A stretch of 64,000 nucleotides of DNA from contig JASLZX010000001.1 of NCBI GenBank assembly GCA_030754655.1, positions 91,059 to 155,058 of the forward strand, written 5' to 3'. Positions within the stretch are counted from its first letter, which is position 1, and every line of letters begins with the position of its first letter. The translations under genes were made by a program, and so were the position numbers. This document shows positions 1 through 64,000 of this stretch, in pieces. This DNA is from Candidatus Poseidoniia archaeon. GTDB lineage: Archaea > Thermoplasmatota > Poseidoniia > MGIII > CG-Epi1. The notes under the pieces are model-generated. The model did not search any database and was not told where the DNA came from. It was given only the letters and a program-made list of their open reading frames with translations.

Positions 1-125
1 GCGACCGCAAGCGCGAAGCCATCGAAGCCCGCGCCGCTGAACTGGATATCCGTGTGCTCAACAGCCGCGGCTACAATGACGAAGAATCCGGGGATGATGA
101 CACAGAAGAGGAGGAAGAGGAATGA
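1..125 (+). CDS. Ribosomal protein L32e, C-terminal fragment (gene starts upstream of the window)
   Basis: Frame ending at TGA 123-125 translates ...RKRREAIEARAAELDIRVLNSRGYNDEESGDDDTEEEEEE. Position immediately upstream of L19e matches the conserved archaeal L32e-L19e-L18-S5 order. Its stop overlaps the L19e ATG (ATGA). Confidence 0.4.
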   Translation, partial: DRKREAIEARAAELDIRVLNSRGYNDEESGDDDTEEEEEE

Positions 126-580
126 ATCTAGCCTACCAGCGCCGCGTCGCCGCCCGACTACTCAAGTGCGGGCTCGACCGGGTCTGGATTGACGACCGCA
201 CCGAAATCCAGGAACGCATCGGTGAAGCAGTCACCCGCGACGATGTGCGCCACCTGATTGTCCAGAAGTTCATCCGCAAGCACCAGAAGAAGGGCATCTC
301 CCGCGGTCGCGCACGCCACCGCGACGCGCAGCGTGCCAAGGGGCGGCAGCGTGGCCACGGCTCGCGCCGTGGCCACGGCAAGGCGCGCACGCCAAAGAAG
401 GAGGCGTGGATGACGCGCATCCGTGCGCTGCGCGACGAACTGCGTGGCTTGCGGGTAGCGGGCACGCTCACCGCATCGCAATATCGCCACTACTACCGCC
501 GCGCCAAGGGCGGGATGTACAACTCGCGGGCGCACCTGCGCTCGCACATGCAGACCGACGGCATCGAGGTGAAACAGTGA
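122..580 (+). CDS. rpl19e: 50S ribosomal protein L19e
   Basis: ORF-track protein MNLAYQRRVAARLL...KFIRKHQKKG... is a typical basic L19e. It sits at the expected position in the r-protein cluster. Confidence 0.85.
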   Translation: MNLAYQRRVAARLLKCGLDRVWIDDRTEIQERIGEAVTRDDVRHLIVQKFIRKHQKKGISRGRARHRDAQRAKGRQRGHGSRRGHGKARTPKKEAWMTRIRALRDELRGLRVAGTLTASQYRHYYRRAKGGMYNSRAHLRSHMQTDGIEVKQ

Positions 581-1062
581 GGCAATTCCGCCGGCGCCGC
601 GAAGGCGCGACCGATTACCGCAAGCGGCTGGCGCTGCTCAAGTCGGGAGAGGCACGCGCAGTCGTGCGCGTCACCAACCGGCAGGTGCTCATCCAACTAA
701 TCCGCTTCGCGAAACAGGGCGATGAGGTTGTCACCGCGGTCAGCTCGCAGCAACTGGGTGTGCTGGGCTGGAAAGGCTCCGGCACCAGCATCCCTGCTGC
801 CTACCTGTCGGGGCTGCTCGCAGCGCGCAACGCGCAAGCTGCGGGCGAGACGCGAGCGGTGCTCGACATCGGTCGCGTCACCCCCACCCAGGGTGGTCGC
901 GTCTTCGCGGTGCTCAAGGGGCTAGTCGATGGCGGACTCGAAGTCCCACACTCAGATACCCTTTACCCGGGTGAAGAACGCATCCGCGGCGAACACATTT
1001 CCAAGGCGACAGTCAAACAGGTCGAGAAGGTCTCTGCCGCTATCAAGGAGGCGAAGGCGTGA
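577..1062 (+). CDS. rpl18: 50S ribosomal protein L18 (L18p/L5e)
   Basis: Protein VRQFRRRREGATDYRKRLALLKSGEARAVVRVTNRQVLIQLI... matches L18. Likely GTG start at 577 overlapping the L19e stop. The track ORF 406..1062 is an in-frame upstream extension inside L19e. Confidence 0.8.
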   Translation: MRQFRRRREGATDYRKRLALLKSGEARAVVRVTNRQVLIQLIRFAKQGDEVVTAVSSQQLGVLGWKGSGTSIPAAYLSGLLAARNAQAAGETRAVLDIGRVTPTQGGRVFAVLKGLVDGGLEVPHSDTLYPGEERIRGEHISKATVKQVEKVSAAIKEAKA

Positions 1063-1886
1063 GCCCGCCACCGGTGCGCAGGACCAGCACCAGCCCGCCA
1101 CCGCGTGGCGGCCCCCAGGCTGGCAGCCCACCTCGCGGTGGACCCCAGCGCGGCGGCCCCCCCCGTCGGGGCGGACCGCCGCGTGACCGCGGACCGCGGT
1201 TGACGCCGGCACAGCAGCGCCGCAAGGCGGCTTCCGAGCGCGCCGACACGTGGAAGCCGAAGACTGAGCTGGGGCGCAAGGTCATAGCCGGTGAGATTAC
1301 TACGATTCACGAGGCGCTGACGACGGGCCTGCCACTGCGCGAGCCCGAAATCGTCGATATCCTGCTGCCCGACCTGAAAGAGGAAGTTATCGACATTCAC
1401 ATGGTCCAGCGCATGTCCGATTCGGGGCGCAGGGTGCGCTTCGCCGTTACGACCATGGTCGGCAACGGTGACGGCTGCGTCGGGCTGGGTCGTGTCTCGG
1501 GTAAGCTGGTGCGGCCGACCATCCAGAAATCCATGGACCGCGCCAAGCAGAACCTGATTGAAATCCGGCGCGGCAGCGGTTCCTGGGAGTGCTCGACCGT
1601 GGTGCCGAACTCGCTGCCCTTTACCGTCGCAGGACGCACTGGCTCGACGCGCGTGACGCTCAAGCCGGCGCCGCCCGGCGTAGGGTTGGTGACCAACGAC
1701 GTCGGGCGCATCATGCTCCGCATGGCAGGCGTTCAGGACATCTGGTCGTTCAGCAAGGGGCAAACGCAGACCATCTACAATTACGCCAGTGCGATGTTCA
1801 AGGCGCTCGAGAAGACCGCCAGCACGAAGCTGCTGCCGGGCCAGGAAGAGGCGCACAACATGCTACTGGGGGCGGCGCCCGCATGA
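1059..1886 (+). CDS. rps5: 30S ribosomal protein S5 (uS5) with an unusual N-terminal RGG/Pro-rich extension
   Basis: C-terminal 200 aa is canonical S5 (…GRRVRFAVTTMVGNGDGCVGLG…GRIMLRMAGVQDIW…). The N-terminal 60 aa (PPPRGGPQAGSPPRGGPQRGGPPRRGGPPRDRGPR) is a low-complexity repeat. ATG 1059 overlaps the L18 stop. Confidence 0.9.
   Translation: MSPPPVRRTSTSPPPRGGPQAGSPPRGGPQRGGPPRRGGPPRDRGPRLTPAQQRRKAASERADTWKPKTELGRKVIAGEITTIHEALTTGLPLREPEIVDILLPDLKEEVIDIHMVQRMSDSGRRVRFAVTTMVGNGDGCVGLGRVSGKLVRPTIQKSMDRAKQNLIEIRRGSGSWECSTVVPNSLPFTVAGRTGSTRVTLKPAPPGVGLVTNDVGRIMLRMAGVQDIWSFSKGQTQTIYNYASAMFKALEKTASTKLLPGQEEAHNMLLGAAPA
1090..1200 (+). repeat. Degenerate tandem repeat encoding the P-R-G-G-P-Q/P repeats of the uS5 N-terminal extension
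   Basis: ccaccgcgtggcggcccccaggctggcagcccacctcgcggtggaccccagcgcggcggccccccccgtcggggcggaccgccgcgtgaccgcggaccg. Confidence 0.6.
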
Positions 1887-2356
1887 CCTGGGCCGTCGTC
1901 CGCGTGCGCGGGCCGATTAACGTCAAGCCCAAGGCGCGCGAAACAATGCGGCTGCTGCGACTGAACCGGGTCAACCACTGCGTGATGGTCCCTGAAGACG
2001 CCACCCATCTTGGGATGCTGCGGCAAGTGAAGGATTACGTCACCTGGGGCGAAGCCGACGCCGAGACCGCCGAGCTGCTGCTGGGCGACGCCGGAATGCT
2101 GGGCGGGCGCAAGCCGCTCGGCAAGGCGGCGCTCAAGGAGGGCGGCTTCACAACGGTGAAAGCGTTCGCGAAGAAAGTGGCTGCCGGCAAGGCGCGGCTG
2201 CGCGACGTTCCGGGCCTGAAACCGGTGCTGCGGCTCCATCCGCCCCGCAAGGGGTGGGAGGGCATCAAGCGCTCTTTCACCGAAGGCGGCGCGCTGGGCT
2301 ACCGCGGCGACGCCATCAACGCCCTGTTGAGGAGGATGACTCGTGGCGATGCGTAA
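1883..2356 (+). CDS. rpl30: 50S ribosomal protein L30 (uL30)
   Basis: MTWAVVRVRGPINVKPKARETMRLLRLNRVNHCVMV… is typical L30. ATG 1883 overlaps the S5 stop (ATGA). The track ORF 1589..2356 is an upstream extension. Confidence 0.85.
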   Translation: MTWAVVRVRGPINVKPKARETMRLLRLNRVNHCVMVPEDATHLGMLRQVKDYVTWGEADAETAELLLGDAGMLGGRKPLGKAALKEGGFTTVKAFAKKVAAGKARLRDVPGLKPVLRLHPPRKGWEGIKRSFTEGGALGYRGDAINALLRRMTRGDA

Positions 2357-2762
2357 GTCCATGCGACGCGGCCGCACCCGCGGACGCGGCCACAAGAAAG
2401 GGCGTGGCGCCGGCCTGCGTGGTGGGCGCGGCAACGCTGGCTCGCACAAGACCAAGCGGGTGATGTACGAGCGCGTCGGACGCGTCTGGGGCCGTTCCGG
2501 CTTCACACGGCCGCCGGCGGTCGTCGCCGCCAGCGCAGTGCTGAACCTGAAACTGCTCGAAGAATCGCTCGACCGCTGGGTCACCGACGGCAGCGCGACA
2601 CAGAAAGGGAAACAGATCTCCGTCAACTTGGGGCCACTGGGCTTCGACAAACTGCTCTCGACCGGCGACCTGAGCCACCCCTGCACGATTACCGTAAGCG
2701 CTGCCTCCGCCCGCGCCATCCAGAAGGTGGAAGCTGCTGGTGGAGAGGTGCAGCTTGGCTGA
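2343..2762 (+). CDS. rpl15: 50S ribosomal protein L15 (uL15)
   Basis: MAMRKSMRRGRTRGRGHKKGRGAGLRGGRGNAGSHKTKR… is a Gly/Arg-rich L15 N-terminus. The start overlaps the L30 end. Confidence 0.85.
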   Translation: MAMRKSMRRGRTRGRGHKKGRGAGLRGGRGNAGSHKTKRVMYERVGRVWGRSGFTRPPAVVAASAVLNLKLLEESLDRWVTDGSATQKGKQISVNLGPLGFDKLLSTGDLSHPCTITVSAASARAIQKVEAAGGEVQLG

Positions 2763-2910
2763 TTCGATACCGCGCGAGCCGTCGAGGGCCTTCGGCCCCT
2801 GTATCGCGGTAATCCTGTTCTACTTGCTCTGGTTCCGCTGGAAGGACCCCAGCACTGAGGCGACACTGCTGATGGGGGGGGGCGTGGCCATCCTGACCTG
2901 GCTCACCTAC

Positions 2911-4473
2911 ATGGCCTCCTCGTATTCTGGCGAAGGGTCGAAGCTGCACGGGCTGGCGCCGATTATCGAGCGCATGCCGAGCATCACCAAGCCGGACGGC
3001 CACGTCCATTTCCGGACCAAGATGACCTGGACGCTTGGCATCCTGATTCTCTACTTCGCGCTGACCAACGTCACGATGTACGGCCTCGGCAGCGACACCG
3101 TCGACCTGTTCGTTCAGTACCGCGCCATCCTTGCCGGGGCATCGGGGAGCCTGATGCATCTCGGTATCGGGCCAATCGTAACCGGCTCGATTATCATGCA
3201 GCTTTTCACCGGCGCCAAGATTATCAACCTCAACCTGCAGGACGCCAAGGACAAGGCGATCTACCAGGGCACCCAGAAGGTGCTGGTAGTGGTGATGATT
3301 TTCGTCGAATCCATCCCGCAGGTCTTCGGCTTCCTCGAACCCAGCGCAACCGTCGTCGGCGAGCTCGGGCTGACGTGGGCCCGCATGGCAATTATCACTC
3401 AGCTGATTATCGGCTCGTATCTTGTGTTCCTGATGGACGAGGTTGTCTCCAAATGGGGCATCGGCAGCGGCATTTCCCTCTTCATCGCCGCTGGTGTCAG
3501 CCAGGCGCTCTTCACCGGCACCCTCAACTGGGAGCCGGCGCCCGGGACGACCGACCCCAACTCGCCGCCGACCGGGACCATCCCGATGGTTATTTGGTAC
3601 ATCATGAACTCCTCATCGCGCGAGCTGATGCAGGGGGGCTACGAGGCGATGCTGTTGGCACCGCCCAATCCGGTCGTCGCGCTGGTCGGGACACTCGTCG
3701 TGTTCTTCGTCGTGGTGTATGTCGAGTCGTCGCGCATCGAACTGCCGCTGGCACACGGACGCGTCCGCGGCGCGCGCGGACGCTACCCCATCCGGCTGAT
3801 TTACGCCAGCAACATCCCAGTCATCCTGATGGCGGCGCTGCTCGCCAACGTCAACATGTTCGCGATGCTATTCTGGTCGCACCCGACGATGTCCAAATGG
3901 CCGATTATCGGGCATAACTGGATGATCGGCGCTTTCGACGTCAGCCAAGGCAACCCGGTCCCGACCATGGGTGCTGCCTACTACCTCAACCGTATCAACG
4001 GCATGCAGGACTGGTTCCTGCCGCTGGCGAGCCCCAAATACGAGAGCTACATGATTATTGGTGGCGTGAGCCACGAGCCATACCAGCTGGTGTTGCATAT
4101 TATCGTCTACATGGGCGTTATGATTCTGGGCTCAATGATGTTCGCTAAGTTCTGGATTGAAACTACTAACATGGGGCCACAAGCGGTCGCCAAACAAATT
4201 CAGGGCTCGGGGATGCAGATTCCTGGCTTCCGGCGCGACCCGCGCATCGTCGAGAAGGTGCTTGAGCGGTACATCCCGACGGTGACTGTCTTCAGTGGCG
4301 CAATAGTGGGACTGCTCGCTGCGGGGGCAGACATGGTCGGCACCACCGGGCAATCGTCCGGAACAGGGGTATTGCTGACTGTTGGCATCATGATACGCAT
4401 GTACGAACAAATCGGCAAGGAGCAGATGATGGAAATGCATCCGGTCCTGCGACAGTTTTTCGGCGAGGAGTGA
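2911..4473 (+). CDS. secY: Preprotein translocase subunit SecY
   Basis: Ten-TM protein with the archaeal SecY N-terminus (MASSYSGEGSKLHGLAPIIERMPSITKPDGHVHFRTKMTWT…). The track ORF begins at 2740. I prefer the ATG at 2911 by alignment to archaeal SecY N-termini; 2872 is an alternative. Confidence 0.85.
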   Translation: MASSYSGEGSKLHGLAPIIERMPSITKPDGHVHFRTKMTWTLGILILYFALTNVTMYGLGSDTVDLFVQYRAILAGASGSLMHLGIGPIVTGSIIMQLFTGAKIINLNLQDAKDKAIYQGTQKVLVVVMIFVESIPQVFGFLEPSATVVGELGLTWARMAIITQLIIGSYLVFLMDEVVSKWGIGSGISLFIAAGVSQALFTGTLNWEPAPGTTDPNSPPTGTIPMVIWYIMNSSSRELMQGGYEAMLLAPPNPVVALVGTLVVFFVVVYVESSRIELPLAHGRVRGARGRYPIRLIYASNIPVILMAALLANVNMFAMLFWSHPTMSKWPIIGHNWMIGAFDVSQGNPVPTMGAAYYLNRINGMQDWFLPLASPKYESYMIIGGVSHEPYQLVLHIIVYMGVMILGSMMFAKFWIETTNMGPQAVAKQIQGSGMQIPGFRRDPRIVEKVLERYIPTVTVFSGAIVGLLAAGADMVGTTGQSSGTGVLLTVGIMIRMYEQIGKEQMMEMHPVLRQFFGEE

Positions 4474-5102
4474 TGGCGCGCGTCATCGGCGGCTCGACCA
4501 TCGGTGAGGGCTGCTTTCTGGACCGCGACGTCGTCATCGGCTACCCGCCAGGCGACGAACTGCCTCTGCTCGGCAGCGACCGTGAAGCGGAAATCACGGG
4601 CGCGGCCGTCGGCGACAACTGCACGCTACGAGCCGGGACGCTCTACTCCCGCGCGCGGCTCGGCAGCAGCGTGCGTAGCGGCCACGGCTGGCTGGTGCGC
4701 GAAGACTCAACCGTCGGCAACGGTTGCCTGATTGGGACCGGCGTCACCATCGACAACGACTGCCGTGTCGGCGACCACTGCAGCTTGCAGACCGGCGTCT
4801 ACATCCCCACCGGCTCGCGCATCGGTGACCGCTGCTTCCTTGGCCCCAACGCGACGCTTACCAACGACCGCACCCCGCTGCGGACCGACTATCGGCTCGA
4901 GGGCGTTACGCTGGGCGACGACGTCACCGTCGGCGCCAATGCGACGCTGATGCCAGGTATCAGCGTCGGCGAAGGTGCGTTCATCGCCGGCGGCGCGGTC
5001 GTTACGCGCGACGTGCCCGTCTGGAAGATGGCGGTCGGCGTCCCGGCGCGGATTGTGGATTTGCCGGAAAACCTGAAGAAGCCCAACCGGCTCGGTGAGT
5101 GA
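4470..5102 (+). CDS. Hexapeptide-repeat (left-handed beta-helix) acyl/acetyltransferase
   Basis: Repeated [LIV]-G-x-x-x-x hexapeptide motifs (VGDNCTLRAG, VGNGCLIGTGVTIDNDCRVGDHCSLQTGVYI, VGANATLMPGISVGEGAFIAGGAVV). Its start overlaps the secY stop (4470/4473) and its stop overlaps the adk start (5099/5102). Confidence 0.7.
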   Translation: MMARVIGGSTIGEGCFLDRDVVIGYPPGDELPLLGSDREAEITGAAVGDNCTLRAGTLYSRARLGSSVRSGHGWLVREDSTVGNGCLIGTGVTIDNDCRVGDHCSLQTGVYIPTGSRIGDRCFLGPNATLTNDRTPLRTDYRLEGVTLGDDVTVGANATLMPGISVGEGAFIAGGAVVTRDVPVWKMAVGVPARIVDLPENLKKPNRLGE

Positions 5103-5635
5103 TGGGCGTCATCGTCGTTACCGGTGTGCCAGGGGTGGGCAAGTCTACTGTCATGGCCGGCGCCGACGAAGCGGGCTACGGTAGTGTCAACTTTGGTGAC
5201 ATGATGTTCGAGGTCGCGCAGGCCGAGGGTGCTGCTGACCGCGACCAGATGCGCAAGCTACCGATAGGTGAGCAGCAACGACTGCAACGCCTGGCGGGCG
5301 AGCGAATTGCCGCGATGGGTGACGTTGTTGTCGACACGCACGCTTCCATCCGCACCGCGCAGGGATTCATGCCGGGCCTGCCCGAGTGGACGCTGCGCGC
5401 GATGGTGCCCACCATTATCGTGCTGGTCGAAGCGACACCGACCGAGATTGCCGGCCGCCGCGCCAAGGATGCAACCCGGCTGCGCGACGCCGACAACGTC
5501 GCGCTGCATCAGGAAGTTAACCGCGCCTTCGCCGCAGCCAGTGCGGTGATGGTCGGCGCGACCGTCGCCATCATCGAGAACCACGATGGAGGGGTTGACG
5601 CGGCGGTTGCGCAGTTCCGGGAGCTACTCGCGTGA
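5099..5635 (+). CDS. adkA: Adenylate kinase, archaeal type
   Basis: MMGVIVVTGVPGVGKSTV… gives a P-loop. Size (178 aa) and position after secY are typical of archaeal AdkA. Confidence 0.8.
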   Translation: MMGVIVVTGVPGVGKSTVMAGADEAGYGSVNFGDMMFEVAQAEGAADRDQMRKLPIGEQQRLQRLAGERIAAMGDVVVDTHASIRTAQGFMPGLPEWTLRAMVPTIIVLVEATPTEIAGRRAKDATRLRDADNVALHQEVNRAFAAASAVMVGATVAIIENHDGGVDAAVAQFRELLA

Positions 5636-6282
5636 GCGAGACGGAGCAGCAGCCCCCGGCAATGGGCGGCATGTTCCTGACCATGTTCCTGATGCTCTAC
5701 ATCATCATCAACCCCGGGCTGCGGGTGACGATGGGCGAGGTGGCCGAGACACTGCTCGAGCCGCGCATCGGCTTCGACGGCGCGTACCCGGCGGTCACGA
5801 TCCTGCTGGCGGGGATGGTGATGATTGGCGGCACCACCGTCATTCGCCACTTGCTGGTCGACTGGCAACAGATGGCTGAGGTGCAACTCAAGATGCAGGC
5901 GTACAACAAGGCACTGAGCGCTGCGCGGAAGGAGGGGCAGCAGGCGCGGGTGCAGAAACTGATGAAAATGCAACCGGAAGTGCTGATGCTCCAGTCGGGG
6001 ATGATGTCCAACCAAATGCGCCCAATGGTTTTCACGATGCTGATTGCAATTCCCATCATCATGTGGCTCTACGAGTTCACGGCGGGACTGCCGGTGCAGG
6101 CGCTCTCGCTACCGTGGGAACCCCATTGGGAATTGCAGGAACGGCTCTGGATCCTGCCGCACTGGATCGTGATCTACTCCGTAATGGCGCTGCCGTTCGG
6201 GCAAATCCTGCTGCGTGGGCTGAAGCTGGCGAGCGCGCTGCCGCAGCTGCGCTTCGGGCAGCTGGAGGCCGAACACGAGTAG
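5632..6282 (+). CDS. DUF106 / EMC3-like Oxa1-superfamily membrane protein
   Basis: Three TM segments plus a coiled middle region (…QMAEVQLKMQAYNKALSAARKEGQQARVQKLMKMQPEVLMLQSGMMSNQMRPM…). The conserved position after adk in archaeal r-protein clusters is established for DUF106. Confidence 0.7.
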   Translation: MSETEQQPPAMGGMFLTMFLMLYIIINPGLRVTMGEVAETLLEPRIGFDGAYPAVTILLAGMVMIGGTTVIRHLLVDWQQMAEVQLKMQAYNKALSAARKEGQQARVQKLMKMQPEVLMLQSGMMSNQMRPMVFTMLIAIPIIMWLYEFTAGLPVQALSLPWEPHWELQERLWILPHWIVIYSVMALPFGQILLRGLKLASALPQLRFGQLEAEHE

Positions 6283-6342
6283 CGAAGACGCACCTCCTTC
6301 AATTTAAATATTGGTCGTCGAGAACTAGCGCAATAGGGAAGT

Positions 6343-6615
6343 CTACTTTCTGCGGAGGATTGCAATCAATCCAATCGAAATTAAAGCAGAAATCATAGAT
6401 ACTGAAGGTAGCGGTGATTCGTCTTCGCTGTCCCCACACAAACATCCATCGTCGACGCCATCAATATCCGCACAGGTGTAGGATGCCGGGTCCGTCCCAT
6501 TCCTCGCATCTACGGTGAAGGTGACGTTGACGTCTTCAGCACTCGCAGGGGACGGCAGGAAAAAGGCCAAAAACAGAATTGCGGCCAGCGTGCCCAGTAT
6601 TGTCGTGGAGTTCAT
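6343..6615 (-). CDS. Small secreted protein with N-terminal signal peptide and C-terminal TM anchor plus basic tail
   Basis: MNSTTILGTLAAILFLAFFLPSPASA… followed by an acidic Cys-rich core and ending …SPLPSVSMISALISIGLIAILRRK. Sits in a low-GC patch. I take the start at the internal Met with the signal peptide (track ORF 6343..6672). Confidence 0.4.
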   Translation of the reverse strand: MNSTTILGTLAAILFLAFFLPSPASAEDVNVTFTVDARNGTDPASYTCADIDGVDDGCLCGDSEDESPLPSVSMISALISIGLIAILRRK

Positions 6616-6707
6616 GATTAGTAACTCCTCTGGTAACCCGGGGTGGAGGGTGGGGTTAAAACAATTCTGCACGCGGTTTTAGTCTGTAACTAGGGGGCGC
6701 GATTATA

Positions 6708-7283
6708 TCAACTGGAGATGGAGAGCGAAAGCCGCTCCACCCGCAGGATTTCGCCATCGAAATTCTGCTCGTCGAACCGCTCGCGTTCCCAGCCCTCCGG
6801 CAGCTCGCCCATCAAGCTCGAGAGCAGCAGCCACACCCCACCACCCGGCCGCAGGTGGCGCGGCGCCCCAGTGAGCAGTTGCTGAGTGAACTCGGTGCCA
6901 GTCGGGCCGCCTTCGACCGCCAGCGCCAACCAGCGGTCGTCGTATTCGCCGCCCGGCGGCAGGTAGGGCGGGTTGCAAACAATGGCATCGAAGCGGCGGT
7001 CGCCGACCGGCTCGAACAGGTCGCCTTGCAAGAACTCGATGTGGTGCCCTGCCACCCGGGCGTTCCGCCGCGCCAGCGCGATGGCGTGCGGGTTCAGGTC
7101 GGTCGCGGTGACCACTCCCCCGAGCGCGGCGAGCGTGAGCGCGACGATGCCGCTGCCGGTGCCCAGCTCTAGGACGGCGCCGCGCAGCTCGGGGAAGCGC
7201 GTCGCCGCGCGCTCGAGTGTGGCACAGAGCAGCCAGCTGTCTTCGGCCGGCTCGTAGACGCGGCCGTCCTTGCGAAGGTTCAC
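6708..7283 (-). CDS. HemK/Mtq2-like N5-glutamine (release-factor) methyltransferase
   Basis: SAM-binding motif LELGTGSGIVAL and catalytic NPPY (IVCNPPYLP). 191 aa, typical of archaeal Mtq2-like enzymes. Confidence 0.7.
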   Translation of the reverse strand: MNLRKDGRVYEPAEDSWLLCATLERAATRFPELRGAVLELGTGSGIVALTLAALGGVVTATDLNPHAIALARRNARVAGHHIEFLQGDLFEPVGDRRFDAIVCNPPYLPPGGEYDDRWLALAVEGGPTGTEFTQQLLTGAPRHLRPGGGVWLLLSSLMGELPEGWERERFDEQNFDGEILRVERLSLSISS

Positions 7284-7331
7284 GACGCGGCAGCGGTATA
7301 GTTATATAACCAATTGTGCAAGGCTATAGTA

Positions 7332-8102
7332 ATGGCCTGGAAGAAGGAGAACAAGCCGGCGCAGTTCCTGCTCTCGATTACCGCAGCGCACGGCGACGAC
7401 TGGGCAGCGCTCAAAACTTCGGCCGCCGAACAGGGGCGGCCGGTCAGCGAGCTGGTGCGTGAAGCGATTTCCGACAAGGTCGGCACGGGCGAGCCGCGCC
7501 GCGCGCTGGTGCTGAGCCCGCACACCGACGACGCCGAACTGGGGTGCGGCGGGACCATCGCCAAGCTGGTCGAGCGCGGCTGGTCGGTGCACGTCATCTA
7601 CTTCAGCGCGGTCGCCGAGCGGTATCCCGACCTGGCCGACGAAGCTGCGGCGTCGGGAAAAATCCTAGGCGTCACGCATGAGATCCTTGATTTCTACACC
7701 CGCCAGTTCCCGCGCGACCGGCAGGAAATACTGCAGGCACTCTGCGACCATTCGTGCCTGCGCAGCTACGAACTCGTGTTTACGCCGGCGACGACTGACA
7801 TCCACCAGGACCATGGCGTCGTGACCGCCGAGGCGCTACGCGCCTTCCGGAATTGCACGCTGCTCGGCTACGAGCTGCCGTGGAATAATCTCGAAATCGA
7901 GCTCAACTGCTTCATCTCGCTCGAGGAGCGGCACGTGCGCAAGAAGCTCAAGGCGCTCGACTGCTACGACAGCCAAAAACACAACCCCTACTTCGACCCC
8001 AAGTTCTTCCGTTCCGTAGTCCGCATGCGCGGAGTCCAGCTCGCGGTGCCGTATGCCGAAGGCTTCGAGACGCTGAAGGTGCGGCTGGACGGCATGCTGT
8101 GA
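7332..8102 (+). CDS. LmbE/PIG-L family N-acetylglucosaminyl deacetylase with N-terminal ribbon-helix-helix-like domain
   Basis: LmbE signature ALVLSPHTDDAELGCGGTI plus downstream HQDH. The N-terminal 45 aa (KKENKPAQFLLSITAAHGDDWAALKTSAAEQGRPVSELVREAISDKV) has a strand-helix-helix RHH pattern. A TATA-like tatagttatataa at 7297-7309 sits about 25 nt upstream of ATG 7332, suggesting a leaderless start. Confidence 0.7.
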   Translation: MAWKKENKPAQFLLSITAAHGDDWAALKTSAAEQGRPVSELVREAISDKVGTGEPRRALVLSPHTDDAELGCGGTIAKLVERGWSVHVIYFSAVAERYPDLADEAAASGKILGVTHEILDFYTRQFPRDRQEILQALCDHSCLRSYELVFTPATTDIHQDHGVVTAEALRAFRNCTLLGYELPWNNLEIELNCFISLEERHVRKKLKALDCYDSQKHNPYFDPKFFRSVVRMRGVQLAVPYAEGFETLKVRLDGML

Positions 8103-9247
8103 GCCGGGTCGCGATGCTGCTGGGGCACGACCTGCTCGAGCCGACCGTCGACACCCGCGTCTGGCGCGAGGCGCTCTCGCTCATTGGCGCCGGCTACGAA
8201 GTGACTGTTTTCTGCTGGGCGCGGCGCGACGATTCGCTGCCGGCCGAGGAAATCCGTGACGGCGTCCGCGTGCGCCGCATCTTCGCGTCGCTCGACAGCT
8301 GGCTGCCGGGGCGCATGTTGGCGTTCCGCAGTGCGATGCGGCAACTGGCCGAGGCGGCCGCCGATGAGCTGCCGGCGGTGGTGCACGCGCATGATCTGGA
8401 GACGCTGCCGGCCGCCTGCCGGGCGGCCGACGCGTGCGACGCGAGAGTCGTCTTCGACGCGCACGAGGACTGGCCGCTGCTCGAGTGGGTGCAGGGGGCG
8501 GCGCTCGGCGCCTGGTTCGGCTGGCAGCAGCGCCGCTGGCTGCCGCGCGCCGATACGGTCGTGACCGTCTCGCCCGAGCTGGCGAAGCGGCTCGGCGGGG
8601 CGGAGGTGCTCTACAACTCCGAGCCGCTGGCGGTCGTCGAGGCGGCCGCGAGAGAGGACTTGCGCGCGAAACTGGGGCTTGGCGGAGTCGTCGCAGGCTA
8701 CATCGGCGCGCTGCGGCGGCGGATTATCGAGCAGTTGCTCGACGACGCCGCGCAAGTCCCGGAGGTTACGCTACTGGTCGTCGGCGGCCCGCCGAAGGGG
8801 CGCGCCGGCTACGCCGGGCTGCAGGAGCAGCTCGAGACGTATGCCACCAAAGTTGGTGCGCGGGCGGTCTTCACCGGCCCGCTGGCGTACGACCGCATGG
8901 GCGACTGCTACCGCGCTTGCGACCTGCTGCTGGTCGGCCACTATGTTGCCGAGCCGTTGCGGCACGCCGCCGTCCCGAAGAAGCTACTCGACGCGATGGC
9001 CTACTCAATCCCGGCCGTGGTCGGCCCCTACGAAGCGCGCCGCTCCATCGTCGAGCGCCACCGCTGCGGGCTGGTCGCCGACGACTGGCTGGCGCCGCTG
9101 CGCAAACTGGCGGGCGACGGCGAGCAGCGGCGCGAAATGGGCCTGCGCGGGACCGCCGCATGGCGCGAAAAATACTGCTGGGACCACATGGAAGAGCGAC
9201 TGCTGGCGCTCTACGCGGGGCTGCTGGCAACAGCGGAGGTGCCGTGA
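8099..9247 (+). CDS. GT4-family glycosyltransferase (GT-B fold)
   Basis: 382 aa with typical GT4 C-terminal features (…EPLRHAAVPKKLLDAMAYSIPAVVGP…GLVADD…). The GTG start overlaps the LmbE stop. Confidence 0.7.
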   Translation: MSRVAMLLGHDLLEPTVDTRVWREALSLIGAGYEVTVFCWARRDDSLPAEEIRDGVRVRRIFASLDSWLPGRMLAFRSAMRQLAEAAADELPAVVHAHDLETLPAACRAADACDARVVFDAHEDWPLLEWVQGAALGAWFGWQQRRWLPRADTVVTVSPELAKRLGGAEVLYNSEPLAVVEAAAREDLRAKLGLGGVVAGYIGALRRRIIEQLLDDAAQVPEVTLLVVGGPPKGRAGYAGLQEQLETYATKVGARAVFTGPLAYDRMGDCYRACDLLLVGHYVAEPLRHAAVPKKLLDAMAYSIPAVVGPYEARRSIVERHRCGLVADDWLAPLRKLAGDGEQRREMGLRGTAAWREKYCWDHMEERLLALYAGLLATAEVP

Positions 9248-9273
9248 ATAACCCCGGGGTGGCTAGCGGCGCG

Positions 9274-10284
9274 ATGCGGATCCTGCTGACTGGCGTCGGC
9301 TGCCCCGGCGCGCACGCACTCATCACCAGCCTGAAACGGCAGTCGCCCGAATTGTGGATTGCTGGCACCGACGCTTCCCCTCAAGCGATTGGCCGCTGGC
9401 TCTGCGACGACTTCGCGCAGGTACCATGGGCACACGACGAGGGATACGTTGACGCTGTCGTTGAGCTGGCGCAGCGCTGGGAGGTTGAGGTGGTGTTCCC
9501 GCAGACGTCATGGGAGATGTTCGAGCTTTCCAAGGCAGCAGACCACTTCGAGGGTGTGGCGACGCTGCTGGCGTCGCCACACGAACAGGTCGCCGCGTGC
9601 GAGGACAAATTCGCGATGTATGACGCCCTGAAGGGCAAAATGGAACTGCCGCGCTACGGGCTGGTCCATTCACTAGCGGAGCTCGAGGCGACCGCCGCGG
9701 CGCTGGGCTACCCGGAACGCGACGTTGTCTTCAAGCCGCCGCGCGGCAAGGGTTCGCGCGGCGTGCGAGTGCTGACCGAGCATGCCGACCGCTACGAGCT
9801 GCTCTTCGAGGAGCGGCCGTTCGCACGCTACATCTCGCTGCAGGAATTGCGCACGACCGTTGGCGACCGCGAAATCCCGCCGCTGCTGGTAATGGAATAC
9901 CTCGAGGGTGAGGAGCATAAGATTGACCCTCTAGCGCGTGGCGGGGAGGTGCTGCTCGGGACCGTGAAACGGCGGCTCAACTACGCTTCGGGCCTGGCAA
10001 TGGGGTTCGAGATTATCGAGGCGCCGGAGCTGCTCGCGTATGGCGCCGAGGTGCTGCGCCATATCCCACTCGACTGGTGCGTCGACATCTCCACTCGCGG
10101 CGGGGTGCTAATGGAAATTAACCCGCGCGTCTCGACTTTTATCTACTCCGAAAACTGGTGCCCGCCCTGGCTGGCGCTACAGCTCGCGACCGGCCGTATC
10201 AGTGCTGACGAGGTGTGTGCGCGGCAGTCTGATGCGCCGGTCGGGACGCGCATGTTCCGCTACTACTGCCAGCAAGAATTCTGA
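9274..10284 (+). CDS. ATP-grasp domain ligase
   Basis: MRILLTGVGCPGAHALI… pre-ATP-grasp region followed by an ATP-grasp core (…DVVFKPPRGKGSRGVRVL…LLVMEYLEGEEHKIDPLARGGEV…MEINPRVS). The track ORF 8434..10284 is an out-of-frame upstream extension across the GT4 gene. GTG 9244 is an alternative start. Confidence 0.65.
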   Translation: MRILLTGVGCPGAHALITSLKRQSPELWIAGTDASPQAIGRWLCDDFAQVPWAHDEGYVDAVVELAQRWEVEVVFPQTSWEMFELSKAADHFEGVATLLASPHEQVAACEDKFAMYDALKGKMELPRYGLVHSLAELEATAAALGYPERDVVFKPPRGKGSRGVRVLTEHADRYELLFEERPFARYISLQELRTTVGDREIPPLLVMEYLEGEEHKIDPLARGGEVLLGTVKRRLNYASGLAMGFEIIEAPELLAYGAEVLRHIPLDWCVDISTRGGVLMEINPRVSTFIYSENWCPPWLALQLATGRISADEVCARQSDAPVGTRMFRYYCQQEF

Positions 10285-10322
10285 CCCCGTAACGGTAATA
10301 GCCACCCCTGAATCGCGGCGCG

Positions 10323-11165
10323 ATGTTCATCATCAGCGGCTCCACCCACCAACGGCTCGGAGTCGCGCTGGCGCAGGAAACTGGCGCCGAATTCTGCGGC
10401 GTCGTAAACAAGGCATACCCCGACGGGGAACGCTACGTCCGCATCCTGCGGCAGGTAAGCGGGCGTGATGTGGTGGTTATCCAGAACACTTTCCCCGACG
10501 AGAAAATCGTTGAGCTTCTGCTGCTGCTCGAGGCCATCCACGAAGCTGGGGCCGCGTCGGTGACGACCGTCATCCCCTACATGGGTTACGCACGGCAGGA
10601 GCGCATCTTTCAGGAGGGTGAGACCATCTCCGCCCGCGCCGTGGCGCGCCCCATTGGGATGCGCAGCGACCGCGTCCTGACGGTCTCGGTCCACACACCA
10701 GATGTACTCGACTTCTTCGGCTGCCCTGCCGAGGATGTCGACGGGTTGCGCGAGGTGGTCCACTACCTGAAGGGCTTCACGCCGGGACTTGTAGTCGCAC
10801 CCGATGAGGGGGCGCGCGAGCGATGCTCCATCGCCGCCAAAGAACTGAAGGCGCCACTGCACGTCATGTCCAAGACCCGGCTGGACGACCGCACGGTCGA
10901 GACCGACTCGGGTAGGGTTTCAGTGAAGGGGCAGACTGTCGTAATCCTCGATGATATCATCTCCACCGGTGGGACTATTGCGTCGTCGGCGCTGCTACTC
11001 AAGGACTGGGGTGCCAGCCAGGTGCTGGCAGCGTGCACCCACGGGCTGTTCATCGAGGACGCCGCCAACCGGCTGCGGGTCTGCGACGACATCCTCAGCT
11101 CCGACACGCTCGAGGGTGTCTACACCCGCTACTCGGTCGCGCCCGCCATCGCCGCTGCGCTCTGA
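10323..11165 (+). CDS. prs: Ribose-phosphate pyrophosphokinase (PRPP synthetase)
   Basis: PRPP-binding loop VVILDDIISTGGTIAS with typical N-terminal and flexible-loop regions. Confidence 0.85.
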   Translation: MFIISGSTHQRLGVALAQETGAEFCGVVNKAYPDGERYVRILRQVSGRDVVVIQNTFPDEKIVELLLLLEAIHEAGAASVTTVIPYMGYARQERIFQEGETISARAVARPIGMRSDRVLTVSVHTPDVLDFFGCPAEDVDGLREVVHYLKGFTPGLVVAPDEGARERCSIAAKELKAPLHVMSKTRLDDRTVETDSGRVSVKGQTVVILDDIISTGGTIASSALLLKDWGASQVLAACTHGLFIEDAANRLRVCDDILSSDTLEGVYTRYSVAPAIAAAL

Positions 11166-12181
11166 TGCACTGGGCCGGTCCGCTCTTTACACAAAGCGGC
11201 TTCATCGACGGGTGGTTCGACCCGGACCGCGGCGAAGAGGGCGAAGGGGCTCCACCCGGCGATGCGCTGGAAGGGCTCATCCTGCCACCGTTCCGCAACT
11301 GCCACACACACCTCGGCGACACGCTAGCGCGCGACGGAGCGCCCGACGCGTCGCTGGCGGAGCTGGTCGGTCCGGACGGTTTTAAGCACCGCTGGCTCGA
11401 AGAGGCGGACATCGCAGCCTCAATTGCGGCCGGACTGTGTGAGGCGGCCGCCAGCGGTACCGCACTGTTGCTCGACTTCCGAGAGGGTGGTGAAGCTGGT
11501 CTCGCGCAACTGGCGCAGGGCGCCGCGAACGCTGGGTGGGGCGTTGAGGAGGGGGCGCCGCAGGTGGTCCCGTTCGGCCGGGCCGCCGGGGGACGGCCGC
11601 TGCCGGGCCGCCACGTGGGGCTGCCCGGACTCACAGATATGCCAGTCGGCGCGGGACACCGCATGGCCCTCGAGGCGCGTGCCGCCGAGGGGCTGGTAGC
11701 GCTCCACTTCTCCGAAGGCGAGCGCGAGTCGGTCGAGCGCATGCTCGAACTGGAGCCAGACCTCCTGGTCCATCTCTGCCACGCCACGGAGGAAGACTTG
11801 CGCAGCATCGCGGATGCCGGCATCGGCGTTGTCATCTGCCCGCGCAGCAACGCGCGTTTCGGACTGAGGCCGCCGCTGGAGGAGCTGCTAGCACTGGGGG
11901 TCGATGTCGGGCTAGGGACAGATAATGGAATGCTGTGCACTCTCGATATGCTGGCGGAGCTGCGCTTCTGCCGTGAGACGTTCCCGAATGTGGCGCCGGG
12001 AACGCTGCTGCGAATCGCCTGTGGGGGATTGGATGAAACCCTTAAGAAGGCAGTAAAGTGCGACCGGAGTAGTCCCCTTCCGGCAGGGAGGATACTGGTT
12101 TCACAGCACGGGCCCGACCCACTGGAGGCCGTATTCGACCCGCAGGCAAAGGTGCTGGAAATGAGGTCTGGATGCGAATAA
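11165..12181 (+). CDS. Metal-dependent amidohydrolase superfamily protein (deaminase/chlorohydrolase-like)
   Basis: NCHTHLGD metal-binding HxH motif and C-terminal GLGTDNG. ATG 11165 overlaps the prs stop. The track ORF 11033.. is an upstream extension. Confidence 0.6.
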   Translation: MHWAGPLFTQSGFIDGWFDPDRGEEGEGAPPGDALEGLILPPFRNCHTHLGDTLARDGAPDASLAELVGPDGFKHRWLEEADIAASIAAGLCEAAASGTALLLDFREGGEAGLAQLAQGAANAGWGVEEGAPQVVPFGRAAGGRPLPGRHVGLPGLTDMPVGAGHRMALEARAAEGLVALHFSEGERESVERMLELEPDLLVHLCHATEEDLRSIADAGIGVVICPRSNARFGLRPPLEELLALGVDVGLGTDNGMLCTLDMLAELRFCRETFPNVAPGTLLRIACGGLDETLKKAVKCDRSSPLPAGRILVSQHGPDPLEAVFDPQAKVLEMRSGCE

Positions 12182-13014
12182 AACAGGTGATGACGAGCCC
12201 GGTCATCTGCGCTGGAGTGCCAGGTAACCGCACAGATGTGCTGCACCTGATGATCAAGCATCACGTCTCGGGCGTCCCGGTCGTCAGAGAAGGAACCATG
12301 GTACTGGCCGGGATTGTCTCCCGGAATGATATTTTCAACCATACTGGCGAGGAACAGATTGCGATGATTATGACCTCGGATGTTGTGAGTGTTACACCAA
12401 ATTCTACCATAACTTCTGCGGTGCGCAAATTTCTGGAGCTGGGTTTCAATCACCTCCCGGTTGTCGATCATGGTGAGGTAGTAGGCGTCGTCACCCCCAC
12501 CAACCTGCTCCCGCTGGTCGCAGCAAATGGGGAGACGACCGTCCACGATTGCCTCTCTGGTAGCTGTGTCCCACTCCACAGGTCGACTCCCCTCGGCGCT
12601 GCGCTGCGTATCATGCGGCTCTCGGGCGCGCGCGCCATGCCGGTGCTGGGTAAACGCGGGCTGCTGTGCGGGATAGTCACCGACCGTGACCTGTTTGACG
12701 CGACCGACGTCCGTGAAGGGGTCTCGGTTTCCGAAATGGGGGTCGCGGACGACGAAGACCCCTGGTCCTGGGATGGATTGCGCGACATCATGCGCATCTA
12801 CCATTCCGAGAGGCGATTGTTCCTGCCCGACGTCCCTGTGGAGAAAATTATGATTGAGGAGGTGGTGACTGCTTTCTACGGCAGTCCGGCCAGCAGCATT
12901 GCCCAAATTATGCTTGATGGAGACTATGGGCAGGTCCCGCTGGTTGACGCCGAAGGGAAACTGACTGGGATGGTTTACTGCCAGGACCTCCTGAAGGTGC
13001 TCCTGACGGCATGA
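12172..13014 (+). CDS. CBS-domain protein (two CBS pairs)
   Basis: Four repeats of the CBS pattern (…HHVSGVPVVREG…GIVSRNDI…, …HLPVVDHGEVVGVVTPTNLL…, …RAMPVLGKRGLLCGIVTDRDLF…, …GQVPLVDAEGKLTGMVYCQDLL). Confidence 0.7.
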   Translation: MRIKQVMTSPVICAGVPGNRTDVLHLMIKHHVSGVPVVREGTMVLAGIVSRNDIFNHTGEEQIAMIMTSDVVSVTPNSTITSAVRKFLELGFNHLPVVDHGEVVGVVTPTNLLPLVAANGETTVHDCLSGSCVPLHRSTPLGAALRIMRLSGARAMPVLGKRGLLCGIVTDRDLFDATDVREGVSVSEMGVADDEDPWSWDGLRDIMRIYHSERRLFLPDVPVEKIMIEEVVTAFYGSPASSIAQIMLDGDYGQVPLVDAEGKLTGMVYCQDLLKVLLTA

Positions 13015-14594
13015 ATTTTAAGGAAGTAATGGCGCTCGCCAAAAGGCGAGGAATCTTCCAGCCTGCCTACGAACCATATGGTGGCGTTGCCGGACTGCTC
13101 GACTACGGTCCAGTCGGTGTACGGATGCGCCGGAAAATCCTCGCGCTCTGGCGCCGGCAGTTTGTAATCGAAACCGACGCGCTCGAACTGGAAGGAGCCA
13201 CTATCGGACCGGAAGCGCTTTTCAGGGCGTCGGGGCACCTTTCGGAATTTGATGACTTGTTGGTAGAATGTAATGAGTGCAAGAAACTGCACCGCGCCGA
13301 CCACCTCGTCGAAGGAGGCGACGCGCTCGAGAAGGAAGCGCTCATCGCCGAAGTTGTAAGGGTAACCTGTGGTGGATGTGGTGGTGCACTGGGTACGCCG
13401 CGCCCCTTCAACCTGATGTTCGCCACCTCAATTGGTGCCGGCCGGGGCTCGACCGGGTACCTGCGGCCGGAAACCGCACAGGGCATCTTCCAAGCCTTTC
13501 CGTGGCTCTTGCGCCAGAACCGGGGCAAGCTGCCGCTCGTCGCGGCGCAAATCGGCCGCGCCTTCCGCAACGAAATCGCCCCGCGGCAGGGGCCGTTGCG
13601 ACTGCGCGAATTCACCCAGATGGAGGTAGAGCACTTCTTCCTGCCGGACGCGGAATCCAGTCTGCCGGACGGAGTCGGCAATGTGGTGGTTTCGCTGCTG
13701 CCGGCTAATGGAAAGGGGGTCGAGATTTCCATCAGTGAAGCGCATGCGAAAGGTGTAATCATTTCACCACTCGTTGCCACGTGGCTAGCGCGCTGCTGCA
13801 AGTTCATCCTGGATTGTGGTGTGCCGCCCGAGAAACTGCGTTTCCGACAGCACAACCAGAATGAGATGGCACATTACTCATCTGATTGCTGGGATGGAGA
13901 GGTGAAGACTTCGGTCGGATGGATTGAGGTTGTCGGAATCGCGCATCGTGGTGACTATGACCTCAAGGCACATGCAGTAGCCAGCGGCCGCGAGATGCGC
14001 GTTCCCGCTGGCGGGGGATCGCGGCTGGTCGAACGATGGATTCCAAACAAAGGCGCGATCGGCAAGCAATTCAAGTCCGCTGCTGGCGATGTCCTAGGGC
14101 AATTAGATAGTAGTGCTGTACCTGGAATTGTTGTTGGAGTGGGTGGGAAGAAAATCGAGCTGGATGAAGAATGTTTCACACTGGAAACAACCACAGTGCA
14201 AGAGATGGTTTTCCCGCAGATTGTCGAGCCTTCATTCGGGCTGGACCGTTTGCTCTATGTTGTACTGGAAACGGCGTGGCGAAACAAAGACGAGAGGGGG
14301 TGGCTGGCGCTGCCGAAGGTGGTGGGTCCCTATGATGCGCTCGTGGCGCCACTAATGGTCAAAGACGGGATGGGGGAGCGCGCAAAAGAGATTCATAGGG
14401 AGCTGCGCCAGAAAGGAATGGACGTTTACCTTGATTTGGCCGGCTCTATCGGCAGGCGCTACGCGCGCGCAGATGAAATCGGCGTGCCGCGTGCCATAAC
14501 CATCGATCATCGAACACTGGAAGACGGCACGGTAACGGTCCGAGAACGAGATTTAACCGAACAGAAAAGGGCAAGCATCGAAGACCTCCAATAG
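13011..14594 (+). CDS. glyS: Glycyl-tRNA synthetase, archaeal/eukaryotic alpha2 type
   Basis: Class II aaRS motifs, a Zn-ribbon insertion (CNECKKLH…CGGCGG) and a C-terminal anticodon-binding domain. 527 aa. Confidence 0.9.
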   Translation: MNFKEVMALAKRRGIFQPAYEPYGGVAGLLDYGPVGVRMRRKILALWRRQFVIETDALELEGATIGPEALFRASGHLSEFDDLLVECNECKKLHRADHLVEGGDALEKEALIAEVVRVTCGGCGGALGTPRPFNLMFATSIGAGRGSTGYLRPETAQGIFQAFPWLLRQNRGKLPLVAAQIGRAFRNEIAPRQGPLRLREFTQMEVEHFFLPDAESSLPDGVGNVVVSLLPANGKGVEISISEAHAKGVIISPLVATWLARCCKFILDCGVPPEKLRFRQHNQNEMAHYSSDCWDGEVKTSVGWIEVVGIAHRGDYDLKAHAVASGREMRVPAGGGSRLVERWIPNKGAIGKQFKSAAGDVLGQLDSSAVPGIVVGVGGKKIELDEECFTLETTTVQEMVFPQIVEPSFGLDRLLYVVLETAWRNKDERGWLALPKVVGPYDALVAPLMVKDGMGERAKEIHRELRQKGMDVYLDLAGSIGRRYARADEIGVPRAITIDHRTLEDGTVTVRERDLTEQKRASIEDLQ

Positions 14595-14646
14595 AAACGG
14601 GACCGGGGAGACCAGACAGACACCCCTTCGTTTCGCATGGAAATAA

Positions 14647-14653
14647 TTTTTTC
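14647..14653 (+). terminator. T-tract candidate terminator downstream of glyS, preceded by a GGGG…CCCC hairpin
   Basis: ggggagaccagacagacacccc hairpin followed by aaataattttttct. Archaeal termination typically occurs at oligo-T. Confidence 0.35.
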
Positions 14654-14659
14654 TATGCA

Positions 14660-14715
14660 CCGGTTTGTTTGTTTTAATTTCACTCTATAAATATATAAAA
14701 TAAAAAGAAAAGTTC
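14660..14715 (+). promoter_or_regulatory. AT-rich intergenic block with TATA-like elements in the 325-nt spacer upstream of top6A
   Basis: gtttgtttgttttaatttcactctataaatatataaaataaaaagaaaag is very AT-rich in a 65% GC genome. The spacer 14595-14924 also contains a 9-10 bp hairpin (ccgtcatcaccgcttgtgatggcgg) at about 14783-14810. Confidence 0.4.
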
Positions 14716-14924
14716 CAGACGAAATCAAGGGGTTTCTCTGTCTCAGCGCGTCCGCCATCCACCGCCCCCGTCATCACCGCTTGTGATGGCGGCTCCTGGG
14801 CTCACCTATCGCCATCTCAGATCTATAAGCGACTAACACACTACACAATCGCTAGATTCAGGCTAGCACAGCCCCCACAATACACCACCCCAACATCTCA
14901 AAAGCACCAGCACAATGGAGCCGC

Positions 14925-16007
14925 ATGCCTAAGTCCGCGATTGGCCAGCTGGAGCAGATTGCTGGCCAAATTCACAAACAGCTCACTCTGGGGGTGGTCC
15001 CCGAGATGAACCTCCCTACACGCAGCAAGGCCAACATAATCTTTGACCAGCAGCAACAAGTCTGGAAGTACGGAAAATCGAGGACTACCCGCACGGCCAA
15101 GAAATTGGATGGGGCGTATATGCTGCTACGCACAACCCACCTCCTCGACTTCATCCGCGACATGGTTGGCCAGCAGAAATCGTCGACCCTTAGGGAGCTC
15201 TATTACATCTCTGAAGGGTGGGATCTGGGCAAGTTCCACTCGCAGGATGAGTCCAACAAACTGATTGAGGACCTTGAAATCGTAACTAGCTTCCAGCGCG
15301 AGGATTTCAAAATCCGCCCGGAAGAGGACGGTGCTAAGGTACTAGGTGACCTTACTTTAACGGAGATAAATCGCAAGGGTAAGCCGATGCGTATCAATTG
15401 CCGCGATGACGTTGGTGACACCGGCTACGCGATTCCCTATAATGTCGAGCCAGAGAAGATTACTTTCAACAACTCAGGCAACGCACGCTGCATCATCGCC
15501 ATCGAGACAGGAGGAATGTTCGACCGGCTGGTCGAGAATGGATTTGATGAGAGCCACGGTGCAATTCTGGTCCACATCAAGGGGCAGCCTGCCCGCTCGA
15601 CACGTAGGTTCCTGCAGCGGCTCAGCGATGAGACTAGCCTTCCGTTACTAGTCTTTACCGACGCCGACCCATGGTCGTACCGGATTTACGGCTCGATTGC
15701 CTATGGTGCCATCAAGACCGCCCACATCTCGCACCTCCTCGCCACCCCCACCGCGCGCTACCTGGGGGTGACTCCATCCGACATCACGAACTACGAGCTT
15801 CCGCACGACGAGCTCACCGAGCGCGACCGGCAGGCACTGAAGTCAATGCGCAGCGACCCTCGCTTCCTCAATGATTATTGGAGCTCGGAGATAGAGCTGC
15901 AACTAGAGATGGGGCTCAAGGCTGAGCAGCAGGCTCTCGCCAAGTATGGCCTCGACTTCGTGACCGACACTTACTTGCCGGAGAAGCTGGCCGAAGCGGG
16001 TCTCTGA
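14925..16007 (+). CDS. top6A: DNA topoisomerase VI subunit A (Spo11-like)
   Basis: Conserved Topo VI-A/Spo11 core with a Toprim region (…LLVFTDADPWSYRIYGSIAYGAIK…). 360 aa. Confidence 0.9.
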   Translation: MPKSAIGQLEQIAGQIHKQLTLGVVPEMNLPTRSKANIIFDQQQQVWKYGKSRTTRTAKKLDGAYMLLRTTHLLDFIRDMVGQQKSSTLRELYYISEGWDLGKFHSQDESNKLIEDLEIVTSFQREDFKIRPEEDGAKVLGDLTLTEINRKGKPMRINCRDDVGDTGYAIPYNVEPEKITFNNSGNARCIIAIETGGMFDRLVENGFDESHGAILVHIKGQPARSTRRFLQRLSDETSLPLLVFTDADPWSYRIYGSIAYGAIKTAHISHLLATPTARYLGVTPSDITNYELPHDELTERDRQALKSMRSDPRFLNDYWSSEIELQLEMGLKAEQQALAKYGLDFVTDTYLPEKLAEAGL

Positions 16008-16012
16008 AAGCC

Positions 16013-16156
16013 CTAGTTACCGAGAATCCGGTACATACCAGTGCTGCATGTTGGGCAGGTGCCCTTCATCGCCTTGCGGCCGTTCTTCATGGTGACCTTA
16101 GCAGCGTTGGACATGGTTCGCTTGGACTTGCATTTGACACAGTAGGCTTCTGTCAT
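16013..16156 (-). CDS. Small (47 aa) zinc-ribbon protein, DUF5679-like; absent from the ORF track because it is under 60 aa
   Basis: My reverse-complement translation gives MTEAYCVKCKSKRTMSNAAKVTMKNGRKAMKGTCPTCSTGMYRILGN, with C-x2-C…C-x2-C. A TATA-like ggtataaatattaat sits about 25-35 nt upstream on the coding strand (16180-16195). Confidence 0.5.
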   Translation of the reverse strand: MTEAYCVKCKSKRTMSNAAKVTMKNGRKAMKGTCPTCSTGMYRILGN

Positions 16157-16318
16157 GTGGGGGCACGCTTCGCAATGGTATAAATATTAATCCCCCCGAC
16201 GATAAAATTGGTTTCAGCCGTTATAAGAGAGTTAATCCGGTCGGCTTGACGCGCACCCCTGTTCCAGCCGTGGGCTTTAGCGGCTGCGCCGTAGCGCCCA
16301 AATAAACCCCCTTGGTAG

Positions 16319-17539
<1,221 letters not shown>

Positions 17540-17638
17540 ATTCGGCCGCTGCCGGTGCGGGTTTCCAACCCCAAGGCAGCGTAGAAAGCGCTCGGCTGAA
17601 GGGAACCTTTAAAGGAGAGGCTCAGGTCGCGAAGCCAT

Positions 17639-19129
17639 ATGCGTGCACTAGTGGCGCTGACGACCTTCCTGCTACTCTTCTCCCTGCTGTCGGTCGATAC
17701 GGTGCGAGCCGCCGAGCCGGACTACGGTAGCGGCCAGTTCCACGAACTGGACCTCTATTTCTACGGTGACCTTGACGGAGGCAGCGGCAGCTTCAACACC
17801 ACTGCGCCGGCCAGCGACAGCGACACCGAGAGCGATTGCCCGCAGGACGGCAACCGCCTCGGCGTTACTGGTGGTCGTAACTGGGAGGACGTCGGCAGCT
17901 GGTTCAGCCCTGCCTTCAACACTAATGCCACCGCGCGCGGAACGGTCCCCTTCGAAATCTGGGCCATGGCGACTTCCGGCTCGGTCAAGGACGTCCAGTT
18001 CCGTGCGACGCTGGTAGTGCCTGGCGCTGGATTCCTGCAGAGCGAGACCGAGACCCGCACAGTCAACAACAATGCCTCACACTTCTCGACCAGCTTCTCG
18101 CTCGACGGCGAATACCAGATTGACCGCGGTCAGACCATTCGAGTCGACCTCGAGTATTCGGGTGGCGACGACTGGCAGCCGTTCGGGGGCTCGAGCGACC
18201 AGATAGTGGCGCTCACATCCAGCCTGAACCACTCGGCTGGTATCTCGCTCGAGCTGGACCACTTCCGCACCGAATTCCCGCGCATCGAAGTGGATCACGC
18301 GCGCGAAGTGGTTGAGGTAGAGGCGCGGCTGCTCTCGGCTTTCGGGAGCGAGGATTTGCAATCGGAGACCTGGGGCCTTGAGGTGCGCGGCACCAGCTCG
18401 GGCACGCACGTCACGGTCGCCGGGGGAGTGCTCGAAGACTCGAATGGCGAGTCGCTGCGGGTGAAATGGGAGTGGGCCTACAATGAAGATGAGGCGCCCA
18501 GCGACACCTACTACCTGACGGTGAGTTGTGGCGATATTCAGGGCAACGAGTGGGAGAGTAGCGGCGACGAGCGTCTCTATCTGGTCGTCCACCAGAGCGA
18601 CATCGACAACTACGTCGGGTGGGAGGACGTCTCAATCAATGGCGCGACGAATTCAACCACCGTAACCACCGGTAAGCCATTCGCGATTGCTATCACCATT
18701 CGCACCGCTGGCGACCCTGCGATAGGTTACAACCCGGTGCCGGTTGTGGTTTACTACAGCCACAACAACGGCCCGCTCGTGCTGGCGCACGACACTTTCA
18801 CCTTCGTTACTCCTGGGGAGAGCAGCGTCGTTAGCTTTGCGATGGCATTCGACAGCCCGGGCAGTTACACCCTGCGCATCGTCCTCGATAAAGATGATTA
18901 CGCCCTCGAAACCGACGAGACCAACAACATGGTCGAATATTCGCTGACCGTCGCAGACGGGGATAGCGGCCTCGTCTCGGGCGACTGGTTCGAGAGTCTA
19001 CAGGACCTCGACACGATGACCCTCGGCATCGGCGGCGTTGCTGTACTGGTAATCCTCGGTGTGGTGATGGCGCTGCGCCGCGCCTCCCGGAGCGAGGATA
19101 TGGAGTGGGATGATGACGACGAGTTCTGA
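17639..19129 (+). CDS. Secreted cell-surface protein with CARDB-like domain and C-terminal TM anchor
   Basis: Signal peptide MRALVALTTFLLLFSLLSVDTVRA. CARDB-like region (…YTLRIVLDKDDYALETDETNNMVEYSLTV…). C-terminal TM plus charged tail (…LGIGGVAVLVILGVVMALRRASRSEDMEWDDDDEF). Confidence 0.55.
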   Translation: MRALVALTTFLLLFSLLSVDTVRAAEPDYGSGQFHELDLYFYGDLDGGSGSFNTTAPASDSDTESDCPQDGNRLGVTGGRNWEDVGSWFSPAFNTNATARGTVPFEIWAMATSGSVKDVQFRATLVVPGAGFLQSETETRTVNNNASHFSTSFSLDGEYQIDRGQTIRVDLEYSGGDDWQPFGGSSDQIVALTSSLNHSAGISLELDHFRTEFPRIEVDHAREVVEVEARLLSAFGSEDLQSETWGLEVRGTSSGTHVTVAGGVLEDSNGESLRVKWEWAYNEDEAPSDTYYLTVSCGDIQGNEWESSGDERLYLVVHQSDIDNYVGWEDVSINGATNSTTVTTGKPFAIAITIRTAGDPAIGYNPVPVVVYYSHNNGPLVLAHDTFTFVTPGESSVVSFAMAFDSPGSYTLRIVLDKDDYALETDETNNMVEYSLTVADGDSGLVSGDWFESLQDLDTMTLGIGGVAVLVILGVVMALRRASRSEDMEWDDDDEF

Positions 19130-19487
19130 CCTGCGCTTCCCGCCCGCGGACGAGACGCATTACGTCTACGACAAGGAGGCGGTCGGCGAAGGCTCGCGCT
19201 ACGGCGAATCGACGGTCGGCAATGTGGAGGAACGCACTTGCCGCAGCTGTGGCAAGTCGTTCAACTGGGCCTTCAAAGTTGGCAACGCGATGACCGATTC
19301 GACGCCGGCCGGTGTCGCGCACGCGGTCGACAACGGCGCCAGTCGGGGCTACTGCACGATTGAATGCTTCATGGCGGGCGATTCCGACCTCGAACAGGCG
19401 ACGCTCGACCGCGACTCCGCCGGGCTCTGGACGCTGGCGAAGCGCAACTGGTTCGGGCTGAAAGTGCTGCGCGGACTGGGCCGCTAG
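19110..19487 (+). CDS. Hypothetical small Cys-containing protein
   Basis: 125 aa with CRSCGKS…CTIEC, a possible Zn-binding site. Overlaps the preceding gene by about 20 nt and converges on radA with a 4-nt overlap. Confidence 0.3.
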   Translation: MMTTSSDLRFPPADETHYVYDKEAVGEGSRYGESTVGNVEERTCRSCGKSFNWAFKVGNAMTDSTPAGVAHAVDNGASRGYCTIECFMAGDSDLEQATLDRDSAGLWTLAKRNWFGLKVLRGLGR

Positions 19488-20434
19488 TCGCGAATTCCGT
19501 CTTCCAGAATCTGCACCACCGCTTCCCCGTCGGGGAGATGTGGTGAGTCAACGAGTCGGAAGATGCGTTTGCCTGCCTTGCCGCGCCGGATATAGATCCT
19601 GAATTTTGAGGTGTGGCCGACGATGTGGCCGCCAATTGGCCTGGTCGGGTCGCCGAAAGCGAAACCGTCCGGCTTGGAGAGCACTTGATTAGTGACTGCC
19701 ACTGCAGCGTTATGCTCGTCTGCGAATTTAGTCAGGGCCTCCATATGACTGCCGATTTTGCCCTGCCGTTCGGCTAGCATGCCGCGGCCGATATACTCCG
19801 ACCGGAACGCGCCGGTCAGTGAGTCGACCGCCAGTAACCGGATTGGCCGCTCCTCGGCCAGTTGCTTGACTTTATCGACCATCAGCATCTGCTGGTGCGA
19901 GTTGTAGGCGCGGCCGACGTGGATGCGAGCCAGCACCTCATCGGGGTCCAGATCCAGGGCTTTGGCCATCGAGACGATGCGCTCGGGGCGGAAGGTATTC
20001 TCGGTATCGATAATCGCAGCTTCCCCATTCAGGCCCCCCTGCTCCTCCGGCAGCTGCACGGTCACTGCCAGCTGGTGGATAATCTGCGTTTTACCCGAAC
20101 CGTATTGTCCATAGAATTCGGTGATTAACTGCGTCTCGACGCCGCCGCCGAGCAGTGCGTCCAGCTCGCTGGAGCAGCTGGTCAGCTTGCCTACAGTCTG
20201 CCGTTTCTCGAGCAGTTCAGCCCCCGTCAGGATTCCACCAATATCGACCATACCGATTGCGGCATGGATGATCTCAGCGCACTTAGAATTACCAACACCA
20301 GCAGCCTCGCCCAGGCGCGAGGGCGATTGAGTCGCAATCGATTCGAGGGTACGGTATCCTGCACCTCGTAGTTTATCGCCGATGGTGGGACCGACCCCGG
20401 GGAGGTCCTCGATTGATTCTTCTTTCTTGCCCAT
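19484..20434 (-). CDS. radA: DNA repair and recombination protein RadA
   Basis: N-terminal HhH (LPGVGPTIGDKLRGAGY), Walker A GQYGSGKTQ and a RecA-fold core. 316 aa. Confidence 0.9.
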   Translation of the reverse strand: MGKKEESIEDLPGVGPTIGDKLRGAGYRTLESIATQSPSRLGEAAGVGNSKCAEIIHAAIGMVDIGGILTGAELLEKRQTVGKLTSCSSELDALLGGGVETQLITEFYGQYGSGKTQIIHQLAVTVQLPEEQGGLNGEAAIIDTENTFRPERIVSMAKALDLDPDEVLARIHVGRAYNSHQQMLMVDKVKQLAEERPIRLLAVDSLTGAFRSEYIGRGMLAERQGKIGSHMEALTKFADEHNAAVAVTNQVLSKPDGFAFGDPTRPIGGHIVGHTSKFRIYIRRGKAGKRIFRLVDSPHLPDGEAVVQILEDGIRD

Positions 20435-20555
20435 CAGCGCCTCCGGGGGATGGTTACCTGTGGTAGTTCGACTTCCCGCAGCCAGTCAAACTCGTGCGGG
20501 TCTTCCCAGCGCGGGGCGATAGCCTCGAGGAACTCGCGTACAGACTTGCTCGGCA

Positions 20556-21503
20556 TCATGCCACCCGGAATTTGTTGAACGCTGGCTGGTAGGTCAACCC
20601 CTGGTCGTTGAGCGAGTCGATGACCTCGTCGAGGCGCGAGCCGTCGATGCCGGCCGCCGCTGCGGAATCGCGCAGCGTCTCGTAGATTACGCCTTCTCCA
20701 TCGCCTTCCTTGTCGAGCGAGCCTATGAGTTCGAGCACGGCCGCCTCGGCGTCCGCGTCGCCTTCCGGCTCCCCGTCAGGCGCTGCGGCAGGCGTTTCAT
20801 TGCCTACAGGGGTGTCCTGCTCCGCTATGGGCGCAGGCGCTTCCGGTGCCACCGGAGCCGCTTCCACGTTGCTAGCGGTCTCGAACTCGCCGGTGAACTG
20901 CGCCGTGCTCGGCGCAGTCGTGTCGCCGCTGAGATTCCGCAGGCAGTCGTAGAGCAGTCCGGCGTAGGATTCGGTCGATACCGTCTCGTATTTTTCCTGC
21001 GCCAGGCCGAGCCCTTCCTTTTCGCGGTTGCTCAGCTCGGCATCGTCGCCCTTCAGGCGGCGCATCAGTGATTCGCACGCCTTGATGGCCCAGACCGAGA
21101 CTTCCTGCTCGCTGACCGCGCGCACGTTCTCGGGCTGGACGCTGACGTAGACCGAGTCGCTGTCGTCAGGCGAATAGGCACGCACCCTCCCGACGGAGAT
21201 TACGTGCGTGGGCGTCTCGATTTTGGAGAGCGCCGCAGCGCCTTCGGGATTGTACTGCCCGGCGCGCAGGTAGTAGGTGTCGCCGTGTGGGTCAACCATG
21301 CGCGCCATGTAGAACGGATCCGTCTCGCTGCCGCGGTTCTCGACATCGGTCAGAATGCCGCCGATGAGCACGCGCGAGAGCTTGGAGCCCATCTCCGAAA
21401 TCAGGTAGGTGGGCGAATACTCGCGGTCCTCGACATGCGTCTCGTGAGCGCGCGAAAGCTCCTGCGCCAGTACCGGAAGGGCCGGTTCCCTGCGACGCGC
21501 CAT
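20556..21503 (-). CDS. RPA-associated OB-fold protein (RPA32/RPAP-like) with C-terminal winged-helix-like tail
   Basis: N-terminal OB-fold region (…RVLIGGILTDVENRGSETDPFYMARMVDPHGDTYYLRAG…), an acidic linker and a C-terminal …IYETLRDSAAAAGIDGSRLDEVIDSLNDQGLTYQP. Directly downstream of rpa1 on the same strand. Confidence 0.5.
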   Translation of the reverse strand: MARRREPALPVLAQELSRAHETHVEDREYSPTYLISEMGSKLSRVLIGGILTDVENRGSETDPFYMARMVDPHGDTYYLRAGQYNPEGAAALSKIETPTHVISVGRVRAYSPDDSDSVYVSVQPENVRAVSEQEVSVWAIKACESLMRRLKGDDAELSNREKEGLGLAQEKYETVSTESYAGLLYDCLRNLSGDTTAPSTAQFTGEFETASNVEAAPVAPEAPAPIAEQDTPVGNETPAAAPDGEPEGDADAEAAVLELIGSLDKEGDGEGVIYETLRDSAAAAGIDGSRLDEVIDSLNDQGLTYQPAFNKFRVA

Positions 21504-22838
21504 TCAGGCCTCCAGCGCCGCCAGGAATTGCTTGGCGACAGAGGGCACGTCAAGGTTGTGTGCTGGCCGGCACTTGTGCGCGAAGAACATCAGGCCGTAG
21601 TCGTCGGAGCGTGTGTACCCCTCCACCGTCAGTGGCTTGAGCAGAAGTGCCTGCTCCAGTTCTTCGGTCAGCGCCTCAGCGGAGTAGTTCTCGCGCACCA
21701 GCTCGAGGCACGAATCGAGGTCGCGCCCCAGCACCTTCTCGGTCAGCTCGCGGTTCAGGAATAACTGTAGTGAACCGGTGCCGTCGTCGAAGAGCAGCTT
21801 GGTCCGCAGGTCGGGCGGTCCCTCCTGCTCGCCGTGCACCATGCACTGCCGGCTGCGGAGCACGCGGTTGCACTCGGGGCAGCGGAAAATCAGCCCGCTG
21901 CCCTCGCGCACTGCCAACACGTGCCCCTCCAGGAGCGCGTCGCTAGCGCCGCCGCGCTCGTCGAGCAGGTCGATAGTGTAGCTGGTCCCCACCGCCAGTT
22001 CTTCCAGCGACGGGAGTTCGGCGTCGACCGCGCCCACTACGGTGTTTTCGTTGATTTGCAGCTCGGGGATGCCCTGCCACTCGCGCACGTAGGCGTTGCC
22101 GATTTCGTAGATGGTATCGGCCTGTAGTTTGTGGTCGTGCCAGGCGGTGAAGCGGCAGCTACCGCTGGCGTCTGCCAGCGTTCCGCTCCAGAGCGCTTTC
22201 GGCTCGCCGCGCACGGTCACCTCGCGCTCCTGCACATCCAGGATGCGCACGGTCAGTGTGACCGAGCCCATACCGTTCCGTAGTCCCGCAACGTCGCTCG
22301 CGGAGCCGGCGGTCGGACTGCCGGCCGCCGGCACATCCAGCGCCGCCAGAGCCTCGTCCTCGACCTCCCGCACCCGGCAGCGATCGCCCAGATTCAGGTC
22401 GACGCGGTCTTTCCACCCCTTGGAATAGGCGTTGGTGACCTCGAGGATCGTCCCCGGCTCGGCCGTGAACTCGTCACGCCAGACGGTGAAGCGCAGGGTA
22501 GCGCTGCCGTCGGCGATTTCCCCCTCGAAAATGGTCTTCTGCGAGCCATCCTTCAGATTGATTTCCTTCGAGAACACAGACACGATCTTCGCGCGGAAGC
22601 TGACCGATGCCTCGTCCGCTTTGATGTTAGCCAGCGGCATGAATGCGCTGGCCTGCAACGTGCGGGGGTCGCCATAGTGCTTCCGGACAATCGCCTCCTT
22701 GGCGGTTGCCAGATCGATGCCGTAGTTCTCCACGTATTGCCTCAGTTCTTCGACAATCGTGGCTTCGTCCAGTTTGTTTTCCAGGGCCTCTGCAATGTCC
22801 TTGACATGCGGGCCAAAGTCGGTTTCGTTTGCTTGCAT
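21504..22838 (-). CDS. rpa1: Replication protein A large subunit (multi-OB-fold ssDNA-binding protein with Zn ribbon)
   Basis: Several OB folds (…ATLRFTVWRDEF…, …CRFTAWHDH…) and a Zn ribbon (CPECNRVLRSRQCMVHG). I take the start at Met16 (MQANETDFGP). The track ORF extends to 22883 from a TTG. Confidence 0.75.
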   Translation of the reverse strand: MQANETDFGPHVKDIAEALENKLDEATIVEELRQYVENYGIDLATAKEAIVRKHYGDPRTLQASAFMPLANIKADEASVSFRAKIVSVFSKEINLKDGSQKTIFEGEIADGSATLRFTVWRDEFTAEPGTILEVTNAYSKGWKDRVDLNLGDRCRVREVEDEALAALDVPAAGSPTAGSASDVAGLRNGMGSVTLTVRILDVQEREVTVRGEPKALWSGTLADASGSCRFTAWHDHKLQADTIYEIGNAYVREWQGIPELQINENTVVGAVDAELPSLEELAVGTSYTIDLLDERGGASDALLEGHVLAVREGSGLIFRCPECNRVLRSRQCMVHGEQEGPPDLRTKLLFDDGTGSLQLFLNRELTEKVLGRDLDSCLELVRENYSAEALTEELEQALLLKPLTVEGYTRSDDYGLMFFAHKCRPAHNLDVPSVAKQFLAALEA

Positions 22839-23011
22839 GGAGTATCTCCTTTGTTTATGCCCCAGGACTCCACCCCGGGACAACCCACATACCCCACTAG
22901 GGGTTATAAACTTAATGGTGATTATGTGATTTACCCTTTTTGGACATTATACTATTATGGGTGAATGGGCGCATCTCAACTGTTATATGGAGGCCAGTCT
23001 CGGCGCAGCCG

Positions 23012-23536
23012 ATGAGGGTAGACGAATTGACCCCGCGCAGCAGCCGCGTCAGCATGGCGGTCAAGGTGCTGTCGATGGACGAGCCCCGCGATATTGAGAG
23101 CGGCGGGCGCGTTTGCGAGGGACTGGTAGGCGACGAAACCGGCACGGTTGTGATGAGTTTCTGGGACGAGGAACGTGATCAGGTGGCGGTCGATGCGACC
23201 ATCTGGCTCAAGGATGCGCGCGCCACGTTGGTACGCGGTTCGTTGCGGCTCAGCCTCGGCAAGTTCGGGTCGCTGGACGAGCTCGGCCGTGAAGTGGGAA
23301 GCGTCCGCGACGACCTCAACCTCTCCGATCTTGCGTATGCAATGCCGCGGCCGGACCGCGGACGTGGTGGTGGCCGGGGCGGCGGCGGCGGTGGCAAGTG
23401 TTTCAACTGCGGCAAGCCGGGCCACATCTCGCGTGAATGCCCGGAAGGTGGCGGCGGTAAGCCAGGCGGCGGTAAGTGTTTCAACTGCGGCAAGCCGGGC
23501 CACATCTCGCGAGAATGCCCCGACCGGGGGAACTGA
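23012..23536 (+). CDS. OB-fold protein with RGG box and two CCHC zinc knuckles
   Basis: OB-like N-terminus ([54 protein letters not shown]…). Then [13 protein letters not shown]. Then two copies of [15 protein letters not shown], which is C-x2-C-x4-H-x4-C. The track ORF starts at 22940; the real start is uncertain. Confidence 0.6.
23396..23520 (+). repeat. Tandem 47-nt direct repeat (46/47 identical) encoding the two CCHC zinc knuckles
   Basis: aagtgtttcaactgcggcaagccgggccacatctcgcg[t/a]gaatgccc occurs at about 23396-23442 and 23474-23520. Confidence 0.8.
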
Positions 23537-23636
23537 GCTGGCGCGACGCGGGCGGCACCGCAGGCGCGGCCCCAAGAAGGCGCAGCCTCCGCGACGCAAG
23601 GAGAAGAAACCGCAGAAGCGGCAGATCCGGCAGCGC

Positions 23637-23876
23637 ATGCTCAATCCCGCGCGCCGGACTGAGACGATTTACTTTTTGGACGAGGCGCTGCAGGAATCGG
23701 ACTTGGGCGAGAAAGAGACCGAGCCGTTCATTGCCACGCTGGTAGCGCTGGCGACGCGCGAAACGCTGGGCGCCGCGGCCGACCTACTGGAAGAGAAAAG
23801 CGGGGAAGGCATCATCACCCCCGACATGAGCGAGCGGCTGCTCAGGATTATGAGCCGCTTTTCCGTAATGCGGTGA
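23637..23876 (+). CDS. Hypothetical small acidic protein; start uncertain
   Basis: MLNPARRTETIYFLDEALQESDLGEKETEPFIATLVALATRETLGAAADLLEEKSGEGIITPDMSERLLRIMSRFSVMR. The same frame is open upstream and encodes a K/R-rich stretch (…RRGRHRRRGPKKAQPPRRKEKKPQKRQIRQR) back past the stop of the zinc-knuckle gene. Confidence 0.3.
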   Translation: MLNPARRTETIYFLDEALQESDLGEKETEPFIATLVALATRETLGAAADLLEEKSGEGIITPDMSERLLRIMSRFSVMR

Positions 23877-23894
23877 GCTTTTTTAGCGTCCGCC

Positions 23895-25727
23895 GTGCGG
23901 CCGGTCCTGATGGCCAGCGACGACGAGGCTGCAGCCGCCGACATTCTTGATGAGGAGCAGCCGCCGACAGGACCGCTGCGCCAACCCATCGTGGCTGTGC
24001 TGGGGCACGTCGACCATGGTAAGACGTCGCTGCTCGACTGGGTGCGCGGCACCGCGGTCGTAAGCCGCGAGGCGGGCGCGATTACGCAGCACATCGGCGC
24101 GACCGAGGTGCCGTTCGAGACCATCAGCGACATCTGCGGCGCACTGTTGCCGGAGGAGAACATCCGGCTTCCCGGGCTACTCTTCATCGACACCCCCGGC
24201 CACCATTCCTTCAGTACCCTGCGTGCGCGGGGGGGGCAGCTGGCAGACCTGGCGGTGCTGGTCGTGGATATCATGGAGGGCTTCAAGCCGCAGACCATAG
24301 AGTCGTTGCAGGTGTTGCGGCGGGCGCAGACGCCCTTTATCTTGGTGCTGAACAAGATTGATAGGCTCCCCGGCTGGCGCACTCGCAAAGGCACTTTCGC
24401 CGCCAATCGGCAGGGGCAGTCGCAGCTGGCGCAGGATGCGCTGCAGGAGCGCATCTGGGAAATCGTGCGCACCTTAGGTGGACACAACTTCGATTCGGCG
24501 CTCTACTCCGAGGTCGAGGATTTCCAGAAGACGATTGCGTTAGTGCCTACATCAGTCCGTGACAGCGGCGAAGGCGTCCCCGAGCTGTTCATGCTGCTGA
24601 TGGGGCTGGCGCAACGCTATCTCGAAGGGCGGCTGGTGCTGAAGGAGGGCGTAGCTGAGGGGACTGTGCTCGAGGTAAAGGAGGAGCGCGGGCTCGGCAA
24701 GACGCTGGGGATTATAATCTATAACGGCGTCCTGCGCGCGAGCGACACGCTGATCATCGGCGCGACCCCCGAGCCGTTGGTAACGCGCGTGCGCAGCCTG
24801 CTGCAGCCGCGGCCGCTGGACGAAATTCGCGACCCGCGCCAGCAGTTTAACGTGGTCACAGAGGTTGCTGCCGCCGCCGGCCTGAAGGTGGTCGCGCCCG
24901 ACCTTGAGGGCGTCATTGCCGGCGCGCCTTTCTACGGAGTCCCACAAGGCGACGATATCGCGCCGGTGTTGGAACGGCTTTCGGGGGAGATGGAGAGCAA
25001 CGTCGCGCTCGAGGACCGCGGGCTAGTGGTGCGCGCCGACGCCATCGGCTCGCTTGAGGCGCTTGCCTACGAATTGCAGGAAGCGGGCGCGCCAATCATG
25101 CGCGCCGCTGTCGGCGACGTCTCGCGCCGCGACGTGCGGCTGGCTGAGACCGCGCCGGCCGAGCAGCGCGCGGTGCTGGCGTTCGGCGTCAACGTGCTGC
25201 CCGACGCGCGCGAAGCACTGGTCGAGAGCGAAGCGAAGCTCTTCGAGGCGGACGTGGTTTACCAGCTGGTCGAGGAGTACGGTGAGTGGCTGGCGGAGTT
25301 AAAGCGCGAACAGGCCAGAACGTTGCGCGAGGAATTCCCGCACCCCGGCAAAATCGAGTTCCTGGAAGGGCACACCTTCCGCACGCGTGACCCCGCCGTC
25401 TTCGGCGTGCGCGTGCTGGCGGGGCGTATCATGGTCGGCCAGAAAGTGCTGCGCGCCGACAACCACGTCATCGGCCGTATCCGCTCGATGCGCTCCGGGG
25501 AGCAAGGCCTGAAGGAGGCGACGCAGGGCGACGAAGTCGCGATTGCCGTGACCGAGGCGACGGTCGGTCGGCAGGTAAACGAGGGCGATATTCTTTATAT
25601 AGAGATGGACGAGCGTGACGTGGTGCGTTTGCGCGACGAAAACGTCAAGCTGACGCCTGACGAGGAAGACGTCATCACTGAGTTGCAACGCATCAAGAAG
25701 GCGGATTCCCCGTTCTGGGGCCGTTGA
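23895..25727 (+). CDS. infB: Translation initiation factor aIF5B (IF2-type GTPase)
   Basis: G-domain motifs GHVDHGKTSLLD, DTPGH and NKID, followed by domains II-IV. 610 aa. Confidence 0.9.
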   Translation: MRPVLMASDDEAAAADILDEEQPPTGPLRQPIVAVLGHVDHGKTSLLDWVRGTAVVSREAGAITQHIGATEVPFETISDICGALLPEENIRLPGLLFIDTPGHHSFSTLRARGGQLADLAVLVVDIMEGFKPQTIESLQVLRRAQTPFILVLNKIDRLPGWRTRKGTFAANRQGQSQLAQDALQERIWEIVRTLGGHNFDSALYSEVEDFQKTIALVPTSVRDSGEGVPELFMLLMGLAQRYLEGRLVLKEGVAEGTVLEVKEERGLGKTLGIIIYNGVLRASDTLIIGATPEPLVTRVRSLLQPRPLDEIRDPRQQFNVVTEVAAAAGLKVVAPDLEGVIAGAPFYGVPQGDDIAPVLERLSGEMESNVALEDRGLVVRADAIGSLEALAYELQEAGAPIMRAAVGDVSRRDVRLAETAPAEQRAVLAFGVNVLPDAREALVESEAKLFEADVVYQLVEEYGEWLAELKREQARTLREEFPHPGKIEFLEGHTFRTRDPAVFGVRVLAGRIMVGQKVLRADNHVIGRIRSMRSGEQGLKEATQGDEVAIAVTEATVGRQVNEGDILYIEMDERDVVRLRDENVKLTPDEEDVITELQRIKKADSPFWGR

Positions 25728-27528
25728 AGCCGCGCACCAGCGCCGGTACCGCGCTGCTGGTGCAGTGCCGCACTTCTTTCGGAAGGAAGCGGCGGTAGGG
25801 GCGGTGCCCCAGCCGGTTGTCGTAGAGCAGCACCACGCCGCGGTCGGTTTCGCTGCGGATGCAGCGGCCGGCCGCCTGCAGCACGCGGTTGACTGCCGGG
25901 TAGGTCTGCGCGTAGAGACGCCCCTTTCCGTCGCCGAATTTTCGCTCGAAATACTCTTCGAGCTTCTTCTGCTCGAGCGATGGCGGTGGCACTGGTATCC
26001 CGACGACGGCGACTGCGGCGAGCAGGTTGCCGGGATAGTCGACCCCCTCGCCGAAGATGCCCCCCATCACCGCTAGCAGCAGCGCGTCGCGCTGCTGTAG
26101 CCGGCCGAGCAGCGCCGTCCGCTTTGCCGGGGATGCACCGCGCTCCTCGAGCAGCAGCGCCTTGCCATGCTCGCCGAGCCGGCTGGCGACCTCATCGCGC
26201 AGCGCGTAGCTCGGGAAGAACGCCGCGACGTTGCCCGGCGTCGCCTGCGCTACGGCGGTCAGCGACGCCGCCAGCTTGCGGTAGAGCGGGTCGCCGCGGT
26301 TGCGGTAGAGCGTCGAGACGTCGTCGACGCAGAGCAGTAGCCGGTTTTCGGGCGGGAAGGGCGAGCTATAGGTCGCCTTGCGGGAGCGCTCCGTGTCGAG
26401 TCCGAGCAGGTCGCGGTAGAAGCTGCGCGGTTTCAGCGTGCCCGACATCAGCACCGAGCCGCGCACGGCGCGGAAGACCGGCGCGCTGATTGATGCGGGG
26501 TCGAGCAGCCGCAGCGAGAGTTTGCGCTGCCATGGCTTGTCGCCGCCGTGCGCCAGCCGCAGGTCGCTACCTTTCCTCAGGAAGCGCCAGTGGTGCAGGA
26601 AATCTGCCACGTCGCCCATGCGCGCCACCTTGCCACGCTGCAGCCTCCGCTGGGCGGACCGCTCGAGCAGCTGCACGAAGCCCTCCAGATCGGTCAGTTT
26701 CTGCTTCAGCGCCGCGTCGAGCATGCGGCTGACGCTGCCGCCGTCAATCTCCTTCTCGCCTTTGTGGTCGGTCAGGCTCTCGACCAGCCGCTCTAGGATT
26801 GAGAGCTGCGCGCGCAGCGCCTGCCCCGCCTCACGCTGCGCTTCGCGGATACGCTGGAGCGAAAGCGTTGGCGATGCGGAGAGCCGGATGCGGTCGGGCA
26901 GGTTGTGTGCTTCGTCGACAATCAGCAGCACCTCCTCCAACGGCCGCTGGATGCGGTCCCAGACTACGTCGGACCACGGGGTGAAGAGGTAGTTGTAGTC
27001 GCAGACCAGCACGTCGCATTCCTGTGCCGCTTCCAGCGCGACGCGGTGCGGGCACTGCACCTCCTCGCGGCAGAGTGCCTTCAGGTCGGCCGCCGAGAGC
27101 GGCTCGTCGAAGACCTGCGGCAGGAACTGGGGGTTGTAGCCGGCGTGGTAGCTGCAGTCGTTGTTGCGCACCAGTGCGGTGCAGACTGCCTGGAAAACGC
27201 CGTAGCGACTCTCGTCCAAATCGTCGCGCGGGCACATGTCCTGCTTGGAAATCACATCCACGATTTTCAGCGGTTGCTGCGCGTGAATCCGTTTCAGTGT
27301 CTCGACGAAAATAGCGTGCTGTGTCTGCCGTGACGTCAGCGCCACCACCAGTAACCCTCGCTCTTGCGCCACCTCGACCGCGGCGGTCAGCGCCGCGGCG
27401 GTCTTTCCCAGTCCAGTGGGCGCGTGCGCTAGCAGGCGCTCGCCGGCAGCGAACGCCGTGCGGCAGTCATCCAGCATAGCATCCTGCCCCTTGCGGAGCT
27501 CCGGGAACGGGAACAAGGAGCGCCCCAC
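25693..27528 (-). CDS. XPD/Rad3-family (DinG-like) FeS-cluster SF2 helicase
   Basis: Motif I HAPTGLGKT, a 4-Cys FeS region (CPRDD…C…C…C) and DEAH (IVDEAHNL). 611 aa. The 3' end overlaps the infB 3' end by about 35 nt (convergent). Confidence 0.75.
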   Translation of the reverse strand: MGRSLFPFPELRKGQDAMLDDCRTAFAAGERLLAHAPTGLGKTAAALTAAVEVAQERGLLVVALTSRQTQHAIFVETLKRIHAQQPLKIVDVISKQDMCPRDDLDESRYGVFQAVCTALVRNNDCSYHAGYNPQFLPQVFDEPLSAADLKALCREEVQCPHRVALEAAQECDVLVCDYNYLFTPWSDVVWDRIQRPLEEVLLIVDEAHNLPDRIRLSASPTLSLQRIREAQREAGQALRAQLSILERLVESLTDHKGEKEIDGGSVSRMLDAALKQKLTDLEGFVQLLERSAQRRLQRGKVARMGDVADFLHHWRFLRKGSDLRLAHGGDKPWQRKLSLRLLDPASISAPVFRAVRGSVLMSGTLKPRSFYRDLLGLDTERSRKATYSSPFPPENRLLLCVDDVSTLYRNRGDPLYRKLAASLTAVAQATPGNVAAFFPSYALRDEVASRLGEHGKALLLEERGASPAKRTALLGRLQQRDALLLAVMGGIFGEGVDYPGNLLAAVAVVGIPVPPPSLEQKKLEEYFERKFGDGKGRLYAQTYPAVNRVLQAAGRCIRSETDRGVVLLYDNRLGHRPYRRFLPKEVRHCTSSAVPALVRGFNGPRTGNPPS

Positions 27529-27571
27529 GCAGGTGGGGCAAAAAGACTATTCAGGCCGCCTGTCGGGGGGC

Positions 27572-27952
27572 ATGAAGGAAATAGTCGAATCGCCCAACGC
27601 GCCGCCCCCCATTGGACCCTACTCACAGGCGGTCGCCGACGTCGGGCTGCTGTTCATGAGCGGACAGGTCGGCCGCCAGCACAACGTCGCCACGCTCGAA
27701 GCGGGCGTCGCGAAGCAGACCCGCCAGGCCATCCGCAACCTGCAGGCGGTGCTGGCGGAGCGCGGCCTCGCGCTGGCGGACGTGGTAAAGACCACAGTCT
27801 TTCTGCTCGATATGGATGACTTCGACGCGATGAACGCAGTTTATATAGAGATGTTCGGAGAGGATGCGGCGCCGGCGCGCTCCACCATCGAAGTGGTGCG
27901 GCTACCGCTGGATGCGCTGGTCGAGATTGACGCCATCGCCGTGCTGCGGTAG
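27572..27952 (+). CDS. ridA: RidA/YjgF-family reactive-intermediate deaminase
   Basis: MKEIVESPNAPPPIGPYSQAV…RSTIEVVRLPLDALVEIDAIAV is a typical RidA. The track ORF 27416.. is an upstream extension. Confidence 0.8.
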   Translation: MKEIVESPNAPPPIGPYSQAVADVGLLFMSGQVGRQHNVATLEAGVAKQTRQAIRNLQAVLAERGLALADVVKTTVFLLDMDDFDAMNAVYIEMFGEDAAPARSTIEVVRLPLDALVEIDAIAVLR

Positions 27953-28903
27953 ATGGACGTCACCCACCGTGCGGTCGCTTGGATGCTGCTCGCTAGCCTG
28001 GCGTTCGCCTCCGGCAGCGCGCTGGTGAAGTGGACCGCTGACCATGCGGGGGTCGCGACGGTGATTTTCGGCCGCAGTCTGGTCATCACGCTGGCACTAC
28101 TGGCGTGGTCCCGGCTGCGCGGCGCGTCGCTGCGGGTCGACGACCGCCGGCTGCTGCTCTGGCGCTGCACCGTCGGCCTCTCGGCGATGGCGTGCTATTT
28201 CTACGCGGTGCAGCAGATTCCGCTCTCGAACGCGGTGACGCTGCAATACACCGCGCCGCTCTTCGTCGCGCTATTCTCCGGGGCGATGCTGCGCGAGCGC
28301 GTCTCACCGCTGGTCTACGGTTGCATCGCGCTCTCGTTCGCCGGCACCGTGCTGATAGTATCCCCGTCGCTGCGAGGAGTCGAGCCGGGCGCGCTGGTCG
28401 CGCTCATCTCGGGCGTGCTCTCAGCGTTCGCCTATCTTGCCGTGCGCGGGCTGCGCACCAGCGCGTCGCCGGACGGGGTCGTTTTCTGGTTTGCGCTCTT
28501 CTGCACGCTCGTGACCCTGCCGCTGGCCGCCGCCAAATTACCGCAGCTGGCGCTGCCGGAAGCGCTCGCGATAATCGGCGTCGGCATCTGCGCTGGTGTC
28601 GGCCAGACGGGAATGACGCGCGCCTACCAAGCGGCCCGCGCAGCCTACATCGGCGCCTTCTCCTATGCGACGGTGCTCATCGGCGGGATTTACGGCTGCC
28701 AGCTCTTCCAGCAGTCGCTCGTCTGGGGCGACGCCATCGGCGCGGCGCTGATTGTCGGCAGTGGCGCGCTGCTCGTCAGCAGCGTGGGACAGGAGAAGCC
28801 GCAGGTCGCAGTTGCCGTAGGCGGGCGAGCCAGCTACGCGTCCCCGACCGTGACGAGCTGGTTGCCCATGCGCTCAGTGTCAAGCATATATTGTATGAAA
28901 TAG
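27953..28903 (+). CDS. EamA/DMT-superfamily transporter
   Basis: Ten predicted TM helices in a two-fold EamA repeat arrangement. 316 aa. Confidence 0.6.
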   Translation: MDVTHRAVAWMLLASLAFASGSALVKWTADHAGVATVIFGRSLVITLALLAWSRLRGASLRVDDRRLLLWRCTVGLSAMACYFYAVQQIPLSNAVTLQYTAPLFVALFSGAMLRERVSPLVYGCIALSFAGTVLIVSPSLRGVEPGALVALISGVLSAFAYLAVRGLRTSASPDGVVFWFALFCTLVTLPLAAAKLPQLALPEALAIIGVGICAGVGQTGMTRAYQAARAAYIGAFSYATVLIGGIYGCQLFQQSLVWGDAIGAALIVGSGALLVSSVGQEKPQVAVAVGGRASYASPTVTSWLPMRSVSSIYCMK

Positions 28904-29847
28904 CGCGCCCGCGCGCCTTGGTCGTCGGTCAGGACGCTGCGGTCGCCGTAGCGGCTCATCAGGTTCTCGAGTGACGGCGAGTGCTGCTCCGGGGTGCAGT
29001 CGGGGTACTCGCTCTCCTCCTGGCTTGGCTTCTCGCCCTGGTAGAGGTCGCTGGCGTCGCAGCCGATATCCTCTTCGCACCACTGGTAGCAGTCGTATGG
29101 CGTGCCGCAGACGAAGTCGCCAGTGCGGTAGCACTGCTCATTCGGGACCACCCAGTCGGCGGTCCAGGAACTCGCCCTCTCAAGGTCGGAGTCGGAGTCT
29201 GTGTATTCGTGGTACTGGTGGGTGTGGTAGAGCCCGGTGAAGTGGCCCAGCTCGTGCGACGGGATGTAGCTGGTCTCGAAGGTGGACGCCCGCACGAAGG
29301 TGGCGTAATAGGTCTGGTCATGCCAGGGATACATACTGTAGGCGCCCCAGCCGTCGGTTATCAGGACGATGTTCACGTTGCTGAAGTTGTAGTGTTGTTC
29401 GAACTCCGCGCCCAGCGCCGAGACCGGGACACCGTCGCCGAAGTCACCTCTCGCCCCGCCGCTGCTGTTCCCGACAGTCCCGGTCTCGCCTTCCTGCTCA
29501 TCCTCGACGTCAGGGAAAGCGCGGTCGACATTGATCATCTCCCCCAGCGCGAAGTTGATGCCGTGCGGGTTGAAGACGCTGTTAATCAGCTCGAGCCCCG
29601 CCAGGAGCGAGGTCTCGTTGGAAATGTAGCTGACGTTGTCGTTGTCCCGGTAAACGAAGAATGTAACCGCGAGTGTCTTCACCGGCCCGCCATCGCAGTC
29701 CAGTCCGGGATAGGGCGCAGTCTCCGAAACTTGGAGCCAGTACTGTTGTTCGTTGCACGGCTCATCCTCGTCGGGCTCGCCGTTCAGGCAGCCGGAGAGC
29801 GCCGTGGCGAGCAGGATTAGCGTGAGCAGTAGCGGGGCGCTGCGCAT
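28834..29847 (-). CDS. Secreted lipoprotein, metzincin zinc metalloprotease (M43/pappalysin-cytophagalysin-like)
   Basis: Signal peptide plus lipobox-like LSGC. HELGHFTGLYH matches the metzincin HExxHxxGxxH signature and resembles the M43 HEIGHWLGLYH. Cys-rich C-terminus. Confidence 0.6.
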   Translation of the reverse strand: MRSAPLLLTLILLATALSGCLNGEPDEDEPCNEQQYWLQVSETAPYPGLDCDGGPVKTLAVTFFVYRDNDNVSYISNETSLLAGLELINSVFNPHGINFALGEMINVDRAFPDVEDEQEGETGTVGNSSGGARGDFGDGVPVSALGAEFEQHYNFSNVNIVLITDGWGAYSMYPWHDQTYYATFVRASTFETSYIPSHELGHFTGLYHTHQYHEYTDSDSDLERASSWTADWVVPNEQCYRTGDFVCGTPYDCYQWCEEDIGCDASDLYQGEKPSQEESEYPDCTPEQHSPSLENLMSRYGDRSVLTDDQGARARYFIQYMLDTERMGNQLVTVGDA

Positions 29848-29892
29848 AGTGAGGAACCCGGGCGCGCGATGATAAACCCTTTCCGCCCGCCT

Positions 29893-30654
29893 TCAGGCAA
29901 CGCGGGTAATCATCTCCGGAGTTATGCCGTGCTCAGTGACGGCGTAGATTAGCACAGCTGCCTTCTCCGGGTGGTTACGAATCTTCTTGATAATCATGCG
30001 ATTCTCGAACTCGGCAGCCATGCGCCCTACTTCGAGCTCGACAATGACGTCGGCGACAGCCTCAATCTGGCTCTGCGTCTTCGAATCGTGCGCGTCCTGC
30101 GAGACGGTGTAGAGCACGAGGCCGCCGTTAGCTTGCGCGTATTCCTTGATGGTCCGCATCGACGAGAGTACCTCAGCCAGCGAGTAATACTGCAGGAAGA
30201 AATCGAGCGAATCGACGACAACCCGGAAGGGCGAGCGCAGCTTCGAGATTTCGTACGCCATGTCTGAGACGAAGTTAATCTGGTCAGCAGTCGCACCGTA
30301 GGCGCCGACGTTGCGCAGCTCGCTTACCGAAAGCCCCTCCTGCTTGAAGCGGGAGGCCTGCAGGTCGCGCGCCAGAACCTTCTCGAAATACTGGGTGCCG
30401 ATGTTGACAATCCGCATGTCGGTAGGCCAGTTGTAGTGCTCGAAAGTCTCAACCAGCTCCTCGGAGGTTTCGTCGGTCGAGAAATAGACGACATTCTCGG
30501 CGCCGACACCCGCCGCAGCGTACTGCTTGGCGAGCAGCTCCTTGCCCGCCCCGGAGGTGCCCGCAATCAAGATTGAGCTCCCCATCTTGAATCCCTTGCC
30601 CTCTATCAACGCCGCGTCGAGGCGGGGGATGCCGCAGGTTACGATTTCAGCCAT
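29893..30654 (-). CDS. KaiC/RecA-like single-domain ATPase paralog with degenerate Walker A (GTSGAGKE)
   Basis: RecA-fold protein. The P-loop reads GTSGAGKE (Glu instead of Ser/Thr). Walker-B-like FRVVVDSLDF. The ATG overlaps the upstream gene end by 8 nt. Confidence 0.6.
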   Translation of the reverse strand: MAEIVTCGIPRLDAALIEGKGFKMGSSILIAGTSGAGKELLAKQYAAAGVGAENVVYFSTDETSEELVETFEHYNWPTDMRIVNIGTQYFEKVLARDLQASRFKQEGLSVSELRNVGAYGATADQINFVSDMAYEISKLRSPFRVVVDSLDFFLQYYSLAEVLSSMRTIKEYAQANGGLVLYTVSQDAHDSKTQSQIEAVADVIVELEVGRMAAEFENRMIIKKIRNHPEKAAVLIYAVTEHGITPEMITRVA

Positions 30655-31204
30655 CTGTGTTTTCGATGTAGCGGTCGGTCAGGGTCTTCAGCATTGAGGC
30701 CAGGTCGTCACTGGTCTGTTCCTCCACCGTAAGCATCATGGTATACGTCTTGCGGAGCCGCATGGTGTTGGCGAGGACGTTAATGAATTCTTTCAGGACC
30801 CGGCTCTCGGAATAGATGGTGAGGCCGTTAACCGAGTCAAACATTACGAAGTGCCGCTTGGCCTTGATGCGCCGCTCGAGCAACCCGATATTGAGCAGCA
30901 CCGACTCGAGCATTGTGGGCGACTCGATGAACATGGTACGTGGGTCCTCAGTCTCGCCACCAACAGTGAGCGAAATCATATCCACGAAATAGAGGTCGCC
31001 TAGGTCAGCCTTGATTTTCTCGAGGTCGGCGATGATGCTAGCTGAGGGCCGGGTCGTGGTAATGTATATGCCACCCAGCTTTTTGCTCAGCAGGTGCTTT
31101 ACGATTTCAGTCGACGTGGGGCGATAATTGTCAGAGTTGAGTGAAACCGTCGTCAGGGCGTCGCCCTCCTTGATGCTTGCGACCACTTGCTTGAGGACGT
31201 TCAT
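30647..31204 (-). CDS. KaiC/RecA-like domain protein lacking a P-loop (pseudo-ATPase)
   Basis: RecA-like topology with a Walker-B-like HFVMFDSVNGL but no GxxxxGK[ST]. Start at MNVLKQ. Its ATG overlaps the upstream stop (ATGA). Confidence 0.45.
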   Translation of the reverse strand: MNVLKQVVASIKEGDALTTVSLNSDNYRPTSTEIVKHLLSKKLGGIYITTTRPSASIIADLEKIKADLGDLYFVDMISLTVGGETEDPRTMFIESPTMLESVLLNIGLLERRIKAKRHFVMFDSVNGLTIYSESRVLKEFINVLANTMRLRKTYTMMLTVEEQTSDDLASMLKTLTDRYIENTDG

Positions 31205-32022
31205 GTGAATACCTGCCCCGTGTCCTGTCCCCACTTGAGCAACGGCACGATACTGAGCCCGATCGGCGTCAGCTCCACCAGCTGCCGTGAGCGCGAGTGC
31301 TTGGCACCCCGCATCTTGACCACTTGCAGCGTGCGTAGCAGGTCCCCCTGCCGCTGGACGTTCCCCATCAGGATAACTCCGTCAGCGACCGCTTCTTCAA
31401 CGCCGAAGATGGAGTAGGTCTGCGTACGCGCGTCGACGACAGTCTCAGAGATGAGCAGGGTGGTACAACCGAAGGTCGCCAAGAACTGTCCCAGCCGGAA
31501 AATGAAGTTACGGATGGCTCCCTTGTCGGGGAGCTGGTAGCAGATAGCGGTAATCGAGTCAATCACCAGTCGCGTAATCTGGAGTTCGTCGACGATATCC
31601 TCGAACGCCCCTAGCAGTGCCTCCATGTCCTTGGAGGTGTACGAGCCATCGAGCCGCTCGACTCCCAGTCGGTCGTTGATAATCCCGAGGTCGAAGACAT
31701 TCAGCTTCCCCTCGGTGACCAGCGAATCTTCGAAAAACCCGTAAGTTCGCAGGTTCTCCAGCATCTTGGAGGAGGGCTCGGTAACCGAGATGTAACAGGT
31801 GGTCTCGCCATTCTTGGCACCGTTAATCAGGTACTCCATTGCCAGCGTGGTCTTTCCCGAGCCGACGGTGCCTGCCAACAGAGTAGTGTTACCGATGGGG
31901 ATGCCGCCGTTGAGGATGCGGTCCAACCCATCAATGTGGGTCTTGGACTTCTCGCGCGGCCGGCCGCCGCGGGGGTCCAGCATCACCCTCTTCGGTTTTA
32001 CGTTTTCTTCCGCCACGTTCAT
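31201..32022 (-). CDS. KaiC-like ATPase (canonical Walker A/B)
   Basis: GIPIGNTTLLAGTVGSGKTTLA (Walker A) and TRLVIDSITA (Walker B). Start at MNVAEENVKPKRVMLDPRGG. The track ORF extends to 32157 from a GTG. Its ATG overlaps the upstream stop (ATGA). Confidence 0.65.
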   Translation of the reverse strand: MNVAEENVKPKRVMLDPRGGRPREKSKTHIDGLDRILNGGIPIGNTTLLAGTVGSGKTTLAMEYLINGAKNGETTCYISVTEPSSKMLENLRTYGFFEDSLVTEGKLNVFDLGIINDRLGVERLDGSYTSKDMEALLGAFEDIVDELQITRLVIDSITAICYQLPDKGAIRNFIFRLGQFLATFGCTTLLISETVVDARTQTYSIFGVEEAVADGVILMGNVQRQGDLLRTLQVVKMRGAKHSRSRQLVELTPIGLSIVPLLKWGQDTGQVFT

Positions 32023-32444
32023 TCCTCGATAATGTACTGGTCGATAAGGTACTGGCGGACCCGCTTTTTCAACGTTCTCTCGGTAATTCCTTCTTCCTGA
32101 GCAGTGTCGTGGACATTCTGTAGTTCTCGCTGCACTTCCACCGGGAGCTCGGCCCACTCAACCGGGGGCTTCTTCGGCAGCAGCCCGCGCAGGTCAACCG
32201 GGTTGGCATCAGCGAAGACGGAGGCGAAGCGCTCGCGCACGCGTTCCTCGAAGTATTTTTCCGCCTCCCGCTCGCACTCGTTATATGTCTTGACCAGCTG
32301 CTCTTCGATGACTGGCCCGAGGTCTTCCATGAAGACTCCCGTGGGCAGGAAAGGATGGTACCAGCTACCATCCTCGTGCAATACATCCAGATGCGTGCGG
32401 TTGTACGCGTCAATCAGCGGCGTCTCGTATTCTTCCTTTGCCAT
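32019..32444 (-). CDS. Hypothetical 141-aa protein, first gene of the KaiC-like operon
   Basis: MAKEEYETPLIDAYNRTHLDVLHEDGSWYHPFLPTGVFMEDLG… No family I recognise. A TATA-like catatatgg sits about 25 nt upstream (around 32465-32475 on the coding strand). Confidence 0.4.
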   Translation of the reverse strand: MAKEEYETPLIDAYNRTHLDVLHEDGSWYHPFLPTGVFMEDLGPVIEEQLVKTYNECEREAEKYFEERVRERFASVFADANPVDLRGLLPKKPPVEWAELPVEVQRELQNVHDTAQEEGITERTLKKRVRQYLIDQYIIEE

Positions 32445-32487
32445 GCCTCGTCCCGGAGCCCGTCGAGGACCGCGCCATATATGAGGA

Positions 32488-34620
32488 TTAGCCTCCGCCC
32501 AGCAGCGGCAATACGTAGTAGATGGCGAGTACAGTCCCCATTAGTGCCTCGCCCACAATCAGTCCGGTCGCAATCATGTAGGTATTGAGTAGCTTCAGCG
32601 TGCGCCCCTTCTCGCCGAGGCCGTCGCGCTCGACCGCTGGCTCTAGCACTTTCAGCTCCCACAGGTCACGCATTGCCCCGCCGACGACCATCGGCAGCGT
32701 CACCACCATCGGCAGGTACATTCCCAGCCCGAAGGCGGTCCCCATCCCGGTCAGCAGCTCCATGAATATGCCGATGCCGAAACCGAGCCCCAGCAGCTGC
32801 CACGGCGTCTCGCCACCGAGCATAATCTGCGCGAAAGCGGCGAATGCGTTCGCCTGCGGTGCGTAGAGCACCAGTTCGCCCTTCGCGAGCGCCAGCGAGA
32901 GGATGCCGGCAAACAGCGCCGAGACGATGGTGCCAGGGATGATGCCGACCAGTTCGGTCTTCATGATGTGCATCGGCCGGTTGCCGACGTAGAGCGCCGC
33001 CTTGTAGTCGCCAATCACGGTTCCCGACATCGAGATGGCGCCGCCGAAGACGGTCGTACCGACCAGCGAAAGCAGTGCCGCATCGCTCGCCGCGAGTCCC
33101 AGCAGGTTCTTGAAAATCAGCACCAGCATCAGCAGCACGATGAACGAAGTGCCCGATACGGGCTCGATGCTGGTCTCGCCCATCACCTTCACGGCAATCG
33201 CGCCAAGCGCGAAAGTCGTCAGGCAGAGCACCAGCGCAAAGACGAAGGAGGGGATGAAGCCAAACTCGGTCGCGAACACTAGCGTGATGCCGACCAGCGT
33301 CACCACCAGCATCACGGGAATATGCGTCACTGGCCACTCATACCAGCCTTTGCCCTCGACGTAGTCGCGCCGCGCGACATCGTCGCCTCCGGCAAAAATG
33401 GCGATAACGTCCGCCGCGGTGGTGCGGAAGACCGGGGCCATCTTCAGTAGCGCGGTGATGCCGCCGCCCAGGATGGCACCAATCGCCATCGGGCGCGCGA
33501 CGTAGGCATACGATTTCAGCGACGCCGCGGGGTAGGCAGAGACGGCGTGGTAGAGCCCGTCGACAGGGTAATAAAAAGGATAATCAAGGGCGAACGCCAT
33601 CGGCGTCACGACGAACCATGTGAAAAACGTCCCGAGGCTCACCAGCATTGCGACACGGAATTTCATGAACCAGCCGATGGCGCCCATCAGTGGAGTGAAC
33701 TCGAAGCCGAGCCAGGTGTAGTTGGTGATTCCTGAGTCGAACGGCACCATCAGGTCGCCGCCCTCATAGTAGCGTGAGACCCCCAGTTCGTGCGCTCCCT
33801 TGTCGAGCACCGAGGTGCGAATAGGGTCGCCTGCGACGTCAACCGCGCTGGTGGAGAAAACCGGGAAGTCGCGCAGGAAAGTGAAAATCCCGACCAGCAG
33901 GGTCGAGATTCCGACCAGCCAGATTGAGTGGCGTGCGCTCTCGACCGACCCGGTCGAGGTCTCGCGTGCGATGTCCATCAGCTTGACGTTGGCTTCGAAG
34001 CCCGGCAACGGCAACGGATCTTCGACTAGCCATACTCTCCGAAAGATGATGAAGTAGAGCACGCCCAGCATCCCGCCCAGGATTGAAGCCACCAGCGCCA
34101 CCCCCGCCAGCACCCACGATTCGGGCAGCAGTAGCGAGGCGTCGACGAGATGGCTGCCGTCCGCCATGCGGTATTTCGAGGAGTAGGCGAGCAGATAGAT
34201 GGCGGGATACGTAAACACGAAACCAGTGCAGACCATTGAGGCACCGGTCGAGGCGGAGGCGGAGAGGTTCACTTCGCCCGGGGTCCAGCGTAGCGCCATC
34301 GCCGCAAGGTAGGCGACGTACCACGAGCCGGAGACGATCATCCCGACCTTGAGCCCGACGTACTGGTTGATGACCGCGAACAGGATGCCGATGACCAGCC
34401 CCAGCATAATCTGGTCCCACTTCCAAGTCGTCGAACCGAAGCCGTCGGTGCGCGACTTCTCCTCGAGATATTCCTCCAGCACCTCGGTGTTGAAGTTGGA
34501 GTACATCTCGGGGTCGAAGTAATCGAGCGTCCCCTCTTCGATAGCGCGCAGCCCTTCGGGGGTCGGCGGCTGCCGATACGGTGACGTCCTTACTTTTGCC
34601 ATGCGGGAACGACTCTGCAC
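32488..34620 (-). CDS. OPT-family oligopeptide transporter
   Basis: 710 aa with 16 or more TM helices and OPT-like conserved blocks (…GLKVGMIVSGSW…, …NLLGLAASDAALLSL…). Confidence 0.75.
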   Translation of the reverse strand: MQSRSRMAKVRTSPYRQPPTPEGLRAIEEGTLDYFDPEMYSNFNTEVLEEYLEEKSRTDGFGSTTWKWDQIMLGLVIGILFAVINQYVGLKVGMIVSGSWYVAYLAAMALRWTPGEVNLSASASTGASMVCTGFVFTYPAIYLLAYSSKYRMADGSHLVDASLLLPESWVLAGVALVASILGGMLGVLYFIIFRRVWLVEDPLPLPGFEANVKLMDIARETSTGSVESARHSIWLVGISTLLVGIFTFLRDFPVFSTSAVDVAGDPIRTSVLDKGAHELGVSRYYEGGDLMVPFDSGITNYTWLGFEFTPLMGAIGWFMKFRVAMLVSLGTFFTWFVVTPMAFALDYPFYYPVDGLYHAVSAYPAASLKSYAYVARPMAIGAILGGGITALLKMAPVFRTTAADVIAIFAGGDDVARRDYVEGKGWYEWPVTHIPVMLVVTLVGITLVFATEFGFIPSFVFALVLCLTTFALGAIAVKVMGETSIEPVSGTSFIVLLMLVLIFKNLLGLAASDAALLSLVGTTVFGGAISMSGTVIGDYKAALYVGNRPMHIMKTELVGIIPGTIVSALFAGILSLALAKGELVLYAPQANAFAAFAQIMLGGETPWQLLGLGFGIGIFMELLTGMGTAFGLGMYLPMVVTLPMVVGGAMRDLWELKVLEPAVERDGLGEKGRTLKLLNTYMIATGLIVGEALMGTVLAIYYVLPLLGGG

Positions 34621-34632
34621 ACGGTGCCGCGG

Positions 34633-35049
34633 TTAAACCGGTTTGGGGGCGGGCTCGACCAGTTCCAGCAGCACCCCCCCAGTGTCGCGCGGGTGGAAGA
34701 ACGCGACGCGCATCCCCTCGGTGCCGTCGCGAACCTCGCCGCCCAGAGGCTCCAACCCGGCGGCGCTGCAACGCTGTAGCGCTGTCGTCAAGTCAGGAAC
34801 CTCAAGTGCGATATGGTGCAATCCGGGCCCCTGCCGTTCCAGGAAGCGGCCGACGGGCGTATCGCCAGCGAGCGGCTCGAGCAGCTCCACCTCACCCCCA
34901 CCAGCTGTTAGGTGCGCGGTGCGCACTCCCTCGGATGGGATGTCCTCGGTATGCCGCAGTTCGAGGCCCAGAGCTTTCCACAGCGGCAGCGCCGCGTCAA
35001 TGGATTCGACCGCTACCGCCACGTGACGCAGCCGTGTCTTTTCACCCAC
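34633..35049 (-). CDS. VOC/glyoxalase-fold protein, methylmalonyl-CoA epimerase-like
   Basis: 138 aa. RHVAVAVESIDAALPLW…HHIALEVPDL…GVLLELVE is the tandem beta-alpha-beta-beta-beta VOC pattern typical of MCE. Confidence 0.6.
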   Translation of the reverse strand: MGEKTRLRHVAVAVESIDAALPLWKALGLELRHTEDIPSEGVRTAHLTAGGGEVELLEPLAGDTPVGRFLERQGPGLHHIALEVPDLTTALQRCSAAGLEPLGGEVRDGTEGMRVAFFHPRDTGGVLLELVEPAPKPV

Positions 35050-35310
35050 GTAGCGTGAAGGTCGCGGCTAAATAGGTGTTTGCCGCGTCTACTCGCGTGC
35101 ACAGAACTAGATATTGCAGAATTCTGTGGTCACAGAATCACTCTCCCACACTCAGCCTTCTCCTGATTTTATCGATGATATTTTCCGGGCTTTACTACCT
35201 GCCTCATAATGCTGAAGCACAAGGTACCCCGGAGTACAATGATGTTAGCAATGGTCTACCCACACAAGGTCTCTGGGTTTCCAAGGTCCGGCTTCATGAT
35301 ATTGACGAGG
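35050..35310. promoter_or_regulatory. Low-GC divergent intergenic region with clustered palindromes
   Basis: gcacagaactagatattgcagaattctgtggtcacagaatcac contains the perfect palindrome cagaattctg and the near-palindrome tctgtggtcacaga. The track ORF 35076..35330 lies inside and is probably not a gene. Confidence 0.35.
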
Positions 35311-36048
35311 ATGAGTTTGAGTGGGACTAGTCACGTGACCCTGCCCCCGGAAGACCACCCGAGATACAAATCCCTCATGGCCCGTGAGAAGTTGGTAGAA
35401 GCTGCTGATGCCGTCGCCAGGCAGGGATTGATTGCCCATGGGAGAGGCGAGGCGTTCGATTACCTGTTAGGTGAACAAACCTGTCCGCCCGCGATGGATG
35501 CAATCAGGGCCGCCGCATCCATGATGCTTGGTGCCACCAACCCAGTTATTTCGGTCAACGGGAATGTTGTCGCGCTGGCAGCCAGAGAAGTTGCACATCT
35601 TTCCGAGGTAAGTGGCGCCAAAGTCGAAATAAACCTGTTCCACCGAACTCCGGAACGGGTTGCAGCCTTGACCAGGATGATGGGTGATGCCGGGGTAAAG
35701 GCACTTGGGGAGAATGATGATGCTAATATCCCTGGATTAACGTCTGAAAGGGCAAAATGCTGCTCAGATGGAATAGGTTCAGCTGATGTCATTCTTGTTC
35801 CACTTGAGGATGGGGACCGTTGTCGAGCTCTGGTGGATATGGGAAAGCAGGTGATTACTATTGATCTAAACCCCCTTTCAAGAACGGCTCAAACTGCCCA
35901 TGTCACAATAGTTGACGAACTGACGCGGTGTCTGCCACTATTGACTGAGTCCGTCCGTGACGGGGCCGAGGTCGAGGATTTTGATAACAAAAAAAATCTG
36001 CAAAAGGTAATTGGCTTTATTTCTGATAGACTTTCAAGAACGGAATAG
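35311..36048 (+). CDS. Archaeal 4-phosphopantoate-beta-alanine ligase (phosphopantothenate synthetase, COG1701) candidate
   Basis: Motifs HPRY…REKL and [14 protein letters not shown], which I associate with archaeal PPS. Start chosen at MSLSGTSH…; the track ORF starts at 35209. Confidence 0.45.
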
Positions 36049-36062
36049 CCCGAGCAAAATGG

Positions 36063-36137
36063 TGCTCCCGCCGGGATTCGAACCCGGGTGTTCGGCTCGA
36101 GAGGCCGAGATGATGGGCCGGACTACACCACGGGAGC
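36063..36137 (-). tRNA. tRNA-Glu (anticodon CTC); 3' CCA genomically encoded (36060-36062)
   Basis: The reverse complement folds as a cloverleaf: acceptor GCTCCCG/CGGGAGC, anticodon stem TCGGC/GCCGA with loop CTCTCGA, T-arm CCGGG-TTCGAAT-CCCGG. A BRE/TATA-like gacgaaagctattaagg lies about 25 nt upstream. Confidence 0.8.
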
Positions 36138-36210
36138 GCCGGCCCGGCTGCGGGCTTTCACCTTAATAGCTTTCGTCAGAGCGTGCGCCGGCGTGCACGC
36201 CGGCACGCGC

Positions 36211-36831
36211 TCACTCGGCGATGAGCACCGCGCGCACCGGCGAGGCGTCGGCGCCCTCCAGCCGCAGCGGGAAGGCGGCCAGTGTGTAGCGGCCGGGGGC
36301 GACGTGCTCCAGCACCAGCCCTTCGAGGATGGCAATGTCGTGGTCAGCGGCCGCGCGGTGCGCCGGGAGGTCCTCCGACTCCTGCGGGTCAATCGAGGGC
36401 GTGTCGATGCCGACCAGCCGCACCCCCTGCGCGTGGAGCGACTCGATGAGTTCGGCGGAGAGGCTGGCGAAGTCCGGGGTCCACCGCTCAGGGTCGGGGA
36501 ACGACCCGGTGCGGAAGAGCACGCGCGGCGTTTCCACCAGCACATCGAGGTCGCCGGGGCGGATGCGGCCGCTGCGCTTCGCGAGCGCGATGACTTGGCA
36601 GGCGCCATAGCAGGTTTCCAGTTCCATCGCGTCAATTCCCGGTGCGTCGGCGGCGCAATGGCCTGGCGCGTCAATGTGTGCGCCGAGGTGCAGGGTGGTG
36701 CGCAGCGCGCTCAGGCTGACGCTGTCGCCCGCCTCGCGGCTGGTACTGTCGGTGCGGGAGTAGGGAATGTCGCCGGGCCAGACGCGGATGCGCTCGGAGA
36801 TCAGCGGCGAGATGTCGATGAGGCGAACCAT
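36211..36831 (-). CDS. Cyclase-family protein (kynurenine formamidase-like metal hydrolase)
   Basis: HLGAHIDAPGH is the HxGxHxDxPxH cyclase/arylformamidase motif. Start at MVRLIDISPL. The promoter-like element cgacgaaaactattaacg sits about 20-35 nt upstream. Confidence 0.65.
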   Translation of the reverse strand: MVRLIDISPLISERIRVWPGDIPYSRTDSTSREAGDSVSLSALRTTLHLGAHIDAPGHCAADAPGIDAMELETCYGACQVIALAKRSGRIRPGDLDVLVETPRVLFRTGSFPDPERWTPDFASLSAELIESLHAQGVRLVGIDTPSIDPQESEDLPAHRAAADHDIAILEGLVLEHVAPGRYTLAAFPLRLEGADASPVRAVLIAE

Positions 36832-36856
36832 GCCGCCCGCCCGGCGTTTGCGGTCG

Positions 36857-37807
36857 TTAATAGTTTTCGTCGAGCCAGCGCGCCGTGTCAACGATGGCGG
36901 CGCGGCTGCCGAACTGTGGTTTCCAGCCGAATTCACGCAGCCGCTCGACCGCCAGCAGCATCCGCTTCACGTCGCCCTCCCAGCCGCGTCCGCCGTCGAC
37001 GCCGCCGGTGAAGTGGTATGGTACGTCGGGGAGGCCGAGCGCATCGCAGACCGCGTCCGCCACCGTCACGACGTCGATGCCGTCCAGCGAGCCGACGTTA
37101 AGCGCGGTGAAGCCGCCGTCGGGGCACGCTTCGGCGGGCGCGACCGCGAGCATCCCGGCGATGCAGTCGGCGACGTGGAAGTAGGACTTGAACTGCTTGC
37201 CGTCGCCGAGGATTTCCAATGCAGTCGGGTCGGCCTGCAGTTTGTGGATGAAGTCGAAGGTGACGCCGTGGTTGCTGCGCGGGCCGACGCAGTTGGCGAA
37301 GCGGAACGAGATGGCGCGCCCGCCCTCCTCCTCGCAGAAGCGCTCGATGAGCTGCTCCGCCTCGAGCTTGCTCTGGCCGTAGGCCGAGATAGGCGCCAGT
37401 GGTTCGTATTCCTCAGGAGTCGGCACGACGCTCGCCTCGCCGTAGACGGTCGAAGTCGAGGTGAAGACGATGTCGCGCACATTACAGCGTGCCATCGCCG
37501 CCAGCACGCAGCGTGTCGCGTCGACGTTCTGCCGGAACATGACTTCCGGCGCGTCGATACCGGTGCGCACCTCGGGGTTGGCCGAGAGGTGCCAGACTAT
37601 ATCGACCACCGCCAGCAGCGCGTCGAAATTCTCGTCGAGCAGGTCCAGCTCGTGGAACTCGATGGAGTCGCGCACGCCCGCGAGGAAGTCGAGGCTTCCC
37701 GACGAGAGGTTGTCGAGCACGCTGATGCGGTCGCCCCGCGCGACCAGCGCGTCGACCAAGTGCGAGCCGATGAAGCCGGCACCGCCGGTGACCAGTGAAT
37801 GCGTCAT
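36857..37807 (-). CDS. NAD-dependent sugar-nucleotide epimerase/dehydratase (SDR-extended family)
   Basis: TGGAGFIGSHLV Rossmann motif, YGQSK catalytic YxxxK. 316 aa. Overlaps the upstream gene end by 4 nt. Confidence 0.8.
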   Translation of the reverse strand: MTHSLVTGGAGFIGSHLVDALVARGDRISVLDNLSSGSLDFLAGVRDSIEFHELDLLDENFDALLAVVDIVWHLSANPEVRTGIDAPEVMFRQNVDATRCVLAAMARCNVRDIVFTSTSTVYGEASVVPTPEEYEPLAPISAYGQSKLEAEQLIERFCEEEGGRAISFRFANCVGPRSNHGVTFDFIHKLQADPTALEILGDGKQFKSYFHVADCIAGMLAVAPAEACPDGGFTALNVGSLDGIDVVTVADAVCDALGLPDVPYHFTGGVDGGRGWEGDVKRMLLAVERLREFGWKPQFGSRAAIVDTARWLDENY

Positions 37808-40044
37808 TCCTCGTCCTCTGTATCGCCTTCGGGTTTGTTGGCGGGCGGTTGATCCTGCGCGCCTTCGGGCATGAATGCATCGAGTACGGTCGCGGTGGTC
37901 TTCGAAATCACCTGCCCTGTTCCCTCAACGGCGCGGAAAACGCCGAGGGTCGCCGCGCCTGCCAGGTCGGCTGCGGCGCCGACCGGAGCGCCGATGATAC
38001 CCTCACGGTGGAGCCCCAGCACCTCCTGGAATTCGTCCAGGCTCAGCTCGTCCCAGTGGCGGAAGGTGTACCAGAGGGTGACGATAATCAGCGCCACCAC
38101 CAGCGCAATCAACAGTCCGTAGGTCCCCATCTGCCCGGCGAGGCCGAGGCCGAATACAATTGAGGCGGAGATGATGAATGACCCGAGGACGCCACCAATC
38201 GCCACGGCCGAGAGGATGCGGTGGGGGGACATCGACATCGAGCGGCCGAGCAGCGTGCCGCCGACCGAGCCGGAGCCCTGAAACGGAAACATCACGAAGA
38301 GCATGATGCCGGCGAACGCCAGCCGCTCAATCCACGGCTGCACGGTCATGATTTCGTGGCCCTTGGCCTGCACTCGTCGGATGGCGCCACCGACGAACGG
38401 AATTTTGCGCGCAAGGTCGAAGTTCCACGCCAGAAAGACGCCGACCATGATGTCGACGAAGGCGGTTGCCAGCGCTAGCACCCAGGGGTTGATTCCGGCC
38501 GCAATCCCGAGCGGGATGACGGTCCCCTTGCCGAGTGGTGGGACGAAATAGAGCAGCATCAGCTGCGAAACCAGCAGGAAGTCGCGTGTGGGGATGGCGA
38601 GGAACAGCAGCAGGAATCCACCCACGGTGGCGAGTATTGGCATGCTGAAGCGCGTCACCGTCAGGATTACCGCGGGGCCGCCGACAGCGTAAACCAGCAG
38701 CATCGCGCCCGCCAGCACGAAAGTGTTGAAGCCGACCGACCACCAGAAAGTGGGCTGCACCACCTTGGGCTCGACCACTAACAGCTCGCGGCTAAGGTTG
38801 ACCGGCTGCTCGCCGAAGGGAGTCGTGAAGCCAGCCCCCGTTACATTGCCGGCAATCCAGGTCGAGTTGGCGACCGACCCGGCACCGCCACCTTCAGCGA
38901 TGACCGTGACGTCCATGTAGATTGAGGCGCCGACCGGCAGCCGCTGCTCCAGGTTTCCCGCCGCGCGAACCGTGGCGCCGCGGAGGACCATGTAGGTGTA
39001 GCCGAGGTCTTCCCCGTCGGCGACGTTGGTAACCGGGGTGTTGTGCAGCGTAAAGTTGATGACGCGCGTCTGCTGGAACAGCACCACATCCAGCTGCGAC
39101 CGCTGGAAGCTGCCGTTGGTCAGCTGCGCGTGGTCGAACTTGATTCCGCGCAGGTTGCTCTGTAGCGCGCTGGTGCCTTCCCAGACCGTGCTGCGCACCA
39201 CCATCCGGTCGACGGTGGCGTGTTCCAGCCGCGTCTCCTCGAGGACCGAGTTCTGCAACAGGACCTCGGAGAGCATGACGTGCGTGAGCACCGAGCCGCG
39301 AATCGTAACATTGTGGAAGGCAACACGCTCGAAGTCGCAGTTGATGAAGAAGCCATATTCGAAGACGACGTTCTCGAAGACGACATCCTCGAAGCCCACC
39401 TCGTTGAACAGGAAACCGTTGATGGAGAGGTTGCTGAAGTATTGCTGCCGCACCAGTCGCGCACTCGAGTAATTAGCCGCCGCATTCGACGACTGCCCGA
39501 AGAGCGACTCTAGCGACCCGTTCGCCAGCAACGTGCCGTCGGCCGCTTGCGGCGCCGGGACCAGCTGTGGCCAGCCCGATTCCTCGAGCGGGGCGTAATA
39601 TTCGATAGACTCGATGTTGCCCTGCAGCAGGAAAGTGTCGCCGGGTGCGAAGTCGGGATAGTCGCCGTCGGTGGTGTAGCGCGCCAGATTGCCATGGTCG
39701 ACCGCAGCCACATACCAGTAGCCGCTGCGATCCTGCCCGAGCGCCGCCTGTGGCCAGCCTGCGAGGCTGACGCCGAGCAGGATTAGCAGCACCCCCAGCG
39801 CCAGCAGCGGCCGCGAGGCGGCGCGGACGCGCGTGACGAAGATTCGCATGGCGTCGATGACGAAGTCGATTTCGTCCTTCTCGCGCCGGCTGACTTTGAC
39901 CAGCACCTCTTCCTGCCGGGCGCGCCACGCAATCGGCCTCTCGCCCAGCTCGTGACCCGGCAGCGGCGCCTGCGCCTCGGGGTCGACCGGGGCGGGCGAT
40001 TCGGTTTCCGGCGGCTGCTCCTCGCTGGACATCCGCCCCCGCAC
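37804..40044 (-). CDS. Pentapeptide-repeat domain fused to a C-terminal multi-pass membrane domain
   Basis: One N-terminal TM, then about 200 aa of pentapeptide-like repeats (…FLFNEVGFEDVVFENVVFEYGFFINCDFERVAFHNVTIRGSVLTHVMLSEVLLQNSVLEETRLEHATV…) with many N-x-S/T sequons. Then about 300 aa with 8 or more TM helices and an acidic C-terminal tail. Confidence 0.55.
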   Translation of the reverse strand: MRGRMSSEEQPPETESPAPVDPEAQAPLPGHELGERPIAWRARQEEVLVKVSRREKDEIDFVIDAMRIFVTRVRAASRPLLALGVLLILLGVSLAGWPQAALGQDRSGYWYVAAVDHGNLARYTTDGDYPDFAPGDTFLLQGNIESIEYYAPLEESGWPQLVPAPQAADGTLLANGSLESLFGQSSNAAANYSSARLVRQQYFSNLSINGFLFNEVGFEDVVFENVVFEYGFFINCDFERVAFHNVTIRGSVLTHVMLSEVLLQNSVLEETRLEHATVDRMVVRSTVWEGTSALQSNLRGIKFDHAQLTNGSFQRSQLDVVLFQQTRVINFTLHNTPVTNVADGEDLGYTYMVLRGATVRAAGNLEQRLPVGASIYMDVTVIAEGGGAGSVANSTWIAGNVTGAGFTTPFGEQPVNLSRELLVVEPKVVQPTFWWSVGFNTFVLAGAMLLVYAVGGPAVILTVTRFSMPILATVGGFLLLFLAIPTRDFLLVSQLMLLYFVPPLGKGTVIPLGIAAGINPWVLALATAFVDIMVGVFLAWNFDLARKIPFVGGAIRRVQAKGHEIMTVQPWIERLAFAGIMLFVMFPFQGSGSVGGTLLGRSMSMSPHRILSAVAIGGVLGSFIISASIVFGLGLAGQMGTYGLLIALVVALIIVTLWYTFRHWDELSLDEFQEVLGLHREGIIGAPVGAAADLAGAATLGVFRAVEGTGQVISKTTATVLDAFMPEGAQDQPPANKPEGDTEDEE

Positions 40045-40070
40045 CCCTTCTGAGCGTTTAATCCTTGCCT

Positions 40071-40277
40071 TCAGCCACCCGACGCCACCAGCACCACGCG
40101 TACGCCCCCTTTCGGGAGCGGTGAATTGAGCGCGACCGGCCGCAGCGGCTCCCCCTCGGCGAGCACCAGCACGCCGTCCGGGTGCAGCTCCAGCGCCGCG
40201 ACCAGCTCGCCCGCGGTCGCCCCCTCCGGGAGCTCGACCTTGCGCTCTTCGCCGCCGACGGTCACGCGCCGCTTCAT
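40071..40277 (-). CDS. MoaD/ThiS-like small ubiquitin-fold protein with C-terminal Gly-Gly (SAMP-like)
   Basis: 68 aa ending …VVLVASGG. Beta-grasp pattern with a Gly-rich C-terminus. 27 nt upstream of the pentapeptide-repeat membrane gene on the same strand. Confidence 0.55.
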   Translation of the reverse strand: MKRRVTVGGEERKVELPEGATAGELVAALELHPDGVLVLAEGEPLRPVALNSPLPKGGVRVVLVASGG

Positions 40278-40379
40278 GCGCAGCCAGCGGTGGACGGGAT
40301 TAACGGTTGGCGGCGGCAGCCAATTGCTGCCGCCGCCCCGACTTAATGCTTATCATCCCGCCACAATGGCGCCTGCGCG

Positions 40380-40462
40380 CCAGGATCGCCTAGTCCGGTA
40401 GGGCGGTGGTCTCGAAAACCACTGGGGTCTCCCCACGGGGGTTCGAATCCCTCTCCTGGCGC
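40380..40462 (+). tRNA. tRNA-Ser (anticodon CGA), class II long variable arm; CCA encoded (40463-40465)
   Basis: Acceptor GCCAGGA/TCCTGGC. Anticodon stem GTGGT/ACCAC with loop CTCGAAA. Variable arm TGGGGTCTCCCCAC. T-arm GGGGG-TTCGAAT-CCCTC. A TATA-like cttaatgcttatcat lies upstream. Confidence 0.8.
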
Positions 40463-40599
40463 CATTTCTCTCTCTGACGAGAGCGCTGCGGAGAAACGTT
40501 GCGATTTCGAGACATAATACCCCAAAGACCGGGGTGTCATAAGGTGGTAGTCGGGCCTGCCGGCGTTCATTCAATCCTATTCTGATGGCTTATATCCGC

Positions 40600-41529
40600 C
40601 TATTTCCCCAGAATCTCCTTCTTCATCTGCCTGAACTCGGCGTCGTCAATGATTCCATCATCAAGAAGGGCCTTTACATCACGCAATTCTTCAGATTTGG
40701 ACTTGCCGCCTGAGCCGATGCTGGATTTGCTCACTACGCTGTCCTTGATTTCGGTCTTGGTAACTTCGTCGCCGTGTACTACCTTCTGGGAGACCTTGAT
40801 AGTGCCCATCTCGGCCTTCTTGCGCCGAGCAGCGGCAGCCTCTTCCAGCATACTGTGGGACGTGTACCACTCATTTGCGTCGTCGTACAGCTCCAGCCGC
40901 TCGTACTCTGCACCAACTGCTGCAGGTGGCACTTTCTCGAGGAGAGGTGCTATGTAACTTCTACCTCTCTTGAGTTCCTTGATTAGCAAGGAAATTGCGG
41001 GTTCGCCAATCTCCGCCAGCGCCTCCGCGGCGTAGTAGCCAGTATCATCGTGACTAAGCACCTTACCGAGCGGTTCCACAGCCCGCACATCGCCAATCAT
41101 TCCCAGCACCTTCGCAGCACCTTGGCGGGCCGCTCGGTTTTTATCCTCGAGTAATTTAATGTGTGGTTGGACCACCCGCGCGTCACCTGTATTACTCAGG
41201 GTGTTCATAGCTTTGAGCGCTTCCACGGCTGCCTCGCGGTCAAGGCCATTACCGTCCTCGAGCACTTCGATAAGTGACTCTATCGCCGGTTCACCAATTC
41301 TTCCCAGTGCAAACGCAGCATTCAAACGAACATCGAAAGCAACATCCCTAAGCGCCTTAATGAGCGGTTTCACAGCTCGCACGTCGCCAATCTTCCCCAG
41401 CGCCTCCGCAGCGGCTTCCCGGACGCGCAAGTTGCCGTCCTCGAAGACACTATTCCTTTTCCCGCCTGAATTTTCTCTCCCAGAAACTAACATTGCAAGT
41501 GAGGCTACTGCACGCACGTCGCCTAGCAT
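40600..41529 (-). CDS. HEAT/PBS-lyase-type repeat protein with C-terminal SHOCT-like domain
   Basis: Repeated …AAEALGKIGDVRAVKPLIKAL… units (HEAT_PBS type). The C-terminus SEELRDVKALLDDGIIDDAEFRQMKKEILGK resembles SHOCT. Confidence 0.55.
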   Translation of the reverse strand: MLGDVRAVASLAMLVSGRENSGGKRNSVFEDGNLRVREAAAEALGKIGDVRAVKPLIKALRDVAFDVRLNAAFALGRIGEPAIESLIEVLEDGNGLDREAAVEALKAMNTLSNTGDARVVQPHIKLLEDKNRAARQGAAKVLGMIGDVRAVEPLGKVLSHDDTGYYAAEALAEIGEPAISLLIKELKRGRSYIAPLLEKVPPAAVGAEYERLELYDDANEWYTSHSMLEEAAAARRKKAEMGTIKVSQKVVHGDEVTKTEIKDSVVSKSSIGSGGKSKSEELRDVKALLDDGIIDDAEFRQMKKEILGK

Positions 41530-41810
41530 AGCAAGTGCTCTCGCTGCATCAATGCGGATGTAGGCTTGCTCACTTTCAAGAGCATCAAATCAAATTCCTC
41601 TGCCATCTCGAACTGGGAATCCAAATCCACAGACCAAGTGTCATTATTCAGATTATACGTTTTATCTCCGGCATGCTCATAATATGAGAAAAGGTCCCGG
41701 AAATGACTGTTACTGTAAACGGTCATTGAAAGAACAAGAACTACAGTGAATACAACGAATATCCGGTGCTTGTCAATCTCCTGCATGCCAGCTCTTGATT
41801 TGACGACCAA
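41523..41810 (-). CDS. Hypothetical small membrane protein in a low-GC islet
   Basis: 95 aa with one TM (IFVVFTVVLVLSMTVY). The local GC is well below the genomic level. Confidence 0.3.
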   Translation of the reverse strand: MVVKSRAGMQEIDKHRIFVVFTVVLVLSMTVYSNSHFRDLFSYYEHAGDKTYNLNNDTWSVDLDSQFEMAEEFDLMLLKVSKPTSALMQREHLLC

Positions 41811-41813
41811 TAT

Positions 41814-43670
41814 TTAAACTGCTTCGCGCACCTTGACCGCCAGTCCCTGCTGGCCCAGGGCAATCTCGACAGGCGCCACTTTCAGTTTACCCACCGCGAC
41901 CAGCTCATCGCTTTCAGTAACGATCAGGCACTCATCCTGGCAGCGCAGGTCCGGGTCGCATTCCAGCACGAACTTGCAGAAGGTATTACGTCCCTGCCGG
42001 TTGAACTCGGCCGAGTCCGCGTGGACCACTACGCGTTGTTGCGGTGCTGCACAGGCAGCGTGGATTACGCATGCACCAGCCGTCCGGAGCGTGAAAAGCC
42101 CGTATCGTGCACTAAGCGACAGGCGATGTTCACCATCAACCAGTACATTGCGCAAGCGTCCGGTATTGCGACTGGTAACCAGCTCAACCTCGCCTCCCAG
42201 TAGTGCGTCAGCCGCGGAGCCGCCGAACTGAAAGGTGGCGATGGCGTGCACCCGCTCGGGGGTCCAGCTGCGCTGCCGCACGTTGCCGGGCGGCCGTAGT
42301 GGCGCGGTATCCGCCAGTGGTTCGGGGACGGTGCCGAAGAGGGGATGCTCGAAGCTCGCACCGCCGGTCGCCGTGCGGGTTAGCCTGCCGCGCGCAAATC
42401 GCAGGAGCGGCTCGCGATTCGCGATCGGCTGCCGCGGCCGGAAGGCGGGCTCCCACTGCTCGAGCCAGTCTCCGTGCGACTCCAGCGCCGCGAGTGCGTC
42501 GCCCACCTCAGGCCGCCCGGCGGCGCGTGCGACGACCAGCTCCCACAGCAGTCCGTCGCGAATCGCCTCGCGCACGCGTCGCAGCTCGGCGAAGCTCACG
42601 AGCAGGTTGTGGCGCGCGAGCTGGCGCTCCCGTTCTTCCGCCGGGAGCGCCTTGAGCTCGTCAGCGCTCGTCGTGGAGCAGGTTGCGCAGCCGCACGGCA
42701 GCTCCTCCATCTCCGCCAGCCGCCGCGTGCCCCAGCTGAACATCATGCGGCCGTCGACGGCGAACTTGGCGTAGCTGGCGCTGTCGAACAGGTCGCAGCC
42801 GAGCAGCGCCGCGAGCGCGAAGAGCGACGGATGGCCGCAGCCGAACAGGTGCACCGGCCGCGCCGTCACCAGCGCGCGCTTCGCGGCGAGCACCAGCGTC
42901 GCCAGCTCGGCGTAGCGGTATTGCTCCATCAGCGGCACGACGCCGCCGATGGGGTGCATGTCGGCGTCGACGGTGGAAACCTGCGCCGCCGCGCGCTCGC
43001 GGAGCGCCGGATGGCTGCCGCCCTGCACCGTCGCGGCGAGCAGCATCTCACCCTTGAGTGGGACGGCCGCCGTGATGCGTGCTTGCGTTTCCGCCAGCTC
43101 CGCCTCGGCGCGGTCAGCGTCAAACTCCGGTTCGGTGAAGACGTCGAGCACGGTGCCGATGTCGCTGCCGATGTCGCGCTGGAACTCGACGATGGCCTGC
43201 GGCTCGACCTCGATGTCGCCGTAGACGTGCGACTGGAAGGTGCCGCTGTCGGTCATCAGCGGGCCGTCCCACCCGACCAGCGCGTGGACGCCGTCCGCCA
43301 GCGCGCGTTCGCGCAGCTCGTCGTGGCGCGAAATAATGTAGGAGTTGGTAATCAACCCGGTCGCTCCGCAGTCGCGGATTTCGGCCGGCGCCAGCGTCAG
43401 CTTGCGCGGATTGACCACCGGCAGCAGCGTCGGCGTTTCGAGCGCGCCGTGGGGGGTCGCAAGGCGGCCGATGCGCGCCAGCCCGTCGCGTTGCCGGATT
43501 TCGAACACGGCGCGGCAGCGCTGCCGGGGGATTATACCTTGCTCATTCTTCGCCCGGCGTGAGGACGTCGGCGGCGGCGCCGAGGATTGAGGCGACGATA
43601 CGGGAGGTTTGCTGGGGCTGGAATTGCGGGTGGTCATGCTGGCGGGCGTGGCACTGGTGGGCTGGACCAT
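41814..43670 (-). CDS. tgtA: Archaeosine tRNA-guanine transglycosylase (ArcTGT) with C-terminal PUA-containing region
   Basis: TGT catalytic core and a Zn site (…CGCATCSTTS…). 619 aa from Met52 (MVQPTSATPAS…). The track ORF (to 43823) would overlap tRNA-Ala, so a downstream start is required. The 50-aa S/P-rich N-terminal tail is unusual. Confidence 0.8.
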   Translation of the reverse strand: MVQPTSATPASMTTRNSSPSKPPVSSPQSSAPPPTSSRRAKNEQGIIPRQRCRAVFEIRQRDGLARIGRLATPHGALETPTLLPVVNPRKLTLAPAEIRDCGATGLITNSYIISRHDELRERALADGVHALVGWDGPLMTDSGTFQSHVYGDIEVEPQAIVEFQRDIGSDIGTVLDVFTEPEFDADRAEAELAETQARITAAVPLKGEMLLAATVQGGSHPALRERAAAQVSTVDADMHPIGGVVPLMEQYRYAELATLVLAAKRALVTARPVHLFGCGHPSLFALAALLGCDLFDSASYAKFAVDGRMMFSWGTRRLAEMEELPCGCATCSTTSADELKALPAEERERQLARHNLLVSFAELRRVREAIRDGLLWELVVARAAGRPEVGDALAALESHGDWLEQWEPAFRPRQPIANREPLLRFARGRLTRTATGGASFEHPLFGTVPEPLADTAPLRPPGNVRQRSWTPERVHAIATFQFGGSAADALLGGEVELVTSRNTGRLRNVLVDGEHRLSLSARYGLFTLRTAGACVIHAACAAPQQRVVVHADSAEFNRQGRNTFCKFVLECDPDLRCQDECLIVTESDELVAVGKLKVAPVEIALGQQGLAVKVREAV

Positions 43671-43745
43671 CCGGCCGCTCTCCCTCGAAAAGTGAGGCCC
43701 GCGAGCGGCAATCCTTAAAGCGCTCCCTTCGTGGACCGCCCGCGT

Positions 43746-43819
43746 GGGCCGGTAGATCAGTCTGGAAGATCGCCTCCTTGGCATGGAGGAGGGCGCGAGT
43801 TCAAATCTCGCCCGGTCCA
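43746..43819 (+). tRNA. tRNA-Ala (anticodon GGC), G3:U70 present; CCA encoded (43820-43822)
   Basis: Acceptor GGGCCGG/CCGGTCC. D-stem GATC. Anticodon stem CCTCC/GGAGG with loop TTGGCAT. T-arm GCGAG-TTCAAAT-CTCGC. Confidence 0.85.
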
Positions 43820-43835
43820 CCATGCGCGGTATCGC

Positions 43836-44582
43836 ATGGAATTCTCGTCATCCCAGGTTGAATCGACGCTGCTGAAGGCGGGTGCGTTGCTCGCCATAAT
43901 GCTCACCACGGGCTGGATGGCGCGCCGCGGCGTGCGGGTCAACTACACGCGCAAGCTGAACCACGTCGCGATTTTCTTCCTGCCGGTGGCGATTGACCGG
44001 CAGCTGAACGTCGCGACCTTCGCCGACATAGAATACCTGCTAACCAGCTCCGCCATCGTGACGCTCTCGCTGCTGTTTTTCTGGGAGCCGATCCGCAGCC
44101 GCTTCCCGCCTTACCAGCTGATGTTCGAAGCCTTCGACCGGCCCGAGGACCGGCCATACACGCTGGTCTGGATTTTCAGCCAGTTCGTCGCCGGCTTCAT
44201 GGTCATGCTGCCTGCCATCTGGTATTTCGGCGAAATTGGCCTCGCGGGGCTGATCCTCATCCCGCTGCTCATTAACGCCGTCGGCGACGGCCTCGCGGAG
44301 CCGATTGGCGTGCGCTGGGGTCGGCACGAATACCGCACGCGTGCGCTCGGCACCGACCGCACCTACGTGCGGACGCTCGAAGGCAGCGGCTTCATCCTGC
44401 TGACGGGGCTCGTGATTATCGCGCTGCACGCGTCGCAATTCAGCGGGCTACAGCTCGCGCTCGCGCTCGCCATCGTCCCGCTGGCGATGACCCTCGCCGA
44501 GGCGTTCTCACCGCACACCTGGGACACGCCGTTCCTGATGGCAGCTGGGTATGGCGGGTTGCTGCTGGTGATGCAGTTCTAG
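43836..44582 (+). CDS. Polytopic membrane protein, CTP-transferase-1/polyprenol (dolichol/phytol) kinase-like family candidate
   Basis: Seven or eight TM helices. Motif NAVGDGLAEPIGVRWGRHEY resembles the GDxxAExxG signature of the CdsA/dolichol-kinase superfamily. Start at MEFSSSQ (43836). The track ORF overlaps tRNA-Ala. Confidence 0.4.
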   Translation: MEFSSSQVESTLLKAGALLAIMLTTGWMARRGVRVNYTRKLNHVAIFFLPVAIDRQLNVATFADIEYLLTSSAIVTLSLLFFWEPIRSRFPPYQLMFEAFDRPEDRPYTLVWIFSQFVAGFMVMLPAIWYFGEIGLAGLILIPLLINAVGDGLAEPIGVRWGRHEYRTRALGTDRTYVRTLEGSGFILLTGLVIIALHASQFSGLQLALALAIVPLAMTLAEAFSPHTWDTPFLMAAGYGGLLLVMQF

Positions 44583-44665
44583 CAGGATTCAGATGTATCT
44601 AAAACTAGAGACGAGATTTTTTGTGAACAGTATTTCTCGAGGATGACCCCCTCCGAGGACTTGTC

Positions 44666-45541
44666 TTATTCTTCTGTTTCTTCGTCGGAGTCTTCTCGCT
44701 CCTCATTATCTTCTTCGTCACGGTCTTTATCGTCCCTGTCGTCTCTTTCGCGGTCGCATCCCTGAATCAACGCTTCTAATTCTTCACAGGCTTCTCCGAG
44801 TTCAGCCATCCTGGCTCTGATCTCTTCCCATACCTCATTGTCATGAGCCTTTCCGTTTTCTTTGTCACGACCTTCTTTATCTCTTCCAAATCTTTCTTTC
44901 CACTCTTCCATGGTCAGACAGGCTTCATCATCACCGCGTTCTTCACGCTCTTCGTCAGACCAGTTTTCTCGGTCCCAGTGTTTATCATCCCTTGACCAGT
45001 TCTTTTTATCTTCGTCAGACCAGTTTTCTCGGTTCCAGTCCGTATCATCTCTTCCCCAGTCTTTTCTATCATCGAATAACTTTCTTTCGAACTCTCTAAG
45101 TGTGAAACATGGTTCTTCTCTATCTTCATCATAACTGTATATTGCTTTCCACTGTTCTGCAGTCAAACAATCTTCATCTTCTTGTGAAACATCTCTGTCG
45201 GGCGTCTCACCCTCGACTCTTTTTTCATTTCCTTCACGATCTTCACTCGATTCTTTTCGGTCGACGTCTTCCCTATCCCAGTCTTTCTCGGACTTTTCTC
45301 TCCATTCCTCAATAGTCAGACAATCCTCATCAGACAACCCGTCACGTTCTTTTTTGTCAACTGAAGTGGAGGCCTCCTTGTTCAAGGCATCGTCGCTTCT
45401 ATCGAAAGTTGTCACTAAACCCTCTCTCAAATCACCAATGGTCGTACCGTCACCAAGAATCTGTGTGTCCTCGTTAGCTATAACCAGTGGCGATGCCGTG
45501 AGCAGCATGATAGCCATTACGAGAGCCTTACCTTCTAACAC
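44666..45541 (-). CDS. Secreted, extremely acidic W/D/E/R-repeat protein
   Basis: Signal peptide MLEGKALVMAIMLLTASPLVIA. Three copies of [DA]CLT[IAM]E[EQ]W, repeats DWDRENWSDED/HWDRENWSDEE and a poly-D/E C-terminus. Low-GC gene. Confidence 0.5.
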   Translation of the reverse strand: MLEGKALVMAIMLLTASPLVIANEDTQILGDGTTIGDLREGLVTTFDRSDDALNKEASTSVDKKERDGLSDEDCLTIEEWREKSEKDWDREDVDRKESSEDREGNEKRVEGETPDRDVSQEDEDCLTAEQWKAIYSYDEDREEPCFTLREFERKLFDDRKDWGRDDTDWNRENWSDEDKKNWSRDDKHWDRENWSDEEREERGDDEACLTMEEWKERFGRDKEGRDKENGKAHDNEVWEEIRARMAELGEACEELEALIQGCDRERDDRDDKDRDEEDNEEREDSDEETEE

Positions 45542-45605
45542 GGGCTTCGAGTTGTTATAGAGATATATAAAACGTCGCCAAAAAATTTTTTTGTTTTGTG
45601 CTTGG

Positions 45606-45689
45606 CGCGAGGAGGGGGATTTGAACCCCCGTGGGACAAGCCCATCGGATTAGCAATCCGACGCAATGGCCAGGCTATGCGATCCTCGC
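45606..45689 (-). tRNA. tRNA-Ser (anticodon GCT), class II; CCA encoded (45603-45605)
   Basis: Reverse complement: acceptor GCGAGGA/TCCTCGC, anticodon stem TCGGA/TCCGA with loop TTGCTAA, long variable arm TGGGCTTGTCCCAC, T-arm GGGGG-TTCAAAT-CCCCC. Confidence 0.8.
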
Positions 45690-45803
45690 GCAACGTTCGC
45701 GACACTGCCCCGGTTAAAGAGCCTGCGGCGGCGTTTCCCCCTCGCTGTCCGAGCCGCTCGCCGACCACGGGCAGCGGCTAAAACCGGCCGCTGCTGCGGG
45801 GGC

Positions 45804-46364
45804 ATGGAGCTGGGGCTAGTGACCTCCAACGTGGGCAAGCTGCGCGAGCTGGCGGCGGCGCTGGAGCCGGCGGGTCACACGGTCGCGCAGCGCGCGCTGG
45901 AGTATCCTGAGGTTCAGGCGGCGAGCCTCAAGGCGGTGGTCGAGTTCGGGCTCGAGTGGCTGGCGCAGCGCCATGCGGGCGAGGCGCTGCTCATCGACGA
46001 CGCGGGGCTTTTCGTCGACGCGCTGGGCGGCTTCCCCGGCGTCTACAGCCGCTACGCGTACGACACCATTGGCCCGGCCGGCGTGCTGGCGCTGCTCGGC
46101 GATGAGGGGGCGCGCAGCGCCGAGTTCCGCTGCGTGCTCGGTTTGCTGTTGCCCGACGGCGGTCGCCAGCAGTTCCGCGGCAGCTGCCGCGGCCGCATCA
46201 CCCGCGCACCGCGCGGCGACGGCGGGTTCGGCTACGACCCAGTCTTCGTCCCCGCAGGCGACGAACGGACTTTCGCCGAGCTGCCGCTGGCGGAGAAGAA
46301 TGCGGTCAGCCATCGCGGACGGGCGTTGGCGACGTTGGCCGTGTATCTCGGCGACAGCGGCTAG
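45804..46364 (+). CDS. Non-canonical purine NTP pyrophosphatase (RdgB/Ham1, ITPase)
   Basis: MELGLVTSNVGKLRE… with …GFGYDPVF… and SHRGRA Ham1 motifs. The track ORF 45666.. is an extension over the tRNA. Confidence 0.8.
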   Translation: MELGLVTSNVGKLRELAAALEPAGHTVAQRALEYPEVQAASLKAVVEFGLEWLAQRHAGEALLIDDAGLFVDALGGFPGVYSRYAYDTIGPAGVLALLGDEGARSAEFRCVLGLLLPDGGRQQFRGSCRGRITRAPRGDGGFGYDPVFVPAGDERTFAELPLAEKNAVSHRGRALATLAVYLGDSG

Positions 46365-46723
46365 CCGGGCCGGTAGGCGCAGCGCGTATCGCCCTCTTCG
46401 GCAACGATGACTTCGACCAGCCCCGGCAGCGCCGGTTCCAGCCGCTCGAAGACCCAGCGCGCCAGCACTTCGGTCGTCGGGTTTTCCAGCCCCGCGACGT
46501 CGTTGAGGTAATTATGGTCAATCAGGCTGCCGACCCCCACTTCGTAGGCGGCATCGACGTCGTAGTAGTCGGCGACCCACTGCTGCTCGTTATCGTTGTC
46601 GCCCTCGATGGCGAGCGTGACCGTGAAGCGGTGGCCGTGCAGCCGGTGGCAGGGGTGCTCGGCGGGCAGCCGCGGCAGCCGTCGCGCCGCCTCGACGGTA
46701 TAGTCACGCTCGATGCGAAACAC
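46361..46723 (-). CDS. queD: 6-carboxytetrahydropterin synthase QueD (PTPS family)
   Basis: CHRLHGHRFTV is the Cx(3)HGH PTPS motif. A GTG start giving (M)FRIERDYTVEAARRLP… yields a canonical 121-aa QueD. The track ORF to 46873 would overlap the divergent metG start. Confidence 0.65.
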   Translation of the reverse strand: MFRIERDYTVEAARRLPRLPAEHPCHRLHGHRFTVTLAIEGDNDNEQQWVADYYDVDAAYEVGVGSLIDHNYLNDVAGLENPTTEVLARWVFERLEPALPGLVEVIVAEEGDTRCAYRPG

Positions 46724-46808
46724 GGTCGGGCAGCCGCGCGGGGATAAGAGCGCTGTCACCCCATCGCCGGCGCCCGTGGCTGATTTATATCGGGAGGGAT
46801 GCGCCACC

Positions 46809-48803
46809 GTGAAGCACATCCTCGTCGCGGTCGCGTGGCCATACGCCAACGGGCCGTTACACTTGGGCCACATGGCGGGCTGCTACCTGCCGGCCGACAT
46901 CTTCGCGCGCTACCACCGGCTGAAGGGCAACCGAGTGCTGATGGTCAGCGGCAGTGACATGCACGGCACCCCCATCATGGTCACCGCGCAGCAGGAAGGC
47001 GCCAAACCGGAGGAGGTCGCGCTGCGCTACCACAAGATCATCACCAGTTCGCTCGAGGAAATGGGGATTTCCTTCGACCTGTTCACCCACACGCACACGC
47101 CCGAGCATGAGGCGGCGGTACACGAGATTCTCGGGCGGCTCGATGAAGCAGGTTTCATCGAGCCTCGCACCACCACCGCGCCGTATGACCCGAAGGCGGG
47201 GCAGTTCCTGCCCGACCGCTACGTCGAGGGCACTTGCCCCCACTGCAAGTCGACCGGCGCGCGGGGCGACCAGTGCGACGAATGCGGCAAGCCGCTCGAC
47301 GCGGATGAACTCATCGACCCGCACCCGAAGCTGAACCCCGAAGTTGCTCTGGAGTTCCGCGAGACCGAGCATCTCTTCTTCCGGCTCTCGGCGTTCCGCG
47401 AGCAGCTGCTCGAGTGGCTCTCCGAGGGCAAAGGCCACTGGAAGTCGAACGTGCTCAACTTCACCCGCAACTGGCTCGAGGAAGGCCTTGTGGATCGCGC
47501 CGTGACGCGCGACCTGGAGTGGGGCGTCCCGGTTCCGCGCGATGGCTACGAAAGCAAGCGCATCTACGTCTGGTTCGAGGCGGTGATGGGCTACTACTCG
47601 GCGTCGCGCCACTGGGCGCAGTTGCAGGGTGAACCGGAGGAGTGGCGCAAGTGGTGGGACGACCCTGAGGCGGAGCACCGCTACTTCATGGCCAAGGACA
47701 ACATCCCGTTCCACACCATCATCTGGCCGGCGACGCTGCTCGGCTGCGGAATGCAATTACCGCACGACGTCCCGGCCAACGAATACCTGCTTCTGGACTC
47801 GGCGCAGTTCTCCAAATCGCGCCGCCACGCGGTCTGGATTCCCGACTATCTCGAGCGCTACGACTCGGAGGCGCTACGCTACTACCTAGCGGCAGTCATG
47901 CCCGAGCAGAAGGACGCCAATTTTTACTGGGAGGATTACGTCACGCGCGTCAATACCGAACTCATCGGCAACCTGGGCAACTTGCTGCACCGCGTCGTTT
48001 CCTTCGCGCAGAAGAACTTCCCCGACGGGCTCCACACCGATGAATGCGCGCTGCCGGAGCTGCGCGACCGCGTCGCGACCGCGCACGCGAAAATGGACGC
48101 GGCGCTCGCGGCGTGCAAGTTCAAGCGCGGGCTGGCGGCGCTGCTCGAGTTGTCGCAAGCGACCAACGCCGCGCTCAACTCGGCGGCGCCGTGGAAGCTG
48201 CTGAAGCAGGACCGCGCCGCGTGCGAGGCACAGCTGGTCGGCTTCCTGAACGTCTGCCGCGCGCTCTCAATCATGATGACGCCGTTCCTGCCCCGGACGG
48301 GAGAAACCGCCTGGCGCTACCTTGGCCAGCCGGGAACGCCACAGGTGGTGGGTTGGGAGGCGGCGCTGGACGGCGCGACTGATTTTACCCTGCAGCGGCC
48401 CGAACCGCTGTTTGCAAAACTGGACCTGAAACAGGTTCTGGAGAAAGAAATGCCCCAAAACGAGCTACCAGAGCTAAAGCCAGAAATCAGCTTCGACGAC
48501 TTCAAGAAGCTGGACATCCGCGTCGGCACCGTTGTCGGAGTGGAGAAGCACCCGGACGCTGACAAGCTGTGGCTGCTGGACGTCGATTTCGGCGGACCCA
48601 CGCGCCGGCTCGTCACCGGCCTGCGCGGCATCTACGAGACCGACGAGCTACAGGGGCGACAGATTGCGGTGCTCGTCAACCTGCAGCGCGCCAAGTTCCG
48701 CGGCGTCGAGTCGGAAGGGATGTTGCTGGCCGCCGAGAGCGGCAAAATGGTGAGCCTGCTCCAGCCTGACCAGCAAGTGGAGAACGGCAGCAGAATTCAC
48801 TGA
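46809..48803 (+). CDS. metG: Methionyl-tRNA synthetase with C-terminal EMAP/Trbp111-like tRNA-binding domain
   Basis: HIGH-type (PYANGPLHLGHMAG), Zn knuckles (CPHCKS…CDECGK), KMSKS-type (FSKSRRH) and a C-terminal OB-fold domain. GTG start at 46809 with gggaggg about 8 nt upstream. Confidence 0.9.
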   Translation: MKHILVAVAWPYANGPLHLGHMAGCYLPADIFARYHRLKGNRVLMVSGSDMHGTPIMVTAQQEGAKPEEVALRYHKIITSSLEEMGISFDLFTHTHTPEHEAAVHEILGRLDEAGFIEPRTTTAPYDPKAGQFLPDRYVEGTCPHCKSTGARGDQCDECGKPLDADELIDPHPKLNPEVALEFRETEHLFFRLSAFREQLLEWLSEGKGHWKSNVLNFTRNWLEEGLVDRAVTRDLEWGVPVPRDGYESKRIYVWFEAVMGYYSASRHWAQLQGEPEEWRKWWDDPEAEHRYFMAKDNIPFHTIIWPATLLGCGMQLPHDVPANEYLLLDSAQFSKSRRHAVWIPDYLERYDSEALRYYLAAVMPEQKDANFYWEDYVTRVNTELIGNLGNLLHRVVSFAQKNFPDGLHTDECALPELRDRVATAHAKMDAALAACKFKRGLAALLELSQATNAALNSAAPWKLLKQDRAACEAQLVGFLNVCRALSIMMTPFLPRTGETAWRYLGQPGTPQVVGWEAALDGATDFTLQRPEPLFAKLDLKQVLEKEMPQNELPELKPEISFDDFKKLDIRVGTVVGVEKHPDADKLWLLDVDFGGPTRRLVTGLRGIYETDELQGRQIAVLVNLQRAKFRGVESEGMLLAAESGKMVSLLQPDQQVENGSRIH

Positions 48804-48890
48804 CGACTGATATTTAAAAAAAACAGTGCCGGTGGAGGCATCTGGCGGCTACAGCGAAATCCCTTAAGCCGCCCCACTTCCCGGCGTGTG

Positions 48891-48963
48891 GGGCCCGTAG
48901 CCTAGCTGGAAAGGCGCCGGCCTTCTAAGCCGGAGACCCGGGGTTCGAATCCCCGCGGGCCCG
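48891..48963 (+). tRNA. tRNA-Arg (anticodon TCT); CCA encoded (48964-48966)
   Basis: Acceptor GGGCCCG/CGGGCCC. D-stem GCCT/AGGC. Anticodon stem CCGGC/GCCGG with loop CTTCTAA. T-arm CGGGG-TTCGAAT-CCCCG. Confidence 0.85.
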
Positions 48964-49009
48964 CCATGCCCCACCTCACGGCCGCTGGCCGTGCGGGTGA
49001 GCCCGACAC

Positions 49010-49948
49010 TCACTCGCCGAAGAACTCCGCGGCATCAACATTACCGCCAGTGAGAATGACGCCGATGCGCTGTGCGTCGCTCGCGAAGTCGGGCGAGAGC
49101 GTCGCCGCGAAGCCGATCACGCCGCTCGGTTCGACCAGCAGCCCCAGCTCGTCGCGCAGCAGCCGCATCGCCCGCCGCACACCGTCGTCATCGACGGTGA
49201 TGATGGCGGCAAGGTGGTCACGTAGGATGGGCCAGGTCAGCTCGCCGAGACTGGAGAGCAGGCCGTCGCAGATGGTGTCGGGTCCGGTTTGCGGGATGAA
49301 CTTCCCGGCGGCCAGCGACCGCGCCGCGTCATCGGCGCCAGCCGGTTCAGCGCCGTAGAGCGCGACCGCGGGCGCGGTGCCCCGCATGGCGATGCAGGTG
49401 CCCGAGAGCAACCCGCCGCCGCCGATCGGCGTGATGATGGCGTCGAGCTCGGCCTGTGCCAGCAGCTCCAGCGCGGCGGTCCCCTGCCCGGCAATCACGC
49501 GCGCGTCATCGTAGGGATGCACCAGCACCGCGCCGGTCTCGCGCTGCACTTCCGCCAGCGCGCTTTTGCGCGCTGCCAGCGTCGGTTCGCAGAGCGTGAT
49601 TTGGGCGTCGTAGCCCTCGACCGCGCGCAGCTTTAGCGGCATTACGTTCCGAGGCATTACGATATGCGCCGCGATGCCGCGCATCTGCGCCGCGAGCGCC
49701 AGTGCCTGCGCGTGGTTGCCGCTGCTGTGGGTGCAGACGCCGCGCGTCGCTTCGGAGTTGGAGAGCGACGCGACCGCGTTCCACGCGCCACGGAATTTGA
49801 ATGCCCCTACTTTCTGCAGGTTTTCGCACTTAAAGACCAGTTGGCGACCAGCCAGCTCGTCCAGCGCGCCGGACGTCCTGACCGGCGTCCGCAGCGCCAC
49901 GCCATCGAGCCGCGCAGCGGCAGCGTGGATATCGGCGAGCGTGACCAT
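49010..49948 (-). CDS. PLP-dependent threonine/serine dehydratase (serine-racemase-like, fold type II)
   Basis: PLP-lysine motif …VGAFKFRGAWNAV… plus SGNHAQA and GGGGL loops. 312 aa. Confidence 0.75.
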   Translation of the reverse strand: MVTLADIHAAAARLDGVALRTPVRTSGALDELAGRQLVFKCENLQKVGAFKFRGAWNAVASLSNSEATRGVCTHSSGNHAQALALAAQMRGIAAHIVMPRNVMPLKLRAVEGYDAQITLCEPTLAARKSALAEVQRETGAVLVHPYDDARVIAGQGTAALELLAQAELDAIITPIGGGGLLSGTCIAMRGTAPAVALYGAEPAGADDAARSLAAGKFIPQTGPDTICDGLLSSLGELTWPILRDHLAAIITVDDDGVRRAMRLLRDELGLLVEPSGVIGFAATLSPDFASDAQRIGVILTGGNVDAAEFFGE

Positions 49949-50126
49949 CGTGCTCCCAGCCCGCGAAGGGATTATATCAGACCACCAACGCCGAATGCCG
50001 GCTCGAGTTGGGACTGTTCAGCTACTACCTGCACGGCCGCCCCTACTCCGGCCCGGTGCGTGGCACGCTGCGGGTCGAGCGCGCGCTGTCGCGGGACGCT
50101 CATTAACTCCCCCCGGCTGGCTCCGC

Positions 50127-50939
50127 GTGGGCGAATCCCCCTTCCGTGACGACCTGTTCGCGGGCACGCGCGTGCTCGTGACGGGCGGCGGCACCGGGAT
50201 GGGGCTGGCGTTCGCCACCGCCTTTGCGGCGCACGGCGCGCAGGTCGCGATTGCGTCGCGCAACGACGCGCATCTCGCGGCGGGCGCGACCGCCATCGCC
50301 AAAGCTACCGGCGCGGAAGCGCTGACGCACGTCGTTGATGTGCGCGATAGCGAGAGCGTGGCGACGCTCGCCGCCACGCTCGAATCGGAATGGGGTGCGC
50401 TCGACATACTGGTTAACAATGCCGCCGGGAACTTCTTCGCGCCGGTAGCCGAAATGAGCGAAAACGCCTGGCGCGCGGTCGTCGACATCGTGCTCGACGG
50501 CACCTTCCGCGTCTCGCGTGCGTGCCACCCGCTGCTCTGCAAGGGGCGCGACGCCAGCGTCGTGAACGTCGTCGCCAACTACGCCTGGGGTGCCGCATCC
50601 TTCGTCGCGCACTCCGGCGCCGCGAAGGCGGGGGTGCTGAACCTGACGCGGTCGCTGGCGCTCGAGTGGGCCAGCCATGGAATCCGCGTCAACGCGCTCT
50701 GCCCTGGTGTCGTGCCTACGGAAGGCGCGAAAGCCAACCTGTTCCCGGCGCCTGAAATGGAGCAGATGATTACTGACACCATCCCGCGCGGGCGGCTCGC
50801 GACCGCCGACGAGATGGCATTGCAGGTGCTCTGGCTCGCCGCGAGCGACTACGTGACCGGTGAATGCCTGGTTGCCGACGGAGGGCAGTGGCTGGCGGGC
50901 AACCCGTACTACACGCTCGGGAAGCTGGTCGCCGACTAG
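50127..50939 (+). CDS. Short-chain dehydrogenase/reductase (SDR) family oxidoreductase
   Basis: TRVLVTGGGTGMGLA Rossmann motif, NNAAG and the catalytic S…Y…K. Likely GTG start at 50127. The track ORF 49674.. overlaps the convergent dehydratase. Confidence 0.7.
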   Translation: MGESPFRDDLFAGTRVLVTGGGTGMGLAFATAFAAHGAQVAIASRNDAHLAAGATAIAKATGAEALTHVVDVRDSESVATLAATLESEWGALDILVNNAAGNFFAPVAEMSENAWRAVVDIVLDGTFRVSRACHPLLCKGRDASVVNVVANYAWGAASFVAHSGAAKAGVLNLTRSLALEWASHGIRVNALCPGVVPTEGAKANLFPAPEMEQMITDTIPRGRLATADEMALQVLWLAASDYVTGECLVADGGQWLAGNPYYTLGKLVAD

Positions 50940-52738
50940 TTGCCCGAGAAACGGTGGTCGCCCGCAAAGCCGGCGTCCGGCATCGCCATCATGGTTTTCG
51001 CGCCGGAAGCGATGGCGACCGCGCGCGCGATGGTTTCGGGGAAGACACGCTCGAAGAAGTAGCGGCCCGTAATGAGTTTGTATTCGTAGAACTCGTCGCT
51101 TCCGCGCTTCGCAAAGGCGACCTTCAGCATCTGTAACCACATGTAGCCCAGCGCCACCAGCCCGAACTGCCGCAGGTAGTCGGTCGCTCCAGCGCCGATT
51201 TCGCGCGGGTTTCCCATTCCTTTTTGGGCCAGGAACATGCTGGTCTTCTGGAGCCCGCGCAACCCTTTCGCAAATGGCTCGACAAACTCCTTCAGGTCGG
51301 GGTCGTCGCGATGCTGCTCGACAAACTCCAGCGCGGGGTGGAAGAAGCGACGCAGCAGCCGCCCCATGTCGCGCGGCAGCTTGCGTCCCGCCAAGTCAAG
51401 TGCTTGGATGCCGTTGGTACCTTCCCAGATGGGGGCAATCCGCAGGTCGCGCACGAATTGCTCCATGCCGTGCTCGCGGATGTAGCCGTGGCCGCCGTAA
51501 ATTTGCAGCATGTCGTTGGTGATTTCGCACCCCAGGTCAGTGCAGAGCGCCTTGACAATCGGCGTCAGGATTTCGACCAGTTCGCCGTTCTCCTCGCGTA
51601 TTGCCTCGTCGGGGTCCGCCAGCGAGTGGTCAATCGAAATCCCGGTCCAGACCGCCAGACAGCGCATCCCCTCGATGAGCGACTTGGCGCGCAGTAGCAT
51701 CCGCCGGATGTCGGGATGCACTATCAGCGGGTCCGCCTCCTGCTCCGGATACCGGCCCCCTCCTAGGTCGCGCCCCTGCAGCCGGTCCAGTGCGTAGGCC
51801 AGCCCGTTTTGGTAGGCGATTTCAGCGACGCCGACGCCCTCCATGCCAACCGCCAGCCGCTCGTGGTTCATCATCGCGAACATCGCGCGCAGCCCGCGAT
51901 TTTCCTCGCCAATCAGCCAGCCCCGCGCATCCTCGAGCGCGATAACACAGGTCGGGGAGCCCTTGCACCCCATCTTCTCCTCAATTGAGAGTGCGCGGAT
52001 ACCGTTGCGCTCGCCCAGTGCCCCGTCGGCGTTGGGGATGAACTTGGGCACCAGGAAGAGCGAAATGCCCTTGACGCCCTGCGGCGCACCGGGCAGCCGC
52101 GCCAGTGTCAGGTGCAGGATGTTCTCGGTCAGGTCATGCTCGCCGCCGGTGATGAAAATCTTCTCGCCGTCGAGCCGGTAGCTGCCTTCATCATCGGGCT
52201 TCGCCTTCGTGCGCAGCAGCCCCAAATCGGTCCCACAGTGCGCCTCGGTCAGGCACATGGTGCTGAACCACTCGCCACTGACCATTTTCGGCAGGTAGAG
52301 CGACTTGAGTTCGTCGCTGCCATACTGGTGGATGCAGCGGTAGGCGCCCTTGGTAAGCCCGGTCATGGTCGCCAGCGCCATGTTGGTCGCGCACATCACC
52401 TCGTCGCCCAGCACCTCGAAGGCGGTCGGGAACCCCATCCCGCCATACTCGGGATGGGCGAAGAGCGTCACCAGCCCCGTGTCGCGGATGGCGTTGATGG
52501 CGTCGTGGAACTCAGGCGGGAGCGTCACCTCGCCATCCTTGAATTTGGCGCCAACCTGGTCGCCGAGCTGGTTGCCCGGGAACCAGATGTCCTCGGCGAT
52601 TTCGGCCACCTGGTCGATAATCATCTGCACCATTTCCCAGGTCGCCTCCTCGAAGATCGGGAACTGCGTCAGCTGCTCGACTTCCAGCACTTCGCGCAGG
52701 ACGAACTCGAACTCCCGTTTTGGCACGCGGTATTTCAT
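50936..52738 (-). CDS. Long-form acyl-CoA dehydrogenase (about 600 aa, with C-terminal extension)
   Basis: ACAD N/M/C domains (…EHCGTDLG…, …YGGHGYIRE…) and a 150-aa extra C-terminal domain. Convergent 4-nt overlap with the SDR gene. Confidence 0.85.
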   Translation of the reverse strand: MKYRVPKREFEFVLREVLEVEQLTQFPIFEEATWEMVQMIIDQVAEIAEDIWFPGNQLGDQVGAKFKDGEVTLPPEFHDAINAIRDTGLVTLFAHPEYGGMGFPTAFEVLGDEVMCATNMALATMTGLTKGAYRCIHQYGSDELKSLYLPKMVSGEWFSTMCLTEAHCGTDLGLLRTKAKPDDEGSYRLDGEKIFITGGEHDLTENILHLTLARLPGAPQGVKGISLFLVPKFIPNADGALGERNGIRALSIEEKMGCKGSPTCVIALEDARGWLIGEENRGLRAMFAMMNHERLAVGMEGVGVAEIAYQNGLAYALDRLQGRDLGGGRYPEQEADPLIVHPDIRRMLLRAKSLIEGMRCLAVWTGISIDHSLADPDEAIREENGELVEILTPIVKALCTDLGCEITNDMLQIYGGHGYIREHGMEQFVRDLRIAPIWEGTNGIQALDLAGRKLPRDMGRLLRRFFHPALEFVEQHRDDPDLKEFVEPFAKGLRGLQKTSMFLAQKGMGNPREIGAGATDYLRQFGLVALGYMWLQMLKVAFAKRGSDEFYEYKLITGRYFFERVFPETIARAVAIASGAKTMMAMPDAGFAGDHRFSGN

Positions 52739-52739
52739 T

Positions 52740-55055
52740 TCAGTTCCTCAGCGGTTTCCCCGTCGTGAGCATATGCTCAATCCGCGCCAGCGTCGGCGGC
52801 AGGCGCACCAGTGTCATGAACGCCTCGCGCTCCAAATCAAGGATATCTGAATCATCCAGCTCCTCGGTCGGGTCGGTATTGCCGCCGCTCAGCACGATAG
52901 CCAGCTGCCCCGCGACGACCTCGTCGTGCGGCGTCGCCTTGCCCGCGCGCCGCAAATCGGCGACCGCCATCTCGAGCCCCGTGCGGCCTGACGCCCCCGG
53001 CAGGCAATGTGTCGCCATTTCCGGCGGCTCGTAGCCGTCGACCATTTCCAGACAGCGCGTCTTGGCGTCGGCCAGCACGCGGTCGCGGTTCATCGTGATT
53101 CCATCGCCGTCGCGCAGGATTTGCATGTCGCGCGCCTCGAACGCGCTCGTCGCTACCTTGGCGGTGCCGACGTTCTCGAATATCTTTGTTACCGGCGCCA
53201 TCGGCCCATGCGGTCCGGCCGCGGCCCAGCGGCGCAGCATCTCCTTGCAACCGCCCCACGCGGGTACCAGCCCGACGCCGACCTCGACCAGCCCGGTGTA
53301 AGTCTCGGAGTGCGCCTGAATCACGTCGCACGCCAGCAGTACCTCACAGCCGCCGCCGATAGCGAGCCCGCTCGGCGCGCCGACGACCGGGAAGCTGGAG
53401 TGCTTGAGCGTCATGAATGCGAGTTGCCCGCCGCTAATCATCTTACCGATTTCGTCCCACGCGCCGACGTTGGCGACGAAGAGCGCCAGCCCGATATTGG
53501 CGCCAGCCGAGAAGTGCTCGCCGTCGTTGCCGACCACCAGACCCACGAAGTCGCCCCCCTCCACGACTTCGACTGCCTCGGCAACCATTTCCAGCCCGAG
53601 CGGGTCAATTGCGTTCATCTTGCTGTGGAATTCGAGCAGCGCGATCCCGTCGCCCGCGTCCCATAGCGAAGCCGACGCGTTGCTCGCCAGCGGTTTGTCC
53701 GCCCGGCGTAGGTCAGCGACGCACAGAACACCCGCGTCGCGCGGGACCGCGATGTAGCTGCCGTCGGCCAGTAGCTGCGTCTCGCCGTCGTAGAGCGGCT
53801 TGCCGTGCGCCAGCAGTGGCGGCACTGCAGAGCCATCAGCAGCCAGTCGCTCGCAGAACCACTCCACACCGAGCTCGTCAAGCATCTCGAACGGCCCGCG
53901 CTTCCAGCCATAGCCGAGTCGCATCGCCGCATCAACGTTGGCTGGCGCGACGGCGATTTCGGGGAGCAGCGACGCGGTGTAGGCGAGCGTCTGCGACAGC
54001 ACTTTCCACGCAAACTCGCCGCCGCGGTCGGGATATTCCACAAGCGTGCGCAGCCCCTGTTTCGCCGCCTTGGGCGACTCGAGCGCAACACGGCGGTTGG
54101 CGGGCGCGTATTCGCCCGTCTTCAGGCTGCGCGCCTCCTTCACCTTGCGACCGTCGTTGCGGTTGAGCCGGTAGAAGCCGCCCTTCCCCTTGCGGCCAGT
54201 GTAGCCGGCCGCAATCATCCCGGAGATGGTGGCGGCGATGCCGTTAGCTTCGGCTTCGGTGACGACGCGCCGGTAATCGTCCTCGGCGGGCAGCGTCGCC
54301 AGCATGCTTTCGGCGATGTGCGGCACTAAATCCAGCCCCACAAGGTCGAGCAGTCCGAACACCGCGGTCTTCGGCACGCCTATCGGGCGACCCATGACGG
54401 CGTCCGCCTCCTCGACGGTCAGCCCCATTTCAATCGCGGCGTTGATGGCGCACTGCATCCAGTAGCCGCCGATGCGGTTGCCGATGAATCCCGGCGTGTC
54501 ATTGCAAACCACGACCCCCTTGCCGAGCCGCCGGTCGGCGAAGTCCCGGAAGGCGGCAAGCCGCTCCGGCTCCATCGTCGGTGAAGGCACAATCTCCAGC
54601 AGCCGCAGGTAGCGCGGCGGATTGAAGAAGTGGGTGATCATGAAGTCGCGCGCGAAGCGCTTGCCCATCCCCTTCGTGAGCTGCGCGCACGGAATGGTCG
54701 AGGTATTGGAGCTGATGATACTGCCGTCCTTGCGGACTTTTTCGAGCTGTTTGAACACATTCTGCTTTATATTCAGGTCTTCGAGAACTACCTCGACAAT
54801 CCAGTCCGCCTCGGCGACGCGACCGAGATGGTCCTCCAGGTTGCCGGGCCGGATGCGCTCGGCAAAATCCGCATGCATCAGCGGTGCCGGCTTCGCCTTG
54901 CGCAGCCGTGCTATTGCGCTGCGCGCCAAGGCGTCGCGGTCCGCGGCGCCTTGCGGGACAATGTCGAGCAATTCCACACTCACACCAGCGTTGGCCAGGT
55001 GCGCCGCGATGCCGGCGCCCATAACGCCCGAGCCGATGACTGCTACGCGCTCCAT
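52740..55055 (-). CDS. Bifunctional 3-hydroxyacyl-CoA dehydrogenase (N-terminal) / enoyl-CoA hydratase (C-terminal)
   Basis: N-terminus VAVIGSGVMGAGIA (NAD-binding HCDH). C-terminus is crotonase fold (…GDGIALLEFHSKMNAIDPLGL…GGGCEVLLACD…). This is reversed relative to bacterial FadB. Start at MERVAVIG. Its ATG overlaps the thiolase stop. Confidence 0.8.
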   Translation of the reverse strand: MERVAVIGSGVMGAGIAAHLANAGVSVELLDIVPQGAADRDALARSAIARLRKAKPAPLMHADFAERIRPGNLEDHLGRVAEADWIVEVVLEDLNIKQNVFKQLEKVRKDGSIISSNTSTIPCAQLTKGMGKRFARDFMITHFFNPPRYLRLLEIVPSPTMEPERLAAFRDFADRRLGKGVVVCNDTPGFIGNRIGGYWMQCAINAAIEMGLTVEEADAVMGRPIGVPKTAVFGLLDLVGLDLVPHIAESMLATLPAEDDYRRVVTEAEANGIAATISGMIAAGYTGRKGKGGFYRLNRNDGRKVKEARSLKTGEYAPANRRVALESPKAAKQGLRTLVEYPDRGGEFAWKVLSQTLAYTASLLPEIAVAPANVDAAMRLGYGWKRGPFEMLDELGVEWFCERLAADGSAVPPLLAHGKPLYDGETQLLADGSYIAVPRDAGVLCVADLRRADKPLASNASASLWDAGDGIALLEFHSKMNAIDPLGLEMVAEAVEVVEGGDFVGLVVGNDGEHFSAGANIGLALFVANVGAWDEIGKMISGGQLAFMTLKHSSFPVVGAPSGLAIGGGCEVLLACDVIQAHSETYTGLVEVGVGLVPAWGGCKEMLRRWAAAGPHGPMAPVTKIFENVGTAKVATSAFEARDMQILRDGDGITMNRDRVLADAKTRCLEMVDGYEPPEMATHCLPGASGRTGLEMAVADLRRAGKATPHDEVVAGQLAIVLSGGNTDPTEELDDSDILDLEREAFMTLVRLPPTLARIEHMLTTGKPLRN

Positions 55056-56191
55056 CACGCCGCCTCGAGCACCGTCGCGATGCCCTGCCCGCCGCCGATG
55101 CACATCGTCGCCAGCGCGTAGCGTCCGCCCTCGCGCTGGAGCAGCGCTGCCGCCTTGCCGGTGATGCGCGCGCCGCTCGCCCCCAGAGGGTGGCCCAGCG
55201 CAATCGCGCCGCCGTCCAGGTTCACCCTGGCGTGCGATAGCCCCAGTTTGTCCAGCACCGCGAGCGACTGCGCCGCGAACGCTTCGTTGAGTTCGACAAG
55301 GTCCATCTGCCCCAGCTCCAGCCCGGCGCGGTCGAGCGCCTTGCGGGTCGCCTCAACGGGGCCGATGCCCATGATTTCGGGCGCGCAGCCCGAGACGGCA
55401 GTGGCGCGGATGCGCGCCATGACGGTCAGTTTGTGGCGTCTGGCGTAGTCGGCCGAAGTCACCAGCACCGCCGCCGCACCGTCGGTCAGTGGCGACGAGG
55501 TGCCGGCCGTTACGCTGCCTTTGGCGTCGAAGGCGGGCTTCAGCGCCGCCAGTGCCTCGGCGGTAGTATCGGGACGCGGGCAGCCGTCGGCGGCGACCGG
55601 GCCGTCGCCGTTCTCGATGGGCACAATTTCAGCCTCGAAACTACCGTCGTTCGCAGCGCGCACCGCGCGCTGCTGAGACTCGAGCGCGAATGCCTCCTGC
55701 GCTTCGCGCGAAATATCGTATTTGCGCGCCAGGTTCTCGGCGGTCAGCCCCATGTTGATGTAGACTTCGGGCGCGCGCTCGTAAAGCCCCGGATGCGGCA
55801 GCGGGTTGAACCCCATCATCGGCACCCGCGACATCGACTCGACTCCGCCGCAGACGAACGCCTCGCCCGCACCGGTCGCGATTGCGCCGGCCGCCATGTG
55901 GACAGCCTGCATCGACGACCCGCAGAAGCGGTTCACCGTCGTCCCCGCTACCGATGGTGGCAAGTCCGCAAGGAAACCGACGATGCGCGCCACGTTGAGC
56001 CCCTGCTCGCCTTCTGGGAATGCGCAGCCGATAATCAGGTCCTCCAGCCCGGCCGGGTCGACGCCGCTCCGCTCGAGCAGCCCGCGTACGACCTGCGCCA
56101 TCAGTTCATCAGGCCGCACCTTCGCCAGCGCACCCTTGTGCGCCGGGGCGAAGGGCGAACGGGCGTAGCCTGCAATCACCGCTTTGCTCAT
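55055..56191 (-). CDS. Acetyl-CoA C-acyltransferase (thiolase)
   Basis: Thiolase N- and C-terminal domains with active-site Cys/His/Cys context (…NRFCGSSMQAV…, …NLDGGAIALGHPLGASG…, …CIGGGQG…). Confidence 0.85.
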   Translation of the reverse strand: MSKAVIAGYARSPFAPAHKGALAKVRPDELMAQVVRGLLERSGVDPAGLEDLIIGCAFPEGEQGLNVARIVGFLADLPPSVAGTTVNRFCGSSMQAVHMAAGAIATGAGEAFVCGGVESMSRVPMMGFNPLPHPGLYERAPEVYINMGLTAENLARKYDISREAQEAFALESQQRAVRAANDGSFEAEIVPIENGDGPVAADGCPRPDTTAEALAALKPAFDAKGSVTAGTSSPLTDGAAAVLVTSADYARRHKLTVMARIRATAVSGCAPEIMGIGPVEATRKALDRAGLELGQMDLVELNEAFAAQSLAVLDKLGLSHARVNLDGGAIALGHPLGASGARITGKAAALLQREGGRYALATMCIGGGQGIATVLEAA

Positions 56192-56266
56192 TAGGCCCCA
56201 ATCCCCCCCATATATAATAGTTTAATAAAATAAAACATTTATATAGAAGAACCCTTTTACGGGGGC
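56192..56266. promoter_or_regulatory. AT-rich divergent promoter region between the beta-oxidation operon and the TrmB-family regulator
   Basis: ccccatatataatagtttaataaaataaaacatttatatagaag carries two TATA-like boxes. It is the only AT-rich stretch between two divergent high-GC genes. Confidence 0.55.
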
Positions 56267-57013
56267 GTGGACACCACACCACACCGTCCGGATGCCGTGC
56301 TTCACACGCTGGGGCTTTCCGAGGGCGAGGCGGAGGTGTACCGGCTGTTGCTCCGGGCTGGCGAAGCCAGCGTCGGGGACATCAGCCGCGGTTGTGCCTT
56401 CTCGCGCGCTCGGATTTACGGCATCCTGGACAACCTTGTTGCGCGAGGCGCGGCGCACCAGGTCTCGGTGCACCCCCGCACCTACGCGCCCGAGAACCCG
56501 CGTCGGCTGGCCGAGATGCGGCTGCACGAAGTCGAGGCGGCCTGCGCCGCCGCCGAGGAGACGCTGATTCCACTCTACGAGACGCAGGAGCGCTCCTACA
56601 CCGAGTCGGTGACAGTACGCGATATGGGTGTCTTCCAGCAGGTCGAGGAGATGTGCCTGCGCGCGACCGAGAGCCTCGACGGAATCGCCGCCTTCTTGCC
56701 CTCCGCCATCCCCGACTCGCTCTGCCGTGCGTTCGCGAGCGCCTCGCACGCCGGCGTCCGCGTGCGACTGCTCTTCCCGTTGGGCGAGGCGCCGCTGGAC
56801 CTAGCGCGGCTCCCCGGCAAGTACGAAATCCGCCGCGCCGCGACCCCCGCCGCGGGGATGTTCATCATCGACCAGGCCGAGCTGCTGATTGGCGGGCTCG
56901 AGAAGCCGGAATCAACGGCGCACCTGCTCGGGCTCTGGCTACACCACGAAGAGCTGGCGCGGCTCTCGGGACAGATTTTCGAGACGCTGTTCGAGGCGGG
57001 CGAACCGCTCTGA
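56267..57013 (+). CDS. TrmB-family transcriptional regulator (wHTH plus C-terminal effector domain)
   Basis: N-terminal wHTH (LGLSEGEAEVYRLLLRAGEASVGDISRGCAFSRARIYGILDNLVARG) and a C-terminal TrmB-like domain. Divergent from the thiolase operon. Confidence 0.6.
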   Translation: MDTTPHRPDAVLHTLGLSEGEAEVYRLLLRAGEASVGDISRGCAFSRARIYGILDNLVARGAAHQVSVHPRTYAPENPRRLAEMRLHEVEAACAAAEETLIPLYETQERSYTESVTVRDMGVFQQVEEMCLRATESLDGIAAFLPSAIPDSLCRAFASASHAGVRVRLLFPLGEAPLDLARLPGKYEIRRAATPAAGMFIIDQAELLIGGLEKPESTAHLLGLWLHHEELARLSGQIFETLFEAGEPL

Positions 57014-57035
57014 GCGGCTCGCCACAGCGAAATGG

Positions 57036-57110
57036 TGGGCCCGCCCAGATTTGAACTGGAGTACCGGCGTCCCGAACGCCGAAGGATGGACCAAGCTACC
57101 CTACGGGCCC
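57036..57110 (-). tRNA. tRNA-Pro (anticodon CGG); CCA encoded (57033-57035)
   Basis: Reverse complement: GGGCCCG-TA-GGGTAGCTTGGTCCATCC-TT-CGGCG-TTCGGGA-CGCCG-…-TCCAG-TTCAAAT-CTGGG-CGGGCCC-A. The D-arm matches the conserved archaeal tRNA-Pro pattern GGGTAGC.TGGTC.ATCCTT. Confidence 0.75.
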
Positions 57111-57186
57111 CGCCGGCGGCGCCACGCAGGGTGCGCTAAAAAGGTCGCGGAACGGTTTTCGGACGCGTGCTGAAACGTATTTAAGC

Positions 57187-57209
57187 TTTATATAGCAGAC
57201 TTATATAGG
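57187..57209 (+). promoter_or_regulatory. TATA boxes upstream of the TBP gene (likely leaderless transcript)
   Basis: ctttatatagcagacttatatagg ends about 20 nt before ATG 57229. Confidence 0.55.
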
Positions 57210-57228
57210 CGCCCCTTAGGAGTTTACC

Positions 57229-57783
57229 ATGGCAGAAATAACAGTAGTCAACGTCGTGGCCAGCGCCTCGATTGGTAAGGAATTGATGTTGCAGGACATC
57301 GCCTTCCAGCTCGAAGGTGCCGAATATGATCAGGACCGGTTTCCGGGGCTGATTTACAAGCTTAAAGAGCCCAAGACGGCGGTGCTCATCTTCCGCAGCG
57401 GGAAGGTAGTCTGCACCGGTGCACGCTCGATTCCGGATGTGCATGTCGCCATCAACAAGGTGGTGGCCAAGCTGCGCAAGCTCAAGATGCCAGTCCATGA
57501 CGAGCCCGACATCGTTATCCAGAACATCGTCGCCACTACCAATCTTGAGTCGACGCTCAACCTGATTCAGATTGCGATGTCGCTCGGCTTCGAAAATGTC
57601 GAATACGAGCCCGAGGCGTTCCCGGGGCTGGTCTACCGCATGGCTGACCCGAAGGTCGTGCTGCTGCTCTTCGGCAGTGGCAAGATGGTCTGTGTCGGCG
57701 CGCGCGAGGTCAACGACATCAAGAACGCCGTCCGCAACATCAAGCACGAGCTCCGCACCGCCGGATTGCTGCGCGAGGACTAG
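57229..57783 (+). CDS. tbp: TATA-box binding protein
   Basis: Two direct repeats of the TBP fold (…ENVVASASIGKELMLQDIAF… and …QNIVATTNLESTLNLIQIAM…). 184 aa. Confidence 0.9.
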   Translation: MAEITVVNVVASASIGKELMLQDIAFQLEGAEYDQDRFPGLIYKLKEPKTAVLIFRSGKVVCTGARSIPDVHVAINKVVAKLRKLKMPVHDEPDIVIQNIVATTNLESTLNLIQIAMSLGFENVEYEPEAFPGLVYRMADPKVVLLLFGSGKMVCVGAREVNDIKNAVRNIKHELRTAGLLRED

Positions 57784-57806
57784 CTCCCCGTCCGCGGAGT
57801 GCAACC

Positions 57807-58202
57807 ATGACCACCAGCATCCAGGAAATTCGGTCGCTCAAGGTAGGACGCTATATCCTCGTCGATGACGCCCCGTGCCGGATTGTCGAGTACATCACCT
57901 CCAAGCCCGGCAAGCACGGTGAAGCCAAGGCGCGCATCGTCGCAGTCGGAATCTTCGACGGCACCAAGCGGTCGTTGGTCCACCCTGTCAAGCACAAGCT
58001 GCACGTGCCGCAGGTGGACAACCGCAAGGGGCAGGTGCTGGCGCACATGGGTGCTGAGGTGCAATTCATGGATCTGGAGACCTGGGAGACATTTACCATC
58101 CCGATGGCCGACATCCCCGAGGAGTTCCAGGGCAGCCTCGAGCCCGGCAGTGAAATCCGCTTCCTGCAGGCGATGGGGCGGCGGCTGGTCACGCGTGCCT
58201 GA
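57807..58202 (+). CDS. eif5a: Translation initiation factor 5A (aIF5A)
   Basis: Hypusination loop STSKPGKHGEAKARIV plus a C-terminal OB fold. 131 aa. Confidence 0.9.
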   Translation: MTTSIQEIRSLKVGRYILVDDAPCRIVEYITSKPGKHGEAKARIVAVGIFDGTKRSLVHPVKHKLHVPQVDNRKGQVLAHMGAEVQFMDLETWETFTIPMADIPEEFQGSLEPGSEIRFLQAMGRRLVTRA

Positions 58203-59061
58203 GTTTTTTGCCGACGCTGAAGCGGCTTTCGACGACGCGCGTTTCGTAATCTGGGGCTACCCTTTCGATGGCACCGCCTGTTTCCGTAAGGGCACCGCCG
58301 ATGGCCCCGAGGCGATTCGTTTCCACAGTCACAACTTCGAGTCATGGCTCAACGAGCTCGGCCTTGACCTGCGCGACATCCCGGCCCACGACTGGGGCGA
58401 CGTCGAAGCAGTCGCCGATCAGGCGGCCAACAACAGTGCCATCGAGGAAATCGTTGGCCGCATCGGCGCTGCCGGCAAGTTCCCGGTCGGCCTCGGCGGC
58501 GAGCATTCGCTCACCCCCCCGGCAGTCGCCGCGCTGAAGCGCCAGTTCCCGGAGCTGGGCGTTGTCATCCTCGACGCGCACCTCGACTATCGCGACGGCT
58601 ATCAGGGCGCGAAGTGGTCGCACGCCGCGACGACGCGCCGCGTCTCCGAAATCGTCGGCCCCGAGCGCGTCCGTTCCCTTGGCATCCGCTCGCTCTCGCG
58701 CGAAGAGCTGCACACGGCGCGCGAGGATGGGCTGCACTACGTCGAGACGGGCTGGACCGAGCTGCGCGAACACCTCTCCGACCTGGTCGAGGCGATCGAC
58801 GGCCCGCTCTACCTGAGCCTTGATATGGACGCGATTGACCCTGCCTTCGCCCCCGGCGTCGGCACTCCCGAGCCGTTCGGCATGACTCCCTACGAAGTGT
58901 TGCAGGTGCTCAACTTCCTGAGCGACAGGCTAGTTGGTTTCGACTGCGTCGAGACCTGCCCGCCCGCCGACAACGGCAACACCGCTGCGCTTGCGGCACG
59001 ACTGGTGCGTCACACCATCGGCGCCGTCGCGAAGGCGCAGCCACGCGACGGCGCCGACTAG
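58195..59061 (+). CDS. speB: Agmatinase (ureohydrolase family)
   Basis: Arginase-fold Mn-binding motifs (GGEHSLT, DAHLD, SLDMDAIDPAFAPG). GTG start at 58195 (VPEFFADAE…) overlapping the aIF5A stop by 8 nt. The track ORF 57865.. is an extension. Confidence 0.8.
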   Translation: MPEFFADAEAAFDDARFVIWGYPFDGTACFRKGTADGPEAIRFHSHNFESWLNELGLDLRDIPAHDWGDVEAVADQAANNSAIEEIVGRIGAAGKFPVGLGGEHSLTPPAVAALKRQFPELGVVILDAHLDYRDGYQGAKWSHAATTRRVSEIVGPERVRSLGIRSLSREELHTAREDGLHYVETGWTELREHLSDLVEAIDGPLYLSLDMDAIDPAFAPGVGTPEPFGMTPYEVLQVLNFLSDRLVGFDCVETCPPADNGNTAALAARLVRHTIGAVAKAQPRDGAD

Positions 59062-59666
59062 TACTCGACCGGCTCCGGGTCGAGCGAGCGCCAGAGGTAC
59101 CACGCCGCGACCGACCGCCACGGCCGCCACACCGCACCAATTTCGCGCAGCTCCGCACTCTCGAGCGCTTCGCCGTAGGCGAGCCGCATTCCCGCCACTA
59201 TTCCGAGGTCGTCCAGCGGTAGTACGTCGGGCCGTAGCAGGTGAAACATCAGAAACATCTCCGCCGTCCAGCGCCCCACCCCGCGCAGTCGGCAGAGTTG
59301 TGCAATCGCCGCCTCGTCGTCGAGCGGGATCCAGTCAATGTCCCACACCTCCCGGTCCCGCGCTAGCCCATGGATGTATTCCGCCTTGCGCTGCGAAAGC
59401 CCCGCCGGCCGTAGCTGCTCCACGCTGCGTGCGAGCACCGTCTCAATGGTGACCGCCCCGTCGCAAATCGCCTCGAGCCGGCCCCAGACGGTCTGCGCCG
59501 CCTGGACCGAAATCTGCTGCCCTGCTACCGCGCGCGCGAGCGTGAAGAACGGCTCCGCGCGCGGCTCGAGCTGCTCGCCCGGGAAGCAGTCGATAATCGC
59601 CCCTAGCACCGGGTCGCCCGCGCGCAGTTCGTCGCAGGCGCGGCCCCACCACTTTGGCTTGCCCAT
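59058..59666 (-). CDS. HhH-GPD superfamily DNA glycosylase (AlkA/3-methyladenine glycosylase II-like)
   Basis: HhH-GPD motif …LCRLRGVGRWTAEMFLMF… and the catalytic Asp region (LPLDDLGI). 202 aa. Confidence 0.65.
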   Translation of the reverse strand: MGKPKWWGRACDELRAGDPVLGAIIDCFPGEQLEPRAEPFFTLARAVAGQQISVQAAQTVWGRLEAICDGAVTIETVLARSVEQLRPAGLSQRKAEYIHGLARDREVWDIDWIPLDDEAAIAQLCRLRGVGRWTAEMFLMFHLLRPDVLPLDDLGIVAGMRLAYGEALESAELREIGAVWRPWRSVAAWYLWRSLDPEPVEY

Positions 59667-59716
59667 GCCCCGGGCAGCGACACGCGGCTAAAATACCCCC
59701 GACCTTCGGCCGCAGG

Positions 59717-59801
59717 GCGCGGGTCGCATAGTCTGGCCAATCGCGGAAGGCTCAAGACCTTCTCCCTCAGGGGTTCGCAGGTTCGAATCCTGCCCCGCGC
59801 A
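59717..59801 (+). tRNA. tRNA-Leu (anticodon CAA), class II; CCA encoded (59802-59804)
   Basis: Acceptor GCGCGGG/CCCGCGC. Anticodon stem GAAGG/CCTTC with loop CTCAAGA. Long variable arm. T-arm GCAGG-TTCGAAT-CCTGC. A TATA-like ggctaaaatacc lies about 25 nt upstream. Confidence 0.8.
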
Positions 59802-59824
59802 CCACCATCCTTTCACGAAGCCCA

Positions 59825-59831
59825 TTTTTTT
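59825..59831 (+). terminator. Oligo-T tract downstream of tRNA-Leu
   Basis: cccatttttttaaataataat begins 20 nt after the tRNA 3' end. Confidence 0.4.
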
Positions 59832-59851
59832 AAATAATAATCGTCGAGAAC

Positions 59852-60190
59852 TCAGAACTTCATCAGGCACCGCTCGACGACCTCTCCGTGGCGCAGGTGC
59901 CGCTCGACGATTTCCGGCACGTCGCGCTCCGGGTCGGCGATGCGATACCACACGCCTTCCGGGTAGACCACGCAGGAGATGCCGTTCTCGCAGAAATCGA
60001 GGCAGCCCGACTTCTGCACCCGCACTCCCGTCAGGCCCGCCTCGCGCGCGGCCGCCTTCATCTGCTTCAGTACCGTCAGGCTGCCGCGCCCGGCACAGCA
60101 GGGGCGCGCGGCATCGGGCGGCCGCTCGTGCCCGCAGATGAAGATGTGCCGCTCGTAGCCCGGCTGCGGGCGGCCTTTCGGGTCAGTTAC
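59852..60190 (-). CDS. Thioredoxin-like [2Fe-2S] ferredoxin (start codon unresolved)
   Basis: Four-Cys pattern HIFICGH…ARPCCAGRG…SGCLDFCENG, typical of Trx-like 2Fe-2S ferredoxins. The domain is about 100 aa. There is no ATG/GTG/TTG between the pdxT stop and the domain. The track ORF extends 120 nt into pdxT from a GTG at 60305. Confidence 0.4.
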   Translation of the reverse strand, partial: VTDPKGRPQPGYERHIFICGHERPPDAARPCCAGRGSLTVLKQMKAAAREAGLTGVRVQKSGCLDFCENGISCVVYPEGVWYRIADPERDVPEIVERHLRHGEVVERCLMKF

Positions 60191-60726
60191 CGTGGTACCA
60201 TCTCCAGCCAGCGCTGGTGCAGCCGCCGGTCGCCGGTCAGCTCGGGGTGGAACGTGAGCGCCATGTGTGGCGGCTGCACAGCGCCCACGATATTTCCGTT
60301 GTGCCACGCTATCGGGGTGCAGTTATCGTCGGTGAAGATGATGACGGGCGCCCGGATGAAAATCCCGGGAAACGGCTCGCCCGCCTCCAGCGCGACGTCG
60401 GCTTCGAACGACTCCTGCTGCCGCCCGTAGGCGTTGCGGTCCAGTTCCATCGCCATCCGACCGAGCGTTTCGCTTCCGCGGCCGAGCAGGATGGCGCCGG
60501 CGCAGGTTCCCAGGATGGGTTTTTCCCATGCCAGCAGCGGCTCCCACAATCCCCCGTTTTGCAGCAGGTGGCGCAGCGTTGTGGACTCGCCGCCCGGCAT
60601 CACCAGGCCGTCCACTTTTGCCAGTTCTGCGGGCGTTCTCACCTCCACCACGCGAGCGCCGCACGCCGCCAGCGCCCGACAGTGCTCGCTGACCGCTCCC
60701 TGCAGTGCCAGTACCCCGACTTTCAC
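60187..60726 (-). CDS. pdxT: Pyridoxal 5'-phosphate synthase glutaminase subunit PdxT
   Basis: Class I GATase triad context (…GTCAGAILL…, …FHPE…). 179 aa. MKVGVLALQG is a typical PdxT N-terminus. Confidence 0.85.
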   Translation of the reverse strand: MKVGVLALQGAVSEHCRALAACGARVVEVRTPAELAKVDGLVMPGGESTTLRHLLQNGGLWEPLLAWEKPILGTCAGAILLGRGSETLGRMAMELDRNAYGRQQESFEADVALEAGEPFPGIFIRAPVIIFTDDNCTPIAWHNGNIVGAVQPPHMALTFHPELTGDRRLHQRWLEMVPR

Positions 60727-60867
60727 GACGGTGCAGCCCTCCCCCTGCTTTATCGCTTAGCCTGTTTTCGGGGCGGGCGAACGTTTTATATGAACCGGGC
60801 CGCGTGATGAGAACCCTTCAGTGGGTATCCTGCCCGCTGAGACAAGGACTCAACCAAGGTGTGTCAT

Positions 60868-63800
60868 ATGCAAGAAACTCGTACAGAGAACTATATCGCC
60901 TGGACTGCAAGGCTCGTTGCCTTCGTAGTCGCCGTAACCATGGTCACCAGCACGTTCGTGCTGCTGGCGCCCAATGCTGCGGCCAAGACCGGAGGACCAG
61001 ATACCTCCGGATACAGCTTTACCGACAGTACAGAATCGGATGGTAAAGTGTCGTATGACTGGATTGATATCCTGAGTACTGGGACATCCATAGGGAATCC
61101 CGGTGACTATGTCACCAGTGCATTCGACATGGGCTTCACCATAACCTATTACGGTGTAGACTACGACGAATTCTACGTCGGTGGTGACAATGGGTGGTTC
61201 ACGTTTGACGCACCCTCTGTCAGTTACGCTTGGGTTCCATACCTAATGCCATGGACCGGGATTGCTGGCACCATGCTCTCACCCTACTGGCAGGACTACC
61301 GTTACTGCGCAAGTGGCGCAGACATCAAGTACGAGACATTAGGCACAGCTCCCGACCGGAAGCTGGTAATCACCTGGAACAAGATGAACATGTACTACTA
61401 CTGCACCTCGTCTGACACGACTACCTTCCAGGCCATCGTGCACGAGAATGGTAACATCGTTTACCAATACCAGGATGGTACATTCTACGGAGCAGGTACC
61501 TACGAGACAGTCTCGATTGGTATCCAGGCAAAGGGCGATGGCCTGAGCTATGCCTACTCCCAGATGAGCTCCTCGTACAACAACAAGGCCATTATGTTCT
61601 ACCCACCTCCGCCCCCAGTGGACCAACTGAAACTGGAAAATCCATCTGTCCCGGATCCGCTCTCGCTGGCGACCGAGAACACGATGTCGACCAGCGTGGT
61701 TAACAAGGGTACTGACACCCAGACCGACGTTGGCGTCAACGCCAAGGTGTTCTCAACTTCAGTCAACACAGTTATTGACGAGGACTTCGACTCTGGCCCC
61801 GGTGCCTTCACCTCCAGTGCAACTCACGGTGCTGACCTCTGGACAGGAGACATTAATGACAGCCAGGGCGCACACGTTAGCAACTACAACTACGGCGACG
61901 ACTACTACAATGACGGTGACACATCCGATCGCTCCATGTCGTCCGGCCGTAAGGAGGCTGCAGTTGGCGGCATGTTCGACGACAGTACGCGCCTTCACCA
62001 TGACGGCACCCACCTCTATGTTGCCGACAGGCTGCATGGGCAGATATGGAAGTTTGACAGTTCCAACTCCGGAACAGTTGTCATTCAGGGCCTTACCAAC
62101 CCGCTGGACGTGACCACCGATTCAAGTGGCAATATCTACGTGATAGGCCGCTGTTCGGGCATAGGTTACCTGTATTGTACCAACACGTGGGTAAAGAAGT
62201 TCAGTTCGACTGGTACCCTTCTATGGACTACGGGTGGGTCGACAATCAAGTACGGGACCGGAATTACCTACTATGACGGGCAGGTCTTCGCGCTGCAGGT
62301 CCACTTCCAGACCGCGAATACCAAGATAGTCAAGCTGGACGCAGATGATGGCTCGCTTGATGGCTCCTTCCGCTACGGTAACGGCAAATCACGTTCCTAC
62401 TACTGGGAAGATTTGGACGTAGATGACGACACTGGTGACATCTGGATGATCTGGCGCCATTACACCCAGTCAACACTGCGGAAGTACACTCGCAGCTCCG
62501 GCGGCAGCTACAGCGCCAACTCATATACTGACTGCACGTACGGTGGCCCCGGGTATCTGTACTACTCGAGCAGTGTCGATGTCTATGAGGGCTCTGTCTA
62601 CACGTCAGGTTATTACTACACCAGCTTCTATGGTGGCCTGAAGAAGATTTCGACCACGAGTTGCTCCTGGTCCACCGTAGTAGCAGATTATGGCGGTGGC
62701 TGGAACACCTACGTGGGTTCGATTGCCATGACCGACACCCACGTTTACGTCAGCAGCATGTACCACTTCCGTGAGTACTACTTCTTCAACGCTTACGACA
62801 AGATCGGCTACTATGACCTTTCGGACGGTAGTCTTGACAAGGTGCTAGGACCGCAGGATGCGATGCTGAGCCACCTTTCGACCCCCTCAATTGACGCCTC
62901 GACCGCAGTTGGCATGACCCTCAAGTTCAAGCACTCGTACTTCTTCTACTTCCGGTACGAGGGCGCTATCCTGGAGGCTTCGACCGATGGCGGTACTACG
63001 TGGGAGTACATTGAGAAGGACAAGTTCACCACTGGTGGCTATGTTAGTGGTATCAACGGCCAGATTATGTCGTGGTACAACACCCCCGAAGAGGTAGTCA
63101 TGAAGCAGGCATACACCTACTACGCCTACAACGGCGGCCTCGGCGGCTTCGATGTGGCCTGCCGGCAGGAGTGCAAGTGGGACTACACGGAGGTAGACCT
63201 GACCGATTACACAGGCTTCCCCGACGTTAAGGTACGCTGGACAGTGGCCTACAACCAGTACTGGTACGCCTCCGCATGGTTGTACTACAACAGCTACTTC
63301 CGCCTCGATGACGTGTCGGTTGATTTGGTTGATATCGACCAGACCTTCGTCGATGAGACCAAGACGATTGCCTCGATTGACTTCAAGGAGACCAAAACGC
63401 TAACCTTCGCCCCGTTCACGCCTGCGGCGAACGGCCTGAAGTCGGGCGCTATGGTCGGCGTCTCGATGAACATCATCGACGACTATAACGACGAGGACCT
63501 CTCGGACAACCGCTTCAGCGTATTCCGCGACGTCAAGTTCGTTATCATCTCGGAAAACTTTGATGACTGCGACGCTAGCGACTGGCTTTTCGGTCGTGAC
63601 TATTCGGGTGCTTCAATCTGGAGCGCAGACAATAAGGACGCTCATTCTGCACCCTGCTCGCTCGACAGTGGTAGCAAGTACGACCAGACCAGTCCAGGCG
63701 ATCCGTGGGCCTCCACAGGCAACCTCGACTTGAAAATGCCGGTTTCGGCTGAATTGACCTTCTGGCACTCGTACTACTTCTATTACACGTACGACGGAGT

Positions 63801-64000
63801 GGTCGTCGAAATTTCGGAAGACGGTGGCGAGACATGGGGCATATTTGCGCCTATTGGTGGCTATACCCAGTCAATCTACAACTACGCGTTCTACGCGAAC
63901 CCGCTCGGGGGCTACCCCGCGTTTACCAATTATGGTAGTGCGGGCGGTGCCTTCACCTACACACCCTCGCCACAGGCGTGGGAGAAGAAGAGCTTCGATC
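60868..64000 (+). CDS. Very large secreted/cell-surface protein, 5' partial (runs off the window end; at least 1044 aa). Not in the ORF track because no stop is reached.
   Basis: Manual translation from ATG 60868 is open to 64000. N-terminal TM/signal (LVAFVVAVTMVTSTFVLLAPNAAA). Y/S/T/D/G-rich. Repeated modules …KFKHSYFFYFRYEGAILEASTDGGTTWEYIE… and …LTFWHSYYFYYTYDGVVVEISEDGGETWGIFAP… with Asp-box-like SxDGGxTW motifs. Confidence 0.65.
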   Translation, partial: MQETRTENYIAWTARLVAFVVAVTMVTSTFVLLAPNAAAKTGGPDTSGYSFTDSTESDGKVSYDWIDILSTGTSIGNPGDYVTSAFDMGFTITYYGVDYDEFYVGGDNGWFTFDAPSVSYAWVPYLMPWTGIAGTMLSPYWQDYRYCASGADIKYETLGTAPDRKLVITWNKMNMYYYCTSSDTTTFQAIVHENGNIVYQYQDGTFYGAGTYETVSIGIQAKGDGLSYAYSQMSSSYNNKAIMFYPPPPPVDQLKLENPSVPDPLSLATENTMSTSVVNKGTDTQTDVGVNAKVFSTSVNTVIDEDFDSGPGAFTSSATHGADLWTGDINDSQGAHVSNYNYGDDYYNDGDTSDRSMSSGRKEAAVGGMFDDSTRLHHDGTHLYVADRLHGQIWKFDSSNSGTVVIQGLTNPLDVTTDSSGNIYVIGRCSGIGYLYCTNTWVKKFSSTGTLLWTTGGSTIKYGTGITYYDGQVFALQVHFQTANTKIVKLDADDGSLDGSFRYGNGKSRSYYWEDLDVDDDTGDIWMIWRHYTQSTLRKYTRSSGGSYSANSYTDCTYGGPGYLYYSSSVDVYEGSVYTSGYYYTSFYGGLKKISTTSCSWSTVVADYGGGWNTYVGSIAMTDTHVYVSSMYHFREYYFFNAYDKIGYYDLSDGSLDKVLGPQDAMLSHLSTPSIDASTAVGMTLKFKHSYFFYFRYEGAILEASTDGGTTWEYIEKDKFTTGGYVSGINGQIMSWYNTPEEVVMKQAYTYYAYNGGLGGFDVACRQECKWDYTEVDLTDYTGFPDVKVRWTVAYNQYWYASAWLYYNSYFRLDDVSVDLVDIDQTFVDETKTIASIDFKETKTLTFAPFTPAANGLKSGAMVGVSMNIIDDYNDEDLSDNRFSVFRDVKFVIISENFDDCDASDWLFGRDYSGASIWSADNKDAHSAPCSLDSGSKYDQTSPGDPWASTGNLDLKMPVSAELTFWHSYYFYYTYDGVVVEISEDGGETWGIFAPIGGYTQSIYNYAFYANPLGGYPAFTNYGSAGGAFTYTPSPQAWEKKSFD

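Follow-up and report, generated by a model that had tools for sequence, protein, structure and literature searches.

A QdtC/WlbB-class N-acetyltransferase gene between secY and adk in Marine Group II/III archaea and its co-varying downstream cassette

Gene content and junctions of the locus

We analyzed a 64-kb stretch of DNA (the window) from a Marine Group III genome, in which the tail of a ribosomal-protein operon carries a gene for a hexapeptide-repeat (LbH) N-acetyltransferase between secY and adk. The genes and the junction that matter here are as follows.

2343 to 2762, plus strand: ribosomal protein L15 (uL15), upstream of secY (Pfam Ribosomal_L27A, E 1.2e-12)
2740 to 4473, plus strand: secY, 577 aa (Pfam SecY, E 9e-68; NCBIfam NF006341, E 1.7e-101)
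4465 to 4475, plus strand: secY/LbH junction, GAGGAGTGATG, with an SD-like GAGGA, the secY stop TGA at 4471-4473 and the LbH ATG at 4473-4475, overlapping by 1 nt
4473 to 5102, plus strand: LbH N-acetyltransferase of the QdtC/WlbB class, 209 aa (Pfam, PDB, AF2 and dN/dS)
5102 to 5635 (alternative GTG start at 5099), plus strand: archaeal adenylate kinase, adk (NCBIfam NF003122, E 1.3e-61)
5632 to 6282, plus strand: EMC3/TMCO1-like (DUF106) membrane protein, the last gene of the operon (Pfam PF01956, E 5e-21)

The initial annotation had placed an LbH acyl/acetyltransferase between secY and adk, and this gene is real. Its product matches Pfam Hexapep PF00132 (E 5.2e-26, 89.7 bits against a cutoff of 27) and Hexapep_2 PF14602 (E 7e-19, 67.7 bits against a cutoff of 27), and its flanks are SecY and an adenylate kinase of family NF003122. 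The length of 210 aa and the 4-nt overlaps on both sides given in the same annotation depend on taking the GTG codons at 4470 (ORF 4470 to 5102, plus strand) and 5099 as the starts. The public gene calls and all homologues begin LbH with the ATG at 4473, which gives 209 aa, and with ATG starts each overlap is 1 nt, the LbH stop TGA (5100-5102) sharing a single nucleotide with the adk ATG. Both the secY/LbH and the LbH/adk junctions read GAGTGATGG.

The codon-position GC of LbH (GC1 0.67, GC2 0.52, GC3 0.85) resembled that of its neighbors, and its dN/dS against MGIII relatives was 0.07 to 0.20, with similar values for adk and DUF106. LbH is therefore under selection, and the possibility of a spurious GC-rich frame is excluded. 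Compared with the MGII copies, LbH was 60% identical, Adk 66%, DUF106 59% and L15 64%; a recent transfer of LbH was ruled out, its GC3 and divergence being in line with those of its neighbors.

The overlap of the secY stop with the LbH ATG, with a conserved GAGGA ahead of it, was present in 52 of 52 LbH-bearing loci, all of which follow the pattern GG[CT]GAGGAnT[AG]ATG, including those of MGII with 36% GC. The pattern was not found in L149, a locus without LbH. At the other end, the LbH-to-adk spacing had values of -4 to +8 nt, depending on the locus. The final codons of secY would supply the SD-like GAGGA for LbH, and the 1-nt overlap suggests that ribosomes ending secY can restart on LbH. 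The tight coupling to secY proposed in the initial annotation is supported and is probably translational, and LbH is presumably co-transcribed and expressed together with the operon. Overlapping genes are the rule along the whole operon, however, so the coupling of LbH to secY alone says little about function. Rfam and tRNA scans of the 64-kb window returned ordinary tRNAs only.

Family class and predicted structure of the LbH protein

We compared the LbH protein with solved structures in the PDB. The closest relative was QdtC (PDB 3FS8; E 3e-28), followed by an enzyme from Helicobacter pullorum (5e-22), FdtD (6e-22) and WlbB (1e-18), with DapH at 6e-16. A search with the family profile placed QdtC at 4e-52, the Helicobacter enzyme, FdtD and WlbB at about 1e-35 to 1e-34, and DapH at 3e-23. 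Each of the four best-matching solved enzymes is a nucleotide-3-amino-sugar N-acetyltransferase, and the solved members of the QdtC/WlbB class outranked the other LbH families. LbH belongs to this class and is a predicted amino-sugar N-acetyltransferase.

The AF2 model (pLDDT 77) is an all-beta-helix with strands from residue 3, strands of 2 residues at 6-residue intervals over residues 45-180, and one external loop at residues 133-145. The helix starts at the N-terminus in the model, and no match to the PglD_N domain was found in LbH with Pfam. LbH and QdtC align at the family motifs TGHxxxxRE and TNDxxP. N131, D132 and P135 vary little or not at all, and their loop aligns with TNDPTP in QdtC and TNDKYP or TNDKQP in the other solved enzymes. 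The Asn-Asp-x-x-Pro loop projecting from the helix has an active-site role in QdtC, and catalysis in the QdtC/WlbB/FdtD class is not known to involve a general base. Poseidoniia LbH keeps 21 of the 22 positions conserved in DegT-adjacent relatives. Several of its invariant residues are specific to Poseidoniia, for example S104 in place of K or R in relatives, suggesting that the acceptor may differ.

LbH did not reach the curated cutoff for any NCBIfam family. The best match was NeuD/PglB/VioB TIGR03570 (91.2 bits against a cutoff of 160.8), and it was limited to the C-terminal half of the model. It is extremely improbable that LbH is a different small-molecule enzyme of the DapH-like, CysE-like, LacA/Maa-type O-acetyltransferase or gamma-carbonic anhydrase kind. 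Weak NCBIfam matches to such families (E 1e-11 to 1e-20) do exist, as expected of any hexapeptide protein, but the cutoffs were far off and each candidate was rejected: DapH (TIGR03532) with 74.2 bits against 231.75, CysE with 43.6 against 210.65, LacA/Maa with 47-48 against 314-347 (48 against 314 for Maa), and gamma-carbonic anhydrase with 44 against 250. The gap between DapH and QdtC in the profile search of the PDB also counts against this alternative.

Gene order in other archaea

Nearly all Marine Group II/III archaea carry LbH at the secY-adk junction. A synteny survey of metagenome loci, anchored on adk, gave 61 informative Poseidoniia-like loci, of which 59 had the order SecY-LbH-Adk, and the position of L15 upstream of secY was constant across all related loci. 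The outgroup archaea (loci L151 and L157-L160) have L15-SecY-Adk(-DUF106) with no insert and a secY-to-adk gap of 34 to 274 nt, which agrees with the earlier view of an insertion into an otherwise conserved junction. One basal Poseidoniia-like lineage (L149, L141 and L170-L172) has no LbH and a 75-nt secY-adk spacer, with synteny otherwise kept. Since the insertion is confined to one archaeal class, the location can still be called unusual, as the initial annotation had it, although within that class it is common and annotated as 'N-acetyltransferase'. Literature searches for Poseidoniales with secY and with glycosylation returned no description of the secY-LbH-adk arrangement.

Genomic context of distant relatives

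A profile scan of genome contigs with the LbH alignment yielded at least 80 relatives with identities of 46% or less, with no Poseidoniia among the matches listed. A DegT sugar aminotransferase gene was present in the locus of 55 of the 80 distant relatives listed, usually immediately downstream, and none of these 80 relatives outside Poseidoniia was located beside secY, adk or ribosomal genes. The archaeal relatives lie in sugar clusters, with DegT, GlmS, UDP-sugar dehydrogenase or epimerase genes as neighbors. In the 64-kb window itself, LbH is not encoded beside DegT and sugar-nucleotide enzymes; we found no relatives of DegT, dehydratase, oxidoreductase, UDP-GlcNAc 2-epimerase, UDP-sugar dehydrogenase, GlmS or NTP-transferase there.

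These contexts bear on the suggestion, made with the initial annotation, of a ribosome- or translocon-associated modification or a moonlighting role, in which LbH would acylate SecY, a ribosomal protein or nascent chains, or act as a regulator of the translocon. Such a role could appeal to the secY-adk location, which is universal in the LbH-bearing clade, to the 1-nt stop/start overlap with secY, and to a conserved basic C-terminal tail of LbH (LKKPNRLG) that is clade-specific. The SecY of the clade also has its own N-terminal extension, which is hydrophobic, 57 aa long (2740-2910) and conserved at the protein level in MGII, MGIII and L149. However, because the extension also occurs in the LbH-less lineage, extension and LbH are not linked, and this lineage manages without the LbH gene altogether. 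Furthermore, the closest solved relatives are nucleotide-sugar enzymes, the relatives listed outside Poseidoniia were found in sugar clusters and away from the translation genes, and what LbH co-varies with is a glycan-type cassette rather than translation genes. In archaea the enzymes known to acetylate proteins belong to the GNAT family, and the known substrates of LbH enzymes are small molecules. We therefore regard a ribosome or translocon role as very unlikely; LbH most likely serves cell-surface sugar synthesis.

A downstream cassette that co-varies with LbH

The cassette is located 1.2 kb downstream, behind a methyltransferase gene on the opposite strand.

6708 to 7283, minus strand: HemK2/MTQ2-type protein methyltransferase, between the operon and the cassette (NCBIfam TIGR00537, E 2.4e-36, above cutoff)
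7332 to 8102, plus strand: PIG-L/LmbE-family de-N-acetylase, cassette gene 1 (Pfam PIG-L, E 5.5e-17; below all NCBIfam cutoffs)
8099 to 9247, plus strand: GT4 glycosyltransferase, cassette gene 2 (Pfam Glyco_trans_4_4 and Glyco_transf_4, about E 1e-16; no specific family match)
9274 to 10284, plus strand: ATP-grasp ligase (ATPgrasp_Ter / PylC_N type, Pfam), cassette gene 3

LbH co-varies perfectly with this PIG-L-GT4-ATP-grasp cassette within Poseidoniia. In the loci reaching far enough, LbH and PIG-L were both present in 48 and both absent in 5, with 0 discordant, and the ATP-grasp ligase gene follows GT4 in both MGII and MGIII loci. The co-variation rests on a single lineage and thus counts as one evolutionary event. 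The combination of PIG-L, ATP-grasp and glycosyltransferase recurs in glycan clusters elsewhere, and homologues of the ATP-grasp ligase elsewhere had a PIG-L partner in 3 of 5 contexts. The GT4 adjoining LbH in Methanoculleus was rejected as an orthologue of the window GT4.

The acceptor of LbH could be the product of the cassette itself. GT4 would add GlcNAc, PIG-L would deacetylate it, the ATP-grasp ligase would amidate the amine with an amino acid, and LbH would N-acetylate that amino acid, following a logic like that of MshA/MshB/MshC/MshD and yielding an N-acetyl-aminoacyl-glucosamine conjugate (a small molecule, lipid head group or glycan residue). The four activities fit the four steps in order, the presence and absence of the four genes are perfectly correlated in a region that is otherwise syntenic, and no DegT lies within the 64-kb window. 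The Poseidoniia-specific residues of LbH and a Salirhabdus cluster with a GT4, a PIG-L, a FemAB-like aminoacyl transferase and a GT4::LbH fusion are also consistent with this scheme, as are the weak best NCBIfam matches of PIG-L to BshB1 and of GT4 to MshA. These matches, however, are far under their cutoffs (51.7 against 182.5 bits and 34.5 against 462.5 bits, respectively), so that neither protein qualifies as a member of a mycothiol or bacillithiol family, and the PDB matches are only weak. LbH also keeps nearly all the positions conserved in DegT-linked nucleotide-sugar enzymes, and ATP-grasp/PIG-L pairs of Bathyarchaeota and a Tara contig occur without a nearby LbH. DegT is present in the Salirhabdus cluster, and likewise in the L176 cluster, so a conventional role accounts for both, and the co-variation itself stands for one event. 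Together these points make the scheme distinctly unlikely. We consider improbable its stronger form, a Poseidoniia-wide module of GT4, PIG-L, ATP-grasp and, as the last step, LbH, in which that step is deliberately tied to production of the SecY translocon via translational coupling, in archaea that are the most abundant of the ocean plankton; the conjugate would then be either a small molecule akin to mycothiol or bacillithiol or a conserved head group of a lipid or glycan.

Conversely, LbH could be an ordinary nucleotide-sugar N-acetyltransferase with partner aminotransferase and oxidoreductase genes elsewhere (cf. WbpD, MMP0350), having no functional tie to the operon or the cassette and owing its position to a neutral accident in a streamlined genome. 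The family class and the DegT association of the relatives are what this would predict, gene overlaps are usual in the operon and the coupling is not special, and between LbH and the cassette lie three genes, one of which has the opposite orientation. However, the perfect co-variation with the cassette counts against it, and the GC-rich GAGGA junction is kept without exception in AT-rich genomes, which argues for selection on the arrangement. We regard this reading as rather unlikely.

Proposed role and significance

The explanation we favor, with a probability of about 0.6, is that LbH belongs to a glycan pathway and was taken up into a housekeeping operon, with the cassette as its probable pathway partner. 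Capture at the tail of the spc operon, between secY and adk, would date to the ancestor from which the LbH-bearing Marine Group II and III clade descends, with vertical inheritance of the gene from then on. Its product is predicted to be a soluble, presumably trimeric enzyme that would transfer an acetyl group from acetyl-CoA to the amino nitrogen of an amino-sugar intermediate, and it would probably act in one pathway with the PIG-L, GT4 and ATP-grasp proteins. The end product may be a conserved cell-surface glycoconjugate, e.g., an N-glycan, an S-layer glycan or a glycolipid. Points that weigh against this explanation are the absence of DegT and the other partner genes of a 3-amino-sugar route from the 64-kb window, the NCBIfam scores under cutoff, the low identity to QdtC, the Poseidoniia-specific residues of LbH and the single event behind the co-variation.

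Marine Group II/III archaea are abundant and uncultured, and their cell envelope is almost unexplored. Strain-variable glycosylation islands have been described for them. In contrast, LbH in the secY-adk junction and the co-varying deacetylase, glycosyltransferase and ligase cassette mark what appears to be a conserved core glycoconjugate pathway. The arrangement also provides a simple genomic marker that separates the LbH-bearing MGII/MGIII clade from a related lineage without all four genes. The kind of enzyme is already known and a link from acylation to the ribosome or translocon is unsupported; what is unusual is its lineage-defining location in a housekeeping operon.

Comparison with known systems

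QdtC from Thermoanaerobacterium thermosaccharolyticum, a dTDP-3-amino-3,6-dideoxy-alpha-D-glucose N-acetyltransferase, has the same LbH-only architecture as the window protein and the two motifs TGHxxxxRE and TNDxxP in common with it. QdtC acts in the synthesis of a surface (S-layer) glycan, a kind of role also proposed for the window protein. However, the identity is only 33% over 153 aa, and QdtC is longer, with extra N-terminal turns. The QdtC gene adjoins its aminotransferase gene in a dedicated glycan cluster, as opposed to a ribosomal-protein operon. WlbB / WbpD, a UDP-2-acetamido-3-amino-2,3-dideoxy-glucuronate N-acetyltransferase (PDB 3MQG), belongs to the same structural class (E 1e-18, profile 1e-34), but it is less similar to the window protein than QdtC is and does not have the TGH..RE motif; none of its pathway partner genes was found in the 64-kb window.

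In Class I sugar N-acetyltransferases, a globular domain of ~90 residues forms the N-terminal part, and catalysis uses a histidine (PMC9271549). These enzymes (PglD, PerB, VioB) share the C-terminal LbH half with the window protein and carry out acetyl-CoA-dependent N-acetylation of nucleotide amino sugars, whereas their N-terminal domain is missing from the window protein and its TIGR03570 score is below the cutoff. In Methanococcus maripaludis, the putative acetyltransferase MMP0350 is required for the diacetylated glucuronic acid that forms the second sugar of the N-glycan (PMC2952790). MMP0350 documents a role of this kind within Euryarchaeota and is a possible counterpart of LbH.

The mycothiol and bacillithiol pathways (MshA-MshB-MshC-MshD and BshA-BshB-BshC) offer an order of activities, GT4, PIG-L, ligase and acetyltransferase, that the four co-varying genes could also supply. 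The ligase in the window is an ATP-grasp enzyme, as opposed to MshC or BshC, and the acetyltransferase is an LbH protein, as opposed to a GNAT; the likeness is one of analogy, and a thiol product is unsupported. Finally, the canonical archaeal spc-operon tail, L30-L15-SecY-Adk-DUF106, has the same flanking genes, order and tight packing as the window. In the canonical tail secY is followed by adk, whereas in MGII/MGIII the 0.63-kb acetyltransferase gene lies in between.

The LbH gene and its operon

The left-handed beta-helix (hexapeptide-repeat) gene, LbH, was confirmed between secY and adk, as the initial annotation had proposed, by its open reading frame, its Hexapep match and its flanking SecY and Adk genes.

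Operon features in the window
2343-2762: L15, upstream of SecY
2740-4473: SecY, upstream of LbH (NCBIfam SecY, E 1.7e-101)
4470-5102, plus strand: LbH ORF (Pfam Hexapep, E 5.2e-26; Hexapep_2, E 7e-19)
Ending at 5635: archaeal adenylate kinase (adk), downstream of LbH (NF003122, E 1.3e-61)
5632-6282: EMC3/DUF106 protein, downstream of adk

LbH is a true gene and not a GC artefact, because the codon-position GC of its frame resembles that of the neighbouring genes (GC3 of 0.85) and it is under purifying selection (dN/dS of 0.07 to 0.20 against four Marine Group III (MGIII) relatives, compared with 0.085 to 0.17 for adk), which excludes a spurious GC-rich frame. Both junctions, on the secY side and the adk side, are GAGTGATGG. 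Stop/start overlaps are thus present on both sides, as first described. However, their length is 1 nt (TGATG) instead of 4 nt, since all LbH homologues and the public gene calls begin at the ATG at 4473, giving a protein of 209 aa.

SecY carries a 57-aa hydrophobic extension before its canonical start (2740-2910), and the NCBIfam model starts matching at residue 71. The extension, probably one or two additional membrane segments, is kept as protein in MGII, MGIII and the lineage without LbH (39-100% identity) and is cut off in some public gene calls (520 aa versus 577 aa). Ribosomal protein S5 has a 47-aa, low-complexity, PPRGGP-rich N-terminal extension (N-terminus at 1059-1200) found only in close MGIII relatives, for which public gene calls also differ (228 aa versus 275 aa). 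With or without LbH, these archaea have a ribosomal protein L24 (Pfam Ribosomal_L26), encoded upstream of the window, that carries a fused SAP DNA/RNA-binding domain (comparison loci L007, 2284-2928, and L170, 4042-4674).

Enzyme class

LbH reached no NCBIfam model cutoff, the best being NeuD/PglB/VioB with 91 bits versus 160.8. DapH, CysE, Maa/LacA and gamma-carbonic anhydrase were all far below their cutoffs. The best solved structures were nucleotide-amino-sugar N-acetyltransferases, nearly all beta-helix: QdtC (3FS8, E 3e-28), a Helicobacter enzyme (7S43, E 5e-22), FdtD (4MZU, E 6e-22) and WlbB (3MQG, E 1e-18). A profile built from 19 members of the family sharpened this ranking (QdtC 4e-52, other solved enzymes ~1e-35, DapH 3e-23). 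The motifs TGHxxxxRE and TNDxxP, invariant in the family, align with QdtC.

In the AlphaFold model (pLDDT 77), strands recur with hexapeptide periodicity between residue 180 and a point close to the N-terminus, and a single external loop spans residues 133-145. Class I sugar N-acetyltransferases are bilobal and histidine-dependent (PMC9271549). This class was ruled out for LbH because Pfam found no PglD_N domain and the predicted architecture is all beta-helix, beginning near the N-terminus. Public MAG annotations already name the protein 'N-acetyltransferase'; no published description of the secY-LbH-adk arrangement was found in the literature on Poseidoniales with secY or with glycosylation.

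Distribution of the secY-LbH-adk order

The public collection contains the identical LbH protein in 176 blocks, on MAG contigs of up to 207 kb, and its 99% cluster carries the name Methanobacteriota or Marine Group archaeon. An 89%-identical relative belongs to Marine Group III CG-Bathy2, and marine metagenomes yielded ~100 clusters with 57-64% identity. Locus L001 of the latter group has the gene order of the window (L15, SecY, LbH, Adk, DUF106, HemK2, PIG-L, GT4, ATP-grasp), with the HemK2-type methyltransferase on the reverse strand between DUF106 and PIG-L. The NCBI label 'Chloroflexi bacterium' is attached to P0019, a 206-aa homologue (61% identical) typical of the marine archaeal group, whose source is probably a mis-binned archaeal contig.

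For an unbiased survey, metagenome contigs were searched with an adk alignment, not with LbH, and neighbours were scored by tblastn. SecY-LbH-Adk was present in 59 of ~61 informative Poseidoniia-like loci (Adk at least 55% identical); loci L149 and L141 have SecY, a 75-nt spacer and Adk without LbH. In the outgroups, Adk follows SecY directly in L151 (Adk ~51% identical, gap of 34 nt) and L157-L160 (42-43%, gaps of 69-274 nt), and secY was not detected upstream of Adk in L152-L156 and L162 within the 1.0-4.0 kb of flank examined. The suggestion that LbH interrupts a direct secY-adk order was borne out. A genome scan placed none of the 80 distant LbH relatives, among the matches listed, in a secY/adk vicinity.

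In a quick neighbour-joining tree of SecY and Adk, the LbH-bearing clade comprised low-GC loci (0.34-0.48), taken to be MGII, and a high-GC clade (0.58-0.66) including the window; L149 branched just outside. Identities between the window and the MGII-type L001 were 60% for LbH, 66% for Adk, 59% for DUF106, 64% for L15 and 83% for SecY. LbH has thus diverged in step with its neighbours, which argues that the insertion is old, vertically inherited and a hallmark of this clade. LbH is strongly conserved and belongs to a known enzyme class; its position is unusual and carries phylogenetic information.

The LbH-less lineage (L149, L141, L170-L172), traced through the 14 contigs of SecY cluster P0121, is distinct, epipelagic and Poseidoniia-like; its SecY shares no more than 76% identity with the other SecY clusters. 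Its order is L15, SecY, Adk, DUF106, HemK2, two unknown genes, aIF5B and RadA, all homologous to window genes, and LbH, PIG-L, GT4 and ATP-grasp were all absent from the 10 kb examined downstream, in an otherwise syntenic region. Adjacent 315-aa and 459-aa proteins without a Pfam match, encoded on the minus strand of the window (20556-21503 and 21504-22883), have 45-47% identical copies there, immediately after HemK2.

The secY/LbH junction

The secY stop and the LbH ATG overlap by exactly 1 nt in 52 of 52 loci (TAATG in 44, TGATG in 8); the LbH-to-adk spacing is not fixed (-4 to +8 nt). The final secY codons are GG[CT]GAGGAn in LbH-bearing loci, even at 36% GC, and secY ends GGTAATGAGTGA in the LbH-less L149. 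We infer that the kept GAGGA would act as a Shine-Dalgarno-like site for re-initiation on LbH. The coupling is real, but on its own it does not point to a functional link with SecY, because overlapping starts are frequent throughout the operon. If LbH is a surface-glycan enzyme, co-expression with SecY may keep the provision of glycan building blocks in line with secretion and growth.

A co-varying downstream cassette

Three genes lie 1.2 kb past the operon, beyond the reverse-strand HemK2 gene, and are kept at the same place in MGII and MGIII.

Cassette genes in the window
7332-8102: PIG-L deacetylase
8099-9247: GT4 glycosyltransferase
9274-10284: ATP-grasp ligase

Among scorable Poseidoniia-like loci, PIG-L was present in all 48 with LbH and absent from all 5 without it. 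These five belong to one lineage, so the co-variation counts as one evolutionary event. No curated family matched the cassette. Outside Poseidoniia, ATP-grasp homologues (38-48% identity) adjoin PIG-L and a glycosyltransferase in three of the five contexts examined (L176, 6261-10393; L177, 8001-9667; L179, 8001-9682) and stand alone in the other two. Of the three, one is a glycan cluster of bacterial type that also encodes a flippase, a phosphoglycosyl transferase, DegT and a PglD-type LbH; the others, where the pair again lies beside a glycosyltransferase, are in Bathyarchaeota and on a Tara contig. A Salirhabdus cluster combines GT4, PIG-L (41% identical to that of the window), a FemAB-like enzyme, a GT4::LbH fusion and DegT. 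PIG-L/ATP-grasp looks like a widespread, uncharacterised module for deacetylation and subsequent ligation.

The cassette would modify a glycoconjugate by hexosamine deacetylation and then re-acylation, and LbH probably acts in the same pathway. A mycothiol-like pathway would likewise use a glycosyltransferase, a deacetylase, a ligase and an acetyltransferase in order, but every specific family score fell far below its cutoff and so gives this analogy no direct backing, and we consider it unlikely. The MGIII-like contig L118 (6558-7730) has a cassette GT4 only 30% identical to that of the window, versus 81% for PIG-L and 86% for LbH, which suggests that the glycosyltransferase was replaced. The four co-varying genes and their product are the more interesting lead.

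Proposed role of LbH

Archaeal LbH relatives at 42-51% identity sit within sugar clusters, as in Thermoplasmata (LbH, UDP-GlcNAc 2-epimerase, WecA-type transferase, GT1, UDP-sugar dehydrogenase) and Methanoculleus (GlmS, LbH, DegT, GT4). Among the matches listed, 55 of 80 distant relatives shared their locus with a DegT aminotransferase, whose start is typically within a few bases of the LbH stop. In 44 DegT-adjacent relatives, 22 positions are conserved at 85% or more; 21 of them are also kept in 56 Poseidoniia LbH sequences, which have several clade-specific residues, e.g., S104 versus K or R elsewhere. The 64-kb window contains no DegT, epimerase or dehydrogenase.

The initial annotation had proposed a ribosome- or translocon-associated modification or a moonlighting role. 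This is unsupported, because no relative among the matches listed is associated with genes of translation or secretion, enzymes of this fold class act on small molecules, and a related lineage lacks LbH while having the SecY N-terminal extension too. The most economical reading is that LbH would N-acetylate an amino sugar in a pathway for surface glycans. In Methanococcus maripaludis, deletion of MMP0350, a putative acetyltransferase, reduced the N-glycan to its first sugar (PMC2952790). MMP0350 serves purely as a precedent for the role proposed for LbH.

Follow-up and report, generated by a model that had tools for sequence, protein, structure and literature searches.

The locus studied here is a plus-strand cassette of three genes in a marine Poseidoniales archaeon, encoding an LmbE-type deacetylase with a ribbon-helix-helix-like N-terminal domain (RHH-LmbE), a GT4 glycosyltransferase and an ATP-grasp ligase. 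It raises two questions: what the three enzymes might make together, and whether the first of them might control its own operon. The cassette was analyzed within a stretch of 64 kb (the window). Judging from the sequences, it appears to be a variant of the known glycosyltransferase/deacetylase/ligase logic in an uncharacterised operon.

Gene structure and enzyme families

All three open reading frames are present on the plus strand and uninterrupted, with intact catalytic motifs in each, so the three-gene cassette of the original prediction exists (Table 1). The open frame of the RHH-LmbE gene (7332-8102) extends upstream to 7314, and the ATG at 7332 was taken as the real start because all homologues begin with MxWKK and are 256 aa long. 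The GTG start of the GT4 gene shares 4 nt with the LmbE stop. The ATP-grasp open frame covers 8434-10284, and the start was placed at the ATG at 9274 because homologues begin at MRILLTG, which leaves 26 nt between the GT4 and ATP-grasp genes. The third gene had been described as overlapping; this is a small overstatement, as a 4-nt overlap arises only with a GTG at 9244.

Table 1. Features of the cassette and its promoter region (window positions)
Feature	Position	Strand	Basis or remark
Divergent intergenic region, 48 bp, promoter and putative operator	7284..7331		shared with methyltransferase gene (6708-7283, minus)
Palindromic TATA-like element AGTTATATAACC	7300..7311		reads GGTTATATAACC in 13 other Poseidoniia loci
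Second promoter-proximal element GGCTATAGTA, abuts ATG	7322..7331	+	alignment of upstream regions
N-terminal ribbon-helix-helix-like domain, residues 1-54 of the fusion	7332..7493	+	sub-threshold profiles, hhalign, PDB profile search, AF2
LmbE/PIG-L-family metal-dependent de-N-acetylase domain, residues 55-256 plus stop	7494..8102	+	Pfam PIG-L, invariant motifs, AF2/Foldseek
GT4-family (GT-B) glycosyltransferase, distinctive subfamily	8099..9247	+	Pfam Glyco_trans_4_4, Glyco_transf_4, Glycos_transf_1; motifs
ATP-grasp carboxylate-amine ligase, PRK12767/PylC-like type	9274..10284	+	Pfam, NCBIfam, invariant residues, AF2/Foldseek

The LmbE domain is a member of the LmbE/PIG-L de-N-acetylase superfamily (PF02585). 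Pfam PIG-L matched RHH-LmbE over residues 65-176 (5.5e-17; 62.9 bits vs. a cut-off of 28.2), and the motifs P63-H64-T-D66-D67 and H158-Q-D160-H161, which correspond to (A/P)H-x-DD and H-x-x-H, are invariant in 40 sequences. The AF2 model of the core (pLDDT >90) has a Rossmann-like LmbE fold, for which the best Foldseek matches were BC1534/BshB, TT1542 and Dac (E 2e-13 to 1e-12 for BC1534, TT1542 and BshB). Both Dac (N,N'-diacetylchitobiose deacetylase) and TT1542 are soluble enzymes of the LmbE fold that come close to it in length and structure. However, Dac works in chitin catabolism in a different gene context, and we know of no ATP-grasp partner for either enzyme.

The glycosyltransferase is a member of the GT4 (GT-B retaining) family, since both halves were found above their own Pfam cut-offs (Glyco_trans_4_4, 61.3 bits; Glyco_trans_1_4, 40.4 bits). 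In place of the canonical EX7E stands E...P-K-K-L-L-D, in which the spacer is longer; this replacement is kept as P.K[LM][LF][DE] across the whole subfamily. The latter motif, together with H[AV]H[DE] and D.HE, is common to the cassette GT4 and the LmbE-adjacent GT4s of Thermoleophilia, Chloroflexota, a 'Thermotogae' MAG and the loci L090 and L091. The earlier MshA/BshA/PIG-A-like label does not extend to orthology for the GT4: the MshA model TIGR03449 gave 34.5 bits against a cut-off of 462.5, and Pfam returned no PIGA domain (PF08288) at E up to 0.01. Likewise, the deacetylase was rejected as a MshB/BshB/PIG-L orthologue, with 51.7 bits against the BshB1 model TIGR04001 (cut-off 182.5) and no match to an NCBIfam MshB model. 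None of the three cassette proteins attained the MshA/B, BshA/B or PIG-A models.

The ligase is a member of the ATP-grasp superfamily. It matched ATPgrasp_Ter (44.9 bits vs. a cut-off of 29.1), PylC-like_N and ATP-grasp_3 in Pfam, and the residues K154, E208, E281, N283 and R285 (EINPR motif) are invariant in 56 sequences. The AF2 model (pLDDT 90.3) was closest in Foldseek to 2pn1 (1.7e-17), RizA, YwfE/BacD and PylC; as RizA, YwfE/BacD and PylC are carboxylate-amine ligases, the predicted class agrees with the nearest folds. The best matches in both sequence and fold are the PRK12767 'carbamoyl-phosphate-synthase-like' proteins (2pn1) and the L-amino-acid ligases or PylC, which share with the cassette enzyme the PylC-like N-domain and the EINPR Mg/ATP motif. 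It differs in that it reached none of the curated PRK12767 models in NCBIfam, the best being NF009402 at 75.5 bits against 218. In addition, 2pn1 itself is uncharacterised, and obligate pairing with LmbE is no known property of PRK12767/PylC-type families.

Conservation and gene neighbourhoods

The arrangement is more than a chance juxtaposition. Gene order is identical in 15/15 Poseidoniia/MG-III loci having enough flank, with LmbE and ATP-grasp as the conserved core: of 71 loci, 58 have an orthologous LmbE at most 1.5 kb from the ATP-grasp gene, and in 44 of these the two genes are direct neighbours on one strand, in archaea and bacteria. The linked loci range from Poseidoniia, Bathyarchaeota, Asgard and Hadarchaeota to Thermoleophilia, Chloroflexota and Marinimicrobia, and the Bathyarchaeotal copies overlap by 4 nt. 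The expectation that the genes co-occur in relatives as a real functional unit was therefore borne out across two domains; the cassette is not peculiar to archaea, as it is also found in bacteria. In one lineage, the ATP-grasp gene is unlinked from GT-LmbE-GT4.

The other neighbours vary. The dedicated GT4 subfamily joins the pair in five lineages, and a small GT2 takes its place in Bathyarchaeota and Hadarchaeota. In Thermoleophilia, the trio lies inside a Wzy/Wzz polysaccharide cluster with several more GT4s; a UDP-GlcNAc 2-epimerase is present in Chloroflexota loci, and Marinimicrobia have an AsnB-like gene and a GT4. PAPS reductase (sulfur assimilation) recurs near the module. The cassette itself is surrounded by housekeeping genes, and no other glycan genes were seen nearby in the window.

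A literature search returned nothing on the LmbE/ATP-grasp pairing. All relatives found come from MAGs or metagenomes of uncultured organisms, with no characterised member in the LmbE, GT4 or ATP-grasp subfamilies, so every substrate named below is inferred.

N-terminal domain and promoter palindrome

The predicted in-frame fusion was confirmed: the reading frame runs from the N-terminal 54 residues into the LmbE core with no intervening stop or frameshift, and the 256-aa architecture recurs in >80 protein clusters (63-93 % identity, full coverage). The fusion domain is confined to Poseidoniia. Pfam RHH_1 matched it with E 0.0032, and four further RHH families also matched, all under the curated Pfam thresholds; RHH_1 matched 7/14 members of the domain family, scoring 17.8-19.5 bits vs. 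a cut-off of 20.5. Alignment with classic RHH proteins by hhalign gave probabilities of 78.8-84.7 %, and a profile search of PDB returned ORF56 of pRN1 (E 0.002) and AvtR (E 0.012) as best matches. In these three analyses the domain behaves like an RHH domain, in line with the original prediction. Structure prediction agreed in part: the AF2 monomer has two helices (18-34 and 38-51), but residues 1-17 are unstructured (pLDDT <50) and no beta-ribbon is formed. The evidence converges on a divergent RHH domain, a probable assignment given the sub-threshold profile scores.

Standalone homologues of the domain exist and are of RHH size (48-77 aa), in a family with only 30 representatives in 1.84 billion proteins. 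ORF56 and AvtR (AFV6) are archaeal plasmid and virus RHH regulators, and the standalone homologues resemble them in size and in their mobile-element or viral context. However, the E values are only 0.002 and 0.012, and the cassette domain is part of a metabolic enzyme encoded by a cellular genome. A second parallel is PutA, in which an RHH domain is fused to proline-catabolic enzymes; by analogy, the N-terminal domain on the LmbE enzyme would repress its own divergent promoter region. The difference is that the enzyme is unrelated, DNA binding by the cassette domain is predicted, and the tiny family also occurs on a virus.

The intergenic region between the RHH-LmbE and methyltransferase genes is conserved among Poseidoniia loci of widely differing base composition, while flanking intergenic bases vary. 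The center of its palindrome lies 26.5 nt before the LmbE ATG, and its distance to the methyltransferase start is 22.5 nt. The 10-bp core has no second copy in the window; TATATAACC occurs there once, in the cassette promoter, vs. 0.06 expected. In 13 loci, the 12-mer appears exactly once per locus and always at the same position, and the 9-mer appears nowhere else in the 15-kb loci. At the position of the second element, low-GC relatives have ATATATAAC(T), and TATAGT is also present at 7297-7302. A palindrome with a related second element at the promoter of the fusion gene is a putative operator arrangement typical for RHH proteins. The syntenic relative that lacks the RHH domain (L091) showed neither the motif TATATAACC nor the symmetry nor the second element.

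An IMG/VR viral contig encodes a standalone homologue of the N-terminal domain. TATATAACC occurs six times in its 8.2 kb vs. 0.16 expected (40-fold over-represented; 0/200 shuffles), and two tandem copies lie just upstream of the homologue gene. Because the motif occurs once in the window and six times on this contig, the pattern suggests that RHH-LmbE may be autoregulated through a domain common to host and virus. In this mechanism, the RHH domain would dimerise and bind the TATATAACC-type palindrome overlapping the TATA box of the leaderless promoter that drives the fusion gene. RHH-LmbE would thereby act, much as PutA does, to repress or adjust expression of its own operon and possibly also of the divergent methyltransferase gene.

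Counting against the operator reading, the palindrome could be a mere shared bidirectional TATA box. On this view, the N-terminal domain might be only an oligomerisation or scaffolding tail, and the palindrome a symmetric TATA box for two divergent leaderless genes; we regard this as a minority possibility of appreciable weight. The spacings from the palindrome center fit a shared TATA box, the RHH matches all fall under Pfam cut-offs, and residues 1-17 are disordered in the AF2 monomer. However, the best PDB profile matches are archaeal RHH DNA-binders, the standalone homologues are RHH-sized, and TATATAACC is not a generic promoter motif in the host loci. Its enrichment on the viral contig, including the copies upstream of the homologue gene, and the lack of symmetry and second element in the RHH-less relative also argue for autoregulation.

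Proposed product of the cassette and alternatives

The reading we put forward, tentatively and at slightly less than an even chance, is an 'N-acyl swap' on an amino sugar: HexNAc transfer, de-N-acetylation and then, at the amine of the glycoconjugate, an ATP-dependent re-acylation. The GT4 would place an N-acetyl-hexosamine, probably GlcNAc from UDP-GlcNAc, onto an acceptor. The LmbE domain, whose fold, metal and catalytic residues are known from the sequence and the model, would then strip the N-acetyl group from this presumed substrate to leave a free amine. The ATP-grasp enzyme, for which the fold, the ATP/Mg residues and a near-obligate pairing with LmbE are observed, would convert a carboxylic acid to an acyl-phosphate and join the acyl group to the freed amine; candidate acids are an amino acid or, from the Asgard and Bathyarchaeota neighbours, a sulfo-acid such as cysteate. 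A component of an envelope or cell-surface glycan or glycolipid is the most likely product, as suggested by the Wzy/Wzz cluster of Thermoleophilia. Observations that count against this pathway include the lack of a constant GT partner, one lineage with ATP-grasp unlinked, and housekeeping neighbours in the window.

A low-molecular-weight GlcN-amide analogous to mycothiol or bacillithiol, in which the GT4 glycosylates a small acceptor and the ATP-grasp enzyme adds cysteine or another amino acid after deacetylation to give a soluble cofactor or thiol, is unlikely in our judgement. The three steps would follow the order of MshA/B/C and BshA/B/C (GT4, LmbE-family de-N-acetylase, ATP-dependent carboxylate ligation to the GlcN amine), and the LmbE fold and metal motifs match. 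All three proteins look soluble and compact, and L-amino-acid ligases are the nearest folds of the ATP-grasp enzyme. The Poseidoniia cassette is isolated among housekeeping genes outside any glycan cluster, PAPS reductase is recurrent, and a review of archaeal thiols lists no thiol for this archaeal group. However, the ligase has neither the CysRS-like nor the BshC fold, the scores are far under the MshA, MshB and BshB1 equivalog cut-offs, and no thiol-dependent partner enzymes were seen. In Asgard, the PLP enzyme encoded beside PAPS reductase is a cysteate synthase (549 bits) rather than a cysteine synthase. The Wzy/Wzz context of the bacterial orthologues favors glycan or glycoconjugate modification over a low-molecular-weight thiol.

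Of low probability, too, is amidation by the ATP-grasp enzyme of a carboxylate, such as a glycan hexuronic acid, with an amine such as taurine, with LmbE acting at a separate step. Glucuronate-amidating ATP-grasp enzymes are known from the Campylobacter capsule. In Asgard the module lies beside PAPS reductase, cysteate synthase and sulfopyruvate decarboxylase, and in Bathyarchaeota beside ComD/ComE and a class-III aminotransferase, which together would form a route to sulfoacetaldehyde and taurine; about 8 other loci have a NitT/TauT-type ABC importer in the operon. However, this leaves the invariant and often translationally coupled LmbE/ATP-grasp pairing unexplained, the genes seen next to the module include no UDP-sugar dehydrogenase, and the 64-kb window contains no sulfonate genes or Tau-type transporter.

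The same importers could mean salvage, counting against a biosynthetic role: LmbE would cleave an imported N-acyl compound (an N-acetylated amine or sugar), the ATP-grasp enzyme would re-ligate one product, and the GT would be loosely associated. In loci of Thermoplasmatales, Heimdall, Anaerolineae, 'Saccharibacteria' and Marinimicrobia, ATP-grasp/LmbE is immediately preceded, in the same orientation, by an importer of the SBP-permease-permease-ATPase type. However, Poseidoniia, Thermoleophilia and Chloroflexota have an immediately adjacent GT4 and no importer, and the co-conserved GT4 subfamily speaks for a biosynthetic trio; we consider salvage quite improbable. A GPI-like GlcN-lipid pathway, raised in the original prediction and involving PIG-A-like and PIG-L-like enzymes acting on archaetidylinositol before an extra ligation, is highly improbable: GlcN-archaetidylinositol occurs in methanogens and the deacetylase belongs to a Pfam family that takes its name from PIG-L, but the GT4 has no Pfam PIGA match and only sucrose-phosphate synthase (6e-05) as a PDB sequence match, the LmbE is closest to the soluble BshB/TT1542/Dac-type enzymes, and the module is widespread in bacteria that lack archaetidylinositol.

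A bolder and rather doubtful proposal is that the module makes a new GlcN-amide, either a small molecule or a lipid head-group, which may carry a sulfonate or a thiol, a third family beside mycothiol and bacillithiol common to Poseidoniia, Asgard, Bathyarchaeota and uncultured Thermoleophilia. The Poseidoniia deacetylase would then double as a PutA-like ligand-responsive repressor, with domain and operator exchanged with a virus. If true, a single regulator would be common to viral promoters and the metabolism of the host.

The uncultured Poseidoniales belong to the most abundant surface-ocean archaea; to our knowledge, next to nothing has been described of their envelope chemistry or small-molecule cofactors. 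Because the pair is common to Asgard, Bathyarchaeota and several uncultured bacterial phyla, with no member characterised, identifying the cassette product would annotate thousands of genes at once. Candidates for this product are a new modification of amino sugars and a new cofactor tied to marine sulfonate cycling. RHH-LmbE may also offer a compact, testable case of an enzyme regulating its own operon, and the domain and motif common to host and virus suggest host-virus regulatory cross-talk.

Gene layout and enzyme assignments

The three-gene cassette of the original prediction was confirmed as three co-directional genes spanning 7332-10284. The ATG at 7332 was taken as the start of the RHH-LmbE fusion because all homologues begin with MxWKK (length 256 aa). 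The homologues' MRILLTG places the ATP-grasp start at ATG 9274, leaving 26 nt after the GT4 stop; the overlap claimed for this third gene therefore holds only for the alternative GTG 9244 (4 nt). The surrounding DNA was placed in Poseidoniales (Marine Group II, Thalassarchaeaceae-like) and is GC-rich (about 0.62-0.69), and the closest loci share 91-93 % protein identity with the window. Housekeeping genes lie on both sides, with ribosomal protein S5, SecY, the hexapeptide acetyltransferase, adenylate kinase, an EMC3/DUF106 protein and the divergent small methyltransferase upstream, and PRPP synthetase, an amidohydrolase, a CBS protein, GlyRS, topoisomerase VI-A, RadA, aIF5B and XPD downstream. 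PADLOC found no defence-system match.

Coordinates of the cassette, its neighbours and features of related loci (L handles)
Feature	Sequence	Position	Strand	Remarks
NeuD/PglB-like hexapeptide sugar acetyltransferase	window	4470-5102	+	between SecY and adenylate kinase; start/stop codons overlap
MTS/PrmA-type small methyltransferase	window	6708-7283	-	start codon 22.5 nt from palindrome centre
Divergent intergenic region	window	7284-7331		48 bp; contains candidate-operator palindrome element GTTATATAAC
TATAGT	window	7297-7302		matches second element, window form GGCTATAGTA
AGTTATATAACC	window	7300-7311		in the 48-bp region
RHH-LmbE	window	7332-8102	+	ATG; frame open from TTG 7314; RHH, residues 1-54; PIG-L (Pfam), residues 65-176
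GT4	window	8099-9247	+	GTG; 4-nt overlap with RHH-LmbE stop; both GT4 halves (Pfam)
ATP-grasp	window	9274-10284	+	ATG; frame open from 8434; ATPgrasp_Ter, PylC-like_N, ATP-grasp_3 (Pfam)
Chlorohydrolase/amidohydrolase-like ORF	window	11033-12181	+	as listed, overlaps PRPP synthetase gene end by about 130 nt
AbiEii/AbiEi toxin-antitoxin pair	L091	3902-5370		between EMC3-like and methyltransferase genes; synteny otherwise as window
PAPS-reductase-family gene between two sulfatase-family genes	L089	1637-4826		directly upstream of GT1-LmbE-GT4
PAPS-reductase-family gene between two sulfatase-family genes	L090	283-3472		directly upstream of GT1-LmbE-GT4
Palindrome near-matches	L092	1853 and 2028
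Virus-like contig	L134	1-3900		listed together with L215
Two tandem TATATAACC copies	L134	1895-1929		immediately upstream of viral RHH gene

The amidohydrolase-like ORF matches PRK07213 at 125.6 bits, under the cut-off of 294, and its true start probably sits further downstream. The acetyltransferase scores 91 bits against TIGR03570, under the cut-off of 160.8. Its position between SecY and adenylate kinase is kept in the Poseidoniia loci and in L091, a close relative, and crude ORF clustering placed hexapeptide-transferase-like ORFs near the module in three further loci (L027, L029 and L031). By analogy with MshD in mycothiol synthesis, the enzyme could acetylate the cassette product.

In the LmbE domain, P-H64-x-D66-D67 and H158-Q-D160-H161 are invariant in an alignment of 40 sequences and match the metal-binding and general-base motifs of the family. 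The AF2 model (mean pLDDT 84.6, core >90) matched the structures of BC1534/BshB, TT1542, GalB and Dac. In the ATP-grasp, K154, E208 and E281-I-N283-P-R285 are invariant among 56 aligned sequences, and the model (pLDDT 90.3) was closest to 2pn1, an uncharacterised protein, followed by the L-amino-acid ligases RizA and YwfE/BacD, PylC, PurK and biotin carboxylases. Judged by these residues and models, the cassette enzymes look active.

The GT4 and deacetylase had been read as MshA/BshA/PIG-A-like and LmbE enzymes. The superfamilies are indeed those of mycothiol, bacillithiol and GPI-GlcN synthesis, but no specific NCBIfam model reached its cut-off for any cassette protein: LmbE scored 51.7 bits against BshB1 (cut-off 182.5), the GT4 34.5 against MshA (462.5) and the ATP-grasp 75.5 against PRK12767 (218). 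The GT4 carries no PIGA domain in Pfam, and its sole PDB sequence match was sucrose-phosphate synthase (6e-05). MshA/B, BshA/B and PIG-A membership was rejected on the NCBIfam scores, and from these together with the missing PIGA domain the cassette is placed outside those pathways. It is also absent from a review of archaeal thiols.

Conservation of the LmbE/ATP-grasp pair

An ATP-grasp profile run against GTDB, with each species represented by a single genome, gave 80 loci, and tblastn was run with the window proteins; final gene-context ORF calls were GC3-filtered. Pairing was counted in the 71 loci that had 900 nt or more of flank on both sides, with LmbE scored at E <1e-20 against the window's catalytic domain. 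LmbE was present in 61 of these, within 1.5 kb of the ATP-grasp in 58, and as its direct same-strand neighbour in 44. The co-occurrence on which the original prediction depended is thus found in relatives, where a glycosyltransferase is usually present too. The apparent exception is a clade of three loci (L002, L025 and L026) at 46-48 % identity, for which at least one MAG encodes GT1-LmbE-GT4 at a separate site in its genome.

Gene order differs by lineage. Poseidoniia/MG-III have RHH-LmbE, GT4, ATP-grasp; Bathyarchaeota, Asgard (Prometheo/Heimdall), Hadarchaeota and Thermoplasmatales have ATP-grasp, LmbE, often with a 4-nt overlap; Thermoleophilia, other Actinomycetota, Chloroflexota and a 'Thermotogae' MAG have GT4, LmbE, ATP-grasp; and the pair is also present in Marinimicrobia/Fidelibacterota. 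The LmbE-adjacent GT4s of Poseidoniia, L091, L090, Thermoleophilia, Chloroflexota and the 'Thermotogae' MAG can be aligned from end to end and have in common the unusual motifs H[AV]H[DE], D.HE and P.K[LM][LF][DE] replacing EX7E, and therefore form one GT4 subfamily. A small GT2 takes the place of the GT4 in Bathyarchaeota and Hadarchaeota.

Homologue searches of the cassette proteins found no characterised or cultured representative, and a search for cultured hosts with the Thermoleophilia ATP-grasp matched MAG and metagenome proteins only. Full-text literature searches gave nothing relevant on LmbE or PIG-L with ATP-grasp, on sulfopyruvate decarboxylase with ATP-grasp, on cysteate synthase with Asgard, or on Poseidoniales glycosyltransferase/deacetylase.

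The N-terminal domain and a candidate operator

Residues 1-54, proposed as an RHH domain fused to LmbE, are kept in all Poseidoniia homologues. They are missing in every more distant orthologue (about 200 aa) and in L091, which has the same synteny and 46 nt between the methyltransferase gene and LmbE. The domain alone gave sub-threshold matches to five Pfam RHH families (RHH_1, E 0.0032, 17.8 bits vs a cut-off of 20.5), and its narrow profile, built without standalone homologues, returned only noise from the PDB. Compared with classic RHH proteins, its strand, helix 1, G-x-S turn and helix 2 align (hhalign 78.8 %). Of 1.84 billion representatives searched exhaustively, only 30 proteins matched, comprising fusion fragments and some ten standalone proteins 48-77 aa long. 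When the standalone proteins were added, hhalign rose to 84.7 %, RHH_1 was matched by 7 of 14 members, and the PDB matches were headed by two archaeal DNA-binding RHH proteins, ORF56 of pRN1 (E 0.002) and AvtR (E 0.012). The matches converge on an RHH domain, with all Pfam scores under cut-off. The AF2 monomer has two predicted helices and disordered residues 1-17, as expected of a ribbon formed only in the dimer, which falls short of proof.

Thirteen Poseidoniia loci with a far lower GC content carry a 12-bp perfect palindrome, GGTTATATAACC, at the position of the window's candidate operator, once per 15-kb locus; a further, related element, ATATATAAC(T), stands directly before the ATG. The motif TATATAACC has one copy in the 64-kb window (0.06 expected) and no further copy elsewhere in the host loci. 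The RHH-less L091 has the non-palindromic CTTAAATAACC and no second element.

A metagenome scan with the 14-mer AAGGTTATATAACC cannot define a regulon, since 78 of the 80 loci listed were unrelated chance matches. Only two of them matched a cassette protein: one is a Poseidoniia cassette, and the other a contig of small ORFs encoding a standalone domain homologue (40 % identity). The same standalone gene is 100 % identical on the IMG/VR viral contig L215 (IMGVR_UViG_3300025086_000252). This viral contig carries six TATATAACC copies in 8.2 kb (0.16 expected; 0/200 shuffles), including the tandem pair before its RHH gene. On L134/L215, where the motif is 40-fold over-represented and apparently located at the starts of several genes, a ParB-like and a PAPS-reductase-like protein were recognised by eye from translation. 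Another standalone homologue, P0377 (60 aa), lies on L092-L094, short contigs of small ORFs without Pfam matches that look like a mobile element.

From this distribution we infer that the RHH family would recognise TATATAACC-type sites and that RHH-LmbE would autoregulate its operon. With its centre 26.5 nt ahead of the ATG, the palindrome must double as the TATA box for a leaderless transcript, and a purely promoter-based reading may account for it. One symmetric TATA box may drive two leaderless genes, the methyltransferase and RHH-LmbE.

Proposed pathway and product

The most likely scheme is the simplest one that accounts for LmbE and the ATP-grasp being near-obligate partners. In three steps, the glycosyltransferase would install a HexNAc, LmbE would free its amine, and the ATP-grasp would re-acylate the freed amine with a carboxylic acid. 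Folds, catalytic residues and gene linkage are observed, and every substrate is inferred.

Bacterial contexts favour a surface or envelope glycoconjugate as the product. The Thermoleophilia trio lies within a Wzy/Wzz-type polysaccharide cluster that also encodes further GT4s, another ATP-grasp and a DUF7033 protein. Chloroflexota have a UDP-GlcNAc 2-epimerase next after the ATP-grasp, and an AsnB-like amidotransferase precedes LmbE in Marinimicrobia.

Other neighbours bear on sulfonates. In three Asgard loci (L035, L038 and L045), an operon divergent from Lrp-ATP-grasp-LmbE encodes PAPS reductase (199 bits vs 154), cysteate synthase (549 vs 325), a fused sulfopyruvate decarboxylase and a GT4-like protein; L035 has a second ATP-grasp after LmbE. 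ComD and ComE, both over cut-off, and a class-III aminotransferase adjoin the pair in Bathyarchaeota. A NitT/TauT-type ABC importer lies within the module operon in about eight other loci, L031 has a sulfotransferase besides such an importer, and sulfatase-family genes and a PAPS-reductase-family gene occur near the module in L089 and L090. A C2/C3 sulfonate link therefore recurs. Sulfonate genes lie beside the pair in Bathyarchaeota-like loci (L001/L032, L005-L007), whose hosts, like the Asgard ones, are non-methanogenic archaea; in both groups they look like a pathway to sulfoacetaldehyde or taurine that supplies a glycoconjugate. The L089/L090 MAG is the one with the unlinked ATP-grasp. The main chemical rival to re-acylation is that the ATP-grasp amidates a carboxylate with taurine. 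The 64-kb window holds no sulfonate genes or Tau-type importer, so the link is not transferable to its organism and serves as a hint only.

As the Poseidoniia cassette stands isolated among housekeeping genes, its product may instead be a soluble GlcN-amide metabolite, the thiol idea of the original prediction, rather than the favoured glycoconjugate. The GPI-like GlcN-lipid route has no specific support.

In summary, the original observation stands and its interpretation is partly supported. The cassette is a known biosynthetic logic in a new variant, of putative function. Beyond the original prediction, LmbE/ATP-grasp is an uncharacterised cross-domain core module that is repeatedly associated with sulfonate genes, and RHH-LmbE is a putative enzyme-regulator fusion that has its N-terminal domain and its motif in common with a virus.

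Follow-up and report, generated by a model that had tools for sequence, protein, structure and literature searches.

What is encoded by the open reading frame that follows the stop codon of an archaeal single-stranded DNA-binding protein gene, and where does its translation begin? The question arises from a 64,000-nucleotide stretch of DNA (the window) of a bathypelagic Marine Group III (MGIII) archaeon, an organism that is uncultured. The initial annotation had noted that, past the stop of a gene encoding an OB fold, an RGG box and zinc knuckles (ssb), the +1 frame stays open and encodes a polybasic stretch and then a helical region; an independent small gene with an odd N-terminus, a programmed +1 frameshift and a sequencing indel were offered as explanations. 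The frame is indeed present: it is open from the ssb TGA to 23876 and codes for RRGRHRRRGPKKAQPPRRKEKKPQKRQ and then a helical region. Below we call this second gene X.

Genomic context and transcription signals

The gene was originally placed beside a divergent rpa1, and the gene map agrees, with two RPA-type genes and radA all oriented oppositely to ssb.

19484-20434, divergent from ssb: radA (gene map of the window)
20556-21503, divergent from ssb: RPA-type gene (gene map of the window)
21504-22841, divergent from ssb: RPA-type gene, rpa1 (NF005554, E 5e-97)
23012-23536, + strand: ssb-ZnK, 174 aa and TGA, encoding an OB fold, an RGG box and two CCHC zinc knuckles
23538-23876, + strand: gene X, 112 aa and TGA (comparative analysis)
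23910, start of aIF5B, downstream of X

A link of ssb to replication is suggested by this gene order only. An Rfam scan of the window returned five tRNAs only, with no match at the ssb/X junction.

A promoter shared by rpa1 and ssb had also been proposed. The two genes do diverge from a common intergenic region, but what it holds is a pair of distinct conserved TATA-like boxes, separated by about 75 nt, rather than one shared promoter, and both are invariant in a four-genome alignment.

22904-22914, - strand: TATA-like box for the divergent rpa1, TATAAACTTAA as read on the + strand
22982-22990, + strand: TATA-like box GTTATATGG, 22-30 nt upstream of the ssb ATG
23879-23884, + strand: T6 tract just past the X stop

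The position of the first box marks it as a putative rpa1 promoter element, and an SD-like GGAGAT sits 5 nt upstream of the rpa1 ATG (22841). Since the second box lies so close to the ssb ATG, the ssb mRNA is expected to be leaderless or to have a very short leader, with transcription presumably starting near the ATG. The T6 tract is conserved in the alignment of clade members and is a candidate archaeal terminator that may close an ssb-X bicistron; ssb and X are probably expressed as one short operon.

An SSB-type OB fold joined to a zinc-knuckle array

Although an open reading frame spans 22940-23536, the true start of ssb is the ATG at 23012 (MRVDEL...), in agreement with all orthologues, whose N-termini read MRVDEL or MKVDEL. 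The N-terminal domain had been described as OB- or cold-shock-like, and the first of these descriptions is the one that holds.

23033-23275, + strand: SSB/hSSB1-type OB fold (Pfam, NCBIfam, PDB sequence matches, AF2, Foldseek)

The product matches the Pfam family Ssb-like_OB (PF21473; E 2e-11, 44.3 bits against a cut-off of 24), and no Pfam match to the cold-shock domain PF00313 was found at E <= 1. Its match to NF005049 (E 2e-24) scores 86 bits, under the equivalog cut-off of 188, so that the protein is a family relative of PRK06461 and not an equivalog. PDB sequence matches include 1o7i, 2mna, 7wcg, 1wjj and SOSS-B1, among them the Sulfolobus SSB, Arabidopsis 1wjj and hSSB1. In the AF2 model, strands span residues 10-89, although the core of the domain reaches a pLDDT of only 65-80; strands at 10-22, 33-41, 44-51, 63-74 and 77-81, with a helix at 52-55, give a five-stranded barrel with a helix between beta3 and beta4. 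Its nearest Foldseek neighbours are SSB and RPA domains (best 5d8f, 1wjj, 1o7i and 7wcg, probability 1.00; also RPA OB domains). The C-terminal tail is left unmodelled by AF2 (pLDDT < 50). We conclude that ssb encodes this MGIII lineage's simple archaeal SSB, whose OB fold would be predicted to bind single-stranded nucleic acid.

The region that follows the OB fold is made up of the RGG box and the knuckles.

23357-23395, + strand: RGG box, 13 residues (read from sequence)
23399-23440, + strand: CCHC zinc knuckle 1, 14 residues (PF00098; motif scan)
23477-23518, + strand: CCHC zinc knuckle 2, 14 residues, the terminal unit (PF00098; motif scan)
23387-23523, + strand: two knuckle-coding repeat units with a 78-nt period (repeat search)

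An RGG-type linker is found in all MGIII ssb orthologues. The knuckles have the spacing C-x2-C-x4-H-x4-C, the first Cys being followed by an aromatic residue and the second by Gly, and match zf-CCHC (PF00098) in two copies (E 2e-17, 62.7 bits against a cut-off of 20.8). A scan for this motif in all six frames of the window returned these two knuckles as the sole matches, which argues against a chance occurrence. The motif also occurs in orthologues P0001-P0007, and every Cys and His is invariant in 23 units from eight sequences (the window, locus L001 and six other species-level genomes of the clade); the knuckles recognized at the outset are thus real and conserved. One variant, the knuckle-free P0008, was set aside as evidence: it comes from a contig with 3.7x coverage that diverges after the RGG box into an unrelated gene, and is probably a chimera or rearrangement.

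The knuckle tail, and with it the SSB-knuckle architecture, is confined to the deep-water, high-GC MGIII clade, in which seven genomes carry 2, 2, 3, 3, 3, 3 and 4 copies, counts that may be in error in short-read metagenome assemblies; in the 29 low-GC MGIII genomes ssb ends in a different tail. The two repeat units in the window (23387-23445 and 23465-23523) are 59 nt long, 78 nt apart and 93% identical, and the near-perfect 47-nt duplication originally pointed out is their core (46/47). With just two copies, the 78-nt repeat escaped Tandem Repeats Finder, but a second repeat search detected it. Terminal units are orthologous between genomes, and adjacent internal units are 96-100% identical inside one genome; the latter indicates recent duplications, in line with the recent expansion that had been suspected. 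In the high-GC bathypelagic clade, the array replaces the usual ssb C-terminal tail, and it lengthens and shortens through duplication of the 78-nt unit. Judged from their sequence, the knuckles most likely provide the protein with a second module for single-strand binding or strand annealing, like those of retroviral nucleocapsid proteins.

The frame downstream of ssb as the N-terminal tail of a conserved protein

In the gene calls that we examined, X is a protein of 79 aa that starts at ATG 23637. The longer protein considered here has two parts.

23541-23636, + strand: basic, disordered N-terminal tail of X, ARRGRHRRRGPKKAQPPRRKEKKPQKRQIRQR (pLDDT about 50; median pN/pS 0.14)
23646-23864, + strand: four-helix domain of X, residues 37-109 (AF2 pLDDT about 90, four helices)

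The predicted Glu-C peptide of the tail is LARRGRHRRRGPKKAQPPRRKE, or its Met-initiated form.

We compared 36 species-level MGIII sequences, from 7 high-GC and 29 low-GC genomes. Residues 1-12, LARRGRHRRRGP, are invariant at the protein level, while each Arg position in this segment is encoded by 3-5 different codons, including swaps between CGN and AGR. Alignment entropy in the tail is concentrated at the third codon position, and median pN/pS, 0.14 in the tail's own frame, is about 2 in the other two frames. In genomes of 35-48% GC the tail frame is open, and the other two frames contain 11 and 81 stops. A tblastn search with X recovered residues 1-112 in one frame at 34 of the 36 loci returned, and residues 8-112 and 22-112 at the remaining two. 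This comparative analysis shows the K/R-rich frame to be the translated N-terminal tail of X. Of the explanations first put forward, the independent small gene is thus the correct one: the downstream frame is conserved in relatives, with synonymous turnover throughout its odd N-terminus.

The same data bear on the annotated form. That X is only the 79 aa from ATG 23637, the preceding 100 nt being a non-coding leader or RNA element, agrees with the choice made by the gene calls, with a Met34 that is invariant in the 36 genomes, and with a fixed spacing of 100-101 nt. We regard this as extremely improbable: substitutions in the region are of the coding type, with invariant amino acids and swapped Arg codon families; the tail's median pN/pS is lower than that of the helical domain (0.24); its frame stays open in AT-rich genomes; ATG 23637 has no consistent SD upstream; several family members have L, F or K at position 34, where the Bathy1 lineage has TTG; and family members with canonical starts have the same basic tail.

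The homologues outside MGIII whose gene context was compared lie in MGII (after kae1/tsaD), in Methanomassiliicoccales BRNA1 and on one other contig. X belongs to an uncharacterised Thermoplasmatota family with a basic tail and a four-helix domain, and shows the marks of that family: an Arg-rich N-terminus and, after it, a C-terminal domain of about 79 aa whose last residues fit R[FY][ST]x[YWMR]R. Pfam and NCBIfam returned nothing for X or for ten distant homologues, a PDB profile search gave nothing significant (best E 0.053), and the four-helix domain matched no known fold or family. No common neighbour of the homologues was found among the MGII, BRNA1 and other contig contexts, so gene context yields no functional clue. 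Since X adjoins ssb only in MGIII among the contexts compared, a functional tie between X and the SSB is weakly grounded; our best guess is that X is a nucleic-acid-binding partner of the SSB.

A conserved CUG codon as the probable start of X

For translation of the tail, the X frame offers no ATG, GTG or TTG near the N-terminus before Met34. The features of the junction are as follows.

23526-23531, + strand: SD-like GGGGGA within the last codons of ssb, 7 nt ahead of the CTG (putative function)
23534-23536, + strand: TGA that ends ssb, 1 nt ahead of the X start
23538-23540, + strand: CTG, proposed start codon of X (CTG in 36/36 genomes; family N-termini align here)

The low-GC genomes have an in-frame stop 7-11 codons ahead of the CTG and, from there to codon 34, no canonical start. 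Codon 1 is CTG in all 36 genomes, compared with 4-6 codons in control Leu columns (six at Leu35, four at Leu68), even in low-GC genomes, where CTG makes up 5% of the Leu codons in X genes. An exhaustive HMM search showed that distant homologues begin with ATG at the position of the CTG (MARRRGRR, MARRGKYRG, MGRRRRGRRSRGP and MQRRRRR). In Bathy1, the equivalent codon is ATA.

The distance between the ssb stop and the CTG is 1-2 nt, and in Bathy1 ssb overlaps the X start by 8 nt. The SD-like element is imperfect in the window (GGGGGA), is an invariant GGGAGG 9 nt upstream of the CTG in low-GC MGIII, and is GGAGGT, 7 nt upstream of the equivalent codon, in Bathy1; from their sequence and placement, these elements may aid initiation of X. 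A rough count of SD motifs ahead of the window's long ORFs gave a signal too noisy to be of use. Stop-start distances like those at ssb/X are required for termination-reinitiation in archaea (PMC10666635, PMC6728339), and in ribosome profiling of Haloferax volcanii about 30% of putative alternative initiation sites are near-cognate codons (PMC7261190).

Taken together, these observations suggest that translation of X most likely starts at the invariant CUG at 23538. The fuller account, of two genes with X initiated from this codon with the aid of the SD-like element and coupled to termination of ssb, we consider likely. An initiator tRNA would read the CUG as Met, giving MARRGRHRRRGP..., and the G-rich element in the final codons of ssb would help this initiation. 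Ribosomes that terminate at the ssb stop, 1-2 nt upstream, would reinitiate on X, and such coupling would make the yield of X depend on that of SSB, at a low ratio. Both the mode of initiation and the coupling are proposed here from the arrangement of the junction.

Several other readings of the junction were weighed. At CGG_GGG_AAC_TGA, a programmed +1 frameshift or a slip of transcription on the G5 run would produce a single SSB-ZnK-X fusion of about 31 kDa. Such an event could be suspected from the G-rich SD-like run before the ssb stop, which recalls prfB, from the +1 frame of X in both bathypelagic lineages (in Bathy1 together with the overlap), and from the start of the conserved X peptide no more than 2 codons from the ssb stop in every clade. 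The offset of X from ssb is +1 in the 7 high-GC genomes, however, and +2 in the 29 low-GC genomes, where the 7-codon permissive window contains no slippery sequence or homopolymer and the site GAG_TAA_CT would demand a +2 shift. At AAC_TGA_G, AAC is unable to re-pair in the +1 frame (ACU); the clades have no shift motif in common; homologues elsewhere are free-standing, begin M-x-RRRR and do not lie beside ssb; and the invariance of the CTG would be left unexplained. A frameshift, one of the options originally listed, is therefore improbable.

The G5 homopolymer at 23526-23530, directly before the ssb stop, is also the kind of site at which a sequencing or assembly indel might split one gene. 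The split between ssb and X is kept throughout the order, and the same stop, G-run, frame and 100-nt spacing recur in independent clade assemblies from different projects (L001-L010, L017-L022), which leaves the indel option with almost negligible probability.

Because the X frame is open far upstream in the high-GC genomes, stop codons alone leave an overlapping upstream start possible there. X of this clade might then begin at a canonical GTG and run, in the +1 frame, across the stretch of ssb that encodes the knuckles; in the window, 127 upstream codons are open in this frame, GTG codons included, and Bathy1 has an in-frame GTG 13-17 codons upstream, inside ssb, that is a possible start and of a kind that gene callers select there. 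This arrangement is very improbable. Among clade members, variable sites before the ssb stop are mostly third positions of ssb codons and alter the +1-frame residues, the length of the overlap would vary with knuckle copy number, the N-termini called in Bathy1 are inconsistent (124 to 132 aa), and in low-GC genomes an upstream start is impossible, with a stop 7 codons upstream.

The invariance of Met34 (ATG 23637) makes a 79-aa product possible, additionally or instead. Dual initiation, at the CUG to give 112 aa with the tail and at AUG-34 to give 79 aa without it, is compatible with the CUG start rather than exclusive of it, and would fit both the expected weakness of CUG as a start and the presence in Bathy1 of another start codon, TTG, at position 34. 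We nevertheless hold two isoforms to be rather unlikely, since no SD-like motif occurs upstream of ATG 23637 and the wider family often has at position 34 a residue that is not a start (L, F or K), which suggests a structural, hydrophobic role for this position.

Beyond the CUG start itself, it is possible, but doubtful, that the codon is a selected regulatory device, that hardly any ribosomes make X except those coming straight from termination on ssb, and that X is a direct partner or modulator of the SSB. Such a near-cognate restart would fix a low X:SSB ratio, and X, the founder of a previously undescribed Thermoplasmatota family with an Arg-rich tail and a four-helix domain, would act with the SSB on single-stranded DNA or RNA.

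Comparison with known systems

Saccharolobus solfataricus SSB (1O7I) and hSSB1/SOSS-B1 likewise consist of one RPA-like OB fold with a flexible Gly/Arg-rich tail; their sequence and fold matches to ssb-ZnK are significant, and coexistence with multi-OB RPA genes is a further point in common. They differ in having an acidic protein-interaction tail where the MGIII ssb has 2-4 CCHC knuckles, and ssb-ZnK scores under the NCBIfam equivalog cut-offs.

A resemblance to Lin28/CNBP-type proteins had been proposed. Plant cold-shock-domain proteins, Lin28 and CNBP act as nucleic-acid chaperones, and AtCSP/WCSP1, Lin28 and CNBP similarly join a small beta-barrel binder to Gly-rich spacers alternating with C-x2-C-x4-H-x4-C knuckles. 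Their barrel is a cold-shock domain, whereas that of ssb-ZnK is of the SSB/RPA type, as its structural neighbours attest, and ssb-ZnK is archaeal and restricted to one clade. The likeness is thus architectural only, a matter of convergence or domain shuffling and not of orthology. HIV-1 NCp7 has the identical motif and spacing and gives the best PDB matches to ssb residues 121-172 (E about 2e-6), but ssb-ZnK has no Gag context, its units are parted by Gly-rich linkers, and a scan of viral contigs found no relatives. A literature search found no report of an SSB OB fold with a CCHC knuckle array.

With respect to initiation, the AUU of bacterial infC is a conserved non-canonical start codon. 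Like the codon of X, it is a near-cognate start held invariant over a whole lineage, which suggests selection for a weak or regulated start; the X codon differs in being CUG, in an archaeal lineage, and in opening a gene of an uncharacterised protein family. At prfB (RF2), as at ssb/X, a G-rich SD-like element lies just before an in-frame UGA and coding continues in the +1 frame, but ssb/X has no slippery CUU_U-type codon, its frame relation is not conserved (+2 in most MGIII), and X represents an independent protein family. Coupled genes of H. volcanii (PMC6728339, PMC10666635) resemble ssb/X in that the upstream stop lies -8 to +2 nt from the downstream start and an SD-like motif lies within the upstream gene; they restart at ATG or GTG in ATGA or TGATG overlaps, whereas the ssb/X restart would be CUG, or AUA in Bathy1. 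Archaeal coupled gene pairs often encode partner proteins (PMC6728339, PMC10666635).

Implications

The gene calls examined shorten X to 79 aa and so lose the segment of it that is conserved best. Any gene finder that accepts ATG, GTG and TTG alone will make this truncation again, and '79-aa' members of the family in other Thermoplasmatota may be truncated likewise. X defines an uncharacterised small-protein family without a Pfam, NCBIfam or PDB counterpart, and the SSB-type OB fold with a retrovirus-like knuckle array of variable copy number is an unusual archaeal architecture that suggests an added strand-annealing or RNA-chaperone activity.

None of the literature matches listed describes a conserved archaeal CUG start. 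Near-cognate starts conserved across a lineage are seldom seen in prokaryotes, and to our knowledge no such CUG start has been documented for Archaea. If the CUG reading is true, X would be, as far as we know, the first archaeal gene with CUG initiation conserved across an order; if the coupling is true, we know of no earlier natural case that uses a restart codon other than AUG, GUG or UUG. As a natural test case, the ssb/X locus allows both the stringency of start-codon choice and termination-reinitiation coupling to be studied cleanly in archaea.

Genomic context and putative promoters

The finding described in the initial annotation is real: the open reading frame, the RGG box, two knuckles, the TGA at 23534-23536 after GGGGG and a long open +1 frame are all present in the sequence. 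The start of the first gene (ssb), placed there at the TTG at 22940, is instead the ATG at 23012 (MRVDEL..., 174 aa), which matches every orthologue. Top protein matches were to an MGIII (Poseidoniia) archaeon near CG-Bathy2, and the features of the region are as follows.

19484-20434, minus: radA
20434-20559, minus: 41-codon ORF (MMPSKSVREFLEAIAPRWEDPHEFDWLREVELPQVTIPRRR) between the RPA2-like gene and radA, overlapping each by a few bases
20556-21503, minus: RPA2-like gene
21504-22841, minus: RPA1-type gene (rpa1; NF005554, E 5e-97)
rpa1 side of the rpa1/ssb intergenic region: TATA-like box TATAAACTTAA (from conservation and position)
22-30 nt 5' of the ssb ATG: TATA-like box GTTATATGG (from conservation and position)
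23012-23536, plus: ssb
23538-23876, plus: X, the next small gene
from 23910, 3' end 25727, plus: aIF5B (infB), after ssb and X
25693-27528, minus: XPD/Rad3-like helicase gene (DEAD_2 and Helicase_C_2 in relatives)
36063-36137 minus, 40379-40461 plus, 43746-43819 plus, 45606-45689 minus, 48891-48963 plus: five tRNA genes (Rfam)

No RNA family other than tRNA reached the Rfam threshold in the window. The order radA, RPA genes, ssb, X and aIF5B was unchanged in every relative fetched. A shared AT-rich promoter had been proposed for rpa1 and ssb; the genes are indeed divergent, but their 170-nt intergenic region contains two separately conserved TATA-like boxes rather than a single shared element, and rpa1 has its own SD (GGAGAT). 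The distance of the GTTATATGG box from the ssb ATG suggests that the ssb mRNA is leaderless or has a short leader. Together with a conserved T6 tract 3' of the X stop, the boxes suggest that ssb and X form a bicistron, these putative roles being assigned solely from position and conservation.

Several neighbouring genes were also noted. A 41-aa gene was called at the position of the 41-codon ORF in most, but not all, high-GC loci examined (L001, L003, L004, L056), and its product may act with the RPA/RadA set, as a small third subunit or as a partner. The 3' ends of infB and the convergent helicase gene overlap by about 35 nt (25693-25727), and were called alike in all relatives. In low-GC MGIII, a class-V aminotransferase gene (397 aa; loci L011/L012/L014, 5861-7054, plus) lies between X and infB, its ATG directly following the X stop (TAG or TAA, 0-nt gap); the high-GC clade lacks this gene. 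A few kb 3' of infB, low-GC MGIII loci also encode an 84-aa RRM_1 (PF00076) protein (L011 9737-9991 and L014 9722-9976, both minus), another RNA-binding module that is more usual in eukaryotes and bacteria but here archaeal.

An SSB with a clade-restricted zinc-knuckle array

Both domains of the ssb product exceeded the curated Pfam cut-offs (two zf-CCHC, E 2e-17; Ssb-like_OB, E 2e-11). Searches of the PDB with phmmer matched the N-terminal domain to Arabidopsis 1wjj (2e-9), Sulfolobus SSB (1o7i/2mna/7wcg, ~2e-7) and human SOSS-B1/hSSB1, and residues 121-172 to retroviral nucleocapsid knuckles (E ~2e-6). An AlphaFold model built from 25 homologues predicts a beta-barrel core in which strand 3 is followed by a short helix, although core pLDDT was just 65-80 and the tail was unmodelled; its best Foldseek matches were hSSB1, 1wjj, Sulfolobus SSB and RPA OB domains, each with probability 1.00. 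Of the "OB/cold-shock-like" N terminus proposed initially, these sequence and model comparisons thus retain the OB fold, predicted to be of SSB/RPA type, and not the cold-shock domain.

The two knuckles were the sole matches to C-x2-C-x4-H-x4-C in a six-frame translation of the full 64 kb. The tandem duplication that encodes them was confirmed, its 47-nt core (46/47) lying inside a 59-nt repeat with 93% identity and 78-nt spacing. In a comparison of the window with 35 species-level MGIII genomes, every sequence had the OB domain and the RGG linker, whereas the tail was clade-specific. In the seven high-GC (57-65%) bathypelagic genomes there are 2, 2, 3, 3, 3, 3 and 4 knuckles, copy numbers that are somewhat uncertain in short-read assemblies. 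In the 29 low-GC genomes a conserved tail (...WGxLMKLKRDTGNKKFFNRDEMSEEQIEAAIKEMGGE) replaces the knuckles, and in the separate Bathy1 lineage (L053 180-990) the tail is (GGGHR)n, without knuckles. Adjacent internal units are 96-100% identical in DNA inside one genome, whereas the last unit is 96-98% identical to the terminal units of other genomes and about 80% to internal ones. The terminal unit is orthologous between genomes, and the array therefore grows and shrinks via recent unit duplication, in agreement with the recent expansion suggested initially. The joining of an SSB to a zinc-knuckle array uses known parts, but as a domain architecture it is new and restricted to one clade.

One further locus (L056 3300-3990; ENA ERZ505250, a 10,976-nt contig at 3.7x coverage) encodes an SSB whose OB domain is 97% identical but whose knuckles are replaced by a Gly/Lys-rich tail (GKGGGKGGRGGKGNRPGG...); an unrelated ORF follows and X is not there. 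The probable explanation is either a chimera of the assembly or a rearrangement in the strain.

The frame past the ssb stop is coding

Gene callers place a 79-aa protein (P0121-P0124) downstream of ssb, starting at the ATG at 23637. Exactly 100 nt separate the ssb stop from this ATG in every high-GC relative, against 101 nt in the low-GC relatives. In a four-genome alignment, nearly all substitutions in this gap were synonymous, at third codon positions of the K/R-rich frame, and low-GC MGIII encode the same tail peptide with other codons (*GNGRRVT-LARRGRHRRRGPSKAQPPVRKDKKVQKRNKPKA-MLDEG...). Scanning a single genome for each GTDB species recovered 36 X loci, 34 of which were covered by tblastn in a single frame over residues 1-112. 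Residues 1-12 (LARRGRHRRRGP) are invariant in all 36 sequences. Each Arg position of the tail uses 3-5 codons, with both CGN and AGR families represented, and codons for Gly, His, Pro, Ala and Lys vary too. Mean column entropy in the tail is 0.39, 0.28 and 1.15 bits at codon positions 1, 2 and 3, and its median pairwise pN/pS (0.14) is lower than that of the helical domain (0.24). Read in the other two frames, the same nucleotides give pN/pS of about 2, with 11 and 81 stops. Codon variation, entropy, pN/pS and the open frame settle that the X frame codes for protein across the basic stretch, and also exclude the sequencing indel that had been considered. Of the explanations offered initially, an independent small gene is the one supported, and the K/R-rich frame is its missed, most conserved part.

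A proposed CUG start coupled to ssb termination

The low-GC genomes have an in-frame stop 7 codons (11 in two genomes) 5' of a conserved Leu, and from this stop onward no ATG, GTG or TTG precedes Met34 (the ATG at 23637) in the X frame. This Leu is encoded by CTG in 36/36 sequences, whereas six Leu codons occur at Leu35, the next conserved Leu, and four at Leu68; in low-GC genomes, CTG accounts for just 5% of the Leu codons of X. Since the base directly 5' of the CTG varies (T/C), its invariance does not reflect a mutational cold spot. An SD-like GGGAGG lies 9 nt 5' of the CTG, invariant in the low-GC clade, and GGGGGA lies 7 nt 5' of it in the window. Bathy1 (L053) has ATA at this position, and a perfect GGAGGT precedes it by 7 nt. 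Also in Bathy1, TTG replaces Met34, and gene callers chose various GTG codons within GGT-GGT repeats (products of 124-132 aa).

An exhaustive profile search collected 149 cluster representatives of X homologues, many of which have an ordinary ATG at exactly the CTG point, followed by similar sequence; long MGII forms begin MQRRRRRKAEP. If initiator tRNA reads CUG, MGIII X would begin MARRGRHRRRGP, which fits this pattern. In a singleton low-GC variant (L057 1-180; ENA ERZ23488670, 568-nt contig), a G->T change (GGAGGC to GGATGC) creates an in-frame ATG three codons 5' of the CTG, removes the SD-like GGAGG and alters the SSB end from MGGE to MGCE; the called gene is a long X form (MRVTLARRGRH...).

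The ssb stop adjoins the X start in all clades compared, and ssb and X are everywhere split rather than fused. The junction is TGA-G-CTG with X in frame +1 in high-GC genomes, TAA-CT-CTG or TAG-CT-CTG with X in frame +2 in low-GC genomes, and ATAGCTAG in Bathy1 (L053), where X overlaps ssb by 8 nt in frame +1. These junctions bear on the programmed +1 frameshift raised initially, by which recoding would yield an ssb-X fusion. The G5 run in the window could in principle allow slippage, but no homopolymer is present at the junction in the low-GC clade, AAC_UGA offers no +1 re-pairing, and X homologues outside MGIII are free-standing and do not adjoin ssb. Recoding shared by the whole order would call for a single frame relation and a single shift site; because both are missing, we consider a fusion product very improbable.

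In Haloferax and E. coli, termination-reinitiation coupling operates when stop and start are -8 to +2 nt apart, and Haloferax reinitiation is ~40-60% lower at a 13-14 nt gap and abolished at ~22 nt (PMC10666635; PMC6728339), which also argues against coupling of ssb to the ATG 100 nt downstream. Near-cognate initiation in archaea is plausible, as ribosome profiling of H. volcanii found AUG near-cognates at ~30% of the putative alternative initiation sites (PMC7261190). The junction, frame, homologue and reinitiation-distance evidence favors SD-assisted initiation at the CUG, which would be coupled to ssb termination. X has no canonical start and most likely begins at a CUG that is invariant across the order, with Met34 a possible second start.

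The X protein family

An AlphaFold model of X, built from 30 family sequences, predicts disorder in the tail (residues 1-35, pLDDT ~50) and, with confidence, a domain of four helices (37-109, pLDDT ~90). Sequence searches of Pfam, NCBIfam and the PDB found no relatives. Named family members come from MGIII, MGII (Thalassarchaeaceae) and Methanomassiliicoccales (BRNA1), every one labelled hypothetical, and certain members have long low-complexity linkers. Three homologues (P0304, P0321, P0355) carry an N-terminal zinc-ribbon-like CxxC...TPGRPV(Y/F)CRxCF motif ahead of the basic linker and four-helix domain, which may point to nucleic-acid binding by the family. From its Arg-rich tail and, in MGIII, its tight coupling to ssb, X is a putative nucleic-acid-binding partner of the SSB.

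Neither the knuckle-bearing SSB nor the proposed CUG-start gene is categorically new. Together they provide an annotation correction and an uncharacterised protein family, and the ssb-X junction is a naturally occurring system in which coupled, non-AUG initiation could be tested in Archaea.
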